Made by a program: the position numbers and the translations under genes. Positions 1 to 64,000 of a DNA stretch of 64,000 nucleotides are shown here, in pieces. Each line of letters begins with the position of its first letter. Within the stretch, counting starts at the first letter, position 1. Origin of the DNA: Eledone cirrhosa (lineage: Eukaryota). The stretch is from the NCBI GenBank assembly GCA_964016885.1, contig OZ024742.1:245520001-245584000 (forward strand), given 5' to 3'. The notes beneath the pieces were generated by a model, which was given only the letters and a program-made list of their open reading frames with translations, was not told the DNA's origin and did no database searches.

Positions 1-780
1 AACAAAACAAATCTTGTATTTTCGTTTATTGTTAAATTATGCCCAAAATACGGCGATCTTATCTTAAACCTTACATTCTGTCATATTTTCATATTCTGTC
101 GTATTTTCATATCAAAACAAATCACTATTATATATCCCTTTAAATATAATTTGTTAAACTTGCTAAGTTTTACGCAAAACTTCGAGTACCTATTTAAACT
201 CTTAACCTCTGCTCCATCCCATCTTCTACCCCCTACCCATTCATCATGCTGGTTCCTGCCCCCCCCCCCCCCCCGTTACAAACGAAACGAAGTTTAATTT
301 CGTTTCGTTATTTGTTTTTATCGTCTCCGTTGAACCGGTACTTACTCACACTCTATGCAAATTAGTCTGCCCACTACTAATTTTCATAGAAAAAGCATAT
401 AACGATATGTGCTTTTACGATTCTCTAGAGAGGCCGGAAGATAGGTAAATATTGCTAATGAGTTGTAACAACAACGAAACTAGTTCAATATTCCTTGTCT
501 GGCTTTCTGGAGAATAGAGGAAAGGTGTTTCCTCAAAAACCAGTATGACTCTAAAAACCGGTTTGTCTGTGTGTTTACATATAGAATAGCTGGCCACTCA
601 CAGTAAAGTGACCAGTGAAAAAACTTGGTACATCTACATATGTATACGTGTGTGTATTCATATACATACTAGTATTTCAGTATACATATATGGATGTACA
701 TCTTTAACTTAATTGTTTAAGCGTCAGTCATACAAAAGTGAGTTACAAACGAAACGAAGTTTAATTTCGTTTCGTTATTT

Positions 781-862
<82 letters not shown>

Positions 863-879
863 TATATACATATATATAC

Positions 880-983
<104 letters not shown>

Positions 984-1131
984 ATGCTTTGGGAGGGTCA
1001 TGTTGCCAATAAGAAACACACGCACCAGTTGCTTTCACTCCAATTTATTATAAATTAAATTTATAAATTTAAGAATTTATAAATTTCCGGTTGGTTGGTT
1101 GGTTCCATAACCGGACGGTTGTTCATATATT

Positions 1132-1174
1132 GTCAAAGTTCTTTCGTCACACATTCTGTGACCTCTTCAGTGAC
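1132..1174 (-). ncRNA. Minimal type-I hammerhead ribozyme motif (Penelope-type)
   Basis: Minus strand reads gtca-CTGAAGA-g-gtcaca-gaatg-tgtgac-GAAA-gaac-TT-tgac. Stem I gtca/tgac, 6-bp stem II with one extra G, very short stem III. Lies in an island between (TA)n tracts. Confidence 0.6.
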
Positions 1175-1945
1175 TGGGGATTCTTTTCTTTGTTTTGTGC
1201 CCCTCCTTTGTTCTGTCCTACGCCATCTTGTTTATATATATATATATATATATTAAATGTTAAACAGTGAGGTAGTATTTAATCCATTTTTAACAATCGT
1301 TCGAGAGAGCAAAATATTGATGTGCAGACTAATCGAGTTATGTAACTCCCTATGTTCAACTTCTAAAAAGCACATCTCTGCTGTCGTTCTTCAGAAACAA
1401 TAGATTTGATATGTATTAATCAACTATAGAGTAAAGAGTAAAGACTCCCTCTGGTCACGAACAATCATGGGATTTGTAGTTAGATAGTCCTCCTCTGAGG
1501 CACAAGTCCGGGCAAAGTTGTTGATGGAAGACCAGCAGTCGCCCATGCATACCGGTCTCACCTCTCCACGCCACCGACGTCGTCAGACACAGCTTGGCAC
1601 CAGCGACGTCGTAACTCATTTCTACAGCTGAGTAAACTGGAGCAACATGAACTAAAGCAGGGGTATGCAACATATTCCATTGGCGGGCCACTTTTGAACA
1701 TTGAAACAACTATTAGGGCCATTAATATTTATTAAGCACTATTCCAAAGATTCACCACTTCTTTCCATGACATTGAACTGGGAAATTATAACACACATAA
1801 CCCTATCAGTGAAGCCCTTTAGTATAGGTCAACTAACAGAAAATTGTACTACGGTTACGAAATAAATTCTAAATAGCTTGTTGGGCCGGATTGTGGCCCG
1901 CTGGTCGCCTGTTGCACGCTCCTGAATTAAAGTATCTTATATATA

Positions 1946-2049
<104 letters not shown>

Positions 2050-2050
2050 G

Positions 2051-3160
2051 ATATTCTACAGTCATCCCTCACGATGACGGTCTCCGCACTCTCCGACATA
2101 TTTTTAGATGTACACCCTACATTCTACCATAACACTTTTACTCTTCTCCGCCTTTCTCTCAATGGCTTTTCCTTTTCAGGGGAATTTTACCAGCAGGTCT
2201 CCGGCATAGCCATGGTTACCAGAATGGGCCCTAACTACGCCAACTTGTTCGTTGGTTATGTTGAGTTTCTTCCAGTACACTGGCCCGATCCCTGAGCTAT
2301 ACAGTCGTTACATCGCCGATTGTATCGGCGCCACATCCCTCACCCGTGAACAGCTTAGTTCTTCATTCTTTCGTCCAATCTTTTTATCTTGCCCTCATCT
2401 TCACCATCTCTATCTCCAACTCTTCTGTCCAATTTTTCGACATCTCTCTCTATCGGCCACATTAACGACATACTCTCTACCTCCATCTTCCATAATCCCA
2501 TTGATTCCCACTCTTACCTCCACTTCACCTTCTCCCTTCTTACCCACACCAAACTCTCCATACCCTATTTCCAATTCCTCCGGCTTCGTCAGCACTATAG
2601 CCAGGACCACGATTTCAGACCCAGTCTCAACACACAGTCTCCCACTTCATCCAGCGTGGATATTCCCCCACCCTCATCCAAGCTGCTCTCACCCGCGCCC
2701 GTAAAACCGACTGTACCACAGCATTCTCACACCACTACCGCCCCACAACACCCGCCTTTAAGCGCACCCGTAATCTCCGGCGCCTCTTGGTACGTAGTTC
2801 CTCTCCCATCCCTGTTCCCGTCGTCGCTGTAACACCTGTCCCTTCATTTCTAACCTCACCACTCTCACTGACATTAACGATTCTTTCCACATCCACCCAC
2901 GTACTCTATGCCCTCCGGTGTTCCCTTTGCGAGTCCTTAAACATCCGACAAACAGACTGCCATTTGACGAACTGTTTCGCTGAACACTTGAGGGGCATAC
3001 GACTCGCTATGGATACCCCCATCCCGTTCCCCAGGCCACTCCTCCGCACATAGTGCCCTTTTACATCACGGATCGCACTAAGACTTAGCAGAGTCTAATA
3101 TTCCGCCTTGGGTCCAGTTTCCCTTAGGGACTCAACTCCCCTTCCGCAATTTCTTTAATC
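2051..3160 (+). mobile_element. Decayed Penelope-like retroelement (Neptune-type), RT + GIY-YIG
   Basis: Frameshifted fragments: FYQQVSGIAMVTRMGPNYANLF and YSRYIADC (RT), SHSYLHF..SIPYFQFLRLR (thumb), CSRRRCNTCPF Cys linker at about 2813-2845, VLYALRCSLC..NIRQT..FAEH (GIY-YIG). Flanked by (GT)n and (CA)n. Confidence 0.88.
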
Positions 3161-3436
3161 TTGCATACATACACTTGCGTTTAATTCTATACCCCTAGCT
3201 ACTGTCACCCCTACCTCGTCCGCTGTCACACATGCGCGCGCACATTTACACCCTAGGTTCCTTCTTATAGCTCTATTACGGTCAGAAACGAATTCTTACA
3301 GCTTTTACAAGCCAACAACAACATGCACGCACCTCACACTTATCCTCACAGCTCTGTAGGGACCAACAACACACAACACACACACATCCTCACAACTTCG
3401 TACTTACAATAAAACACACACGCGCGCACCCGCACG

Positions 3437-3532
<96 letters not shown>

Positions 3533-3661
3533 TTATCTTAAACTTATATATTTATTGTGTCATATATAATAACGTTGTGAACTAACAAAACAAAATATTT
3601 TAGTAAAGATTGTTTCTTAGAATAAGTTTATTTCGCGAAAAAGAAACTTGAATAAGAATTT

Positions 3662-4060
3662 AAGCGTGCCTTGGACGCTGGTGGTTTCCCATCAAGCCGG
3701 TGAGATTAGACCGAGGAGACAGCAGAAAATCGGATGGCATCACCATCTTCCCGTACTGCGGCTGTAAGACCCTCATCAAGAACGCAGCATGCGACGACAC
3801 TTTCTCCGGCAGTGACCTGATGAATTCAGCAGCAGTACAAGGTTTCGTTGCTTGATAAATCATTGAAATACTGACCACATTCTGATGGGTTTATCATCAA
3901 ATCGATAGATGCGAAAAATGTGGGTGTCCTGGGAAACTCGAACCCCCTCCATACTTAATGCTATTGGTACAGAGTTGGCCACCTGAAAGAGTGAGCCACG
4001 TGAGTTGGAATAGTTCTATTAACGTCTTTTCAATTCAGACACTAAGACCATAATGCAACA
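3662..4060 (+). mobile_element. CRE-like non-LTR retrotransposon remnant (restriction-like endonuclease region)
   Basis: Manual translation KRALDAGGFPS / PVRLDRGDSRKSDGITIFPY..KTLIKNAACDDTF, later VGVLG and EPRELE*FY*RL. Resembles the KRAL..G.PS.LEP.GL.R.DGKRPDG.T..PW..WDATC.DT motif of CRE-clade elements. Contains stops and frameshifts. Confidence 0.65.
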
Positions 4061-4243
4061 TTCAACAAAGGTTTTGCACGTAAGAGAGAAAGATCAAGTG
4101 AACGAGATCATGTGAAGGTCTTTCATTAGCTGGTTCGTTAGTCATTACATACATGTATGCATACATGCACGCGTACATACATACATACATAAATACATAC
4201 ATACATCCATACATACATACATACATACATAAATACATACATA

Positions 4244-4840
4244 CATGGTGGCTGCCAACTCGTTTTCAAGTCGGCCACTACTTTATATCCATGTAGGAGA
4301 ACCCCTACCGATGCGCTAAACAAGTGTGACTTTTAGTCCAGCCAGCGACTTGAAAACTCTGGTACAAACACTACAACTGTGACAATTATTGACACATAGT
4401 GCTGGGCCCATGGTACCGTGTGACGACAAGTGCAGAGAGATCTCCAGATATAAAGCAATGCCTGTGCCGTGAAGCTTTTATAGTGAGCAAAGCCAGTCCC
4501 ACTCTCTTAACCAAGATGATATTTACCAAAAAGAAGAACAAGTCAACATCATTGGATACCATCAGGGTTGCAGGTGTTATATCAGAGTTTTCCTTCTTCT
4601 AGAATTCTGCCTTGACAAAGGCTAAGGGGTCATCTCTCCCGGTGATTTTGGATGGCCATTGACTCTTAAGAGGTCCTTTGCCCTTTGACAGGTTTTGTTT
4701 TTAGTCATGCAGGATGTCCAAAGTCACCCTCCTCACCAAGAAACCTTGGTAGGGTTGCCAGTTTAGTCGCCAACGACCCGACCATGGGACAGGTTGTACT
4801 GGGATACATGTTACTAGTAGCACCGACTGGTGACCTGACA
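4244..4840 (-). mobile_element. Non-autonomous bipartite RTE derivative, copy 1
   Basis: Near-identical reverse complement of 7962-8565. Embedded in (CATA)n on both sides. Confidence 0.85.
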
Positions 4841-5083
4841 CAATACATACATACATACATACATACATACATACATACATACATACATACATACATACAT
4901 ACACACAAATATATTTCAAAAAGATGTTTATGAAAACGTAAAGAGAAAGCAAGCTCGCTAAACGCCAACTTTTTGTACATGTTATGAAGAGACCCCTCTT
5001 TTATATATACAGAAGGTGCATTTTCTTTTCCTTATATAACGTGATCTGTCTAGAACGTTTTCTAACGTCCGCGTTTTTTTCAC

Positions 5084-5158
<75 letters not shown>

Positions 5159-5425
5159 AATCTTAAGAAAATTAACAAAGAGAGGACAAGACAACGAACG
5201 AAAACATGGAAAAACGGAAAACGATTTTTTAAGAGACAACCTTAAAAAATTATTTAAAAAAACAAAAATACAAACTCCATGGCCATCGGCCGCTAAGAAG
5301 ATGGAGTTTGGCAGTTTCGACCCCTACCAACTGTACTGCTGGTCCACCTAGAGTCACAGCGTCCAACACAAGCCAAACATTGTTCAGTGGAGTAAGAGAC
5401 GAGAGACAAAAGCTTAATTTATGAT

Positions 5426-5838
<413 letters not shown>

Positions 5839-5839
5839 G

Positions 5840-5910
<71 letters not shown>

Positions 5911-6057
5911 ATCCCGTTAAAGGTGAAAGCAGCGATTCTTTGCTTAAACTTTAATCTGTTATTTTAATAAATATTTGCTCTATGGTTCTTATATATTTGA
6001 TATATATTTATCTTTATCGAGCCCTCTTTGGATTGTAGTCTTCACATTTATTATTAT

Positions 6058-6095
<38 letters not shown>

Positions 6096-6098
6096 TAT

Positions 6099-6485
6099 AT
6101 ATATTGGTAAACGGAAAAGAAAATGTTGACAAATTGTTCACAGTGAAAAATAGTTTAATTAGGAATAAGTGAGAATTAGTAATAGTATTTGTTAGTATTC
6201 AGTTTTGGTTTTAAGTTTTACCGGTTGCGCATTTCTAAATGCTTTTCAAAAATAATTTTGAGATAGAGTGTCCGTGCTGTTTGCTCTGATCAGATTAGAG
6301 CAAACATCACGGACGCTCTATCTCAAAATTATTTTTGAAAAGCATTTAGAAATGCGCAACCGGTAAAACTTAAAACCAAAACTGAATACTAACAAATACT
6401 ATTACTAATTCTCACTTATTCCTAATTAAACTATTTTTCACTGTGAACAATTTGTCAACATTTTCTTTTCCGTTTACCAATATAT
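6099..6485. repeat. Near-perfect spacerless palindrome (about 193-bp arms)
   Basis: 6099-6291 is the reverse complement of 6293-6485, with 3 mismatches seen near the centre. Confidence 0.95.
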
Positions 6486-6515
6486 CATAACTTGTGTGTT
6501 ACACCTCTATTCTTT

Positions 6516-6584
<69 letters not shown>

Positions 6585-7179
6585 TGATCATCTCTACGTT
6601 TTGCCAACTGAAATATGTATGCTATACTGGTGAGATCCAACATGATCGAAATATATCCATTGCTTTAAAGACGTGAGCCACTCTTAACTACGTTGTCTTT
6701 ATTTTCTAAAAATGTTGAGGAGCGGATATTATATTAAGTTATCTCCTGCCGAGGTTAACTTTGCCTTTCATCCTTACGGGGTCGATAAAATAAAGTACCA
6801 GTAATGCGCTGGTATATTTGCTGGCCGTGTGCCAAAAGTAGAAACAATTATATTAAGTTATCTCCCTTGCTTATTATTTTTAGATTTTAAACATCTCTAC
6901 TCTCCACAGAAAGTGTTTGACTTCTAAGTGCAATAATAAGTTTAGTAGAACCTTTACCTGAATTATTTCCGTATAACCCTGACCATCTTTATATATTTGA
7001 CTGTTAAAAAAAAAAAAGCTTAATACTAAGGGAGGTTATTTCAATAACTGAGTAACTTCCCTTACTACGTATGTACATGCGCACGTACGTACGTATGTAT
7101 GTATGTATGTATGTATGTATGTATGTATGTATGTATGTATGTATGTATGTATGTATGTATGTATGTATGTATGTATGTA

Positions 7180-7261
<82 letters not shown>

Positions 7262-7384
7262 TGTGTGCGTGTACAACTCATAAGTGTCCACGGCCATCCA
7301 AAAATGTGTAAATATGTATATACATGTATGCACGTATATATATGTATATATGTATATACATGTATGTAAGTGTATATATATGTG

Positions 7385-7955
7385 CGGGGACATAGAAATA
7401 GTCAGCTGGATACCCGATCGCGCGATTTACCACTGGGAGTGAAGGACCCCTAGCGTTTGTCAGGGCATTCTTCTAGGAGAAGGCAACTCAGGAAACTGGG
7501 ATAATTCCGACATAAAACCTGCGGCTCAGTAGTTATCGATGATGTTGATATCTTCTTCTTTTTAGGTTATAGTTACTGTCCCTCAGAGAGTGGGATTGGC
7601 TCAGTGCACAGTCATTCCTCACTAAAAAAAAAAAATCTTCACTCACAGGTATTACACAATAGAATTAATTAATTGTTTCTACTTTTGGCACAAGGCCAGC
7701 AATTATCCAGTACATTACTGGTACTTTATTTTATCGACCCCGTAAGGATGAAGGGCAAAGTTAACCTCGACGGGATTTGAACTCAGACCGTAAAGGGACG
7801 TAACTATGCTGGAAAGCATGGCGTCCGACTCTCTACCGATACTGCCAATCCACCGCCCTAGAATTAATTAATAATAGAATTAATTAATAATTATTAATAA
7901 TGGTATATCGTGCAGTGGCCATAATCGATACCGAGGGGGAGCCATCATGTATGTA
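7385..7955 (+). mobile_element. Sister family of bipartite RTE derivative, interrupted by a SINE
   Basis: Contains gaccccta gcgtttgtcagggca..ctaggagaaggcaactc (RTE 5'UTR-like) and the end cagtggccataatcgataccgagggggagccatc(atgt)n, paralleling 7962-8636. Confidence 0.6.
7673..7858 (-). mobile_element. Abundant tRNA-derived SINE (representative full copy)
   Basis: A/B-box-like head and core gcctttcatccttacggggtcgataaaataaagtaccag. Flanked by duplicated agaattaattaat. More than 15 further copies or fragments occur in the window. Confidence 0.85.
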
Positions 7956-7961
7956 TGTTTA

Positions 7962-8636
7962 TGTCAGGTCACCAGTTGGTGCTACTGGTAACATGTACAA
8001 CCTGTCCCATGGTCGGGTCGTTGGCGACTAAACTGGCAACCCCACCAAGGTTTCTTGGTGAGGAGGGTGACTTTGGACATCCTGCAGGACTAAAAACAAA
8101 ACCTGTCAAAGGGCAAAGGAGCTCTTAAGAGTCAATGGCCATCCAAAATCACCGGGAGAGATGACCCCTTAGCCTTTGTCAAGGCAGAATTCTAGGAGAA
8201 GGAAAACTCTGATATAACACCTGCAACCCTGATGGTATCCAATGATGTTGACTCGTTCTTCTTTTTGGTAAATATCATCTTGGTTAAGAAAGTGGGACTG
8301 GCTTTGTGCAGTGCCTTTGCTCACTATAAAAGCTTCACGGCACGGGCATTGCTTTATATCTGGAGATCTCTCTGCACTTGTCGTCACATGGTACCATGGG
8401 CCCAGCACTATGTGTCAATAATTGTCACAGGTGTAGTGTTTGTACCAAAATGTTCAAGTCGCTGGCTGGACTAAAAAGTCACACTCGTTCAGCGCATCGG
8501 TAGAGGTTCTCCTACATGGATATAAAGTAGTGGCCATACTCGAAAACGAGTTGGCAGCCACCATGTATGTATGTATGTATGTATGTATGTATGTATGTAT
8601 GTATGTATGTATGTATGTATGTATGTATGTATGTAT
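7962..8636 (+). mobile_element. Non-autonomous bipartite RTE derivative, copy 2, (ATGT)n tail
   Basis: RTE 5'UTR-like motif ctaggagaaggaaaactctga fused to an ORF end coding CSVCTKMFKSLAGLKSHTRSAHR* (8432-8503; C2H2 finger typical of RTE C-termini), short UTR and (ATGT)n. Confidence 0.85.
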
Positions 8637-9020
8637 AGGTTTGTATGAGTGAGAGATGATAAATAGGTAAGTGTTAGGATTAACAATTGGATGGATAGAT
8701 AGATGTGAAGATAAAAATAAAATATAAAGTATGATGTGCTATAGTTCAATAATATATTTTGTATTTTATCATATATTTCGCGAACAGGTGATTGATCAAG
8801 GTAGGTAACTCTCATAATTTAGAAAACTATTAAAGTAGTTAACGGTATTTGATATAATCCAGTTACAACCACTTCTAGCTCTGATACTGATTCATATATA
8901 GCTGGCTGCTCTTCTCTCCTCGGACGCAGATAAGTATTTATTTACTCGCTGTGTTTGCTAATATATATTAGAATAAATTACCACAATATTTTTTAATACA
9001 TATTCATAAAATATATAAAC

Positions 9021-9536
9021 ATGGAAGCATGCAAGAAAAAAATGAATGCTTTAATTTTAGAGCGAGTAAATGCTTTGGACAAAGCTGAAGAAGCTATAAA
9101 AAATTACCAGCTCTTAGAAGAAGAGAAGAAAAAAGTTGACGAAGAATTGGTATGGATTAATAAGAAATATGGTAATTTAGAGAGAGATAGTGATGAAAAG
9201 ACTGGCCAGTTAGAAAAAACACAGGACATATTAAGATACACAGAAGAGAAACTATCGGAGACGGAGAACGAAACACAAGATCTGAACAGAAAGATAAATC
9301 TTCTAGAGTTAGATCTTTCCCGATCAGAGAGCCAGTTAGAAGAAAAAAGGGTACAAGCTGAAGAAGACTCTGATAAGCTACAATCAGCCGAGGTCAGGGC
9401 TTTAGATGCTGAACGTAATGTCCAAAAACTTGAAAACGAAATCGACATGCTTACGAAAGAACTTCAAGATGAAAAGACAAAATATAAAACTTTGTGCGAG
9501 GATCTGGATGAAGCTTGTAACGAAATGACTAATTAG
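9021..9536 (+). CDS. Short intronless tropomyosin-like protein (171 aa)
   Basis: MEACKKKMNALILERVNALDKAE matches the tropomyosin start MDAIKKKM..NALDRAE. LNRKI falls at 88-92 as in canonical Tm. The C-terminus SDKLQSAEVRALDAERNVQKLE..KYKTLCEDLDEACNEMTN matches Tm 229-283. Start context aacATGG; downstream AATAAA. Confidence 0.9.
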   Translation: MEACKKKMNALILERVNALDKAEEAIKNYQLLEEEKKKVDEELVWINKKYGNLERDSDEKTGQLEKTQDILRYTEEKLSETENETQDLNRKINLLELDLSRSESQLEEKRVQAEEDSDKLQSAEVRALDAERNVQKLENEIDMLTKELQDEKTKYKTLCEDLDEACNEMTN

Positions 9537-9610
9537 AAAATATTTTTTTTCAAACCATCACTAAACTTATTAAAAGAAATGGACAAAAAAACAACAAAAA
9601 CGTTTTTAAG

Positions 9611-9616
9611 AATAAA
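9611..9616 (+). promoter_or_regulatory. Candidate polyadenylation signal of the tropomyosin-like gene
   Basis: AATAAA about 75 nt after the stop. The region is AT-rich, so a chance match is possible. Confidence 0.4.
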
Positions 9617-9847
9617 AACATGAAGAGATATCTAAATTATTGCCATTGGTATGTTTTATCCGTGCTATGTTGACACTGTAAAGACTCAGTCCTTATGCTG
9701 GTTTGTAATGTTATTTTCTTATCGAATTTCTACTGTATACACCACATCGCAAACAACTTTATTGTTATTATTGTTATTGTTGTTGTTGTTATTGCTATTT
9801 TGGTTAATTGAAAACCAGAACCTCAAGTGTTAAGAAAAAGCTTGCCA

Positions 9848-9996
<149 letters not shown>

Positions 9997-10018
9997 GAGA
10001 GATATATAGATATATATA

Positions 10019-10234
10019 CTAGCAGAATCGCCCGGCGTTGCTCGGGATTTGCTCTAGGGTTCTTTATATTTATCCTTATCGAGCCTCGTGAAATAAATAC
10101 GTTTGTTTATATTTTGTTATTGTGTATGCAAAAATATCTGTACACGAATATATAATTATATATATATATTAAAATAAGAGATTAACGTTTAAGCAAAGAA
10201 TCGCTGCTTTCACCCATAACGGGATCTTCTGAAA
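10019..10234 (-). mobile_element. Helitron 3'-end fragment
   Basis: Minus strand ends cccgagcaacgccggg hairpin + cgattctgCTAG|t. Same family as 10972-12120 and the fragment at about 5908-6025. Confidence 0.7.
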
Positions 10235-10309
10235 TTAACAAAAACAATGTTTATATACATATATATAAACAGAAAATTATGTAACGAATAAATAATGTTG
10301 ATAAGTGTG

Positions 10310-10347
<38 letters not shown>

Positions 10348-10566
10348 TTTTCTCAATTTATTTATATCTTTTGGGTTATTTCGCAGACAAACATTTTATC
10401 TATCTTCTGAACATTCACAGCAGAAACGTTTAGAAATTGTTTGCTTGTTTAAGTATTATAAGTATTGAATAAATATATTAAAACAGAAAAAAAAAACGGA
10501 TAAAGAAAAATATACACGTATGTATGTATATGTTTCTGAACGTATGTGTTTGTAAAAATGTATATT

Positions 10567-10664
<98 letters not shown>

Positions 10665-10971
10665 CGCGTGCGTATGTGTGTGAGCGTGTCTATATGTATG
10701 TACGTATAGATGTATGTATACATGCATGTGTGTGCGTGTGTTCATCTGCTTTTCAATCTGTTTGTATATTTTGGATTATTTATGTAGCTACTCATGTTTG
10801 CTGACAAAATACTCTCAACTATATATATACGGATAAGGCATCTAGCTGGGAAGTTTGCTTGACAATTTATCCTATGCGTATGCTCTAAATAAATTTATTG
10901 AGCAAATTGTAAACAACGGGATCGATAATCATTGGATATCGATCTAAAGCTTCATTATATATATATATATA

Positions 10972-12201
<1,230 letters not shown>

Positions 12202-12265
12202 GATAATGATAATTGCAAAATTCAGATGATGTACAAATTCATAACTGATTTTATTTAGATTCCGC

Positions 12266-12326
12266 TGCAATACATATTTCTGTGGCGTTCATGATTACGC
12301 AACCCCGAACACGCCTTCATCAAGCA
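12266..12326 (-). ncRNA. Variant hammerhead motif (U3) in the left arm of a decayed fold-back element
   Basis: tgc-TTGATGA-aggcgtgttc..gaacgccaca-GAAA-tatgta-TT-gca. An inverted sister lies at about 12515-12596. Confidence 0.45.
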
Positions 12327-12768
12327 TCATATTAAGTAATAATTGTTTCTACTTTTAGCACAAGGCCAGCAATTACCCAGTACATTACTGGTACTTTATT
12401 TTATCGACCAAGTAATAATGTTGATATGTAATATTTCCATTCCAATATGTGCTATAGATAAGGAGAAGGACTCCTATATGATTGTTCTTTCGCAGCTCGT
12501 CTTCTTACATAAGATGCTCTTTGATGAAGTTGTGTTGATGGTTGCATGGTGACTGCATTTCGTAATCATGAACACGACAGAAATATGTATATCGGCGGAT
12601 TCTGAATAAAATGAATTATGAATTTCTCTATCTAGTCTTTGCAATTATCGTTATCGTATATATATTCCGTCATGGACTACCAAATCGCATTTGAAACATA
12701 TGACATTGATTGCATCGTTTACTGACTAGAGTCAACATCTTTTAACACACACACACACACATATATAC

Positions 12769-12799
<31 letters not shown>

Positions 12800-12895
12800 A
12801 CACACACACACACATATATATATATACATATATATATATAACACACACACACACACATATATATACATATATATATATATATACATATATATATA

Positions 12896-13016
<121 letters not shown>

Positions 13017-13087
13017 AAACACATAGCAAACTGGCATATACCTTCCTAGTGGTACTCGGAGTTTCCCGAAGCAAGCTGATGTTATTG

Positions 13088-13152
<65 letters not shown>

Positions 13153-13262
13153 AAAGTTTTATTTAAAATTGTTGGGTTACAACAAGTAAATATTTTATAA
13201 CTGATATAAAGCACTCAACAAGTTTTGGAGTATATATACGATATAAAACTGCTTATATATTG

Positions 13263-13328
13263 TATTTTATCTGAAGAAGGCATGCCATATTTTTAATATG
13301 GTATCCCTGAAATATGTATAATGAAATA
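13263..13328 (+). ncRNA. Minimal hammerhead ribozyme motif
   Basis: tattttat-CTGAAGA-agg catgccatat tttta atatggtat ccct-GAAA-tatgta-TA-atgaaata. 8-bp stem I, long stem II. Same sequence at 22418 (+) and 22239 (-). Confidence 0.75.
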
Positions 13329-14070
13329 AATATGGTTTTATAAATATAGTTTCCATTTGTTTAATATCGTATATATATATATATATATAATAATTAAATT
13401 ATTGTGTAAAGTGCTCAGGTGCACTACAACTCGTCAAAGGTGTATGTATAGTACATAGAATAATACACAAATGTCAGGGAAGTACATGTTTTTTTTTTGT
13501 TTTGTTTTTTTTTATTAATTATTTTATTAGTAACCTCACATGTGGTTCTTGTATAAAATTATGTTGCAAGATTTTAATATAATAATGAAATATATACCGA
13601 GATTGTTTTTTTTTATTCTGAGAAAACCTGTAAGCCTAGAAATCTAATATAAAAACAAAGATCGACTATGGACAATATTAATCTTCTTAATATATTTTCT
13701 ATCTATAAAACAACCCAAAATTAAATATTCATATAATATTCTAAAAACAATTAAAAAAACTATTTTATTTGCCCTCTATTCTACAGCTTATCATGTTAAA
13801 ATACACAAGGTTTTGTAACGATTTTCTTATCTCATTAATACATTGCATATCTCAAGTGTTTCAACTGCCACAGGAACAGCCATCAGGAATTCACCGAAAA
13901 TAATATTTTATGCAGTGTATGCCCTTTCAGATAGTTCTCTTAACAACTTGTGTTCTGCAGAGAATCTGTCGTCTGATATGCTGTGTATTAAATTGGAGAA
14001 CGGTTGTGAAACACCTTCACACTTACACATAGAGACAACATACATACAGTATACATATGCGAGCACAAGA

Positions 14071-14157
<87 letters not shown>

Positions 14158-14305
14158 CACTCATCACTCATCAACATCTTACACGATAGCTATAAATACT
14201 GTTGTGAAATGATAGCCAAGAATAAAACGCACACATATATGGATATACTTATATGTATACAGGGGAGTGAATGTGTGTGCATGTATAATGCACACACCTA
14301 TATTT

Positions 14306-14419
<114 letters not shown>

Positions 14420-14565
14420 ATGTATATATATATGAAGGGGAACGAAATTAAATTTACATTTTACACCTATGTAGGTTTAGGAGATTAGTACTCCTGCTAC
14501 ATAGGATTAGCTGGCCTCATACGAGGTTTCACAGGCCTTTTAATGATACGGGTTCCAACCATATG

Positions 14566-14627
<62 letters not shown>

Positions 14628-14776
14628 ATACATTAACAGAGAAAGCTTTAAGCAATACTCCGACCGTCTCACTCAACAAACATTAGGATATACCTTAGTA
14701 TAATCCCAATTATACGTTTGGGGTGCTAACTATACGTATTTTGCGGATAGCTAGCCAGTTGTATTATTTTATATGA

Positions 14777-14850
<74 letters not shown>

Positions 14851-14976
14851 TAATGAAATGACATGGGGCTGAAAATCGAGGACCCGAGGGCGACCGCTAT
14901 TCTGTTCCTTCAACCTCAGCCGGTCGATTTTCAGCCCCATGGGTTTTATCTATTACATTCACGTATTATATTTCGA

Positions 14977-15034
14977 ATACCTGATGATATCACCGGATTC
15001 ATACGGAACCCGGTCATTGAAATGATCATAGTAT
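14977..15034 (+). ncRNA. Minimal hammerhead ribozyme motif
   Basis: atac-CTGATGA-tatcaccgg..ccggtcatt-GAAA-tgatca-TA-gtat. Palindromic stem III. Confidence 0.75.
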
Positions 15035-15629
15035 AATAAACCTTTCAAGGATTTACACAAATCCAGCCTCCTGTCATTTCATTATAACATTTAACTCCGT
15101 AATAGCACCACCAACTACAAAAACAAAGACGGTTGAACTGCTTTACGTTGAGTACTCTCTATATTATTGCATTACGATTGACCATACGGAATAGACCAGC
15201 TCTATACAGTGGTGAACCTCAAACCCGAATATATATATATATATATAAATATATTTTCTCTTGGAAGTTGATGGTCAGTCGTACTGTCCATGCTTGGTGA
15301 GAAGTAGTATTGTGACCTGTAAAAACTAACACTCTCCCATCCCCTCTGGCTTTCGGCTGACTGCCCCAGACGGGACGGGTAGCAGTAAATTATGGTACAG
15401 GCCTAAATGGGTCATTGTTTGGCTGAGAGGATGAACTGACTAAGCGAATTTCGTTGAAATCTGCGGTAGCTAATGGTCAACTTCCTTCGGACATGCGCCT
15501 GCGCAGACCGGTGGGGGTGAATTGGTACTCACAGGGGAACGGATGAAGAACCCAAAGGCACATACTTCGTCCGTTGCCATGTCGATTCAACTTGGATTGC
15601 CTCGGAAACATAACCTTATTATGTAACCA

Positions 15630-15703
15630 GCTGTCTGATGATGTCACGACACTCGCACACAGAACAGTGTGGCCAGTGTCGTCATTGAAATATATATCAC
15701 AGC
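15630..15703 (+). ncRNA. Minimal hammerhead ribozyme motif
   Basis: gctgt-CTGATGA-tgtcacgacact..agtgtcgtcatt-GAAA-tatata-TC-acagc. 5-bp stem I, palindromic stem III. Near the 3' end of an approximately 500-bp island between (TA)n tracts. Confidence 0.8.
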
Positions 15704-15750
15704 ATTATTATTAAAGAACTTGAACATCTGAAACTACTTCGCTTTTACTT

Positions 15751-15793
<43 letters not shown>

Positions 15794-16090
15794 TAGGGTG
15801 TAGTAAAACCAGGTGGACCATAACCCACCAGAGTACTCGATACTTGGGGTAGTAGAGTGGGTAATATGAAAAGATTCAGGACCCTGAATCTTTTCATATA
15901 TATATCAATGATATTAATAAATGGAAACTATATTGATAAAACCATATATAATAAAATAAATATGGTTTTATAAATATAGTTTCCATTTATTAATATCATT
16001 GATATTATACTCCAGGAAACTTGTAGAGTGCTTCGAATCTGTTATAATAAATAAATTTGTTGAATTACCATCAAATTAAATATCTCTTTG

Positions 16091-16186
<96 letters not shown>

Positions 16187-16408
16187 GGAGGTGAGTTTTA
16201 TTGTAGTACAATAAAGCAATGCAGATATCGGATAAGAAGCACTCTACAGTTTGTAGGACTGGAGTATACATAATATATAAGATCAAAAGATGGTTAAAAG
16301 AGTTCCATGTATTTTATTATGCGCATTTCAAAAGCAAATATCATCATGATATGTTGATTTAAAACTGCACTATCCACAAGTGTTTTTAACCTTCATATCA
16401 TGTCTTCC

Positions 16409-16479
16409 TATTTTATCTGATGAAAACACAAATGTTATTGCATGATGATATTTGCTTTTGAAATGCGCATAATAAAATA
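16409..16479 (+). ncRNA. Minimal hammerhead ribozyme motif in a fold-back island
   Basis: tattttat-CTGATGA-aaacacaaatgttatt..gatgatatttgctttt-GAAA-tgcgca-TA-ataaaata. Perfect 8-bp stem I. The 3' half is duplicated in inverted form at about 16274-16348. Confidence 0.8.
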
Positions 16480-16507
16480 CATGGAACTCTTTTAACCATC
16501 TTTTGAT

Positions 16508-16549
<42 letters not shown>

Positions 16550-16766
16550 GAGGGGGAATCTTTCATGTCATATACCATTATTTTGAGCGAGTACCTCAGT
16601 TAAATAAAGTGTATATGTGTATGTATATTACCACGGCTTGAACCCTCGCTTCCTGGTGTAGTCGAGGAGAAGGAGGAGGACGAGCTTAGAAGGACTGTGA
16701 GAAAGGGAATGGAAGTCGATGATATGCCCTGTTCTGAAGCAAGGCATGGAAAACAATAAGAATAGA

Positions 16767-16803
<37 letters not shown>

Positions 16804-18863
16804 TCGACCACAGTACTGAACTGGTTGTATATTTATTCACAAGGAAAGGATAAAAGGTAAAATTAATTAAAGAAAAGTCAATAAAAAAACTAACGCAATA
16901 CAATAACGGTTTATCGGAAGGCAGACAAGATTAAAAAAAAAAACGGGGAAAAGTGTATGTTGGGGTTGCGTTTGCATTAATCCAATCAATAAATAATGTT
17001 GTAAGTATTATCAAGCACTCAACGTCGTATGCATATTTTCAATCGCGATGTAGCATCACTTGGGTTATACATGACGGTGTGTTCATATGATGATAATGAA
17101 TACAAAGGCAAGATGCACATAATTCTCTTCGTATGTCTATGTCTGTCTGTCTGTCTGTATGTATGTATTTATGTATGTGTATGTATGTGTGTATGTATGT
17201 GTGTGTGTATGTATGTATATCTATGTGTGTATGTATGTGTGTGTGTATGTACGTATGTATGTATGTATGTGTGTGTATGAATGTATGTATGTTCTTCTGG
17301 TTTTATAATTTCACAAAGTTTTACCAATAGAGAGAGAGAGTCGGTTTCTAACATAGACACAAGACTCTCTCATTGGAATTTACACAACATCAACTAGGTA
17401 GATATGTATGTCTGCATGTGTAGATATGGATGTTATTGTATGTGTGGATGTGGATGTTTTGAGTTGTATGTGTGCATGTGAATATGCTTTGTATCTGTAC
17501 ATGTGTATATGCAGTTATTAGATGCAAAATATGCATGCATGTATGTATGTGTGCGTGTGTGTATGTATGCATGTATGTGTGTGTGTACGTATGTATGTAT
17601 GTATGTGTGTGTATGTGTGTATGTATGCATGTATGTATGTATGTGTGTGTATGTGTGTATGTATGTATGTGTGTATGTATGTATGTATGTATGTATGTAT
17701 GTATGTATGTATGTATGTATGTATGTATGTATGTATGTATGTATGTGTGTTTGAGTTTGCTGTTGGCATATGTTTGCATTCTTAGACGGTGGTAGGTGAA
17801 ATATAGAATTATAAGTTCCCACTTCTTGCTGGCACGCAACATCAAAACCTTCTCACAACTAGGAAGGAGGCCTTCATTACTTACATAAAAAAATAACAAA
17901 AATAATAATAAAAGAAACAGCAAATCAAATAGAAGAACATAAATTGTTGAGCAAGATGTAATTACAACAATGGTGAGGTAAGTTGAGATGAGAGAAAGAG
18001 GATAAAGAAAGATAAGAAATATTAGCAGGGAGAGGAGGAGTAAGAAAGGGAGATTACTGAATTGGAGTAAGTAGAAAGGTAGAGAGAAAAAATGTATCAG
18101 AATAGAGAGAGGAGGAAGAAGAAAAGAATGAGGTAAGAGAAGAAACATTTCTGAGAGGGGTAGGAGGAGTAGCTTAGAATGAGTGCCAGAAAGGGAAAGG
18201 GAAGTAAAAAAGGTAAGATATGAGAGGATGTGAAACATTTTAGTGTGGAAGTAGATAAGAATGGCAGAAAGGGAAAAGGAAGTAAAGAGGTAAGAAAAAT
18301 GAGGAATAGAAAAATAGGAATGAAGGAGGAAGATAGATGGCAAAATTGGCGGAATTTTAACGTTGACTAGAACACTTTGCTCTATTCGTTCCGGATAACG
18401 CCGAGTCTAACTTTGTCTTTCGACTTTTGCGGGTCGATAAGTAAAGTTCCAGTCCAGTACTGCGGTTGAAATTCTCTCTCTCTCTCTCTCTCTTTCTCCC
18501 CCCCCCCTCTCTCTCTCAGACACACACACTCACTCTCTCTGGAAGAAATTGGCCGTATTCCGCGACGTAGAAAGGAATGGACTCTGCCAGGTTTAAGCTG
18601 CCCAAGACAGGCTGTGTGCCACAACGACGCCCCTATAACTCTACAAGGATTTACGATCCCATGGATGGTATGGATTAAAGTTTAGAAGGATAAAGATAAA
18701 GTGAAGTGAAGCTGATGTTTTTGTGCCGCTGTGTGATATCTTGGGCAAGTGATAAGGTTTGTGGTAGTTTGTAGTAGTTTGTGGTAGTAACAACCAGAAG
18801 GAAGAAAATATGTAAGAAAATATATATGGTGGTTGTAGCGGTGGTAGCAGCGGCGGTGGTGGT

Positions 18864-19666
18864 GGTATGATGGCAGTGGTGGTGATGGGTATGATGGCAG
18901 TGGTGGTGATGGGTATGATGGCAGTGGTGGTGATGGGTATGATGGCAGTGGTGGTGATGGGTATGATGGCAGTGGTGGTGATGGGTATGATGGCAGTGGT
19001 GGTGATGGGTATGATGGCAGTGGTGGTGATGGGTATGATGGCAGTGGTGGTGATGAGTATGATGGCAGTGGTGGTGATGGGTATGATGGCAGTGGTGGTG
19101 ATGGGTATGATGGCAGTGGTGGTGATGGGTATGATGGCAGTGGTGGTGATGGGTATGATGGCAGTGGTGGTGATGGTATGATGGCAGTGGTGGTGATGGT
19201 ATGATGGCAGTGGTGGTGATGGTATGATGGCAGTGGTGGTGATGGTATGATGGCAGTGGTGGTGATGAGTATGATGGCAGTGGTGGTGATGGGTATGATG
19301 GCAGTGGTGGTGATGGGTATGATGGCAGTGGTGGTGATGGGTATGATGGCAGTGGTGGTGATGGTATGATGGCAGTGGTGGTGATGGGTATGATGGCAGT
19401 GGTGGTGATGGTATGATGGCAGTGGTGGTGATGAGTATGATGGCAGTGGTGGTGATGGGTATGATGGCAGTGGTGGTGATGGTATGATGGCAGTGGTGGT
19501 GATGGGTATGATGGCAGTGGTGGTGATGGTATGATGGCAGTGGTGGTGATGGTATGATGGCAGTGGTGGTGATGGGTATGATGGCAGTGGTGGTGATGGG
19601 TATGATGGCAGTGGTGGTGATGGGTATGATGGCAGTGGTGGTGATGGGTATGATGGCAGTGGTGGT
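18864..19666. repeat. 23/24-bp minisatellite (GGTATGATGGCAGTGGTGGTGAT[G])n
   Basis: About 34 tandem units, followed by degenerate (GGT)n low-complexity sequence to about 20390. Confidence 0.95.
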
Positions 19667-20435
19667 AGGAATTGTAAGATAAGACAGTTGAATATATGGA
19701 ATAAGTGTGAGTGGTGGTAGAAGTGTTGATGGTGGTGGCAGTGGTGGTAGTGACAGCGGTGGTGCTGAATATGGTAATGGTGGTGGTGTGGTGGCGGTGG
19801 TGGTGGTGGTGGCGGTGGCGGTGGTGGTAATAGTAGTGTTGAGTGATGGTGGTGGTGGTGGTGGTGGTGGCGGTGGTGGCGGCGGTGATGCTGAATATAG
19901 TAATGGTGATGGTGGTGATGACGGCGATGATGCTGAATATAGTAATGGTGGTGGTGGTGATGGTGGTGTTGAGTAATGGTGGTGATGACGGTGATGATGC
20001 TGAATATAGTAATGGTGGTTGTGGTGGCGGTGGTTGTGGTGGTAACGGCGGTGATGCCGAATATAGTAATGGTGGTGGTGGTAGTTTGTGGTGGTGGTGG
20101 TGGTGGTGGTTTGTAGTGGTGACAGCGATGATGCTGAATATAGTAATGGTGGTGGTGGTGGTTTGTGGTGGTGGTGGTGGTGGTGGTAGTTTGTGGTGGT
20201 GGTGGTGGTGGTGGTGGTGGTGACGGCGGTGATGCTGAATATAGTAATGGTGGTGATGGCGGTGATGATGGTGGTGTTGAGTGATGGTGATGGTGGTGGT
20301 GGTGGTGGTGGTAGTAAGAATTGAAGGATAATGCTGTTGAGTGAATGGAGTAAGAGTGAGTGGTGATGATGGTGATGGTACGAAGCTGTAGTCATGTAAC
20401 ATGAAAGTATGAAATAGCTAAGTGAACCAAATGTG

Positions 20436-20520
<85 letters not shown>

Positions 20521-22069
20521 CGCCAACTATATAAGGTAGGGTGAATAGACGATGAAACCGATGCTTGTCATAGAATTACGTTCACTTTTTCGTTTCTCAT
20601 TAATTATTTGGATTAGCAGAATCGGTAGAGCGTGAGCCAAAATATTTTGTGGTATTTAGTGACGTCCCGCCCCCCCCCGGAGTCGATGAAATAGAGTACC
20701 AGTTAAGCACTGGGGTCGATTTAATCGATATACGATAAAACCTACAATTTTTCCTCACCCCCCACGTTCGTGGAAAGTAAGAGAAAGGTGCGAAGTCGGG
20801 AAAAAAGTCTAGTAGTGAATCGTTGGATATTGATGTCATAAAAAATTGGACTCTTGCCAAAATTAGAAAAAACATACTGAACCAAGGGAGGTAACTCAAA
20901 TACAAGAAACCGCTATTATCTCCCTTTGAAGAGGTGTAGAGTGTCCAGAAAAAAAATAATTTAATTTTGAAATGTAGTTGTTTCCAACGTTAATGAGTAT
21001 AATAATAATAATTGCTTAATATGAAAATCGGGCAAAGTACTTTTTGGGACGGAAGAAATGGACAGAAGTGCTTCTGATCATTTATTCTATTTATAGTGAA
21101 AGGGATTAGTAATATCAGGTGAGCGTCGGTCAACATGCTTTGTGGCACTTAGTTACCGCTCTTTACGTTGAGTTCAAATCCCTCTGAGGTTAGCTTGTCT
21201 TTCATCCTTGATTAGATCGACTTTCCCCATCCCTTCAAATTGCTGGTCTTGTGCTTAAAGTAGACAATTATTTATAGTGATCGGTTATTATTTTTATAGT
21301 CATTTACGTTGGAACGGCTACATTTCAAATTTCTAAATGTTTCTTAAGCCCACCAAATATTCACAAATCAGTGTAAGTTTTCGACTAGCAATAAGCCATC
21401 CTCAGCTAATCCTCTGTGCTAATCATCGTAAATAAAATGTGTCACAACAATATTAGGCTGTTTTTATTGTTTAGCATTAGGTGAGCTCTGACACAATAGA
21501 CCTACAATTGTTTCTACTTTTGGCACAAGGCCAGTAATTTGAAGGTAAGGGGAAAGTTGATTAAATCGACCCCAGTGCATAACTGGTGTTTTATTTTATC
21601 GACTTCGCAAGGATGAAATGCAAAGCTAACCTTGGCAGGATTTGAAATCCAAACGTAATGCATGTTATCTGAAGCTCTACCGATACTGCCAATCCCCCGT
21701 CCTCACTAACCTATAATAAACGACATTCCAGCCATGACCATTATGTTATGTTTTTAAATGCATAGATCATTCAGAGTCACATCTTACAAATGCCTTTCTC
21801 TTTCTTTTTTAAGACATTAGAGAATAAATTAATGTGACAAATTGGCAGAGTCATTATAAGCATTGAATTAAATATCTCGGTATTTGTTCCTGCTAACTAT
21901 GCTCCATGTTCCAACACCAACCAGGTTAGCTTTGCCTTTCGTCTTTTTGAGGTTGATAAATAAAGTACTAGTTAGATACTGAAGTTAGTTCTCTCTCTCT
22001 ATATATATATGAGTCCAGAAATAGTCGTCGAAACGGCTTGAGCTCTGCCGTCGGGGTCATACTTTTTCC

Positions 22070-22108
<39 letters not shown>

Positions 22109-22238
22109 GCAAAAGTTTTATTTAAAATTGTTGGGTTACAACGAGTAAATATTTTATAACTGATATAAAGCACTCAACAAGTTTTGGAGTAGATATACGA
22201 AATTAAACAAATGGAAACTATATTTATAAAACCATATT

Positions 22239-22304
22239 TATTTCATTATACATATTTCAGGGATACCATATTAAAAATATGGCATGCCTTCTTCAGATAA
22301 AATA
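22239..22304 (-). ncRNA. Minimal hammerhead motif, left arm of fold-back element
   Basis: Reverse complement of 22418-22483. Confidence 0.75.
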
Positions 22305-22417
22305 CAATATATAAGCAGTTTTATAAATAAATTCACTACCAAACCAACTTTTTTAAATGGAAGTTGATCAATATTTTATGGTACGTCAAATTTATTTATA
22401 AAACTGCTTATATATTG

Positions 22418-22483
22418 TATTTTATCTGAAGAAGGCATGCCATATTTTTAATATGGTATCCCTGAAATATGTATAATGAAATA
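22418..22483 (+). ncRNA. Minimal hammerhead motif, right arm of fold-back element
   Basis: Same sequence as 13263-13328. Confidence 0.75.
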
Positions 22484-22523
22484 AATATGGTTTTATAAAT
22501 ATAGTTTCCATTTGTTTAATATC

Positions 22524-22583
<60 letters not shown>

Positions 22584-25469
22584 GTCTCTCTCTCTTGAAG
22601 AAATTTACAATATTCTAACTTGAAGAGGGATGGGCTCTACCAGATTAAAAATTCTCAAGGCATGCTGTGTATCAGGACTCCAGACCTATGATTCTATCAG
22701 GAGTTAAGGGTCCTTTTTCCTTCTTATGCAGATCAAGTAAACATTTACTTATTGGCTTGTCAATATTCGGTTGTTCTAGTCTGGTGCTAAATAGGGTGGG
22801 GTGACGTGAGGGATTAAGCATGCATGGGACCTTCGGTAGAAAATTTCATTGGAGCCCTTGTATAATATGATAGCCAAAAAAAAAAAATTACTTTTGTGTC
22901 CTTTAATTATTGCAGGTGTGGGAAGGTGTCTGGCTACAGCCCAGTTAGCTACCACTACCACCACCATCATCATCATCTCCCTTAATCTGCCACTGGTGTT
23001 AAGATATGAGCATAGATTGGTTATGATAGTTGTGATGGTAGTTCTAGTTTAATAACATTTACATTAGGATGTTTTCATTTCTTCATCCTCAGTGTTGTTA
23101 TGTTAATACTTTGTTTTCATGACCTTTCTAGCATAGGTTAAATATTACACCCCATTCACCCCCACTAAAAAAAAACACTTCATGATAATCCACTTCCCCA
23201 CTTTTGGAGGTGTCTTCAAAGCTAATATATGTTGCCTGAACTTGATCTTTTGTAGCATATGTTAACAGTTTGGATTCTTGGCACCAAGTCAACTTCACCG
23301 AATTCTCTTAGCACATTAATTCCTCTGGTGTATTAAGGAAGAAAGGAAAGAAGGAAAAACAGATGCTAAAATGTTTATAACAAGGATAGAAATGAACATT
23401 GTAGGAGATTGTGAACGGTGGAAGATTAAGGGGAGTGGGGAAAGGGATGCCTGGACTGTAACCAGGGGCCCCCACAATATTTAAGGGGCCCCAAATTATT
23501 ATTATTTTTTTTTTTTTTGCCAATAGAAATAATATGTGAAATAATTGGTTAGGAGTCCCAGAGACACTTCTTTTAACCATGGTTAAGCAGCATGGAAAAT
23601 ATGATTTTTTTTTTTCCTACACCTCCCAGGACAAGTCGTAGACCCATCTCCAATTCTCTATGTTGAATGGAGATTGCAATATATTTTTCAAACAGGCCCT
23701 TCTACCTAAAGCCTGAGTGTGTCCATTGTTACCCTGTGTGAAGGACGATGTGGTATGAATGCTTTTATTGCATCTAATCTTATCATAGATTTTTGGTGGT
23801 CTTATTTACACCATTCAGCAGTTTGGTACTTTTATCAGAATCTTGGGTAATGACCAAAAGAATACAATCGTAATTACAAGTGGTTAAAATGGAGTTCCTC
23901 CAAAAGATTTTGGGAGTATCGTTACTCACTAGAGTGTATAGCTTGTAGACCAGGGAGTCATTACAGGTACTTTGAGCATGTGGTCAGAAAGTCTAATTTT
24001 TACAGGTAAAACCAGTTGGCAGGAGACCCAGAACAAGATGGTTGGATAACATTGATGAACTCAGCTGATCTCACTTGGAGATCCAGCTGAATTAATTGGA
24101 AACAGTTGCTTGCTTCTAGCAGGACCCACTGGAAGGCATGGTTGAGGACCCTGCACCCACGACCATCTCAGGAATAAGTGGGCAAAGAAGAAGGAGGAAG
24201 AGGAGGAGTGTATACGCATACAATAGATATGACTACTTTGAGGGCATAACTCCCTGTGGGATAAAGGGTGTCAAACCATGACTGATAGAGAAATTTGTAA
24301 ATCACATTGGAGTCAACATGAAGAAATACATAAGAAACATCATCCCCATCATCATTTTACATCCACTGTTCCATGATTGCATGGGTCGGACAGGTTCTTC
24401 TCAGTACAGCATCTCTCCATTTGTTGTGTTCTTTGTCATCTCCTCTGTAAGCTTTAGCAATCTGAGATCAGCTCTCACCACTTCCATCCAGGATGTTTCC
24501 TTCCACTGGGATTACTTGGTACTTCTTCACCCAGTTATTATCATCCATGTGCATCATGTCCATACCAACAAAATCTCCTCTCATACACACTACTTCTGAT
24601 TCCTCTTATACCAAGTTTCTCCTTCAGTTCATCCATGCTTTATCATCCTTGCACATGATATATTATTTCTTAGGACACACAACCTCATTGTGTAGTATAT
24701 ATAACTCTATATGTTCCTAGTATATATAACTCTGTATATACCTAGTGCTTTAAAGCACTGATCTACACAACTGGGAATTTGCCTTGGAGGCATAACTTCC
24801 TGTAGCTTAAAGAGAGATTCTCCTACACACCTAAGAGGATGTGTTTAATTGATTTTTTAAAAAAGAATTATTTTCAAAATTATAAAGATTCTGATTATAT
24901 GTTTATTTAAAGGTATTCAGAAACTTTCCAGTAATAATGATTCTGTTATCTTAACTTGCTAAAAAATATCATTTAATGATCAAATTTAAGAACTCATAAA
25001 TTTTTAAAGCCTAATTGATTTCTTTCAGGTTCATATATGTTTCCTAGGCAGCGAATTGGCAAAGTCGTTAGAACGTTAGATAGAATGCTTTGTGGTATTT
25101 GTTTCGGCTCTCTGCTTTCTGAGTTCAAATCCCATCGAGTTCAACTTTACCTTTGATCTTTTCAAGGTCAATAGAAAAAAGTACCAGTCTAGTACTGGAG
25201 TTGATTCTTCCTCTATATATTCTCACTTCCTCAATCTCACTATCTATCCTTTTCTTCTCTGTATTCTTCCAGGGTTAAAAATTCCCTAGAAATGCCATAT
25301 GTCAAAATGGCACCTCTATGACTCCTTCAGGAGTTACAGAACCATGCATGCATATGTTACCTCCTACACTAAAACCATCCTAATTTTGTCATCATGTGCT
25401 CTCAAATAGTAGCTCCATAATTGGGATTAATTATGAATTATGAAAAGTGGAAAAATTAAAATGATGTGT

Positions 25470-25742
25470 CCAGTGCTCAGGTGCACTACAACTCATCAAA
25501 AGTGCATGTATAGTGCATAGAATAATTATAAATGTCAGGAAAGTGAACATTGTATGAATCATGATATACACACTGATATATGCGTTCATGTGTATGAAGG
25601 GGGAATATCAGAGGTAGTGTTGGCGAATTTTGAGAAGCATGGAGTTTTGAAGGATGCAGTGTCCTGATAGCTAACAACAAATGCAGGTAGTTTGTTCCCT
25701 GCTTCAGCAACTCTGAACATGAAAAAATGTTTACGAAAGTCA
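25470..25742 (-). mobile_element. CR1-type LINE 3' fragment
   Basis: Minus strand translates DFRKHFFMFRVAEAGNKLPAFVVS..TASFK (CR1 ORF2 C-terminus), then a UTR shared with fragments at about 13410-13485 and 62850-63030. Confidence 0.65.
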
Positions 25743-27063
25743 TAAGTGTTTCTGATTTAGGCACAAGGCCAATAATTTGGGAGAGGGGAAAGTTGATTAA
25801 TTTGACACCAGTGCATTACTGGTACTTTATTTTATTGACCCATAAGGATAAAAGGCAAAGCTAACCTTGGCAGGATTTGAACTCAGAACGTAAAGGGGTG
25901 TAACTATATATTATGAATTATCATAATATATGAATTACAATTAATTATAACACACATTTTCATATAACAATACATAATTTTATAATAGATAATTGACAAC
26001 TGATGAATCAGTATTGGCCAATAAAGCAAGGTCAATTAACTGGTAATCGGTAAGCAGCCAATTGCTTATAGGTGGATCCCTAACATACATGTGTGTGTGT
26101 GAAGCAAAATCATGTTTTGTGTTTTACAAAACTACACTGTATTTATGTGACATACTCATTTGGAATAATAGTAACCGTCACACAGCATCACGTCCCCTTT
26201 CTCATTTAAAAGAGAACTTTCCCTTTATCACTCATTTTGGGTGCAGTAGCTGGCCACTTTTGCCAACTGCTAGCCAGCCAACTAGTCTGACAAAAAGACT
26301 ATATCTATTAGTCTGTCACACCTCTTCATTCACACATTCAGTCTGTTTTTCTCTGTAAAGAGTCTGTACAATACATCTTCTTTCACAACTACAATTACAC
26401 CTATGTTTTTACATTCCAAAGAAAATAGTTTCCTTTCTAAAACGTTTTTCATCATCATCATCGCCATAACCACCAATATATATAAGGGTAGCCTTACTGC
26501 AAAAGAAAAATATTTTTTCCTAACAAAAAAAATGAAACCTGTATCTTCTAGATATCGGCTTGACACTTTAACCATTAAGATAAGGACTCTTTGACGAAAT
26601 TTTTTCCATCATTTTAACCAGATAGCTGGACAACAGCTTTCAGATGTCAGCAGGCAAGCAGACAATTCCTTATAGCAGCCGATGGCAACTTATTTTTCCA
26701 TATTTTAAGGGTGCTCACCCTATTTTATAAGCTATCTCTATTGCATTTCTGCACTTGAGCACTTTCTTTATACTTATATACATATATGCTCAGCATTTCA
26801 AAAAGCCAAAAATTCAGTTCCGTACATTATTTGTTTACATATGGATGTCTGTCTGTCACTCTATCTGCCAGCTGATGTATATACACACATATATCATCAT
26901 TATCATTACATTCATTTTTCCATGCTCGTATGGGTTGGACGGGTCCTTCTCAGCAAGAGATCTCTCCACTTATCTCGTTCTTTCGTCACCCAGTGATCAT
27001 TGTCTATGCGCATCATATGTCCATACCAACACAATCTTCTCTCCTACATACCACCTAAGATTC

Positions 27064-27800
27064 CTCATCAACTCAGCTGAGAGAAGAAATTCCAGACCAG
27101 GAAACATAGCTTAGAAGCAAAGTGTCTTAAAGTCAACTTGGCAATGACTAAAGTCCTAGTAAGTAGAAAGAAAAACAGAGTTCTGATCTCTTCAGGGAAA
27201 TGGCCTTGATCAGTGTGCAGGAAAGGAGTGCATAGAAATTCCATTCTATATCCCAAATGTAAACTATGGGTACACAATAGATGTAGTGGGATCTCAGTCA
27301 GGTTAACAAAGAACATAGGTTTCATATGTGGTTGATACACAGGTGCAGTAAGTAGAAAGACCTCACAGGAAACAAGCTCTTTTTAATGCTCAGAGGGCTC
27401 AAAAGAAGTAGTTGATACTTGTTACCTGGGTGACAAATTAACAGTGGATGTGGGTGTTCTGAAAGTACAGCAGCCAGAGTGAGAGTGAGATGAAAAAAGT
27501 TCAGCAAGCTACTACCACTGCTAGCTATAAAAGTTTTTTTCTCTCAAAATGAAAGACTGATTGTATGATGCATATATAGGAACAGCAATGTTACATAGTA
27601 GTGAGACCTGGGCGCCATGCACAGAGGACCTACGAAGATTGGATAGAAATGAAGCTTGCATGCTTAAATGGATGTGTAATACTAGAAATCTCAGGATGGA
27701 GTGATAAAAGTTGACTTTGCATATTTAAACCTCTCAAAGGAGATGACACAGGATCAAGATCTCTGGTGTTATGCTATACTACAGAAGACCTTCCTTCACA
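27064..27800 (+). mobile_element. Decayed 5'-truncated RTE LINE
   Basis: LEAKCLKVNLAMTKVLVSRK..SGKWP*SVCRKGV, YLGDKINSG and AMLHSSETWA, collinear with the 46668-49661 ORF. Many stops. Further RTE scraps at about 24340-24660, 40705-41420 and 41560-41970. Confidence 0.8.
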
Positions 27801-28348
27801 TGTATACAGGATGAAACAAACATGTAGAGGACACTAGTCTGAATCAATCTTCTCCCTACCCCTCCCCAATTCACCCTTCCTTGTCTTAATATCCCCTCCC
27901 ACCAGCTAAATATCCCACTCACCTCATCCATGTCCAACTTGCATACTGGTTACCCCCATTTATACAAGCATAGAAAACTGGACACACTCAACATTTGCTC
28001 CCTCATTATGCTGCTGCCACAACAAAAAATCACTAAGTCCACCCTGTATGGTGATCTGGTGACAATGTACAGCCACTGGAAATAACATCTGTGAAATAAA
28101 CAGCTCCATCTATCTGCTTAGCTAGCTACCTCACCGTGAAACAAACAACTCTTAAAGCCACCAAAATAAAACGCCTACGCAGTGGCTAAACATCAAACGA
28201 TTATTTTTGTATAAATAGTGTGGTTCCAAACACTTTCGCCAGTTGATCTTTGGCAGAGTCAGCTCGCGTATCGTTGTTCCTCGCCTCTGCCACGCTTGTC
28301 ACTCACACATGCCTTGTACCTCTGTATCGTCGCTTCATGTATTTCATT

Positions 28349-31313
28349 TCATTTCATTTCATTTGAGTTTGAGTCCATGCTCAGGCCAAGTCGAAGACCT
28401 CCACCCTCAGAGTCTGGTGTGGTTGCCAGGTTGGATTCTCTGTTTAATTTTGACATGTGTAAGAGCGAGTTTGAGTCAGTTTGTGTTTGTTGTGTATATC
28501 CTGGGAGATGGGGTTCATCTCTAATGGTGCTTAAGTATCTATCCAGCTGCAATTTGAATGATTCCACACTGCATCCTGATAGATTTCTGACATGTACCGG
28601 AATGGAGTTGAATAGTTGTGCCCCTCGAACCAACAGACTTGACTCTCGCAGGGTTTTTGCTGCCTGGCCAGCCCTTTTGTTGATTGGTGGTAGCTGGCAG
28701 CGTCTTCTGTGGCGCAGTGAGTGGTAGGTTTTGATACCAAAGTTTGGCACCTTTTGCTCTATCATTTTCCAAATGTATATAATTCGGTATCGCTCAAATC
28801 TTCTTTCTATTGAGTACATCTTCAAGGTTTTGAGTCTTTGCCAATAGTCCAGGTCCCTCATTTCTGAGAAGTATGAGATAAAATTTCTTTGGAGCGATTC
28901 CATCTTAGATAGTTGGCCCTTTGTTGTTGGTGACCACAACTGAGAACAGTAGTCAATCCACGGAAGTACCATACTGTTCCAGAGGGTTTTCATTGTTGAG
29001 GTATCTCTTGATTTGAAGGTGCGCAAGATCCACCCGTTGAACTTTCTTGTAGTAAGACAGACTGAGTCAAGGTGTTCTTTGAATTTTAGGCTGGTTCCCA
29101 TGTGGATGCCTAAATCTTTCACACACTGTTTTTCCATTATTTGTTGTCCTGATGGGTTTCTGTAGTTTGTTGTATTTTTCAGATCTTTATCTGTTCCGTA
29201 GCGAATTAGTTCAAACTTCTTATCATTGAACAACATGTTGTTTGTTTCCTGCCATTTGTATATGGTGGTTAGGTCCTTTTGTAAGGCCTCTGTATCCACC
29301 TCGTCTTTGATTTGTCTCATGACCCTGGTGTCATCAGCAAAGGATGAGACGTTGCTGGTTGTATCTTCATCTATGTCAGAGATGAGGATGAGAAACAGGA
29401 TCGAGCCGAGTACTGTACCCTGAGGAACACTGCTGGTCACAGGTGATGGTGTTGAATGGGTTCCATTCACAGTGACTGTTTGAGTTCTATTTGTAAGGAA
29501 CTCATGTATCCATGTACCAACTTTTCCTCCTACTCCTAGCTTTCGAAGTTTGTGTCCCAGGATGCCATGATCTACCTTGTCAAATGCCTTGGCAAAGTCG
29601 AGGTAAATAACATCTGTGTTGTATCCATTCTCTAGATTTTCTAGGATTTGGTCATGGTGTGCCAGTAGTTGCGAAAGACATGATCTACCTAACCTGAATC
29701 CATGCCGATTGCAATTCATCAGATTGTTGGATTCCAGGAACTCAACCAGTTTTCCACGAACTATTCTTTCGAAGACCTTGATAATGTGTGATGTCAGTGA
29801 GATTGGTCGGTAGTTCTTTGGTTTTGATTTGCTGTCCCCTTTATGTATTGGAGTTATGTGTGCTTCTTTATATGTATTTGGTATTTTGCCATTCTCCATA
29901 GATTCCTTCCATATCATGTAAAGGGGTTTCAACAATTGTACCTTGCAGTTTTTAAGTATCATGGCATTGAAACCATCAGACCCCCGCAGCCGAGTGCATG
30001 GAGAGCTTGTCTATGGCTCTTTCTATGTCTTCTGGGTTGAAATCAATGTCGGATAGGGTAGGTTTAGTATGGTCGATATCCTTGAAGAATTCTCCTGGGT
30101 CATGGATCTTCATGGTTTTAGATGGCTCACTGAAGACACTTTCATACTGTTGACCCAACATTTCTGCCATTTCAATAGGGTTATTCACTACATCCCCATT
30201 TTGTCTCTGGAGAGGTCCTATTGTTGACTTGGTATTCGAGTATTTCTTTGCAAAACTGTAGAAACATTTTGGATTTTTCTTGATGTTTTCTATGGCTCTC
30301 TTTTCTGCATTGTTACGTTCTTCATCATAGTGTTGTTTTAGATTGTCTTCTAATCTGTATATTTGGTCAAGGACTTTCTGTAGTTCATGTTTTGATGTCA
30401 GCTTAGATGTTTTGTTTCTTAGTCTTGACCTTTTGCGCATCAGGATCTTTCGCTCCCGTGGTACAGGTTTTTTTATGGATTTGGTTTTCTTAAGAGGAAT
30501 ATTTTTTGCACATATTTCTTCGATCTTGTTTAAGAATTTCTTGTGTTTATCTGGCCCAGTAAGGTAGAGATCCCAGTCAATGATTTGTAACTGGTTATTA
30601 ATAGTTTCCCAATTTGCCTGGTGATAATCATACCTGCATAGCTTTGGCATGTCCTTTTGTTTAAGAGTTGTGGCATTGGGCTAATTACCAATGTGTAAAT
30701 GCATTTCAATAATATTGTGGTCTGAAAGGATTGTTGGGGTTGAGTGAAGGTCAAATAGCATGTCCTCGTTGTTGGTGAAAACCAAGTCGATCGTATTATT
30801 ATTTTTAGTTGCTTCTGTCATCATTTGTTTGAGGTATAATTTCTCTGTGACTTCCAACAGTTTGGCTGCCTGTATTTGTTCAGCTTTTGTCCCCAGTTTT
30901 AGTATGTGTCCATGTGGCCAGATGATGTTAGGGAAGTTGAAGTCACCAAGGAGGATAATGTCTGGCATTGGACTCGCCATGTTTCCCAGAATTTGTTGGA
31001 GCTTTGTCAGTGGCTCAGTGAAGGATAATGTTGGGCTGTTTGGCGGTCTGTACATTATTGTTACAACTGTATTAAGTTGGATGATTTTTATGCACAGCAG
31101 GTTGCAGTAGGCATTTGATTCATTGACAAGTTCTATGCATGCATAGGTATCATGGATATACATGATCACGCCCCCATGGGATCTGCCTTGTCTATCACAT
31201 CTGAAGATGTTGAATCCATTGATTGAGATTTCGCTGTTGCGGATGTTTTCGTTGAGATGACTTTCAGTAATTCCAATTATTTTGGAGTTGTTTTCTGTTG
31301 CTAATTCTTCCAA
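28349..31313 (-). pseudogene. CR1 ORF2 (APE endonuclease + reverse transcriptase), disrupted
   Basis: ITESHL, YRPP, GDFN, SDH (APE); NYRPISL, YLDFAKAFD, VPQG, FADD, KDLG (RT). In-frame stop at 30681-30683 and a frameshift at SAAG-PDG near 29980. Confidence 0.92.
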
Positions 31314-31369
31314 GAAAGGGACTTTACAATGTTTTTTTTTCGGATAAAGACCCTGGATATTTGCTGTTA

Positions 31370-32728
31370 TTATGCTTGTTGTACCGGATACATCTGCCCT
31401 ATTGTTGGCAAGACTGTTGTAGTTGCTGGGACTGTGCTGACTGGATATTCGGTCTGCTGGGCTGTCTGTATTTGTTGTATGTGCCCTGTAAGTCCAGGTG
31501 TCAGCCTTTGTATCAATGTTGCCTGGTTTTGCTGAGTCATCTGTATGGAGTACAGCTGTTGTTGTAGTTGGTAGATTATGCCTAAAAAAGTGCTTTCATT
31601 CATTACTGTATCGAATTTCTGCGAGTTTGGGTTCGTTACAGCTGATGTGTGCAATTAAGTAGCATGATTTTCATTCACTGTTGAGCCATGTCCTGGTTTC
31701 TGCATTTTTGGGAAATGGTTTTCATACCCTGCTGAGCTTGGTCCTGGTGGTGTGCGTTCAGTAGTTTTTATGCGAATTGTACCCTTCCGGTGCATAAATT
31801 TGCAATTCTCGTCAAAACATTCTTTTTTTCTCAGCGAATTGCGGCACATCTTTGGGTGAAGGAGTTCACATTCTCGGCCATTTTGGCATCCTTTTTTTCG
31901 ATCAGTACCGAAGTTGATATATGGTTTGCATGGTTTGGGGTGACTGTACGTGCACCCTTTACCTGAAAGACCATGTTTGCACTTGTTGCTCCTGTAATGG
32001 ATACATAGTGGCCTTTCTTCATTTGAGCGTTTGCTCTGAATCTGTTTCTTTTCGTGGGAAGTTTGGTCTTTTTCTGCAGGATCTCCTGTTTCTTGTTTTG
32101 TAGGTGTTTGCATGTCATTGTCTTCATTCTTGTCATTTACAAGAGGCACTTGGATGGCCTGTGTGTGGCAGGATTTATTTGCCATGTCAGTTTCGCCAAT
32201 CAATGTCTGTTTAGAACGGCCTGTCTGTGGTAGGGTCCTAGGGTCATTCGTTATTGTGGCCCTTGGTGAACAATAACCGCATAGCCAGTGTAGGCCTAGA
32301 ATATCTGGAATGGTGTGGTTATTTATCTTTTTTAAGTAGCACGCTTCGTGTATTCCTTGTCCACAGATGAAGCATGCCAAAGCTGGTTTTTGGCCAAATG
32401 TAATGCAGTACTGTTTGTCACACATTTTGCAAGTCTCCGGGAGGAAGTTTTCAATCCTTGTTATAATCCAGTTGGTGAGGTTTGATTTTGTGAGCTCAAC
32501 TTGAACACCATCATTCAAGAAAGCTGCTGCTTTCTTTAACATCGTAAACTTACAGTTTGTGAAAATATTTTTGTATATTGCTCCACTTTCCTGTTTGATA
32601 TCATATTTCGACAAGACACTTTTTATATCTTGATTTTGTGTTGATGAGATGACTTTCAATATGATGTCTGTGGCCAGGCAAGTGTTGCTCTCTGAGCTGG
32701 CAGTCCGGGGATTTCCGTTACCCGTCAT
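31370..32728 (-). pseudogene. CR1 ORF1 with PHD finger and three CCCH-type fingers
   Basis: CKMC..CFICGQGIHEAC..WLCGYC, then CIHYRSNKC..CTYSHP, CKPY..C..C..LHP and CRNS..C..C.FMH. One in-frame stop at 31655-31657 before a Q-rich tail. Confidence 0.85.
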
Positions 32729-32999
32729 CGTTTATGTGGGCGGTGGATTGTGAATAGCTTGAGATTTAGAATTGTTTGACTTGAATGAAAATAAATAGCT
32801 GACCGAAACTACATCTCTCGCCTTGCTCGTTCTTTCAACTTGTGCTTTCGTCTGTTCATCCTTACCATATGAGACAACAGTCCTTTTAAGGGCTACCCTC
32901 AGATCTGATCAGACCGTATACGATAACAGTCCTTTTAAGGGCTATTCTCGGATCTGATCAGAAGTAGTGACCAAGACTGACTAACCACGTCGCTACAAT

Positions 33000-33017
33000 T
33001 GGTGACTCCGACGTGAT
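33000..33017 (+). promoter_or_regulatory. Primer-binding site complementary to tRNA-Trp 3' end
   Basis: TGGTGACTCCGACGTGAT starts 2 nt after the LTR end. One mismatch to the recalled tRNA-Trp complement TGGTGACCCCGACGTGAT. Confidence 0.8.
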
Positions 33018-33057
33018 TCGAATACGCAACCAGACAGCAGTCTAAGAAGATACCAAC

Positions 33058-35176
33058 ATGGACATGTCACAACCAATGACAGAGGCCGAGATTTAAGAGC
33101 TGCGGGCTATGATCAGAGAGTGGGCTGGTCAAATTAAAGCCCTCTCAAACCAATTAGAGAACCTGACCTTTCAAACACACCGGCGACGCAGCAACAGTCG
33201 ATCCAGGCCCTTTCACCGTCGAAGATCCAGAAGTCCCAGTCAAAATCGTGTGTCTGGCAACCTCTGCTGGTATCACAAAGAATTCGACGCACAGGCATTT
33301 AAGTGTAGGGCCCCGTGTTCTTTCCAGAATACCACCCAGGGAAACGGGCAGACCAGGGCCTAGCGACGATCACCCCTGGTACTGAGAAGAAAAGTCGTCT
33401 ATTTTTTATCAATGACCAAGTGACAGGCATCCGTTACCTCGTGGATACAGGTGCCGAGGTTAGTATCATTCCTGTTTCACTAGTCTCGTGCAAAAGACAT
33501 CCAACGCCGTTCTTTCTGCAGGCAGTGAACCAATCGTCAATTCCGACTTTCGGGGAGAAATCATTGACCCTCAATTTAGGCCTGAGGTGTCGTTTTCAAT
33601 GGGTGTTCGTCGTGGCAGACCTGCCGACCCCTATCTTAGGAGCTGATTTTCTTCAGCACTTCAACATTCTGGTGGACATGAAGAACCGGAGGCTTATTGA
33701 CACCACCACAAACCTCACTGTGAGAGGTATATTTACCACGCAATCCACAGTGTGTCCTGTAATTTGCCAGTCAGAGCCTTCGCGTTACAACGGCATTCTC
33801 CAGAAATACCCAGACATCACTCGCCCAGTATTTAAGGATGGACCTATTAAGCATAGTGTCACACACCACATCGAGACAAGAGGACCACCCACAGCTGCCT
33901 GACCAAGGAGACTGCCTCCAGACCAATTGATAATCGCCAAACCGGAGTTTCAACACATGCTGGACCTCGGAATCATTCGCCCTTCCTCCAGCAACTGGTC
34001 TACACCCCTACACCTTGTTCCTAAAAAAACAGAGAATGATTGGCAACCATGTGGGTATTATCGTGCACTCAACAATTCTACAGTACCTGATAATTACCCT
34101 GTACCTCACTTGCACGACTTTTCTGCCTCTCTGCAAGGCGCACGCATCTTTTCCAAGATAGATTTGGTACGAGCATATAACCAGATACCTATGGAGACTG
34201 CAGATATTCCGAAGACTGCAATCACAACACCGTTCGGTTTATTTGAATTCCTGCGAATGCCATTCGGTCTGACTCCTGACGGACCTTCTTCGCAACCGGA
34301 CTCGCAAAAACGAAGAGATCACTCTAAACGAGGAAGAATTAACATCTTTTAACCGCCTGAAGGAAATGTTGGCAAACGCTTCCATGCTCGTTTTCCCCAG
34401 ATCTGGTGCTCCTCTTTCGCTGTTAGTGGATGCATCAAACACAGGGGTTGGAGGCGTTTTACAACAACATGTTTTCATCATGTTTTCATCATGTGCATAT
34501 CGACATCGTTGGACCTCTACCACCATCACAGAACTGTACACACTTGTTCACCTGCATAGATCGATTTTCCCGTTGGCCTGAGGCTTTTCCCATAAGTGAT
34601 ACCTCAGCGGAAACAGTTGCTAAAACTTTGGTTTTACACTGGGTATCACGTTATGGCGCCCCAGCAAAGATAACAATGGATAGAGGACGCCAGTTTGACT
34701 CCCACCTCTTCAGGGAACTGACTCACCTGTTAAGGTGTAAACACATCCGCACGATAGCTTATCACCCGCAAGCTAATGGTCTCATAGAAAGATTCCATCG
34801 CCAATTGAAAGCCGCAATAAAAGCATATCCAGACAAGACCCACTGGTTTGAATACCTGCCACTCATCCTTCTGGGCATTCGATCCACCATTAAGGAGGAA
34901 TTCGGACACACACCTGCAGAATTAGTGTACGGTACCACCCTGGTTCTACCTGGTCAGATGGTTGCTCCCATCTCTCCTCAGGATGTCCCAGACCAGGATC
35001 ATATGTACACCGTCTTCCACAATATATGTCTCACCTTGCTCCTGCAAGCACCCGTCTACAGAACACGGCCACACACGTACCTTCAGACATTAAAGATTGG
35101 ACACACGTTTTCGTTCGAAACGACACCACCTCAGCTCATCTTTGACCTCCATATTCTGGCCCTTATCGCGTTCTAA
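33058..35176 (+). pseudogene. Gypsy gag-pol remnant
   Basis: Gag C-terminal knuckle CWYHKEFDAQAFKCRAPC; protease LVDTGA; RT N-half to RMPFGL (no YxDD); RNase H start [13 protein letters not shown]; integrase [30 protein letters not shown]. Confidence 0.9.
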
Positions 35177-36313
35177 AAAAATATCCGAAATATTTTATTC
35201 TCGATCTAGATGTCAGCGTGGACAGATTAAAATAAGCCATCATGGATACTGTTACAATCTCTACACCAGAAACTCAAACAGATTGCTGTCCCAGCAAGCC
35301 ACCTGTTTCATCTCCAGTCACGAGAAGTGGATGACGTGTCCATTGGCCCGCCAAGTTGGCACAATATGTGAATTACCGTTAACCTTAAGTGAGTTTCTTA
35401 ATCATTCTTCTTGCAAAACATTCCTACTTCCCTTGTGTTTACTATTTCCAGTTTCAAATACAATGAACTTTCTGCTTGAACAATTGCAATTTTTAGTGAC
35501 CATGTGCTCATGTCACGAAGAACATTATTTATTATGAACATTATCTATTACAAACACTATTTAAGAACAAACATTGTGTATAACATTGTGTATAACATTT
35601 TTTTGTTCTTCTCTCTCTTGCTTTGCAAACATTTTTTATTTTTCTTGTTCTGCAACATTAATTGTGTAATTGCCATAATTTTTATATACATACAAGGCGT
35701 GTACATATTCTGTTTTTCATACACACTACACAACCACGTTTGTTTGACCTTTGGTTCATACACTGAGCAATAGATATTTTTGTCCCTCTAACTCTTACAC
35801 TACAAAATGTTTTCTCTTTGATCACGTATTTCACAAATCGCATCCTCAAAACACTGGCCTTCTTTTTTCACGTACACATTCACTCAATAGCTCGAGAATG
35901 CCTCGCTATATTTTACCACATGCATTCACTCAAGTCATATGCTTTGGAGCAAACTGTTACTTTTAGGCAGCATGCTTACGGCCATTCAGTTCACACATTA
36001 CGGTTATTTTCACTGCCCTGTTAGACTTTTTGTCACGCAATTCACAGGCAGCTCAACCCAAATTGCAACAGGCTCATTCATCACACCTGCATAAATCTGG
36101 TCAAAGTCATTTTATAGTTTATTTCATTTTTCTCTTCCTGACACACACATCTTGCCATATCATCTCTACATTGACTCTGTCCTATACTCGATGATCACCA
36201 AACTTCACGTGCTGGACACTCCTTGGGCCATCGTCATGACAAATGCACCACTGGCTCATTACTATATGATATTTCGCTCTTTTGTTGTACAAAAGATCTA
36301 GCAGGGGGATAAC

Positions 36314-36885
36314 TGGACACACTCAACATTTGCTCCTTCATTATGCTGCTGCCACAACAAAAAATCACTAAGTTCACCCTGTATGGTGATCTGGTGACAA
36401 TGTACAGCCACTGGAAATAACATCTGTGAAATAAACAGCTCCATCTATCTGCTTAGCTAGCTACCTCACCGTGAAACAAACAACTCTTAAAACCACCAAA
36501 ATAAAACGCCTACGCAGCGACTAAACATCAAACGATTATTTTTGTATAAATAGAGTGGTTCCAAACACTTTCGCCAGTCAACCTTTGGCAGAGTCAACTC
36601 GCGTATCGTTGTTCGTCTCCTCTGCCACGCTTGTCACTCACACACGCCTTGTACCTCTGTAGCGTTGCTTCATCTGAAAATAAATAGCTGATCGAAACTA
36701 CATCTCTCGCCTTGCTCGTCCTTTCAACTTGTGCTTTCGTCTGTTTATCCTTACCGTATGAGACAACAGTCCTTTTAAGGGCTACCCTCAGATTCGATCA
36801 GACCGTATGCGATAGCAGTCCTTTTAAGGGCTATTCTCGGATCTGATCAGAAGTAGTGACCAGACAGACTAACCACGTCGCTACA
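36314..36885 (+). repeat. 3' LTR (572 bp)
   Basis: Direct repeat of the split 5' LTR with scattered substitutions; TG...CA termini. Confidence 0.93.
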
Positions 36886-37221
36886 ACAACAACAAAATCA
36901 CCAAGTTCATCCTGTAAGGTGGTCGTGTTGATAACACAAGAAAAAAATCACGCAGTCCACGCTGTTAGATGGTCGTTTTGGTGCCACGACAAAAAGCACC
37001 CAGTACACACTGTAACGCGGTTGGCATTAGGAAGGGCATCTAGCCAGAGAAATCGAGCCAAAATACAGATCTACATGAGCAAAACATGGTCACCTGAACT
37101 GACTTGTTTCATAACGTGACAACCCATGCAAGCGTGGGAAAATAAATGTTAAATGAATTCGATGACACACACACAAACACGTACGTACGTGTTTGTGTGT
37201 ACGTACGTACGTATGTATGTA

Positions 37222-37420
37222 TGCACTTGTCGTCACATGGTACCATGGGCCCAGCACTATATGTCAATAATTGTCACAAGTGTAGTGTTTGTACCAGAGT
37301 TTTCAAGTCGCTGGCTGGACTAAAAAGCCACACTCGTTCAGCGCATCGGTAGGGTTTCTCCTACATGGATATAAAGTAGTGGCCGTACTCGAAAACGAAT
37401 TGGCAGCCACCATGTATGTA
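37222..37420 (+). mobile_element. 5'-truncated copy 3 of the bipartite RTE derivative
   Basis: Matches about 8372-8570 (CSVCTRVFKSLAGLKSHTRSAHR*). Preceded and followed by (ATGT). Confidence 0.85.
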
Positions 37421-37804
37421 TTAAACAACCAAGCATCTCGTTGTCAACAAAAACTCATCGTTAACCAAAAGCAAAATTAACTATCGTCTGCTTTTCGTAT
37501 ACCGTTATGCAAAGTTAGGTCTGAATAAGTATTTGTTGTTAATGTACGTACACTAATAACTCCGTGTATATTAGGTTAAAATCGGGTAAGCTTAAATATA
37601 TAAAATCATATTATAACCGAAATAACTAATTAAAGTGAAAAATGAAATCCATGAATGAATTCGAAAATAATTTACTAAAGATTAGCTCTGTTTATAAGAA
37701 AGGAAATGGAGGGAAAAACTTAATGTTTTGATTGTGAGGGAAACGTCCGGCGGATTGTAAAGTTTTTTTTTATTAATTTTTTTTCATTTAATTTATTTTA
37801 AAAT

Positions 37805-37827
37805 ATGTTAGAGAAACGATCATGTCG
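37805..37827 (+). CDS. RAD51AP1: RAD51AP1-like exon 1 (MLEKRSC-R)
   Basis: ATG TTA GAG AAA CGA TCA TGT CG|GTAAGC. Phase 2 fits exon 2, giving MLEKRSCRRTAVSYASAF, similar to RAD51AP1/NUCKS N-termini. Confidence 0.65.
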
Positions 37828-40800
37828 GTAAGCAACATTGAGAATTAATTTTAATAGTAAATTGAATGATTTGGTATTTTTTCTTCCTTAGGTCAATGTT
37901 TGTAAAAAAATATGATTTGTCTATCTTTTTTCGTCTATGTGGTTAGTTTGCTTCGTTATAAACACAATTTCACATTGCTTCATTTGATCGTATTTTAAAT
38001 TAAATTATCTATTTATCTATTAGTACAACATATTATTTACATGTATTTATTTGTCTATTTAAAAAAGAAACGTTAATTATATCCCATGTTGTTAACCACT
38101 CATCATCAAAGCACTTATCATAAGCTTAATATTATGGAGTTGTATTTGACTGCCAAATAACGTGATCTGAAATTGTGTTTTGAAATTAAAGTAATTACAT
38201 CGTGGATGAATCCATTTAGCAATTTCAAACACGCATGGACAAAAAAAAAACTGTTAAATTCACTTTAAATTTATCATTTATTTCTTGGTGTCAGAATGTT
38301 CGTTACACTCTTTGATAACATGTCTAGAAGTATTTTCACTTTTCTTTTGATTATTATTCTTATTTAATCAAGTGAAGATGAAATGTTAATTATTTTTAAA
38401 GAATAATTAATCAAGATACTTGATGGAGGCTTTATAGTGTCTAGTTTGATAGCTTCAGATACCCCCTTGTTTCAACAATATTAGAAGTGATAAAAATGGG
38501 TCCACGCAAAAAAAAAATTCCACACAGTAAAAAATATTACATAATTTGAATATATAGCTTTGGTTTATTCTTTATCAGATAAATTGCATTTTATAATGTC
38601 AGCAATTAAAGACTATAAATTGAATTTTATTTGTTTTACTGTTGTATTTTCTTACTATATGGGTTTTTTGTCCAGTGGAGATTTCGTCGGGGTGAGGTAT
38701 TTGTCCGATGGGAACTTCGTCAGGGATTTTTGTCCGGTGGGGATTTTGATTTTTTCATCCTGTAGGAGTGGGGTATTTGTCCGTTTGCCGATAAAAATAA
38801 ATATGGTTTTAAATGAATGGTCGATTGGTCAGAGCACCGAACCTAAATAGCTTTTATTTCTCATATTGAAAGTTCAGTTCCAGCGTTTACTCCTCTGAGG
38901 TTAATAAAATAATTATCCAGTATGATTTAGTCAAGTAAATTGGTGGACATTTTTTCGTTTTAAGTAGACAGCTTTCCAGTCGTGGAAAAGAGATAACATG
39001 ATGTTCATGCATGTTGCGATAATTCCTTTTCCTTACCGTTTTTGAGCGCGCGCGCGCGCACACACACATTGATAATACATTCGTATAAATATTTATGTAA
39101 ATTTACCAATATATATGTATACACATTCACACACATATATATATATATATGTGTATGAAACAATAACAACGATAAGTTTGCCTCAACTACCCCCTCCCCT
39201 CCATTCCTCCCAGTAGGTTACCTGATTATAAGGGATCCTACCTGGTATCCACAATGTGATGACTGGAAGGACTTACAAGCCATGTTATGCAATGTGCCAA
39301 GTAGCAGGGGAAACAACTCGTCATCATTGCATTATTTACGAACGTAAAACATGACTTTACCTTTAATGCAATTTATAAAAATAAAAGCATATATTAATCT
39401 ATATACAATATATATTTATGTATAATAAGCGTAGATTTAGTTTCGCTAATCGTAGAGACATTGAAATGCACCTGCCACTCTACTCTGACTGCTGAAGTAT
39501 CTGCAATATATTTGCAGTTTAAATACTCACAACAGGACTTTGTTTATTTTCCGTAAAATTTTGTCCGAGGCCCACATGAGTCACATATTGTGGTCTGTGG
39601 GCCACAAGCGACAACTAATTGCGCACATTACAACTAATTTTTATTTTATTTTATATTGCGAAGATAAAACATGCTCGTGCTGTAAAAAACCTTTGTGCGG
39701 GCCACAGATGTGCTTCTAAAGATCCACATGTTTGACATGCCTGGTCTATAGGTTTACTATACTATTGTATTATTAATCACGCTCTGTGTTCAAATCCCGC
39801 CGAGGTTAACTTTGCCTTTCATCCTTACGGGGTCGATAAAATAAAGTACCAATAATGCACTGGGTAATTGCTGGCCTTGTGCCAAAAAGTAGAAACAATT
39901 ATTAATCATGATGTAGTAGTGTTGTTAATTTGTGAGAATTAAAGTTAGTAAATGCACATGTACAAAAACCAACGTAACAAACCACCAAGTATTTGCTTTG
40001 AAAATGTTCTGTTTTGAACTGTATTTCTAAAGAAAAATCTAAATGTAAGGTTGTCTCTAATATTGCAGAGTGGTTAAGATGTTTGGTAGATGAAACGGTG
40101 CAGAAGCCTGTTGTATATGTGTATACTGTTGTATATGTGTATAAGGTATTCGGCTCATGTAGGGTCGTGAGTTCGATTCGCGGTGGGGCGTTTTGTCCTT
40201 GAGTAAGACACTATTTCACTGTTCTCCAGTCTATTTAGCTGGCAAAAATAAGTTGTACATGTAATTTGAAGGGCCAGCATCGTCACACTGTGTTACGCAA
40301 AATCTCCCAGAGATCTATGTTAAGAGTATACGTGTCTGTGGAATGCTCAGCCACTTGCACATTAATTTCACGAGCATGCTGATCGTATCAACTGGAACGT
40401 TCGTCGTCGTAACCGACGGAGTGGTAGTTGTATGCAGATACTAATGAACGTTTTAACTTATTGAGTCCAGGATTCGTACTCCTTGTATACCAGGATATAT
40501 GAATATCCATACAAACTGGGGAATTTGTGTCTTGATAAATTAACCGTTTGCATAAGAGAAACCCTATTGTTATGTTTATTACTGACACAAGCAATGACAT
40601 TTTAATAATTTGTTTCTAGGTTATAATTACATAAATGTTCAACATATATGTACAAATGACATAAAAGATCAGATGTATGTGTAACTTGAAGAAATACATA
40701 AGAAACATCATCATCATACAACCCCTGTTGCATGCTTGCATGGGTTGGACAGATGCTTCACAATACAGTATCTTTCCACTTGTCTCCTTCCTTCTTCATC

Positions 40801-42032
40801 TCTGTGAGATTCAGCAATCTGAGATCACTTCTCACCATTTCCATCCAGATCTTCCTCTACTGCAGCTTCCTTCCACTGGGATTACTTGACACTTCTTCAC
40901 GCAATGGTCATCATCCATGTATATCACATGTCCATACCAACTTAATCTTCTCTCTTTCACACTACTTCTGATTCCTCTTAAACACATTTTTTTCTCTCAG
41001 TTCATCCAAGCTTTGCCATTCTCTCACATCCATCAAAGCATGTTAGCTTCATTTCTTTCCAGCCTATGCATATCCTCTACAGCCACTGCTCATGTTTCAC
41101 TACCATGCAGCATCGCACTTCACATACAGGCGACTACAGCCGTCATTTTGTTCATAGGGCCTATCATTGGCTACAGAGGGAGTAGCTCTCTAAATTTCTT
41201 CTATCCTTATTCTAGCTTCTTCCACTGCTAATGAGGTCACCTAAATATCAGAAGCTATGAACCACTTCTATGGATCCTACATGTGATTGGAAAAAGTTTA
41301 TATCACTGACATTCTTACTATCAATTACCCCTGTACACACATACGATGATTTTCTCTCCTGTTAGTTTGCCTGCTATCCCATTACACCTCTTCTGTACCC
41401 AAGATTTGTATTGTATACATCATATAATTTGTACATATGATATTATATCATCAGATACCAATAGTTTCATAACCTAATGGAGCTTATATAATATGCAAGC
41501 ATTAACAATTAGTTGTCCTTCATGCTTACATCATACATAGCCAATGATGAAATATCGTGTGTACAAAGGATTTTCTCTACAAGTAAAAGGTAGATTGTAT
41601 GATGCCTGCGTGCAATGTTGCATGGCAGTGAAACATGGGCAGAAAATGCAGAGAATACATGGAGGGTTGAGAGAGAAATGAAGTGAACCTGCTCTGTTGG
41701 GTGTGTGGTGTTAGTGTGCTTGAATGATGGTTCGGATGAACTGAGAGAAAGGTTGAGTATAAGAGAAATCAGATGAAGTGTGCAACAGAAAAGATGTTGG
41801 TTTGGACATGTGATGAGTATTGATGATGGTCATCAGGTGATGCCAGTGGAAAAAAGCTGCAGAAGAGGAAGACCAAGGAAAACCTGGGCAGAGACTGATA
41901 GATAGAACCTCATGGATAGGCTGTACTGGAAAGGACATGTGGAGAAGCAGATTTTAAATGATGATGATATATCATCATCATCGTTTAACGTCTATCTTCC
42001 ACGCTAGCATATTTATATATTTTTACTTGAAG

Positions 42033-42085
42033 GAGAACTGCTGTTAGTTATGCCTCAGCATTTGGAAATGAAGATAGTGGTGATG
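42033..42085 (+). CDS. RAD51AP1: RAD51AP1-like exon 2
   Basis: ttttacttgaag|..RTAVSYASAFGNEDSGD..|gtaagt; compare vertebrate KPVNYSQFDHSDSD. Confidence 0.75.
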
Positions 42086-43555
42086 GTAAGTTGAATATTT
42101 TGTTTAAATACCTATGTCTTTCTATTTGACCCCCCTCCCTCCTCAACTTTCTCACTTTCTTTCTCCCACTTTCTATCATTCTCTGGAAGAAATCTGCTGT
42201 GTTTTAAACTGGAGAGGTATGGGCTCTGCCAGGCTTTAAATGCCCAAGAAACACTGTTAACCACTGGCAATGCCCTTACGACTCCATCAGGAGTTACAAG
42301 ACTTTTCTTCTACCATATGTCTAATGAAAAACTGCCTATAATTTTCAAATAATTAACAACCTCCCTACTATATATTATATCAACTATAATAATACATCTT
42401 GTGTGTTTCATCACCATCATCATCGTTTAATGTCTATCTTTTGTATATATTTATTTATATATGTATAGTTACTGGTGCCACGAAAAAAATACCCAGCCCT
42501 CCTGTATGGTGGTAGTATCAGAGTCATTATAAAATGCTTCTAGTATATGCTGTACAGTGGTTGGTGTTAGGAAAGACATCCAGTCATAGAAACCTAGTCA
42601 AATGGGGCGAGTACAAGCCAGATATTGTCACCTGACTGGTCTGACTTCAGTATGTTACAACCCATCTAACCCATGCAAATATGGAAAATAAACATTAAAC
42701 AATGATGATGATAATGCCAGCTTGAAAAGCAGACATAAAAATAAAGAAGATAAACTCTTTAAAACAAGCAGTTTTATATCAGGAGTGGTTTCAGATAGTT
42801 TGGTATCAAAAGAATTAAACCCTATTCTCACAAACTCAAATTTTCACATTTTTATAATTTTAAAACTGCTACTTATAGTTCTGATACCATTTTTGGTGGA
42901 ACATTGTGTCTATAAGTTTAAATGATTAGACGTCTAATTACATTGTCTTGATTTCTAAACTATTTTCATTACCACATTTCCAATGAAAGACACATCTATA
43001 ATTTTTAAACAATTTTATTTTAATAATTAAAAATTTAGTAATCTATCTAATATACTCATGAATTATCTGGTATTTAGGGTGTTGGATTACGATAATAAGA
43101 TCAATTCCTGGTGTTCAATTCCTGATGAAAGAAAAATCAGTCGTATGGGTCCTTTAAATCATCATTATCATCATCGTTTAACGTTTATTTTCCCACAATT
43201 GCATCAGTTAGACAGATTATCACGTTATAAGACAAGTTAAGTCAAATGACCATGTCTTGCTCATACGGATCTGTACTTTAGCTTGGTTTCTAGAGCTTGA
43301 TGCCCTTCCTCTGCCAACCGTGTGAACTTGCCTCTTTTTATCATGGCTCCAAAATGGCCATCTAACAGGGTGGACTGGGTGGTTTTTCATCAAGTCACTA
43401 GTACAAGCATCTAACGGTGGATCTTGTGTTACCAACACAACCTTACTAGGTGCTTTTTTTTTTTTCAAAATTTTTTCCTTTGTCTTTATATAACAATTTT
43501 GCAATAAAAATAACATGAATCTATTTTATATTTTAAATTCCATTCTATTTTCCAG

Positions 43556-43676
43556 AAGATTTTATACATGGCAAAGCCCCTCCTTCTAAAAGATCTAAAG
43601 CTAATGCTGAAGAGAAGTCTAAGAAAGCTAATTCACAACCCAGTTCTAGTGGGGAAGGAAAATCAAAACCAAAGAG
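43556..43676 (+). CDS. RAD51AP1: RAD51AP1-like exon 3
   Basis: ttttccag|EDFIHGKAPPSKRSK...KSKPK|gtttgc. Phases are compatible on both sides. Confidence 0.8.
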
Positions 43677-43714
43677 GTTTGCATTTATTTATCATTGTTT
43701 TTATTATTAAAAAG

Positions 43715-44445
43715 TACGGTGAATTGGCAGTATCGGTAGAGGGTCGGATGCTATGCTTTGCAGCATAGAGTTACGGCCCTTTATGATCTGAGTTTGAATC
43801 CCGCCGAAGTTAACTTTGCCTTTCATCCTTACGAGGTCGATAAAATAAAGCACCAGTAACATACTGGGGTCAATTTAATCGACTTTCCCCTTCCCCAAAA
43901 TTACTGACCTTGTGCCTATACTAGAAATCATTATTATTAATAATAATTATGGTCCTTGCCATTCTGAGTTCAAATCTCGCCAAGGTTTACTTTGCCTTTC
44001 ATCCTTCCGGGGTCAATAAAATAAAGTACCAGTAATGCACTGGGTAATTGCTGGCCTTGTGCCAAAAGTAGAAACAATTATTATTAATACTAATTGTTTC
44101 TACTTTTGGCACAAGGCCAGCAATTATTCCAGTGCATTACTGGTACTTTATTTTATCAACCCCGTAAGGATGAAAGGCAAAGTTAATCTCGGCGGGATTT
44201 GAACTCAGACCATAAAGGGGTGTAACTCTATGCTGCAAAGCATGACGTCCGATACTGCCAATAATATTAATAATTTATTGCCCTTTACGTTCTGAGTTCA
44301 AATCCTGTGAAGGTTAGCTTTGCCTTTCATCCTTACAAGCTTTATAAAATAAAGCACCAGTCATGCAAAGGGGTTGATTTGATCGGCTTTCCTTTTCCTT
44401 TCAAATTGCTGGCCTTGTACCAAAATTTGAAACAATTATTATTAA
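43715..44445. mobile_element. Cluster of four tRNA-SINE copies (+,+,-,+)
   Basis: Repeated gcctttcatccttac/cggggtc..ataaaataaagtaccag core separated by short TAA-rich spacers. Confidence 0.85.
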
Positions 44446-44448
44446 TAA

Positions 44449-45001
44449 CTAGCAGAAAAACCCCCCTTCAGGTGGTTTTTCTGCTAACATGTGTAGTGTG
44501 TATATTGATATTATAAGCAAATATATATGCATGTAGATATGATACATCAAATGAAATCATAATTGACAATATGCACAGTGTTACACTGTCTTCTGTAATC
44601 AGTAAAGTTATCCATGATACATTAAAAACAGACGATATTATATATAATAAACTAGAATGTTATGAAAACAGAAAAGGACAAAATTAACAACGGAAATATA
44701 AACCTTATATAACGATGCAAATATATGAACATTTACATAAGCGATGTAATAAGTGTTATCATATAACAGACGCTAACTGAAAGTGTTGACATTTTAAAAT
44801 TTTAAAGAAGTGAATGTTAAAATAAGCAATACTTTATATATAAGGATATTTATGTTTAATCAAGAGCTACGAAATTTAGTAGATAAATTACATAATATTC
44901 ATTAATTATTTATTCAAAGTAATCCAACTTATTTTACTAACGGTATAAAAAAAATATAAAACAGACGCCGTCCCGCACTACTCCTTTTATTATATTATAG
45001 A
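44449..45001 (-). mobile_element. Non-autonomous Helitron (about 550 bp)
   Basis: Minus strand a|TCTATAATATAATAAAAG ... hairpin agcagaaaaaccacctgaaggggggtttttctgCTAG|t: canonical TC/CTAG ends in an A|T site. Confidence 0.75.
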
Positions 45002-45188
45002 TAATAATAATAATGTTGTTGCTACTGGAGGAGTGTGGTAGATAGGCAATATTCATAGAGCATCAGACAAAATACATTTGTAGTATTTGTCGCTAGCTCA
45101 TAAAATGGTTATAGGGATGATGATGATGATGAGTGAGACCTTTATTTTATCTTCAATTATATTTTTGTCTTTTGATCATAAATTTTAG

Positions 45189-45484
45189 GAAGAAATTGGA
45201 TGACAAACTGTTTGAACGAGAACTTAAGTTGGCAATGGAGATGTCTATGCAGGAAATTGGCAGCACCAGCTCCAAAGAAGAACTTCAGGATAATGATACT
45301 AGTGATTTTCAAGATACTCCACAGAAGAATTCTGCATCAGAACGAGTGGAATCTTTGAAATTATCTCGACATGACATCCATTCACCACCCAAGTCTCCAT
45401 GCTGCATGTCTCCCCCATTATTGCTCAAAGAAGATGACAAATGCATCCTCGCTAAGGATTCTGTTAAACAATCTACCATGCCTT
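45189..45484 (+). CDS. RAD51AP1: RAD51AP1-like exon 4
   Basis: ttttag|RKKLDDKLFERELKLAMEMS (compare LDDKLYQRDLEVALALS)...STMP|gtaagt. Confidence 0.88.
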
Positions 45485-45518
45485 GTAAGTATAAACAAAT
45501 TGAGAATTAATTCTGTAG

Positions 45519-46120
45519 AGAAATATTGTATTTAATCATGCTTTAACTCTTGATACAATAAAAAACCCTGGTTCAACGATACAAAATGGATGGTTTATAT
45601 TTATCCTAATTGTTTCTACTTTTGGCACAAGGCCAGCAATTACCCAGTGTATTACTGGTACTTTATTTTATCGACCCCGTAAGGATGAAAGGCAAAGTTA
45701 ACCTCAGTGGGATTTGAACTCAGAATGGAAAGGGCCGTAACTCTTTGCGTCAAAGCATGGTGTCCGACCCTCTACCGATACTGCCAATCCACCGCCCTAT
45801 CATAATATTATGTAAGAAGCTTTGCTAAGTGAAGTTCTAAATCAGAAACCATTATTAAGCTGGTTTGGAACTTAGCAAATTTATGATAAATAAGGGCAGT
45901 GGATTGGAAGTATCGGTAGAGGGTCGGATACCATGCTTTGCCTTTCATCCTTACGGGGTCGATAAAATAAAGTACCAGTAATACACTGGGATAATTGCTG
46001 GCCTTGTACCAAAAGTAGAAACAATTATGATAAATATAAACCATCCATTTTGTATCGTTGAACGAGGGTTGTTGTTTTTTTTGTATCAAGAGTTAAAGCA
46101 TGATTAAATACAATATTTCT
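45519..46120. repeat. Intronic inverted duplication (unique intron DNA + SINE)
   Basis: 45519-~45800 mirrors ~45890-46120, including about 90 bp of non-SINE sequence. Confidence 0.88.
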
Positions 46121-46275
46121 TGGCACTTCTTCACTGATCCTTTTTCACTATCATCTGTATGCCCCTCACCAACAATCATTTTCTCTTTCATCATCTTTCA
46201 TCATCTTTCATCATCTTGGTCTTCCCCTTTTGCTACATTTCTTCCCCCTTCCACATTTATTTCCAACATTCATCC

Positions 46276-46276
<1 letters not shown>

Positions 46277-46306
<30 letters not shown>

Positions 46307-49300
46307 ACGTTTAACGTCCGTGTTCCACGCTTGCATGGGTTTGGACGGGGGTAGTCCCACTTGAGGCAAGAGTGATTGTCTTGCTCGCATAGGACTGTCT
46401 GGCAGGTTTTCTACAGTTGGATGCCCTTCCTAACACCAACCACATTTACAGTGTGGGTCTGGGAGGTTTTTACCGTGTTGCCTACACGGCCACATTACAG
46501 CGTGGACTGTGTGTTTTTTTGTCGTGACACCTACACGATCTCATTTGTTTCGGCCTGGATGGTGTGGCACCAACATAACTTTACATAGAACGGGGTGGGG
46601 GTGGGGTGGGGGGGGGGGGGTATTTTGTTAGAGATGCCTACTGGCTGTAGTAGGTTTTACTATGTATTTAGGTAAGGCGGGTCTTCTCTGTTACTGAGTA
46701 CCGCCAAAGGTCTCGGTCCAGTGACATTGTCTTGGAGAGGTGTAAGTGTGTGAGGTCGGAGTTTATCAGCTCGTCCCAGGTTTTCCTAGGTCTGCCTATT
46801 CCGTGGCTACCGTCTATCTTTATTGCCCTGCACTTTGTTATACAGCTATCGACTTTCATGCGCATCACGTGTCCATACCAACGTAGCCTTCTCTCGAGTA
46901 AACAACATCTGATCCCTCTTATTTCTAATTTTTTCCTTAGTTCGTTTATGCTTTGCCGTTCACGTATATTACTGTTACACATCCAGCGGAGCATGCAAGC
47001 TTCGTTCCTCTCTAGTCTGCGTATATCCTCTGCACACAATGCCCAGGTCTCACTGCCATGCAACATTGCTGTTCGTATGTAGGCATCGTACAACCTGCCT
47101 TTCATTTTTAGGGAGAACCCTTTAGCAGCTAATAGTGGTATAAGCTCTCTGAACTTTTTCCAACCAGTTCTGACTCTAGCTACTGTACTTTCAGAGCACC
47201 CTCCCCCACTGCTGATTTTATCACCCAGGTAACGGAAACTGTCCACTATTTCTATAGAACCGTCTGCGCAATTGAAAGAGCTAGTATTTTGTGGGCACTT
47301 GCTGCTACTTATTGCACCAGAGCACCGGCCACATGTAAAATCTATGTTCTTAGTTAGCTTACCTGTGATCCCACTACATCTTTTATGCACCCATACTTTG
47401 TATTTAGGACATAAAATGGAGTTTCTACCTACGCCTTTCCTACACACCGAGCACGACCATTTCCCAGAAGGGACCGCCGCCTTATTTTCTTTCCTACAAA
47501 CTAGAACTTTAGTCTTAGCCAGGTTAATTTTAAGGCCTTTTGATTCTAGGCCGTGCTTCCATGTTTGGAATTTCTTCTCTAGCTCGGCCATTGATTCCGC
47601 TATGAGTGTCAGGTCGTCTGCGTATAGGAGTTCCCATGGGCAGCCGGTCTTGAACTCCTCTGTTATAGCCTGAAGGGCAATAATAAATAGTAGGGGGCTG
47701 AGAACAGAGCCCTGATGGACGCCAACTTTTACGCTAAACTCTTCACTATATTCGTTGTTAATTCTAACCTTGCTGACTGTTTCTTTATACATGGCTTGTA
47801 TAGCTCTCACAAGCCATTCGTCAACACCTAGTTTTCTAAGAGCCCACCAGATAATGGAGCGGGGGACTCTGTCGAAGGCTTTCTCCAAGTCGACAAAAGC
47901 TAAGTAGAGGGGTTTACCTTTAGCTAGGTACTTCTCCTGTAGTTGTCGTACAATGAAAAGAGCGTCTGTGGTACTTTTGCCTGACACAAACCCGAACTGC
48001 ATTTCATCTAGGTCAATTCTCTCTCTGATTAGTTGTGCTATTACTTTTTCCGTGACCTTCATGACCTGGTCGATTAATTTAATGCCTCTATAGTTACTCC
48101 TATCTAGGGCGTCTCCTTTACCCTTATAACAGTTAACGATGATGCTGCTATGCCAGTCCTTCGGAACAACCCCATTCTGTACGACTTGGTTAACTATGCG
48201 GGTGACCATGGTGTGTCCCACCGTGCCAGATGCCTTCAGCATCTCAGCAACTATTTCCGAAGGCCCAGCCGCCTTACCCGTCTTCATATCCTTGATTGCC
48301 TTACTTATTATACTCCCCTCGACTAACACTGCTGGTCCCTCTATTGGGTCGATATGGGGGAGACTGTCTTTCTCCCATTTATTCTCCTCATTTAGTAGCC
48401 TTTCATAGTGACACTTCCAAGCTACCTTCTTATCAGCGTCGGTGATGGCAAGTATGCCATCATCGTTAAGTACACACTTCTCCCCGACAATATCACGGTT
48501 TTCCTTGACACATTGCCTAGCAATCCTGAACACCTCACGTTTTTGGTCATCGCGTTGTAGAACATGCTTGAACTTTCTTTCCTCAGCTTCCCTTCTTGCT
48601 AAGTACACTTGTCTCCTAGCTTCCCTCCTGGCCACTTGATAGTCTTCTCTACTTCCCCCATCCCGCCATACTTTCCAAGCCTGCTTTTTGGCCTTAATTG
48701 ACCCCTCCACCTTACTGTTCCACCACCATGTTACTCTCCTCCTGCCTACAGGCCTGCTCCAGCCACAGACTTCGTCTGTCGCCAACAGCAGGTTTGCTTT
48801 CAGAAATTCCCACTCTCCCTCTATATTGTCCGACTCTAAATGTTCTTCCTTACTGTCGAAAGCATCAAGTAATATGCTTTGAAATTTATTCCTGGCTGTG
48901 GGGTCCTTTAGCTTCCATATTTTTCTCCTGAGGATAGTCCTCTTCTGCTGTCGAGTACGTCTCGTCCTGACTATGAGGTCGCTAATTATCAGTCTATGTT
49001 GGGAGGTGCATTCTTCATGGGGGAGGGATTTAGTGTTTACAACAGACACTCTGTCACGTCTTCTGGTAAGGATATAATCTACCTGGCTTGTGTGTTCCCC
49101 GGATCTATAGGTGATCAGGTGATTGTCACGTTTTTTGAAGTTAGTGTTACAGATAGTTAGGTTATTTGCATCACAGAATTCCAGGATTCTGGAGCCTTCC
49201 TCATTTCTAGTACCAAACCCATAGCCTCCATGGATTTCATCGTAGCCATCACAATATTGTCCAACGTGACCATTTAGGTCGCCTGCAATAATTATATAGT

Positions 49301-49657
49301 CACTGTCGGATATTTGGGAGGTAGTTAGCATCAGTGTCTCATAGAATCTGTCTTTTATAGTGCCGGGCAGTCCGGATTGGGGTGCGTACGCAGATATTAC
49401 TGTCACCGTAGTTCTATTGAGGACAAGTCGTATTTTAATTATTCTGTCGTTCACTCTATTTACGTCTATTATCTTATCTGCCCACTTTTCTGCTACCATG
49501 ATTCCTACTCCACCCAGCCCATCGTCGTTTCCCACCCAGAAAAGCTTATAGCATCGTTTTTTACCCTCAATGAATCTAGCAGACCCACCCCTCCACCTGG
49601 TCTCTTGAATACAACAAACATCGACCTCCTTACGTTCAAGCATTTCTACAACCTCGT
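46277..49657 (-). mobile_element. Young RTE-clade LINE, slightly 5'-truncated, (GAT)n tail
   Basis: Single uninterrupted APE-RT ORF, about 360-bp 3' UTR, (ATC)n on the plus strand. Near-identical 3' copies at 52399 and 61141. Confidence 0.95.
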
Positions 49658-49661
49658 ACAT
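46668..49661 (-). CDS. RTE APE endonuclease-reverse transcriptase ORF (997 aa)
   Basis: IQETRW, SAYAPQ, GDLN, SQHR, NYRGIKL, FVDLEKAFD, GVHQGSVLSP, YADD, YLG, RLRWYGHV, GRPRKTW. Lacks the first APE strand (ATLNV..) present in the 55629 sister. Confidence 0.92.
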   Translation of the reverse strand: MYEVVEMLERKEVDVCCIQETRWRGGSARFIEGKKRCYKLFWVGNDDGLGGVGIMVAEKWADKIIDVNRVNDRIIKIRLVLNRTTVTVISAYAPQSGLPGTIKDRFYETLMLTTSQISDSDYIIIAGDLNGHVGQYCDGYDEIHGGYGFGTRNEEGSRILEFCDANNLTICNTNFKKRDNHLITYRSGEHTSQVDYILTRRRDRVSVVNTKSLPHEECTSQHRLIISDLIVRTRRTRQQKRTILRRKIWKLKDPTARNKFQSILLDAFDSKEEHLESDNIEGEWEFLKANLLLATDEVCGWSRPVGRRRVTWWWNSKVEGSIKAKKQAWKVWRDGGSREDYQVARREARRQVYLARREAEERKFKHVLQRDDQKREVFRIARQCVKENRDIVGEKCVLNDDGILAITDADKKVAWKCHYERLLNEENKWEKDSLPHIDPIEGPAVLVEGSIISKAIKDMKTGKAAGPSEIVAEMLKASGTVGHTMVTRIVNQVVQNGVVPKDWHSSIIVNCYKGKGDALDRSNYRGIKLIDQVMKVTEKVIAQLIRERIDLDEMQFGFVSGKSTTDALFIVRQLQEKYLAKGKPLYLAFVDLEKAFDRVPRSIIWWALRKLGVDEWLVRAIQAMYKETVSKVRINNEYSEEFSVKVGVHQGSVLSPLLFIIALQAITEEFKTGCPWELLYADDLTLIAESMAELEKKFQTWKHGLESKGLKINLAKTKVLVCRKENKAAVPSGKWSCSVCRKGVGRNSILCPKYKVWVHKRCSGITGKLTKNIDFTCGRCSGAISSSKCPQNTSSFNCADGSIEIVDSFRYLGDKISSGGGCSESTVARVRTGWKKFRELIPLLAAKGFSLKMKGRLYDAYIRTAMLHGSETWALCAEDIRRLERNEACMLRWMCNSNIRERQSINELRKKLEIRGIRCCLLERRLRWYGHVMRMKVDSCITKCRAIKIDGSHGIGRPRKTWDELINSDLTHLHLSKTMSLDRDLWRYSVTEKTRLT

Positions 49662-50191
49662 AACCCAGCTGTCTCATTTTATTTCTCTTCATAACATTCG
49701 TCACTGGTTCTATTTCCATCATCCTATAATCATAGTAATCTTTGTTGTATTAATGACCATGAAATCAATAGGTCAACGTCGTAAACCTCCTGCTCCTTGT
49801 ATATCATCCCATATACAATACATGTTTCAACTGTTTCATTTCCTTTATACAAAAGTGAAGGTATGCAGCCTAGTAGTTTGGGTCTTTGCCTTATGATCAC
49901 ACTGCCATGGGTTCAATTCCTAGATAAGGTGGCATATTATGTCCCTCAGCAAAACACTTCACATTCTGTTATTCCCGCCAGTCTACTCAGTTTAAAATGA
50001 GTACCAGCAGCTGCAACAGGGATTTATCCTTGCAAAGGATTGGCATTCTCTTCAGGGCTGAATTTTGTACTCTCAGTCACTTAGTGCTAACGAAACTGGT
50101 ATAATCTCTGGCCTGATGAGCCCCAAGGATTGGAACTAACTTTAACTATATTTTTTTTAAATATTTCTACTTTCTTTGTCTGGTTTTGCAG

Positions 50192-50392
50192 CCCTTCCCC
50201 GTGCTCCAGCTATGAAAGGTCCATCTGATGAAATAGAATATCTAGGTACAGTTACTGATGATGAAGATTTAAAAAAAAAGGTTCAGCATCGGAGAACTTC
50301 TGGTCGAACTGCACGGAAAAAAATTCAGTTGGAACCGGATTCAAGTGAAGATGAAGCAAGTTCTGAATTTGAAGAAGCTGATGAAGAAAATG
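50192..50392 (+). CDS. RAD51AP1: RAD51AP1-like exon 5
   Basis: ttttgcag|..LPRAP..RTARKKIQLEPDSSEDEASSEFEE..|gtaaat; phase 1 on both sides. Confidence 0.82.
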
Positions 50393-51294
50393 GTAAATTT
50401 AACCCTTTTGATACCTAAAACCTTCTATCATATTTTACTGAAGTCAACTATACTTTTCATCCTTTCTAATAAAGTACTAGTGTGTTTTGAGTTCAAATCC
50501 CACCACCTGTCATAAAGCTGTGACACTTCTACGAGGAGTTGTAACCAGCAAATAGTATCAGTAATGTAAAGACGAATGGAAACACATACTGTATATACTC
50601 GAAGATAAGCCAATCCAAATATAAGCTGACCCCTATTTTATGTCTGAGAAATAGGCAAAAATTCAAATTCCATTTATAAGTCAGGGCAGGTAATCAACAC
50701 ATTATGTTTAGATGGTGCAGTTTCAAAATCCTCATGAGTAGAGAATATATTTATTGAATTTTAATATTTTGATATTTTGAATGTTTTTAAGTGTCATTTA
50801 AAATATAGTTTTTGTTTCACAACTCTATTATGTAATGATGTTTTACCAATTTCCAACCATTTGGCGTTAGGAAGGGCATCCAGCCGTAGAAAATCAGTCA
50901 AAAGCACCCTTATATGAGCGAGACACGGTCACCCAACCCAACTTGCCTCTAAATGGGACCCGTCTAACCTATGCTAGCGTGGAAGATGGATGTTAATCAA
51001 TGATGATGATGATGATTTAAAGGCTATAATCATTCAAAACAAATAAAAAATAATAGGAAATACAAAATTTCACAATGAAAGTGAAACCAGTGTAGTAATA
51101 TTTACCTCCAAAAATGAAAATATTTTAGCACCTTCATTTACATAAAATTTTGAAGTTGGTGAAAATTGTTGTTTCAAAAGGCTTTACTTTTACTCTACTC
51201 ATTTACCTGGTGGTGGCCATGCTGGAGCACTGCCATTACTTGCATGTTCCAATTTATTGCAAAATTTCTTTTCTCTGTATTTTTAATTTATTAG

Positions 51295-51423
51295 ATAGCG
51301 ATGAAGAATTTGAAGAAGACTGTGACTATGGCAAGAAATATGGAAAGAAAAATAAGAAAGGAGCAGCAAAAAATGTTAAGACAAAAAAAGATAACAACAG
51401 TGTAAATAAGAAGTCATCAACAG
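51295..51423 (+). CDS. RAD51AP1: RAD51AP1-like exon 6
   Basis: ttattag|DSDEEFEEDCDYGKKYGKKNKK..SST|gtattg; phase 1 on both sides. Confidence 0.82.
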
Positions 51424-51432
51424 GTATTGTTA

Positions 51433-51885
51433 TCATCACTATTATAGCAACACTAACACCACCACCACCATCACTATTATAGCAACACTAACACCACCAC
51501 CACCATTACTATTATATACCACCACCACCATCACTATTATAGCAACACTAACACCACCACCACCATTACTATTATATACCACCACCACCATCATCACTAT
51601 TATATAGCAACACCACCACCACCACCATCACTATTATATAGCAACACCACCACCACCACCACCATTGTCACTATTATATATCACTACCACCACCACCACC
51701 ATCATCACTATTATATATCAACACCACCACCATCATCATCACTATTATATATCACCACCACCACCACCACCACCATTATATATCAACACCACCACCACTA
51801 TATAACAACTCCGCCACCACTACTATATATCAACACCACCACCACTATATAACAACACCATCAACACCACTACCACCACCACCGT
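51433..51885. repeat. (CAC)/(ACTATTATA) compound minisatellite filling intron 6
   Basis: Repeating cactattatagcaacactaacaccaccaccaccat-like units of about 30 bp. Confidence 0.85.
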
Positions 51886-51925
51886 CAAGATTAGTTAAAT
51901 GATATAAATTATATTACTATTTCAG

Positions 51926-52267
51926 TGAAACGCAAACAGACTGTCATTAAATCTCCATCATCGTCAACATCATTATTATCATCATCATCATCACCGTTGT
52001 CAACACCATCATCGTCCTCCAGAAAAGGGATACCAGAGAGTAGTAAAAGCTCATCTTCACAACCTTCCAGTTCACTAATGCCTCCTCAGACTACAAGCAC
52101 AGACACAACCAAAGTAGCTTCAGCAACTGTATCTGGAAGATCTCAAACATCAGAGCCTTCACATACTTCAGTCAAAAAGCCATTAGTGCCACAACCTCAA
52201 ATATCTAATTTGAGTTCACCTTTATCATCAAAGTTACCCATCAAACAACAGATTTGGAACCCTCCTG
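51926..52267 (+). CDS. RAD51AP1: RAD51AP1-like exon 7 (Ser-rich, ends IWNPP)
   Basis: atttcag|VKRKQ..QQIWNPP|gtaagt. WNPP corresponds to RAD51AP1 KWVPP. Confidence 0.85.
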
Positions 52268-52398
52268 GTAAGTTTCTAGTTTTATTATGTATTAGGTGAT
52301 CCTGTGGTAATTCCACAGTTTAATTAGAAACAACCACCAAGTATTAAAGATCAATATTATATTTTATTTATAAGTTCTATCTCTCTCTATATATATAT

Positions 52399-53182
52399 CA
52401 TCATCATCATCAACGTTTAACGTCCGTGTTCCACGCTTGCATGGGTTTGGACGGGGGTTTTCCCACTTGAGGCAAGAGTGATTGTCTTGCTCGCATAGGA
52501 CTGTCTGGCAGGTTTTCTACAGTTGGATGCCCTTCCTAACACCAACCACATTTACAGTGTGGGTCTGGGAGGTTTTTACCGTGTTGCCTACACGGCCACA
52601 TTACAGCGTGGACTGTGTGTTTTTTTGTCGTGACACCTACACGATCTCATTTGTTTTGGCCTGGATGGTGTGGCACCAACATAACTTTACATAGAAGGGG
52701 GCGGTGGGGGTGGTGGGACGGGGTGTAGTAGGTTTTACTTTGTATTTAGGTAAGGCGGGTCTTCTCTATTACTGAGTACTGCCAAAGGTCTCGGTCCAGT
52801 GACATTGTCTTGGTGAGGTGTAAGTGTGTGAAGTCGGAGTTTATCAGCTCGTCCCAGGTTTTTCTGGGTCTGCCTATTCCGTGGCTACCGTCTATCTTTA
52901 TTGCCCTGCACTTTGTTATACAGCTATCGTCCTTCATGCGCATCACGTGACCATACCAACGTAGCCTTCTCTTGAGTAAACAACATCTGATCCCTCTTAT
53001 TTCTAATTTTTTCCTTAGTTCGTTTATGCTTTGTCGTTCACGTATATTACTATTACACATCCAGCGGAGCATGCAAGCTTCGTTTCTCTCTTTTCTGCGT
53101 ATATCCTCTGCACACAATGCCCAGGTCTCACTGCCATGCAACATTGCTGTTCGTATGCAGGCATCGTACAACCTGCCTTTCA
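52399..53182 (-). mobile_element. 5'-truncated copy of the young RTE family
   Basis: Near-identical to 46290-47105. Inserted in (TA)n. Confidence 0.92.
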
Positions 53183-53382
53183 TATATATATTTAGGTTTG
53201 TTGGTTCACCACTGGATAGAATTGGTCATTCCGTATGGTCAATCTCGATGTAATATTATGGAGAGTACTCAACATAATGCAGTTCACCCGTCTTCATTTG
53301 TGTAGTTGGTGGTGCGAGTATGGAGTTAATTATTATAAAATAACAGCAGGCTGGACTGGTGTAAATCCTTGAAAGGTTTATT

Positions 53383-53440
53383 ATACTATGATCACTTCAA
53401 TGACCGGGTTCCATATGAATCCGGTGATATCATCAGGTAT
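53383..53440 (-). ncRNA. Hammerhead motif of the 14977 family with GAAA>GAAG change
   Basis: atac-CTGATGA-tatcaccgg..ccggtcatt-GAAG-tgatca-TA-gtat. About 53200-53450 is an inverted homologue of about 14965-15225. Confidence 0.6.
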
Positions 53441-53532
53441 TCGAAATATAACAAAGGAACATAGCAGATAAAAAATTATATATATATATATATATATAAA
53501 AAATTATATATATATATATATATTTATATACA

Positions 53533-53820
53533 TTTCACATTACTCCAGTTTACTCAGTTGTAGAAATGAGATGATAGTGACTGTGGTCCCTATCATTCCA
53601 CTGCAAAGTGGTCGTGGAGGTGCCACGGCAAAAAAGCACCCAGCACTCACTGTAAATGAGGTTGGTGTTAGGAAGGGCATCCAGCTGTAGAGATCAAGCC
53701 AGAATCAGTTCCCGTATGAGCAAGACAAGGTCAGCCGACCGGACACTGCCCACAACAGGACAACCCGTCTAACCCATGCTAGCGTGGAAGAACGGACGTA
53801 AAAGGGTGATGATGATGATA
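53533..53820 (+). mobile_element. 5'-truncated CORE-like/RTE-tail SINE
   Basis: Body matches 54153-54493 in the opposite orientation. (GAT)n tail. Confidence 0.8.
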
Positions 53821-54152
53821 TATATATACACAGTTGTACCCCCGGTATTCATGGGGGTTAGGTTCCTAGAGCACCTGCAAAGATTAAAAAAACGTGAATA
53901 TTGGACGTGGTCCATAAATATGCCTATAAACGTCAAAATATAGCGTAAAATATAGGTCGGCAAATGCAGTATATTGTTATTAATAATTTAGCGTTAAAAA
54001 GCGTGAAAAAATACATTGCTACAAAACAGGCCATACAAAAATCGCAGATATTTACGATTCCATGAATATGCGGTTGTTTCCACAAACAATTATTAGTTAG
54101 GTTCTAAGGAAAATTCTGCGAATAACCAGGACCGTGATGCTGGTGCTACATT

Positions 54153-54493
54153 CATCATCATCATCATCATTTCATTTTACGTCCGCTTTTCCCTGCTTGC
54201 AAGGGTGGGACGGGAACTGATTCTGGCTTGATTTCTACAGCTGGATGCCCTTCCTAACACCAACCTCATTTACAGTGAGTGCTGGGTGCTTTTTTGCCGT
54301 GGCACCTCCACAACCACTTTACAGTGGAATGATAGGGAACCCAGTCCCTATCATCTCATTTCTACAGGTGAGTAAACTGGAGCAATGTGAAATAAAGTGT
54401 CTTGCTCAAGGAAACAACACATCACCCAGTCTGAGAATTGAACTCACAACCTTTCGATTGCAAGGCCAATGCTCTAACCACTAAGCCATGTGC
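54153..54493 (-). mobile_element. Complete SINE: tRNA head + CORE-like + RTE-5'UTR-like + RTE tail
   Basis: tggcttagtgg (A box), gagttcaattc (B box), cttgagcaagacacttt, gttggtgttaggaagggcatcc, (GAT)n tail. Flanking direct repeat ctacatt. Confidence 0.85.
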
Positions 54494-54896
54494 CTACATT
54501 GTATGTATATATATCAAAATGAAAAAACGGGTTTAAATACTCATGTTAATATCCTGTAATTAATTGTTTCTACTTTTGACACTAGGCCAGCAATTACACA
54601 GTATATTACTGGTACTTTATTTTATCGACCCCATAAGGATGAAAGGCAAAGTTGAATGTGCTCAAAGTATAAGCACTGGGCTCTTTACAATGCAATATAT
54701 AGAAGTTTAAGTTTATTTTTCGTATCTCCAAACTTTTCGGTTTGCATGAGATTTGTATATATACGTGTGTGTGTGTATATATATGTATATACATATATAG
54801 AGATATATGTATATATATATATATGTATTTGTGATATAAATTTGTGTGTATAGCCATTTAAATATATATATATATATATGTGTATGCGTATAGCCG

Positions 54897-54932
<36 letters not shown>

Positions 54933-54979
54933 AAGAGTGAAGAATAACGTGGTCAACAGTACAAAAAGGGTTTTATTTA

Positions 54980-55092
54980 CAGTATTAACAATTGTTTAAT
55001 TGATTAAGTTGTCTAAAAATTGCTAATCACTTGAAGTTGTGTCACTAAATTTTAAATACAATGTATGCTTAACTAAATCATCAGAAAAACTG
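54980..55092 (-). ncRNA. Degenerate hammerhead motif with long stem II
   Basis: cagttttt-CTGATGA-tttagttaag..cttaatcaat-TAAA-caattg-TT-aatactg; G12 is mutated. Confidence 0.45.
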
Positions 55093-55149
55093 ATTAAAAT
55101 TATACACAGCGCTGTATGATAACCACTCCCTCATGAATATATTATCGAG

Positions 55150-58100
55150 CAGTCAAGGGGCGGACGGAGGCTCCGTAAGCCGTAGTGTAGGCAATCCATC
55201 TAGGAGAGCTACCACTCCAAATATATTTGTGCGGGGTAGAGAAGTCCCCTCAGTCCAGTAAGACAACTTCCCTAGTGCTGGTGGCACGAATAAAAGCACC
55301 CAGTCCATGCTGTAAAATGGAGGGGTGGATAGGGCCCCTGAGTCCAGTAAGACGACCTCTCTAGTGCTGGTGGCACGAATAAAAACACCTAGTCCATGCT
55401 GTGAAATCGAGGGGTGGATAGGGCCCCTGAGTCCAGTAAGACGACTTCTCTAGTGCTGATGGCACGAATAAAAACACCTAGTCCATGCTGTGAAATCGAG
55501 GGGTGGATAGGGCCCCTGAGTCCAGTAAGACGACCTCTCTAGTGCTGGTGGCACGAATAAAAGCACCCAGTCCATGCTGTAAAGTGGTGCTGGTGTTAGC
55601 AAGGGCATCCAACCAGTATATATAAACTATGAACACAACAAATGAAATTTGCAACAACTGCGTAAACAGCAATAACACTAGCCATGTTAGGGCTGCACAC
55701 AGTAGTGGGGTGGTTAGTGAGGCCATGTGTGAGAACCCCACGACCGTCATCAAGCAATCGCACAACAGGAAAAAGAACGAGACGTCGCATCTCAGAGTTG
55801 CCACACTTAATGTTGGCACTCTAACAGGTAGATCTGGTGAGATAGCGGAGATGCTGAAGAGAAGGCATGTGGATGCGTGCTGTGTGCAAGAGGTGAGATG
55901 GAGAGGTGCCTCTGCAAGACTAATCGCAGGCAAACATCGTAGTTATAAGCTTTTCTGGGTGGGTAATGATGATGGGTTAGGTGGGGTGGGCATATTAGTG
56001 GCTGAGAGATGGATCAATAAGACAATAGAGGTAGTTCGAGTTAATAATCGAATAATTAAGCTTAGATTAGTTGTAGGCAAGAGACTACTGACAATCATCT
56101 CTGCCTATACTCCCCAGGCAGGCCTAGGTAAAGAAGAGAAAAACTGCTTTTACAAGCAACTTTTACAAACAGCCTCAATGACAGAGGACAAAGATATTGT
56201 TATGCTAGCAGGGGACTTCAGTGGTCATGTTGGACAGCTCCAAGGTGGTACACTGGGGTACATGGTGAGCACAGTTACGGCTCAAGAAATGAAGAAGGAG
56301 TGAGGCTTCTTGAATTTTGTGATGCAAATGCACTAACCATTTGCAACACTAACTTCCAGAAGCCTACCAACCACCTAATAACCTACAAATCAGGCGAGCA
56401 CATAAGCCAGATTGACTTCCTGCTAGTTAGACAGCGAGACAGACAGATGGTGTCAAATACTAAGTCATACCCCGGGAAGAATGTACCCCACAGCATAGGT
56501 TAGTCGTTAGTGACATCTCAGTAAGCAAGAGAAAGAATGAGACATACAGGAAGGTGTGGAAAATATAAATTAAAATATAAATTTAGCAAAGCCCTTCAAG
56601 GTGTGTATGACGAAAAAGAAGACGATTTAGTGTTGTATGACATAGATGATAACTGGAATTTCTTGCGTGACAACTTACTGCAGGCTACTGAAGAAACTTG
56701 TGTTTGGGGCAGAGCTTCAACCAGGCAGAGAGTGACCTGGTAGTGGAACAGCACAGTAGAGACAAAAACAGCCATTAGAGACAAAAAGACTAGCATGGAA
56801 GGCTTGGAAAAATGGTGGGAGTAGAGAAGGATACACAGCTGCTAAGAGAGAAGCTAGACGTCAGGTGTACTTAGCACGCAGGGAGGCTGAGAGTAGGAGG
56901 TTTGCCAATGTTCTGCGATGGGAAGATCAGAGGCGTGCGGTGTTCCACATTGCAAGGCAGGTGTCAATGCAAATCAGAATGTTGTTGGAGATAAATGTGT
57001 CCGGAATGATGCCGGTGTACTTAGTGTCACGAATGATTAAAAAAAGAAGGCCTGGAAATGTCATTATGAGAGACTGATGAATGTGGAGAACGAATGGGAG
57101 AGAGAGAAATTACCTCCAGTAGACCCGACAGAGGGACCAGCTATTGAGATTGACGAATATAGGGTACAAGAGGCAATTAAGGAAATGAAGAATGGTAAGG
57201 CTGCTGGACCATCGGGGATAGTTGCTGAGATGCTGAAGGCATCAGGAGAAGTAGGCACTAAACTGGTTGCACGCATCATCAATCAAGCTATATATGGTGG
57301 TGTCACACCCAAAGACTGGTGCAGCAGTATTCTCATAAATAGCTACAAAGGTAATGGAGATGCTCTGGAGAGGAGCAATTATAGGGGCATAAAGCTGTTG
57401 GATCAGGTTATGAAAGTGGCAGAGAGAATATTAGCGCAACTGATTTAAAAAAGGGTCAAATTAGATGAGATACAGTTTGGTTTTGTGCCTCGGAAAAGTA
57501 CAACAGATGCCCTCTTCTTAGTGAGGCAACTACAAGAGAGGTTCTTAGAGAAGAATAAGCCACTATACTTAGCTTTTGTTGACTTAGAGAAGGCCTTTGA
57601 TAGGGTACCCTGATCTGTCATCTGGTGGTCCCTAAGGAAACTAGGTGTAGAGGAATGGCTTGTGAGGACAGTGCAAGCTATGTACAGGGGTGCTGTCAGT
57701 AAAGTGAGAGTAGGAATGGAGTTTAGTGAGGAATTCCAGATACAAGTAGGTGTACATCAGGGTTCGGTCCTCAGCCCGCTCTTGTTCATTATAGTCCTCC
57801 AAGCCATAACAGGAGTTTTAAGACTGGCTGTCCATGGGAACTTCTCTATGCTGATGATCTGGTTCTTATTGCAGAATCAGTAGAGGAACTAGAGAATAAA
57901 TTCTGGCTATGGAAACAGCAGTTGGAATCAAGAGGACTGAGAGTGGACATAGCTAAGACAAAAGTGTTGATGAGTAGAAAAGAGGACAAAACTCTGATTC
58001 CGTCAGGGAAATGGCCATGTTCGATATGTAGGAAAGGAACTGGCGTAAATTCTATAAAATGTATGCAATGCAGATCTTGGGTACACAAGAAGATGTGGGA

Positions 58101-58817
58101 TAGCAGGCAAACTAACAGTACTACGTATGCAGTAGATGTACAGGGAAAGTTGGTAGTAGTAATCGCAGTGATAGACACATTTTTCCAATGCAGGTGGGTT
58201 CTATAGAAGTGGTTGATAACTTCCGGTCTAGGTGATCAGATTAGCATGGGAGGGGGGGTGTTCCGAGGCCATAGCATCTAGAATAAGGACGGGTTGGAAG
58301 AAGTTTAGGGAGCTGCTTCCTCTGTTGACACAAAAGGGTTTCTCCCTGCGTACGAAAGGACGGTTATATGATGCCTGTGTGAGATGTGCGATGCTGCATG
58401 GTAGTGAGACATGGGCAGAGGATATGCGATGGCTGGAGAGAAATGAAGCAAGCATGCTCCGTTGGATGTGCAATGTCAATGTACGTGAATGACCAAGCAT
58501 AGACGAGTTGAGAAAGAAACTGGGTATAAGAGGGATAAGTTGTGGTGTGCAGGAGAGAAGACTGAGATGGTATGGACGTGATGCGCATGGAGGATGACCG
58601 CTGGGTAAAGAAGTGCCAAGAAATCCCAGAAGAAGGAAGACGCAGTAGAGGTAGACCACGCAAAACATGGGCGGAGGTGGTGAGAGCAGACCTCAGATTG
58701 CTGAAACGCACGGAGGAGATGACGAAGGACCGTGATATGTGGAGAGATGCTGTGCTGAATAGGACCCGTCCAACCCTTGCAAGCAGGGAAAAGCGGACGT
58801 AAAATGATGATGATGAT
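55150..58817 (+). mobile_element. Full-length but decayed RTE LINE with tandem-repeat 5' UTR
   Basis: 5' motif ggcaatccatctaggagag, four 89-bp repeats (55246-55583), ORF from 55629 (RVATLNVGTL..VQEVRW..QGSVLSP..GRPRKTW) with many stops and frameshifts, (GAT)n tail. The 5' boundary is approximate. Confidence 0.92.
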
Positions 58818-59062
58818 GAAATGAACACACAAAGAAGTGTGTTTTGAATTACAAGGGATGAAAACCACTATAGTGCAAAAATGGTAAAATACATAATAAC
58901 CGGAAAAAGTGAATTAAAATGAACTAACCATTTCAATAACTATTAAACTCCTGGACAAATTACAGATACAGTTTGTTTTGCCTAAAGTTAGTGACTGTAT
59001 CATAAAGTCTCATGGTTTTCATCCCTTGAAATTCAAAACACACTTCTTTGTGTGTTCATTTC
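58818..59062. repeat. Fold-back island with 50-bp inverted arms
   Basis: 58818-58867 is the reverse complement of 59013-59062 (1 mismatch). Abuts the RTE tail and (TA)n. Confidence 0.8.
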
Positions 59063-59072
59063 TATATATTGC

Positions 59073-59119
<47 letters not shown>

Positions 59120-59693
59120 AATATGTGTGTATATATATATATACAAAAATATATGTATATATATGACAATCTAGGATTTAAGAGTTAAAACTCTTTGGCA
59201 TTGCTACTATGACAATGATTCCCACCACCGCCACTTTATCTTTTTCTCTCTCTTACCATCCCTTTTCCATAAAGACTTGTTACAATGTGGGATTAAAAAA
59301 AATTCCACCACTACTACCACAACAACCCCTCTCTCTCTTTCTTTCTCTCTCACACACACACAAACACACTTACCATCCCGTCTCCAGTGTAACCAACGTT
59401 TTACATGAAATAAAATTATAGATCCAATAATATAGATCCTGTAGTTCATTGAAGGTAGGAGGTTCTTTCTGTGCTACGTATACCTGATATCTCATATAGT
59501 TTTTATATATTAAATTAGTCACTAAGTAGCTGAAGTATACTATAGGTTCAGGTATGGCTGTGTGATTAAGGAATTTGCTTTTCAACTATGTGATTTCGGG
59601 TTCACTCTCTTTGTATGGAATCTGGATAGGTGTCTTTTAGTGGATGATTTCCTTGGTCTAATCTAATGATCGGCTCCTTTCCATTATATTATA

Positions 59694-60092
59694 CTAGCTG
59701 AGGTACCCAGCTTTACCCGGGAGAACAATTAAGAGAACACAGATAAAAGAGAAAACGACTGTATTGGATGTGTTGTCTGGTTTACAGTATGAGGTGAGAC
59801 CGTAATGTGTGTGTGTGAGAGAGACATACAAAAAACAATCATAAAACTTCCTTATTTGGCTGGGGGAGTAAACTGCCGATTAAATTGTAGCATTTGCCTT
59901 GGATTTTAAATGTGAAATAACCATAGTCAGTATGATCTTTTTCAGCTCCAAAGGATGTTATCTAAAACGCAGTTAAAACCGATTCTAGACTTTTGTTGGA
60001 TGTCTCTCTCTCTCTCTTTAGATGTGTGTGTAGTTTTTGTGTGATTCAACCAACCAACCAACCAGCCAATAAACATCTCTCTTTTATATTGA
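59694..60092 (-). mobile_element. Probable non-autonomous Helitron
   Basis: Minus strand ends cccgggtaaagctggg hairpin + tacctcagCTAG|t and begins a|TCaatataaaagagag next to a (GGTT)n run. Confidence 0.55.
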
Positions 60093-60118
60093 TTTTAATG
60101 TTTTTTTGTTTTTTTCAG

Positions 60119-60246
60119 TGAAAGTCAGTAATAGTGATCGTACTTCCAGTTTGAAGGTTGTCTCTCCTCCAAGTGGGATTCGTATTGGTCTTTCCCGCAA
60201 CCAAAAAGTAAAACCCCTGCATCCGACAGTGAAAGCACAGCACTGA
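60119..60246 (+). CDS. RAD51AP1: RAD51AP1-like terminal exon with RAD51-interacting motif
   Basis: tttttcag|..SPPSGIRIGLSRNQKVKPLHPTVKAQH*, matching the RAD51AP1 end LRLGLSRLARVKPLHP. The eight exons total 1293 nt = 430 aa + stop. Confidence 0.92.
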
Positions 60247-60625
60247 TAGAGCATATACATTCTTACATACATACATACACACACAGACATCCACTCATTC
60301 ATACATATATGTGTATGTATATATATATGTGTGTGTGTGTGTATATATATAATTTTACCTCCACTTCTGTACACACACATACACACTCACATGTCAAGTC
60401 ACTCTGATCTTTTAGATGATTGCAGTGGTGCCAGACTTAAGTAGGAAGAAAGAAAACTCAGCTTAAGTAATCATATACCAGCTTCCTCATTTGATAACAG
60501 AAAGTAATAACTCAACGTTCTATCATAATCACATCATCACACTCACTTGTACACGTATAGAATACACATATGTATATAAAAGTTTGCATTTATGTATGTG
60601 TGAGTGTGTATATCTATCTCTCTCA

Positions 60626-60656
<31 letters not shown>

Positions 60657-61000
60657 TATGTATATGGCTGCTAAACAACAGAAGTATATGATAAAGTTGT
60701 ATCTAATCTATATATCATCATCATTGTTTTTTACATCCGCTTTTCCATGCTTGCAAATATATATATATATATGTGTATATACACAGTATAAAGGTAACTG
60801 AGACTGTGTAAATTTATACACACCTTTACACATTCATACTTATATATTCTTTATATAGATACAACTTTATCATAGACTTCAGCTGCTTAATTCACAACTT
60901 AATATATATCTGAATTAACTGCCAACACATTACTACTATAAATGAGAAGTTATATAAACCCCTTGTTACGTATTTCCTTGTGGTTGATTAGATGATATAC

Positions 61001-61046
61001 ACACCTTCTGATGACCCAGCTAGGTTTTCAAATCGATTAAAGGTGT
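61001..61046 (+). ncRNA. Degenerate hammerhead motif
   Basis: acacctt-CTGATGA-cccagctaggtttt-caa-atcgat-TA-aaggtgt. 7-bp stem I and palindromic stem III are intact; GAAA is damaged. Confidence 0.45.
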
Positions 61047-61140
61047 TTATTATTTTTCAATTTGCAGAGAAATACATATATTTGGCAGGTTTATATGTGT
61101 ATATACTAAAAATGTGTAAATTTATATACACATTTATATT

Positions 61141-61173
<33 letters not shown>

Positions 61174-61520
61174 GTTTAACGTCCATATTCCACGCTCGCA
61201 TGGGTTTGGACGGGAGTTTTCCCACTTGAGGCAAGAGTGATTGTCTTGCTCGCATAGGACTGTCTGGCGGGTTTTCTACGGCTGGATGCCCTTCCTAACA
61301 CCAACCACATTTACAGTGTGGAACTGGGAGGTTTTTACCATGTTACCTACACGGCCACATTACAGCGTGGACTGTGTGTTTTTTTGTCATGACACTTACA
61401 CGACCTCATTTGTTTCGGGCTGGATGTTGTGGTACCAACATAACTTTACATTGAAAGGGGTGGTGTGGATGGGGTGGGGGTAGTGGGACGGGGGTGTATT
61501 TCGTTAGAGATGCCTACTGA
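61141..61520 (-). mobile_element. 3'-UTR-only copy of the young RTE family
   Basis: Collinear with 46277-46645. Confidence 0.9.
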
Positions 61521-61527
61521 CTAGTAG

Positions 61528-61560
<33 letters not shown>

Positions 61561-61569
61561 ATTTATATA

Positions 61570-61712
61570 CGAGGGTCGGCTAAAAAGTTCATAGGCTGAC
61601 CAAGTCCTTGGAAAGAAACAATGCAGTTATTAATAAGAAGAGTTGAAATTAATACATGCAAGATTTCACACATCTAGCATCACTTCTTCATAGTCAGCCT
61701 ATCCCACCCTCG
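61570..61712. mobile_element. Mariner-type MITE remnant
   Basis: TA|CGAGGG...CCCTCG|TA with inner ataggctgac/gtcagcctat inverted repeat. Confidence 0.6.
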
Positions 61713-61728
61713 TATATATGTATGTATA

Positions 61729-61790
<62 letters not shown>

Positions 61791-62009
61791 AGATGGGAAA
61801 AACACTGAGACATGGAGACAATAAATGAAGAGAAAAACAAGGAACACAACATTGAACTTCTGGTCTTCACCTGTTCTTTTCAACAGAAGTGTTATTATTT
61901 TGTAAATATGCAGTAATATATTTGTTATATAATGAAAAGTTTGTTCTTTATTTTATAAAATTTCATATCTCCTCTGCTCCTTGTTAGTGTTGTATAAAAT
62001 ACACAGATA

Positions 62010-62780
62010 AAGCCACCATGATGCATGTAAGCAAGACATGGGTGATGAACATGGAACAACACAAGGTTGGAAACAAGAGAAATTGGAATGATCTGGTGGA
62101 TGAGTGGAATATAGTTGTAAGAAGAGGAAAGACAAACAATAAATTGCAGCGGATGGTGGAAATAAAGCCAGTGATGAATGTTCTGGGAAAAAATGGAATG
62201 AGATGGGTGATGTGTTGAGGAAGGGTGAAAGTTACTGGATAAGAGGAGTAGAGCCAGTGATGAATGTTGTGAAGAAAAATGGAATGAGATGGTTGGATCA
62301 TGTATTGAGGAAGTGTGAAAGATACTGGATAAGAGGAGTAGAGCCAGTGAGAAATGGAATGAGATGGTTGGATCATGTGTTGAGGAAGAGTGAAAGTTAC
62401 TGGATAAGAGGAGTAGAGCCACTGATGAATGTTGTGAAGAGAAATGGATGGAATAAGATGGTTGGATCATGTGTTGAAGAAGGATGAATGTGACTGGGTG
62501 AGTGGAGTTATGAAAATAGAGCCAGTGATAAATGTTGTGAAGAGTAATGTAATGAGATAGTTGGGTGAGGTAATGCGTTGAGCAAAGATGAATGTAACTG
62601 GGTGAGAGGAATGATGGAAATAGAGCCAGTGATGAATGTTGTGAAGAGAAATGTAATGAGCTGATGAGGTAATGTGTTGAAGGATGTGACTGAGTGAGAG
62701 GAGTGGTGGAAAGAAGTGGAGGAAAAGGAAGACCAACAAAGACATGGCTAAACGTAATTGAGGAGAAAATGAAAGCCAAC
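62010..62780 (+). repeat. Old RTE 3' fragment with about 6 tandem duplications of a coding segment
   Basis: Units of 75-105 bp begin gagccagtgatgaatgttgtgaag and encode EPVMNVVKKNGMRWLDHVLRK. The array ends in GRPTKTW. Confidence 0.8.
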
Positions 62781-64000
62781 AAATGTAGTACCCCCCCCCC
62801 CCCCCCCAAAAAAAATAAAAAAGAATAATGATAATGAAAATTATTGTGTTCAGTGCTCAAGTGCATTATAACTCATCAAAGGTGCATATATAGTACATAG
62901 AATAATGTACAAATGTCAGGAAAGTGAACAGTGTATGAGTCATGATATACACACAGATGCGTGTGTATGGAGGGGGTATATCAGGTGTAGTGTTGGTGAA
63001 TTTTGGGGACCATGGAAATCTTGAAGGTTTAACCATTTTCATTCCAAAACTGCAACAACTTTATGTTCCAAATGCTAATTAAATAACAAACAAACAAACA
63101 AGCATTTTAAGGCCACTTTCCTTGCTAAAGCAAAGTTAAGCTTTGTAGGTCCCATGACAAACTTTTTCGTTTCACCCTATCGTCAGCACCCCCCCCCCCC
63201 CACATCAAACCCATGACTTATTTCTTCCTCTATCTTTAGTTATGTTTCTTGGTCTTCCCCATCCACCACTTCCTACATTCATTTCCATCTATCCTCTGTT
63301 ATATTATTAAATCTTTCCAAATTATAAATTATTTTCAAAATTTATTTGAACATCATTGGCATTTTTTATTTTTGTTAGTTTTTTTAAAGAAATATGGTAA
63401 TAAAAGCATAGCTACTGACGATATGATCATTAGTTCCAACCTTATTAATATAGTTGTGAATGTCTTCATCTCCAACAAGGGAAATAACTCTGCTTGCTCT
63501 GGTTTGTTTGGCATGTGAAAGATTGTTGAGTAATAGAATGTTCCAACAAAAGCCATAATTGACATGAAAGGAAATATTTGAAAAACCCAGATATAATAAT
63601 GGTTTCTGATTTTAGGGGAGGAGAAAGTAAATTAAATCGACCCCAGTGCATTACTGGTGTTTTATTTTATTGACCCTGTAATTGTTTCTACTTTTGGTAC
63701 AAGGCCAGCAATTATCTCAGTGCATTACTGGTACTTTATTTTATCTACCCCGCAAAGTTTAACTCAGAACGTAAAGGGTCGTAACTCTGTGTTGCAAAGA
63801 AGGGGTGTCCGACGCTCTACCGATTCTGCTAATTCACATAAAAATTGTTTTTAACATAGATACAAGGCCAACAATTGTTTCATGGTGGAGTGATTAGCCA
63901 TTTTGTTAGCATGTGATTTTTTAATAATTTTGTGGTGAGAGAAATAGCTAACGTAATAATGCCTTGTTAAAAAATCTCCGCGTACCTCATGTTGAACCTA

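Follow-up and report, generated by a model that had tools for sequence, protein, structure and literature searches.

The locus and its surroundings

The window analysed here is a stretch of 64,000 nucleotides from Eledone cirrhosa. At positions 9021-9536 (+), it contains an uninterrupted open reading frame of 171 codons that runs from ATG to TAG in a single exon, lies in AT-rich, microsatellite-rich DNA and encodes a short tropomyosin (P0001), as assigned from the frame, its Pfam match and its fit to a full-length parent. The protein matches PF00261 (E 5.4e-19, 69 bits; curated cut-off 38.6) and vertebrate alpha-tropomyosin (E 3e-20), with residues 1-103 placed on residues 1-103 and the match ending with residue 170 on residue 282. 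Its Met-Glu start fits N-terminal acetylation by NatB. The protein has no proline and a pI of 4.58, and its frame opens with the conserved N-terminal sequence and closes with the conserved C-terminal end; absence of proline and conservation of both ends are used as criteria for tropomyosins in the available text of one study (PMC3805550). A first-pass annotation had described the gene as an intact, intronless mini-tropomyosin of animal type. The open frame, the PF00261 match and the absence of the parental introns bear out the first part of this description, and the vertebrate match together with a gap-free fit to the host's own exons bears out the second.

The gene is flanked by two blocks that it has in common with a 209-aa paralogue: an upstream block (8797-9020, +) that is a candidate promoter and 5' leader, and a downstream block (9537-9780, +) that contains AATAAA at 9611-9616 and is a candidate 3' UTR. 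A scan for bacterial promoters gave 2 sites versus 2.7 expected and is irrelevant to this gene. Contigs from four runs of one study, all of unrecorded kind, were compared with the region 8650-9840. In run X2 (88 million letters of contigs; run kind unrecorded), colinear, copy-specific contigs cover 8847-9263 and 9416-9679, and their depth, although depth is a poor measure, is 339 and 641 compared with 6-8 in X1, X3 and X4 (about 1400 million letters each). Run X2 leaves 8650-8846 uncovered, where X1 and X4 have cover, and no joints were listed. The pattern looks like that of an RNA library; coming from one study and from contigs, with depth as its measure, it is not counted as evidence of expression. 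RNA editing was considered for six differences in the 9234-9445 contig and rejected, as the letters are those of the 209-aa paralogue. A spliced-in middle segment was likewise rejected, because the deletion junction described below lies inside a continuous frame that leaves no room for one.

Elsewhere in the window, a RAD51-interacting motif (PF15696, E 2.5e-10) at 60073-60243 (+) probably marks the final exon of a neighbouring RAD51AP1-like gene, and 45133-45507 and 51129-51479 may, as a guess, be further exons of it. An open LINE frame of 997 aa with endonuclease and reverse transcriptase domains occupies 46668-49661 (-), with decayed relatives at about 52746-53183 and 55629-57880. A second LINE-like element (28349-32728, -) is spread over several frames with reverse transcriptase and endonuclease, and its upstream 357-aa frame has no Pfam match. 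At 33309-35173 (+), a broken pol resembling that of LTR retrotransposons has pieces of protease, reverse transcriptase and integrase in different frames. Outside the window, contig C3 carries at 109.40-109.41 Mb (L014-L034) open frames of 1300-2900 codons that are repetitive and coiled-coil-like and have weak tropomyosin-profile scores.

The parental gene and the central deletion

The parental tropomyosin gene of E. cirrhosa is found on contig C12 (37.67-37.74 Mb) and has many alternative exons, spread across about 65 kb. The 284 residues are encoded by nine exons with GT-AG borders, and the introns follow codons 38, 80, 124, 164, 187, 213, 234 and 257. Four tandem exon-4 variants, two of exon 5 and three exon-6-like copies lie at 37.72-37.73 Mb (L036 7821-8892, L038 2142-6338); the exon variants match many Octopus isoform models.

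When the 171-aa protein is fitted to the 284-aa parent along two diagonals, the best solution has an offset of 0 followed by 112, with a score of 334. The next offset scores 272, and 100 heptad-preserving shuffles reach a mean of 110 and a maximum of 174. The same fit gives an offset of 112 for the Octopus, Argonauta and 174-aa proteins. The break falls at residues 116-119 (9366-9377, +), which correspond to parental residues 228-231. Residues 1-116 (9021-9368, +) correspond to exons 1a and 2 of the parent and to part of its exon 3, or periods 1-3, and residues 117-171 (9369-9533, +) to parental residues 229-283, or period 7 with the C-terminal overlap end. The loss of exactly 16 heptads with retention of both ends, proposed in the first-pass annotation, is thus recovered against the host's own gene, and so is the register of L88-N89-R90 with canonical tropomyosin. 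The gap-free alignment claimed there for residues 1 to about 112 and 117-171 holds for residues 1-103 (45/103 identical to the parent) and 117-171 (23/55), whereas residues 104-116 are only weakly assignable (3/13 identical at offset 0, 0/13 at offset 112). The a/d core runs unbroken through the junction, so that the coiled-coil phase is kept as had been proposed. The expected loss of the central periods is also seen, as the 112 absent residues comprise periods 4-6 and include the troponin-core region 130-190.

Exon skipping was considered as the source of the gap and rejected. The break falls within exons 3 and 7, away from the exon borders after codons 124 and 213 or 234; the gap is therefore a deletion. 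The introns after codons 38 and 80 in the first retained part and after codons 234 and 257 in the second, the four that can be tested, are absent in the window gene, in agreement with the intron loss noted in the first pass, and in the three other copies of this genome described below. The N-terminus combines exons of the 1a and 2 types (score 72 for exon 1a versus 11 for exon 1b). At the C-terminus, exon 8a is preferred with 61 versus 17 and exon 9a with 47 versus 29.

Short tropomyosins of octopods and the 38-residue step

A search of the genome identified at least four intronless short tropomyosins of 171, 174, 209 and 247 aa, all of which lack the same 112 residues and keep both overlap ends. 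The 209-aa paralogue lies 26 kb upstream of the window gene on contig C3, and the 174- and 247-aa paralogues are found on contig C12 at 6.16 and 6.24 Mb. The closest database proteins come from Octopus vulgaris (171 aa, 80%) and Argonauta hians (171 aa, 77%), and O. bimaculoides has a 193-aa model that is 79% identical over 81% of the query. By these matches, the short form is conserved in at least three octopod genomes besides that of E. cirrhosa. In the O. bimaculoides model (XP_052825081.1, P0004), the N-terminal residues 1-55 are unrelated sequence, joined to the rest near residue 34, where the parent has no intron; the model may be wrong, the assembly may have a gap there, or the copy may be broken. 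Cys4, Cys159 and Cys166 of the window protein (9030-9032, 9495-9497 and 9516-9518) are new relative to the parent, recur in Octopus vulgaris, Argonauta and the 209-aa paralogue, and would sit near the head-to-tail overlap.

Among 166 proteins, 92 have both test blocks, and the spacing of 112 occurs in eight of these: the four paralogues, the three named relatives and one protein from the 'merc' source. In an unrooted tree of 19 rows and 122 gap-free columns, from which matches without canonical spacing were left out, the 8 short forms stand apart from 11 tropomyosins of canonical spacing with a bootstrap of 100. Because the short forms group apart in this way, the tree indicates that the 112-residue deletion happened once. 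A profile search of 1.84 billion representatives gave 412 matches at E 0.001; of 150 listed, 59 were testable, and among the matches listed only the Argonauta cluster (P0003) has the spacing of 112. No squid or cuttlefish member was identified, which is not evidence of absence. Two unnamed tropomyosin-like models have other internal gaps, P0280 (177 aa, 122 missing) and P0185 (240 aa, 58 missing). They may be mis-built models or independent shortenings, so that other short animal tropomyosins are possible. Two relatives of the 247-aa form come from the 'merc' source. We take this source to be built from marine metatranscriptomes; if so, the short family is transcribed in some animal, which says nothing on the window copy.

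The lengths within the family change mainly in steps of 38 residues (171-174, 209 and 247 aa). The self-repeat at an offset of 38 beats 200/200 shuffles in the 209- and 247-aa forms and 199 and 200 of 200 in the two 'merc' fragments, and in the same repeat test it is absent in the 171-aa form, the 174-aa form and the parent. A DNA repeat finder did not recover the corresponding 114-base units, which are too diverged. The unit covers about residues 32-69 (9114-9227, + in the window gene), takes in the beginning of period 2, lysine pair included, and displaces the heptad by three residues. It is present once in the window protein, with one extra copy in the 209-aa form and two in the 247-aa form. 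Segment 25-38 was scored against two segments of the 209-aa form: against residues 63-76 the scores are 58 for the window protein, 49 for Octopus and 53 for Argonauta, and against residues 25-38 they are 8, 25 and 14. In the 209-aa form, it is the first segment (25-38) that is most parent-like (33 versus 11). The 171-aa forms of the window, Octopus and Argonauta have thus probably lost one unit from a 209-aa ancestor, with the reservation that gene conversion could blur these segment scores and hence the order of unit loss.

Probable gene conversion, and selection

The window gene and its 209-aa neighbour probably exchange sequence. Near-identical tracts lie upstream (79/80 bases over 8797-8876), within the gene (206/212 bases over 9234-9445, +) and downstream (about 9650-9753), and suggest gene conversion between the neighbours. 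Conversion is likely in 9234-9445 because this tract is almost identical while the other codons differ at a dS of 0.75. The dN/dS between the two copies is 0.26 (95% 0.15-0.46, 168 codons), and 0.19 (0.09-0.35, 97 codons) outside the converted tract; these ratios come from paralogues that exchange sequence rather than from orthologues, and average two non-independent copies. For all other pairs dS is saturated, and none of the four copies has a stop or frameshift in spite of this divergence. In neutral simulations with substitutions alone, the frame stays open in 27/2000 cases (1.35%) at 0.18 changes per site and in 3/2000 (0.15%) at 0.37 changes per site. The first-pass annotation had read selection from an open frame in decayed DNA. 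The ratios of 0.19-0.26, rather than a value near 1 that would count against it, and the conservation across genera support purifying selection, but the open frame itself is no sign of it, since the 997-aa LINE frame of the window is also open.

Predicted structure and actin-contact surface

The monomer is predicted to be a single helix over residues 2-170 (pLDDT 96), for which a Foldseek search gave 0 matches and was uninformative. The homodimer is predicted to be parallel and in register, with a score of 0.51 versus 0.00 for the best of 3 controls, at a mark that is reached by 21/30 solved microbial pairs, 0/23 single chains and 7/16 animal pairs. The runs agree in 99% of contacts (pLDDT 88), and the predicted interface is continuous over the junction. 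The structure prediction suggested in the first pass thus favours a parallel homodimer, although its success may reflect likeness to solved tropomyosins.

Periods 1, 2, 3 and 7 remain in the 171-aa protein. Basic pairs are kept at residues 6-7, 48-49 and 90-91, with a spacing of 42 residues, and R132 (parental R244) is kept as well. The outer charges of the parent have periodicity peaks at 40.5 and 19.75, whereas Fourier analysis of the 171-aa proteins does not recover peaks near 39 and 20 and puts the top peaks at 46-47, although peaks at 20.5 and 19.75 are seen with the 174- and 247-aa forms. Read by hand, periods 2 and 3 keep 3/7 and 4/7 of the consensus positions, versus 4/7 and 6/7 in the parent. 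The protein has 40.2 residues per actin at an overlap of 10, versus 39.1 in the parent, and 5.8% alanine versus 11.3%.

Origin and function of the short family

A spliced mRNA of the long isoform is the likely template of the short family, because the introns are absent and the exon types are 1a/2 and 8a/9a, and the four intronless copies likely arose from one reverse-transcribed copy. Loss of the 112 central residues from that copy would have given rise to the family of four. A homodimer with both overlap ends would be able to form a head-to-tail polymer that runs along actin. In vertebrate tropomyosin, one period can be removed as 35 or as 42 residues with like effect, according to the accessible part of one study of engineered deletions (PMC2814127), and for this reason a loss of 112 residues (42+35+35) would fit the removal of three periods and leave the 171-174-aa forms with a span of four actins. 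Each 38-residue unit, with its own basic pair, would add one actin site and a heptad shift of three residues, so that the 209-aa form would span five actins and the 247-aa form six, and the window copy would have contracted again from a 209-aa ancestor. In vertebrate tropomyosin, region 130-190 binds the troponin core (PMC2710508, as available). With this region, the contact with the troponin core and calcium switching through it would be lost. We consider it probable that the genes form a functional, retro-derived family of short tropomyosins that coats actin autonomously with spans of four, five and six actins. The more specific proposal that the octopod family binds actin without period 5, tunes its span by the 38-residue unit in convergence with budding yeast and serves specialised troponin-free filaments, perhaps cross-linked end to end by cysteines, is put forward tentatively.

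Other accounts of the origin and status of the gene are less convincing. That the gene is a tropomyosin of fungal type, brought in by transfer or contamination, can practically be dismissed. Although a language-model feature search ranks fungal clusters of 154-173 aa first (0.95, with animal clusters at 0.93-0.94), its recognition is below the reliable level, and the protein matches vertebrate tropomyosin at E 3e-20 versus 7e-4 for the 161-aa solved tropomyosins. Moreover, it fits the host's own exons without gaps, its gene lies among host repeats on a 379-Mb contig, and relatives exist in Octopus and Argonauta. The vertebrate match and the host-exon fit were decisive in rejecting this origin. 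Duplication of the parent at the DNA level, followed by the deletion and by intron loss without retroposition, would leave the proposed function unchanged and is improbable. No poly-A tail, target-site duplication or match to the parental UTRs is seen at the window gene, and two copies lie on the parent's own contig, 31 Mb away, as such a duplication might leave them; decay of the marks of retroposition is expected, because synonymous sites are saturated with respect to the parent. All four testable introns are gone in all four copies, and a single spliced combination of exons is present despite the many alternative exons of the parent, both of which speak against a DNA-level origin. Another reading is a processed pseudogene or recently silenced copy, kept intact partly by conversion from the 209-aa neighbour. 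The near-identical tracts, several period-2 substitutions peculiar to the window copy and the abnormal N-terminus of the O. bimaculoides model could be taken this way, but the dN/dS of 0.19 outside the converted tract at a dS of 0.75, the intact frames of all four copies at saturated synonymous sites and the recurrence of the 171-aa length in two other genera-level lineages make it very improbable.

In vertebrate tropomyosin, the available text of one study describes period 5 as a primary actin site and residues 130-190 as among the most important for actin binding (PMC2710508), and removal of periods 4-6, by analogy, counts against coating of actin by the short forms. The eroded consensus positions, the halved alanine content, the long repeat and the charge periodicity that was not recovered count against it as well. 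A modelling preprint (10.64898/2026.07.06.736648), a computation, argues in its accessible part that actin is more easily fitted by shorter tropomyosins. A functional protein that does not coat actin by itself would be a modulator that caps or interrupts tropomyosin cables or acts only as a heterodimer, or a non-actin coiled-coil polymer that is possibly cross-linked via the new cysteines. Such a role would suit the loss of period 5, the unclear charge periodicity with a slightly long repeat, the conserved Cys4, Cys159 and Cys166, and an identity to the parent of about 45%, while in exon 3 the parent itself shares about 90% of its residues with Octopus. We nevertheless regard it as unlikely, because the length changes amount to whole actin periods, each of which brings a basic pair, and all four paralogues retain both overlap ends; if the protein no longer depended on actin, it is hard to see why the 38-residue step would persist. 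Autonomous coating of actin is therefore the preferred reading.

Comparison with known tropomyosins

Descriptions of animal tropomyosins give lengths of about 284 and 248 residues, and those of forms that span four or five actins come from fungi. The octopod short family is a real, selected and apparently undescribed variant. No description of the 112-residue deletion or of the length series was found in the literature searched, which covered few subscription journals, and the accessible parts of PMC3843815 and PMC4458049 contain nothing that bears on short octopod tropomyosins. CAI9725312.1, GAB1608282.1 and XP_052825081.1 are members of the family that carry only automatic tropomyosin-like names.

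Compared with the 284-aa seven-period muscle tropomyosin of Eledone and Octopus (PF00261), the short proteins are alike in periods 1-3 and 7, both ends, heptads, acidity and absence of proline, and are about 45% identical over the shared 122 columns. They differ in lacking the introns and the 112 residues of periods 4-6, in a lower alanine content and in three new cysteines near the ends. The six-period cytoskeletal tropomyosins of 245-248 aa (Octopus vulgaris CAI9721610.1, human TPM4) are likewise shorter than 284 aa. However, these are shortened N-terminally via exon 1b and keep the centre, whereas in the octopod family exons 1a and 2 are retained and it is the centre that is missing, so that the 247-aa paralogue has reached the same length by an unrelated route. 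Engineered deletions of 35, 42 and 77 residues in vertebrate alpha-tropomyosin, as described in the available parts of PMC2814127 and PMC2710508, also remove whole heptads that approximate whole periods. The octopod deletion is by contrast natural and conserved, and takes period 5, whose loss ranks among the most damaging in those accounts.

A parallel is found in yeast. In S. cerevisiae, Tpm1 (199 aa) equals Tpm2 (161 aa) plus 38 residues after codon 35, which add one actin period (PMC3805550; PMC12440208), and the two proteins span five and four actins, respectively (PMC2120352), as far as these sources were available. The octopod unit is also 38 residues long, lies at about residues 32-69 and brings a heptad shift. 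Because the octopod sequences are of animal type, and thus not derived from Tpm2 or from Cdc8 of S. pombe, the match in unit length and position is convergent on sequence grounds. The fungal 161-aa form has a heptad interruption (PMC3805550, available text), whereas the heptads of the octopod four-period form, which exceeds it by 10 residues, are unbroken; in octopods there is also a six-period form, with two extra 38-residue units. An animal series of 171-174, 209 and 247 aa would test the interchangeability of periods, the need for period 5 and for an unbroken heptad, and the relation of length to actin stoichiometry, and a step of 38 residues common to yeast and octopods would suggest that the addition of one actin site follows a geometric rule.
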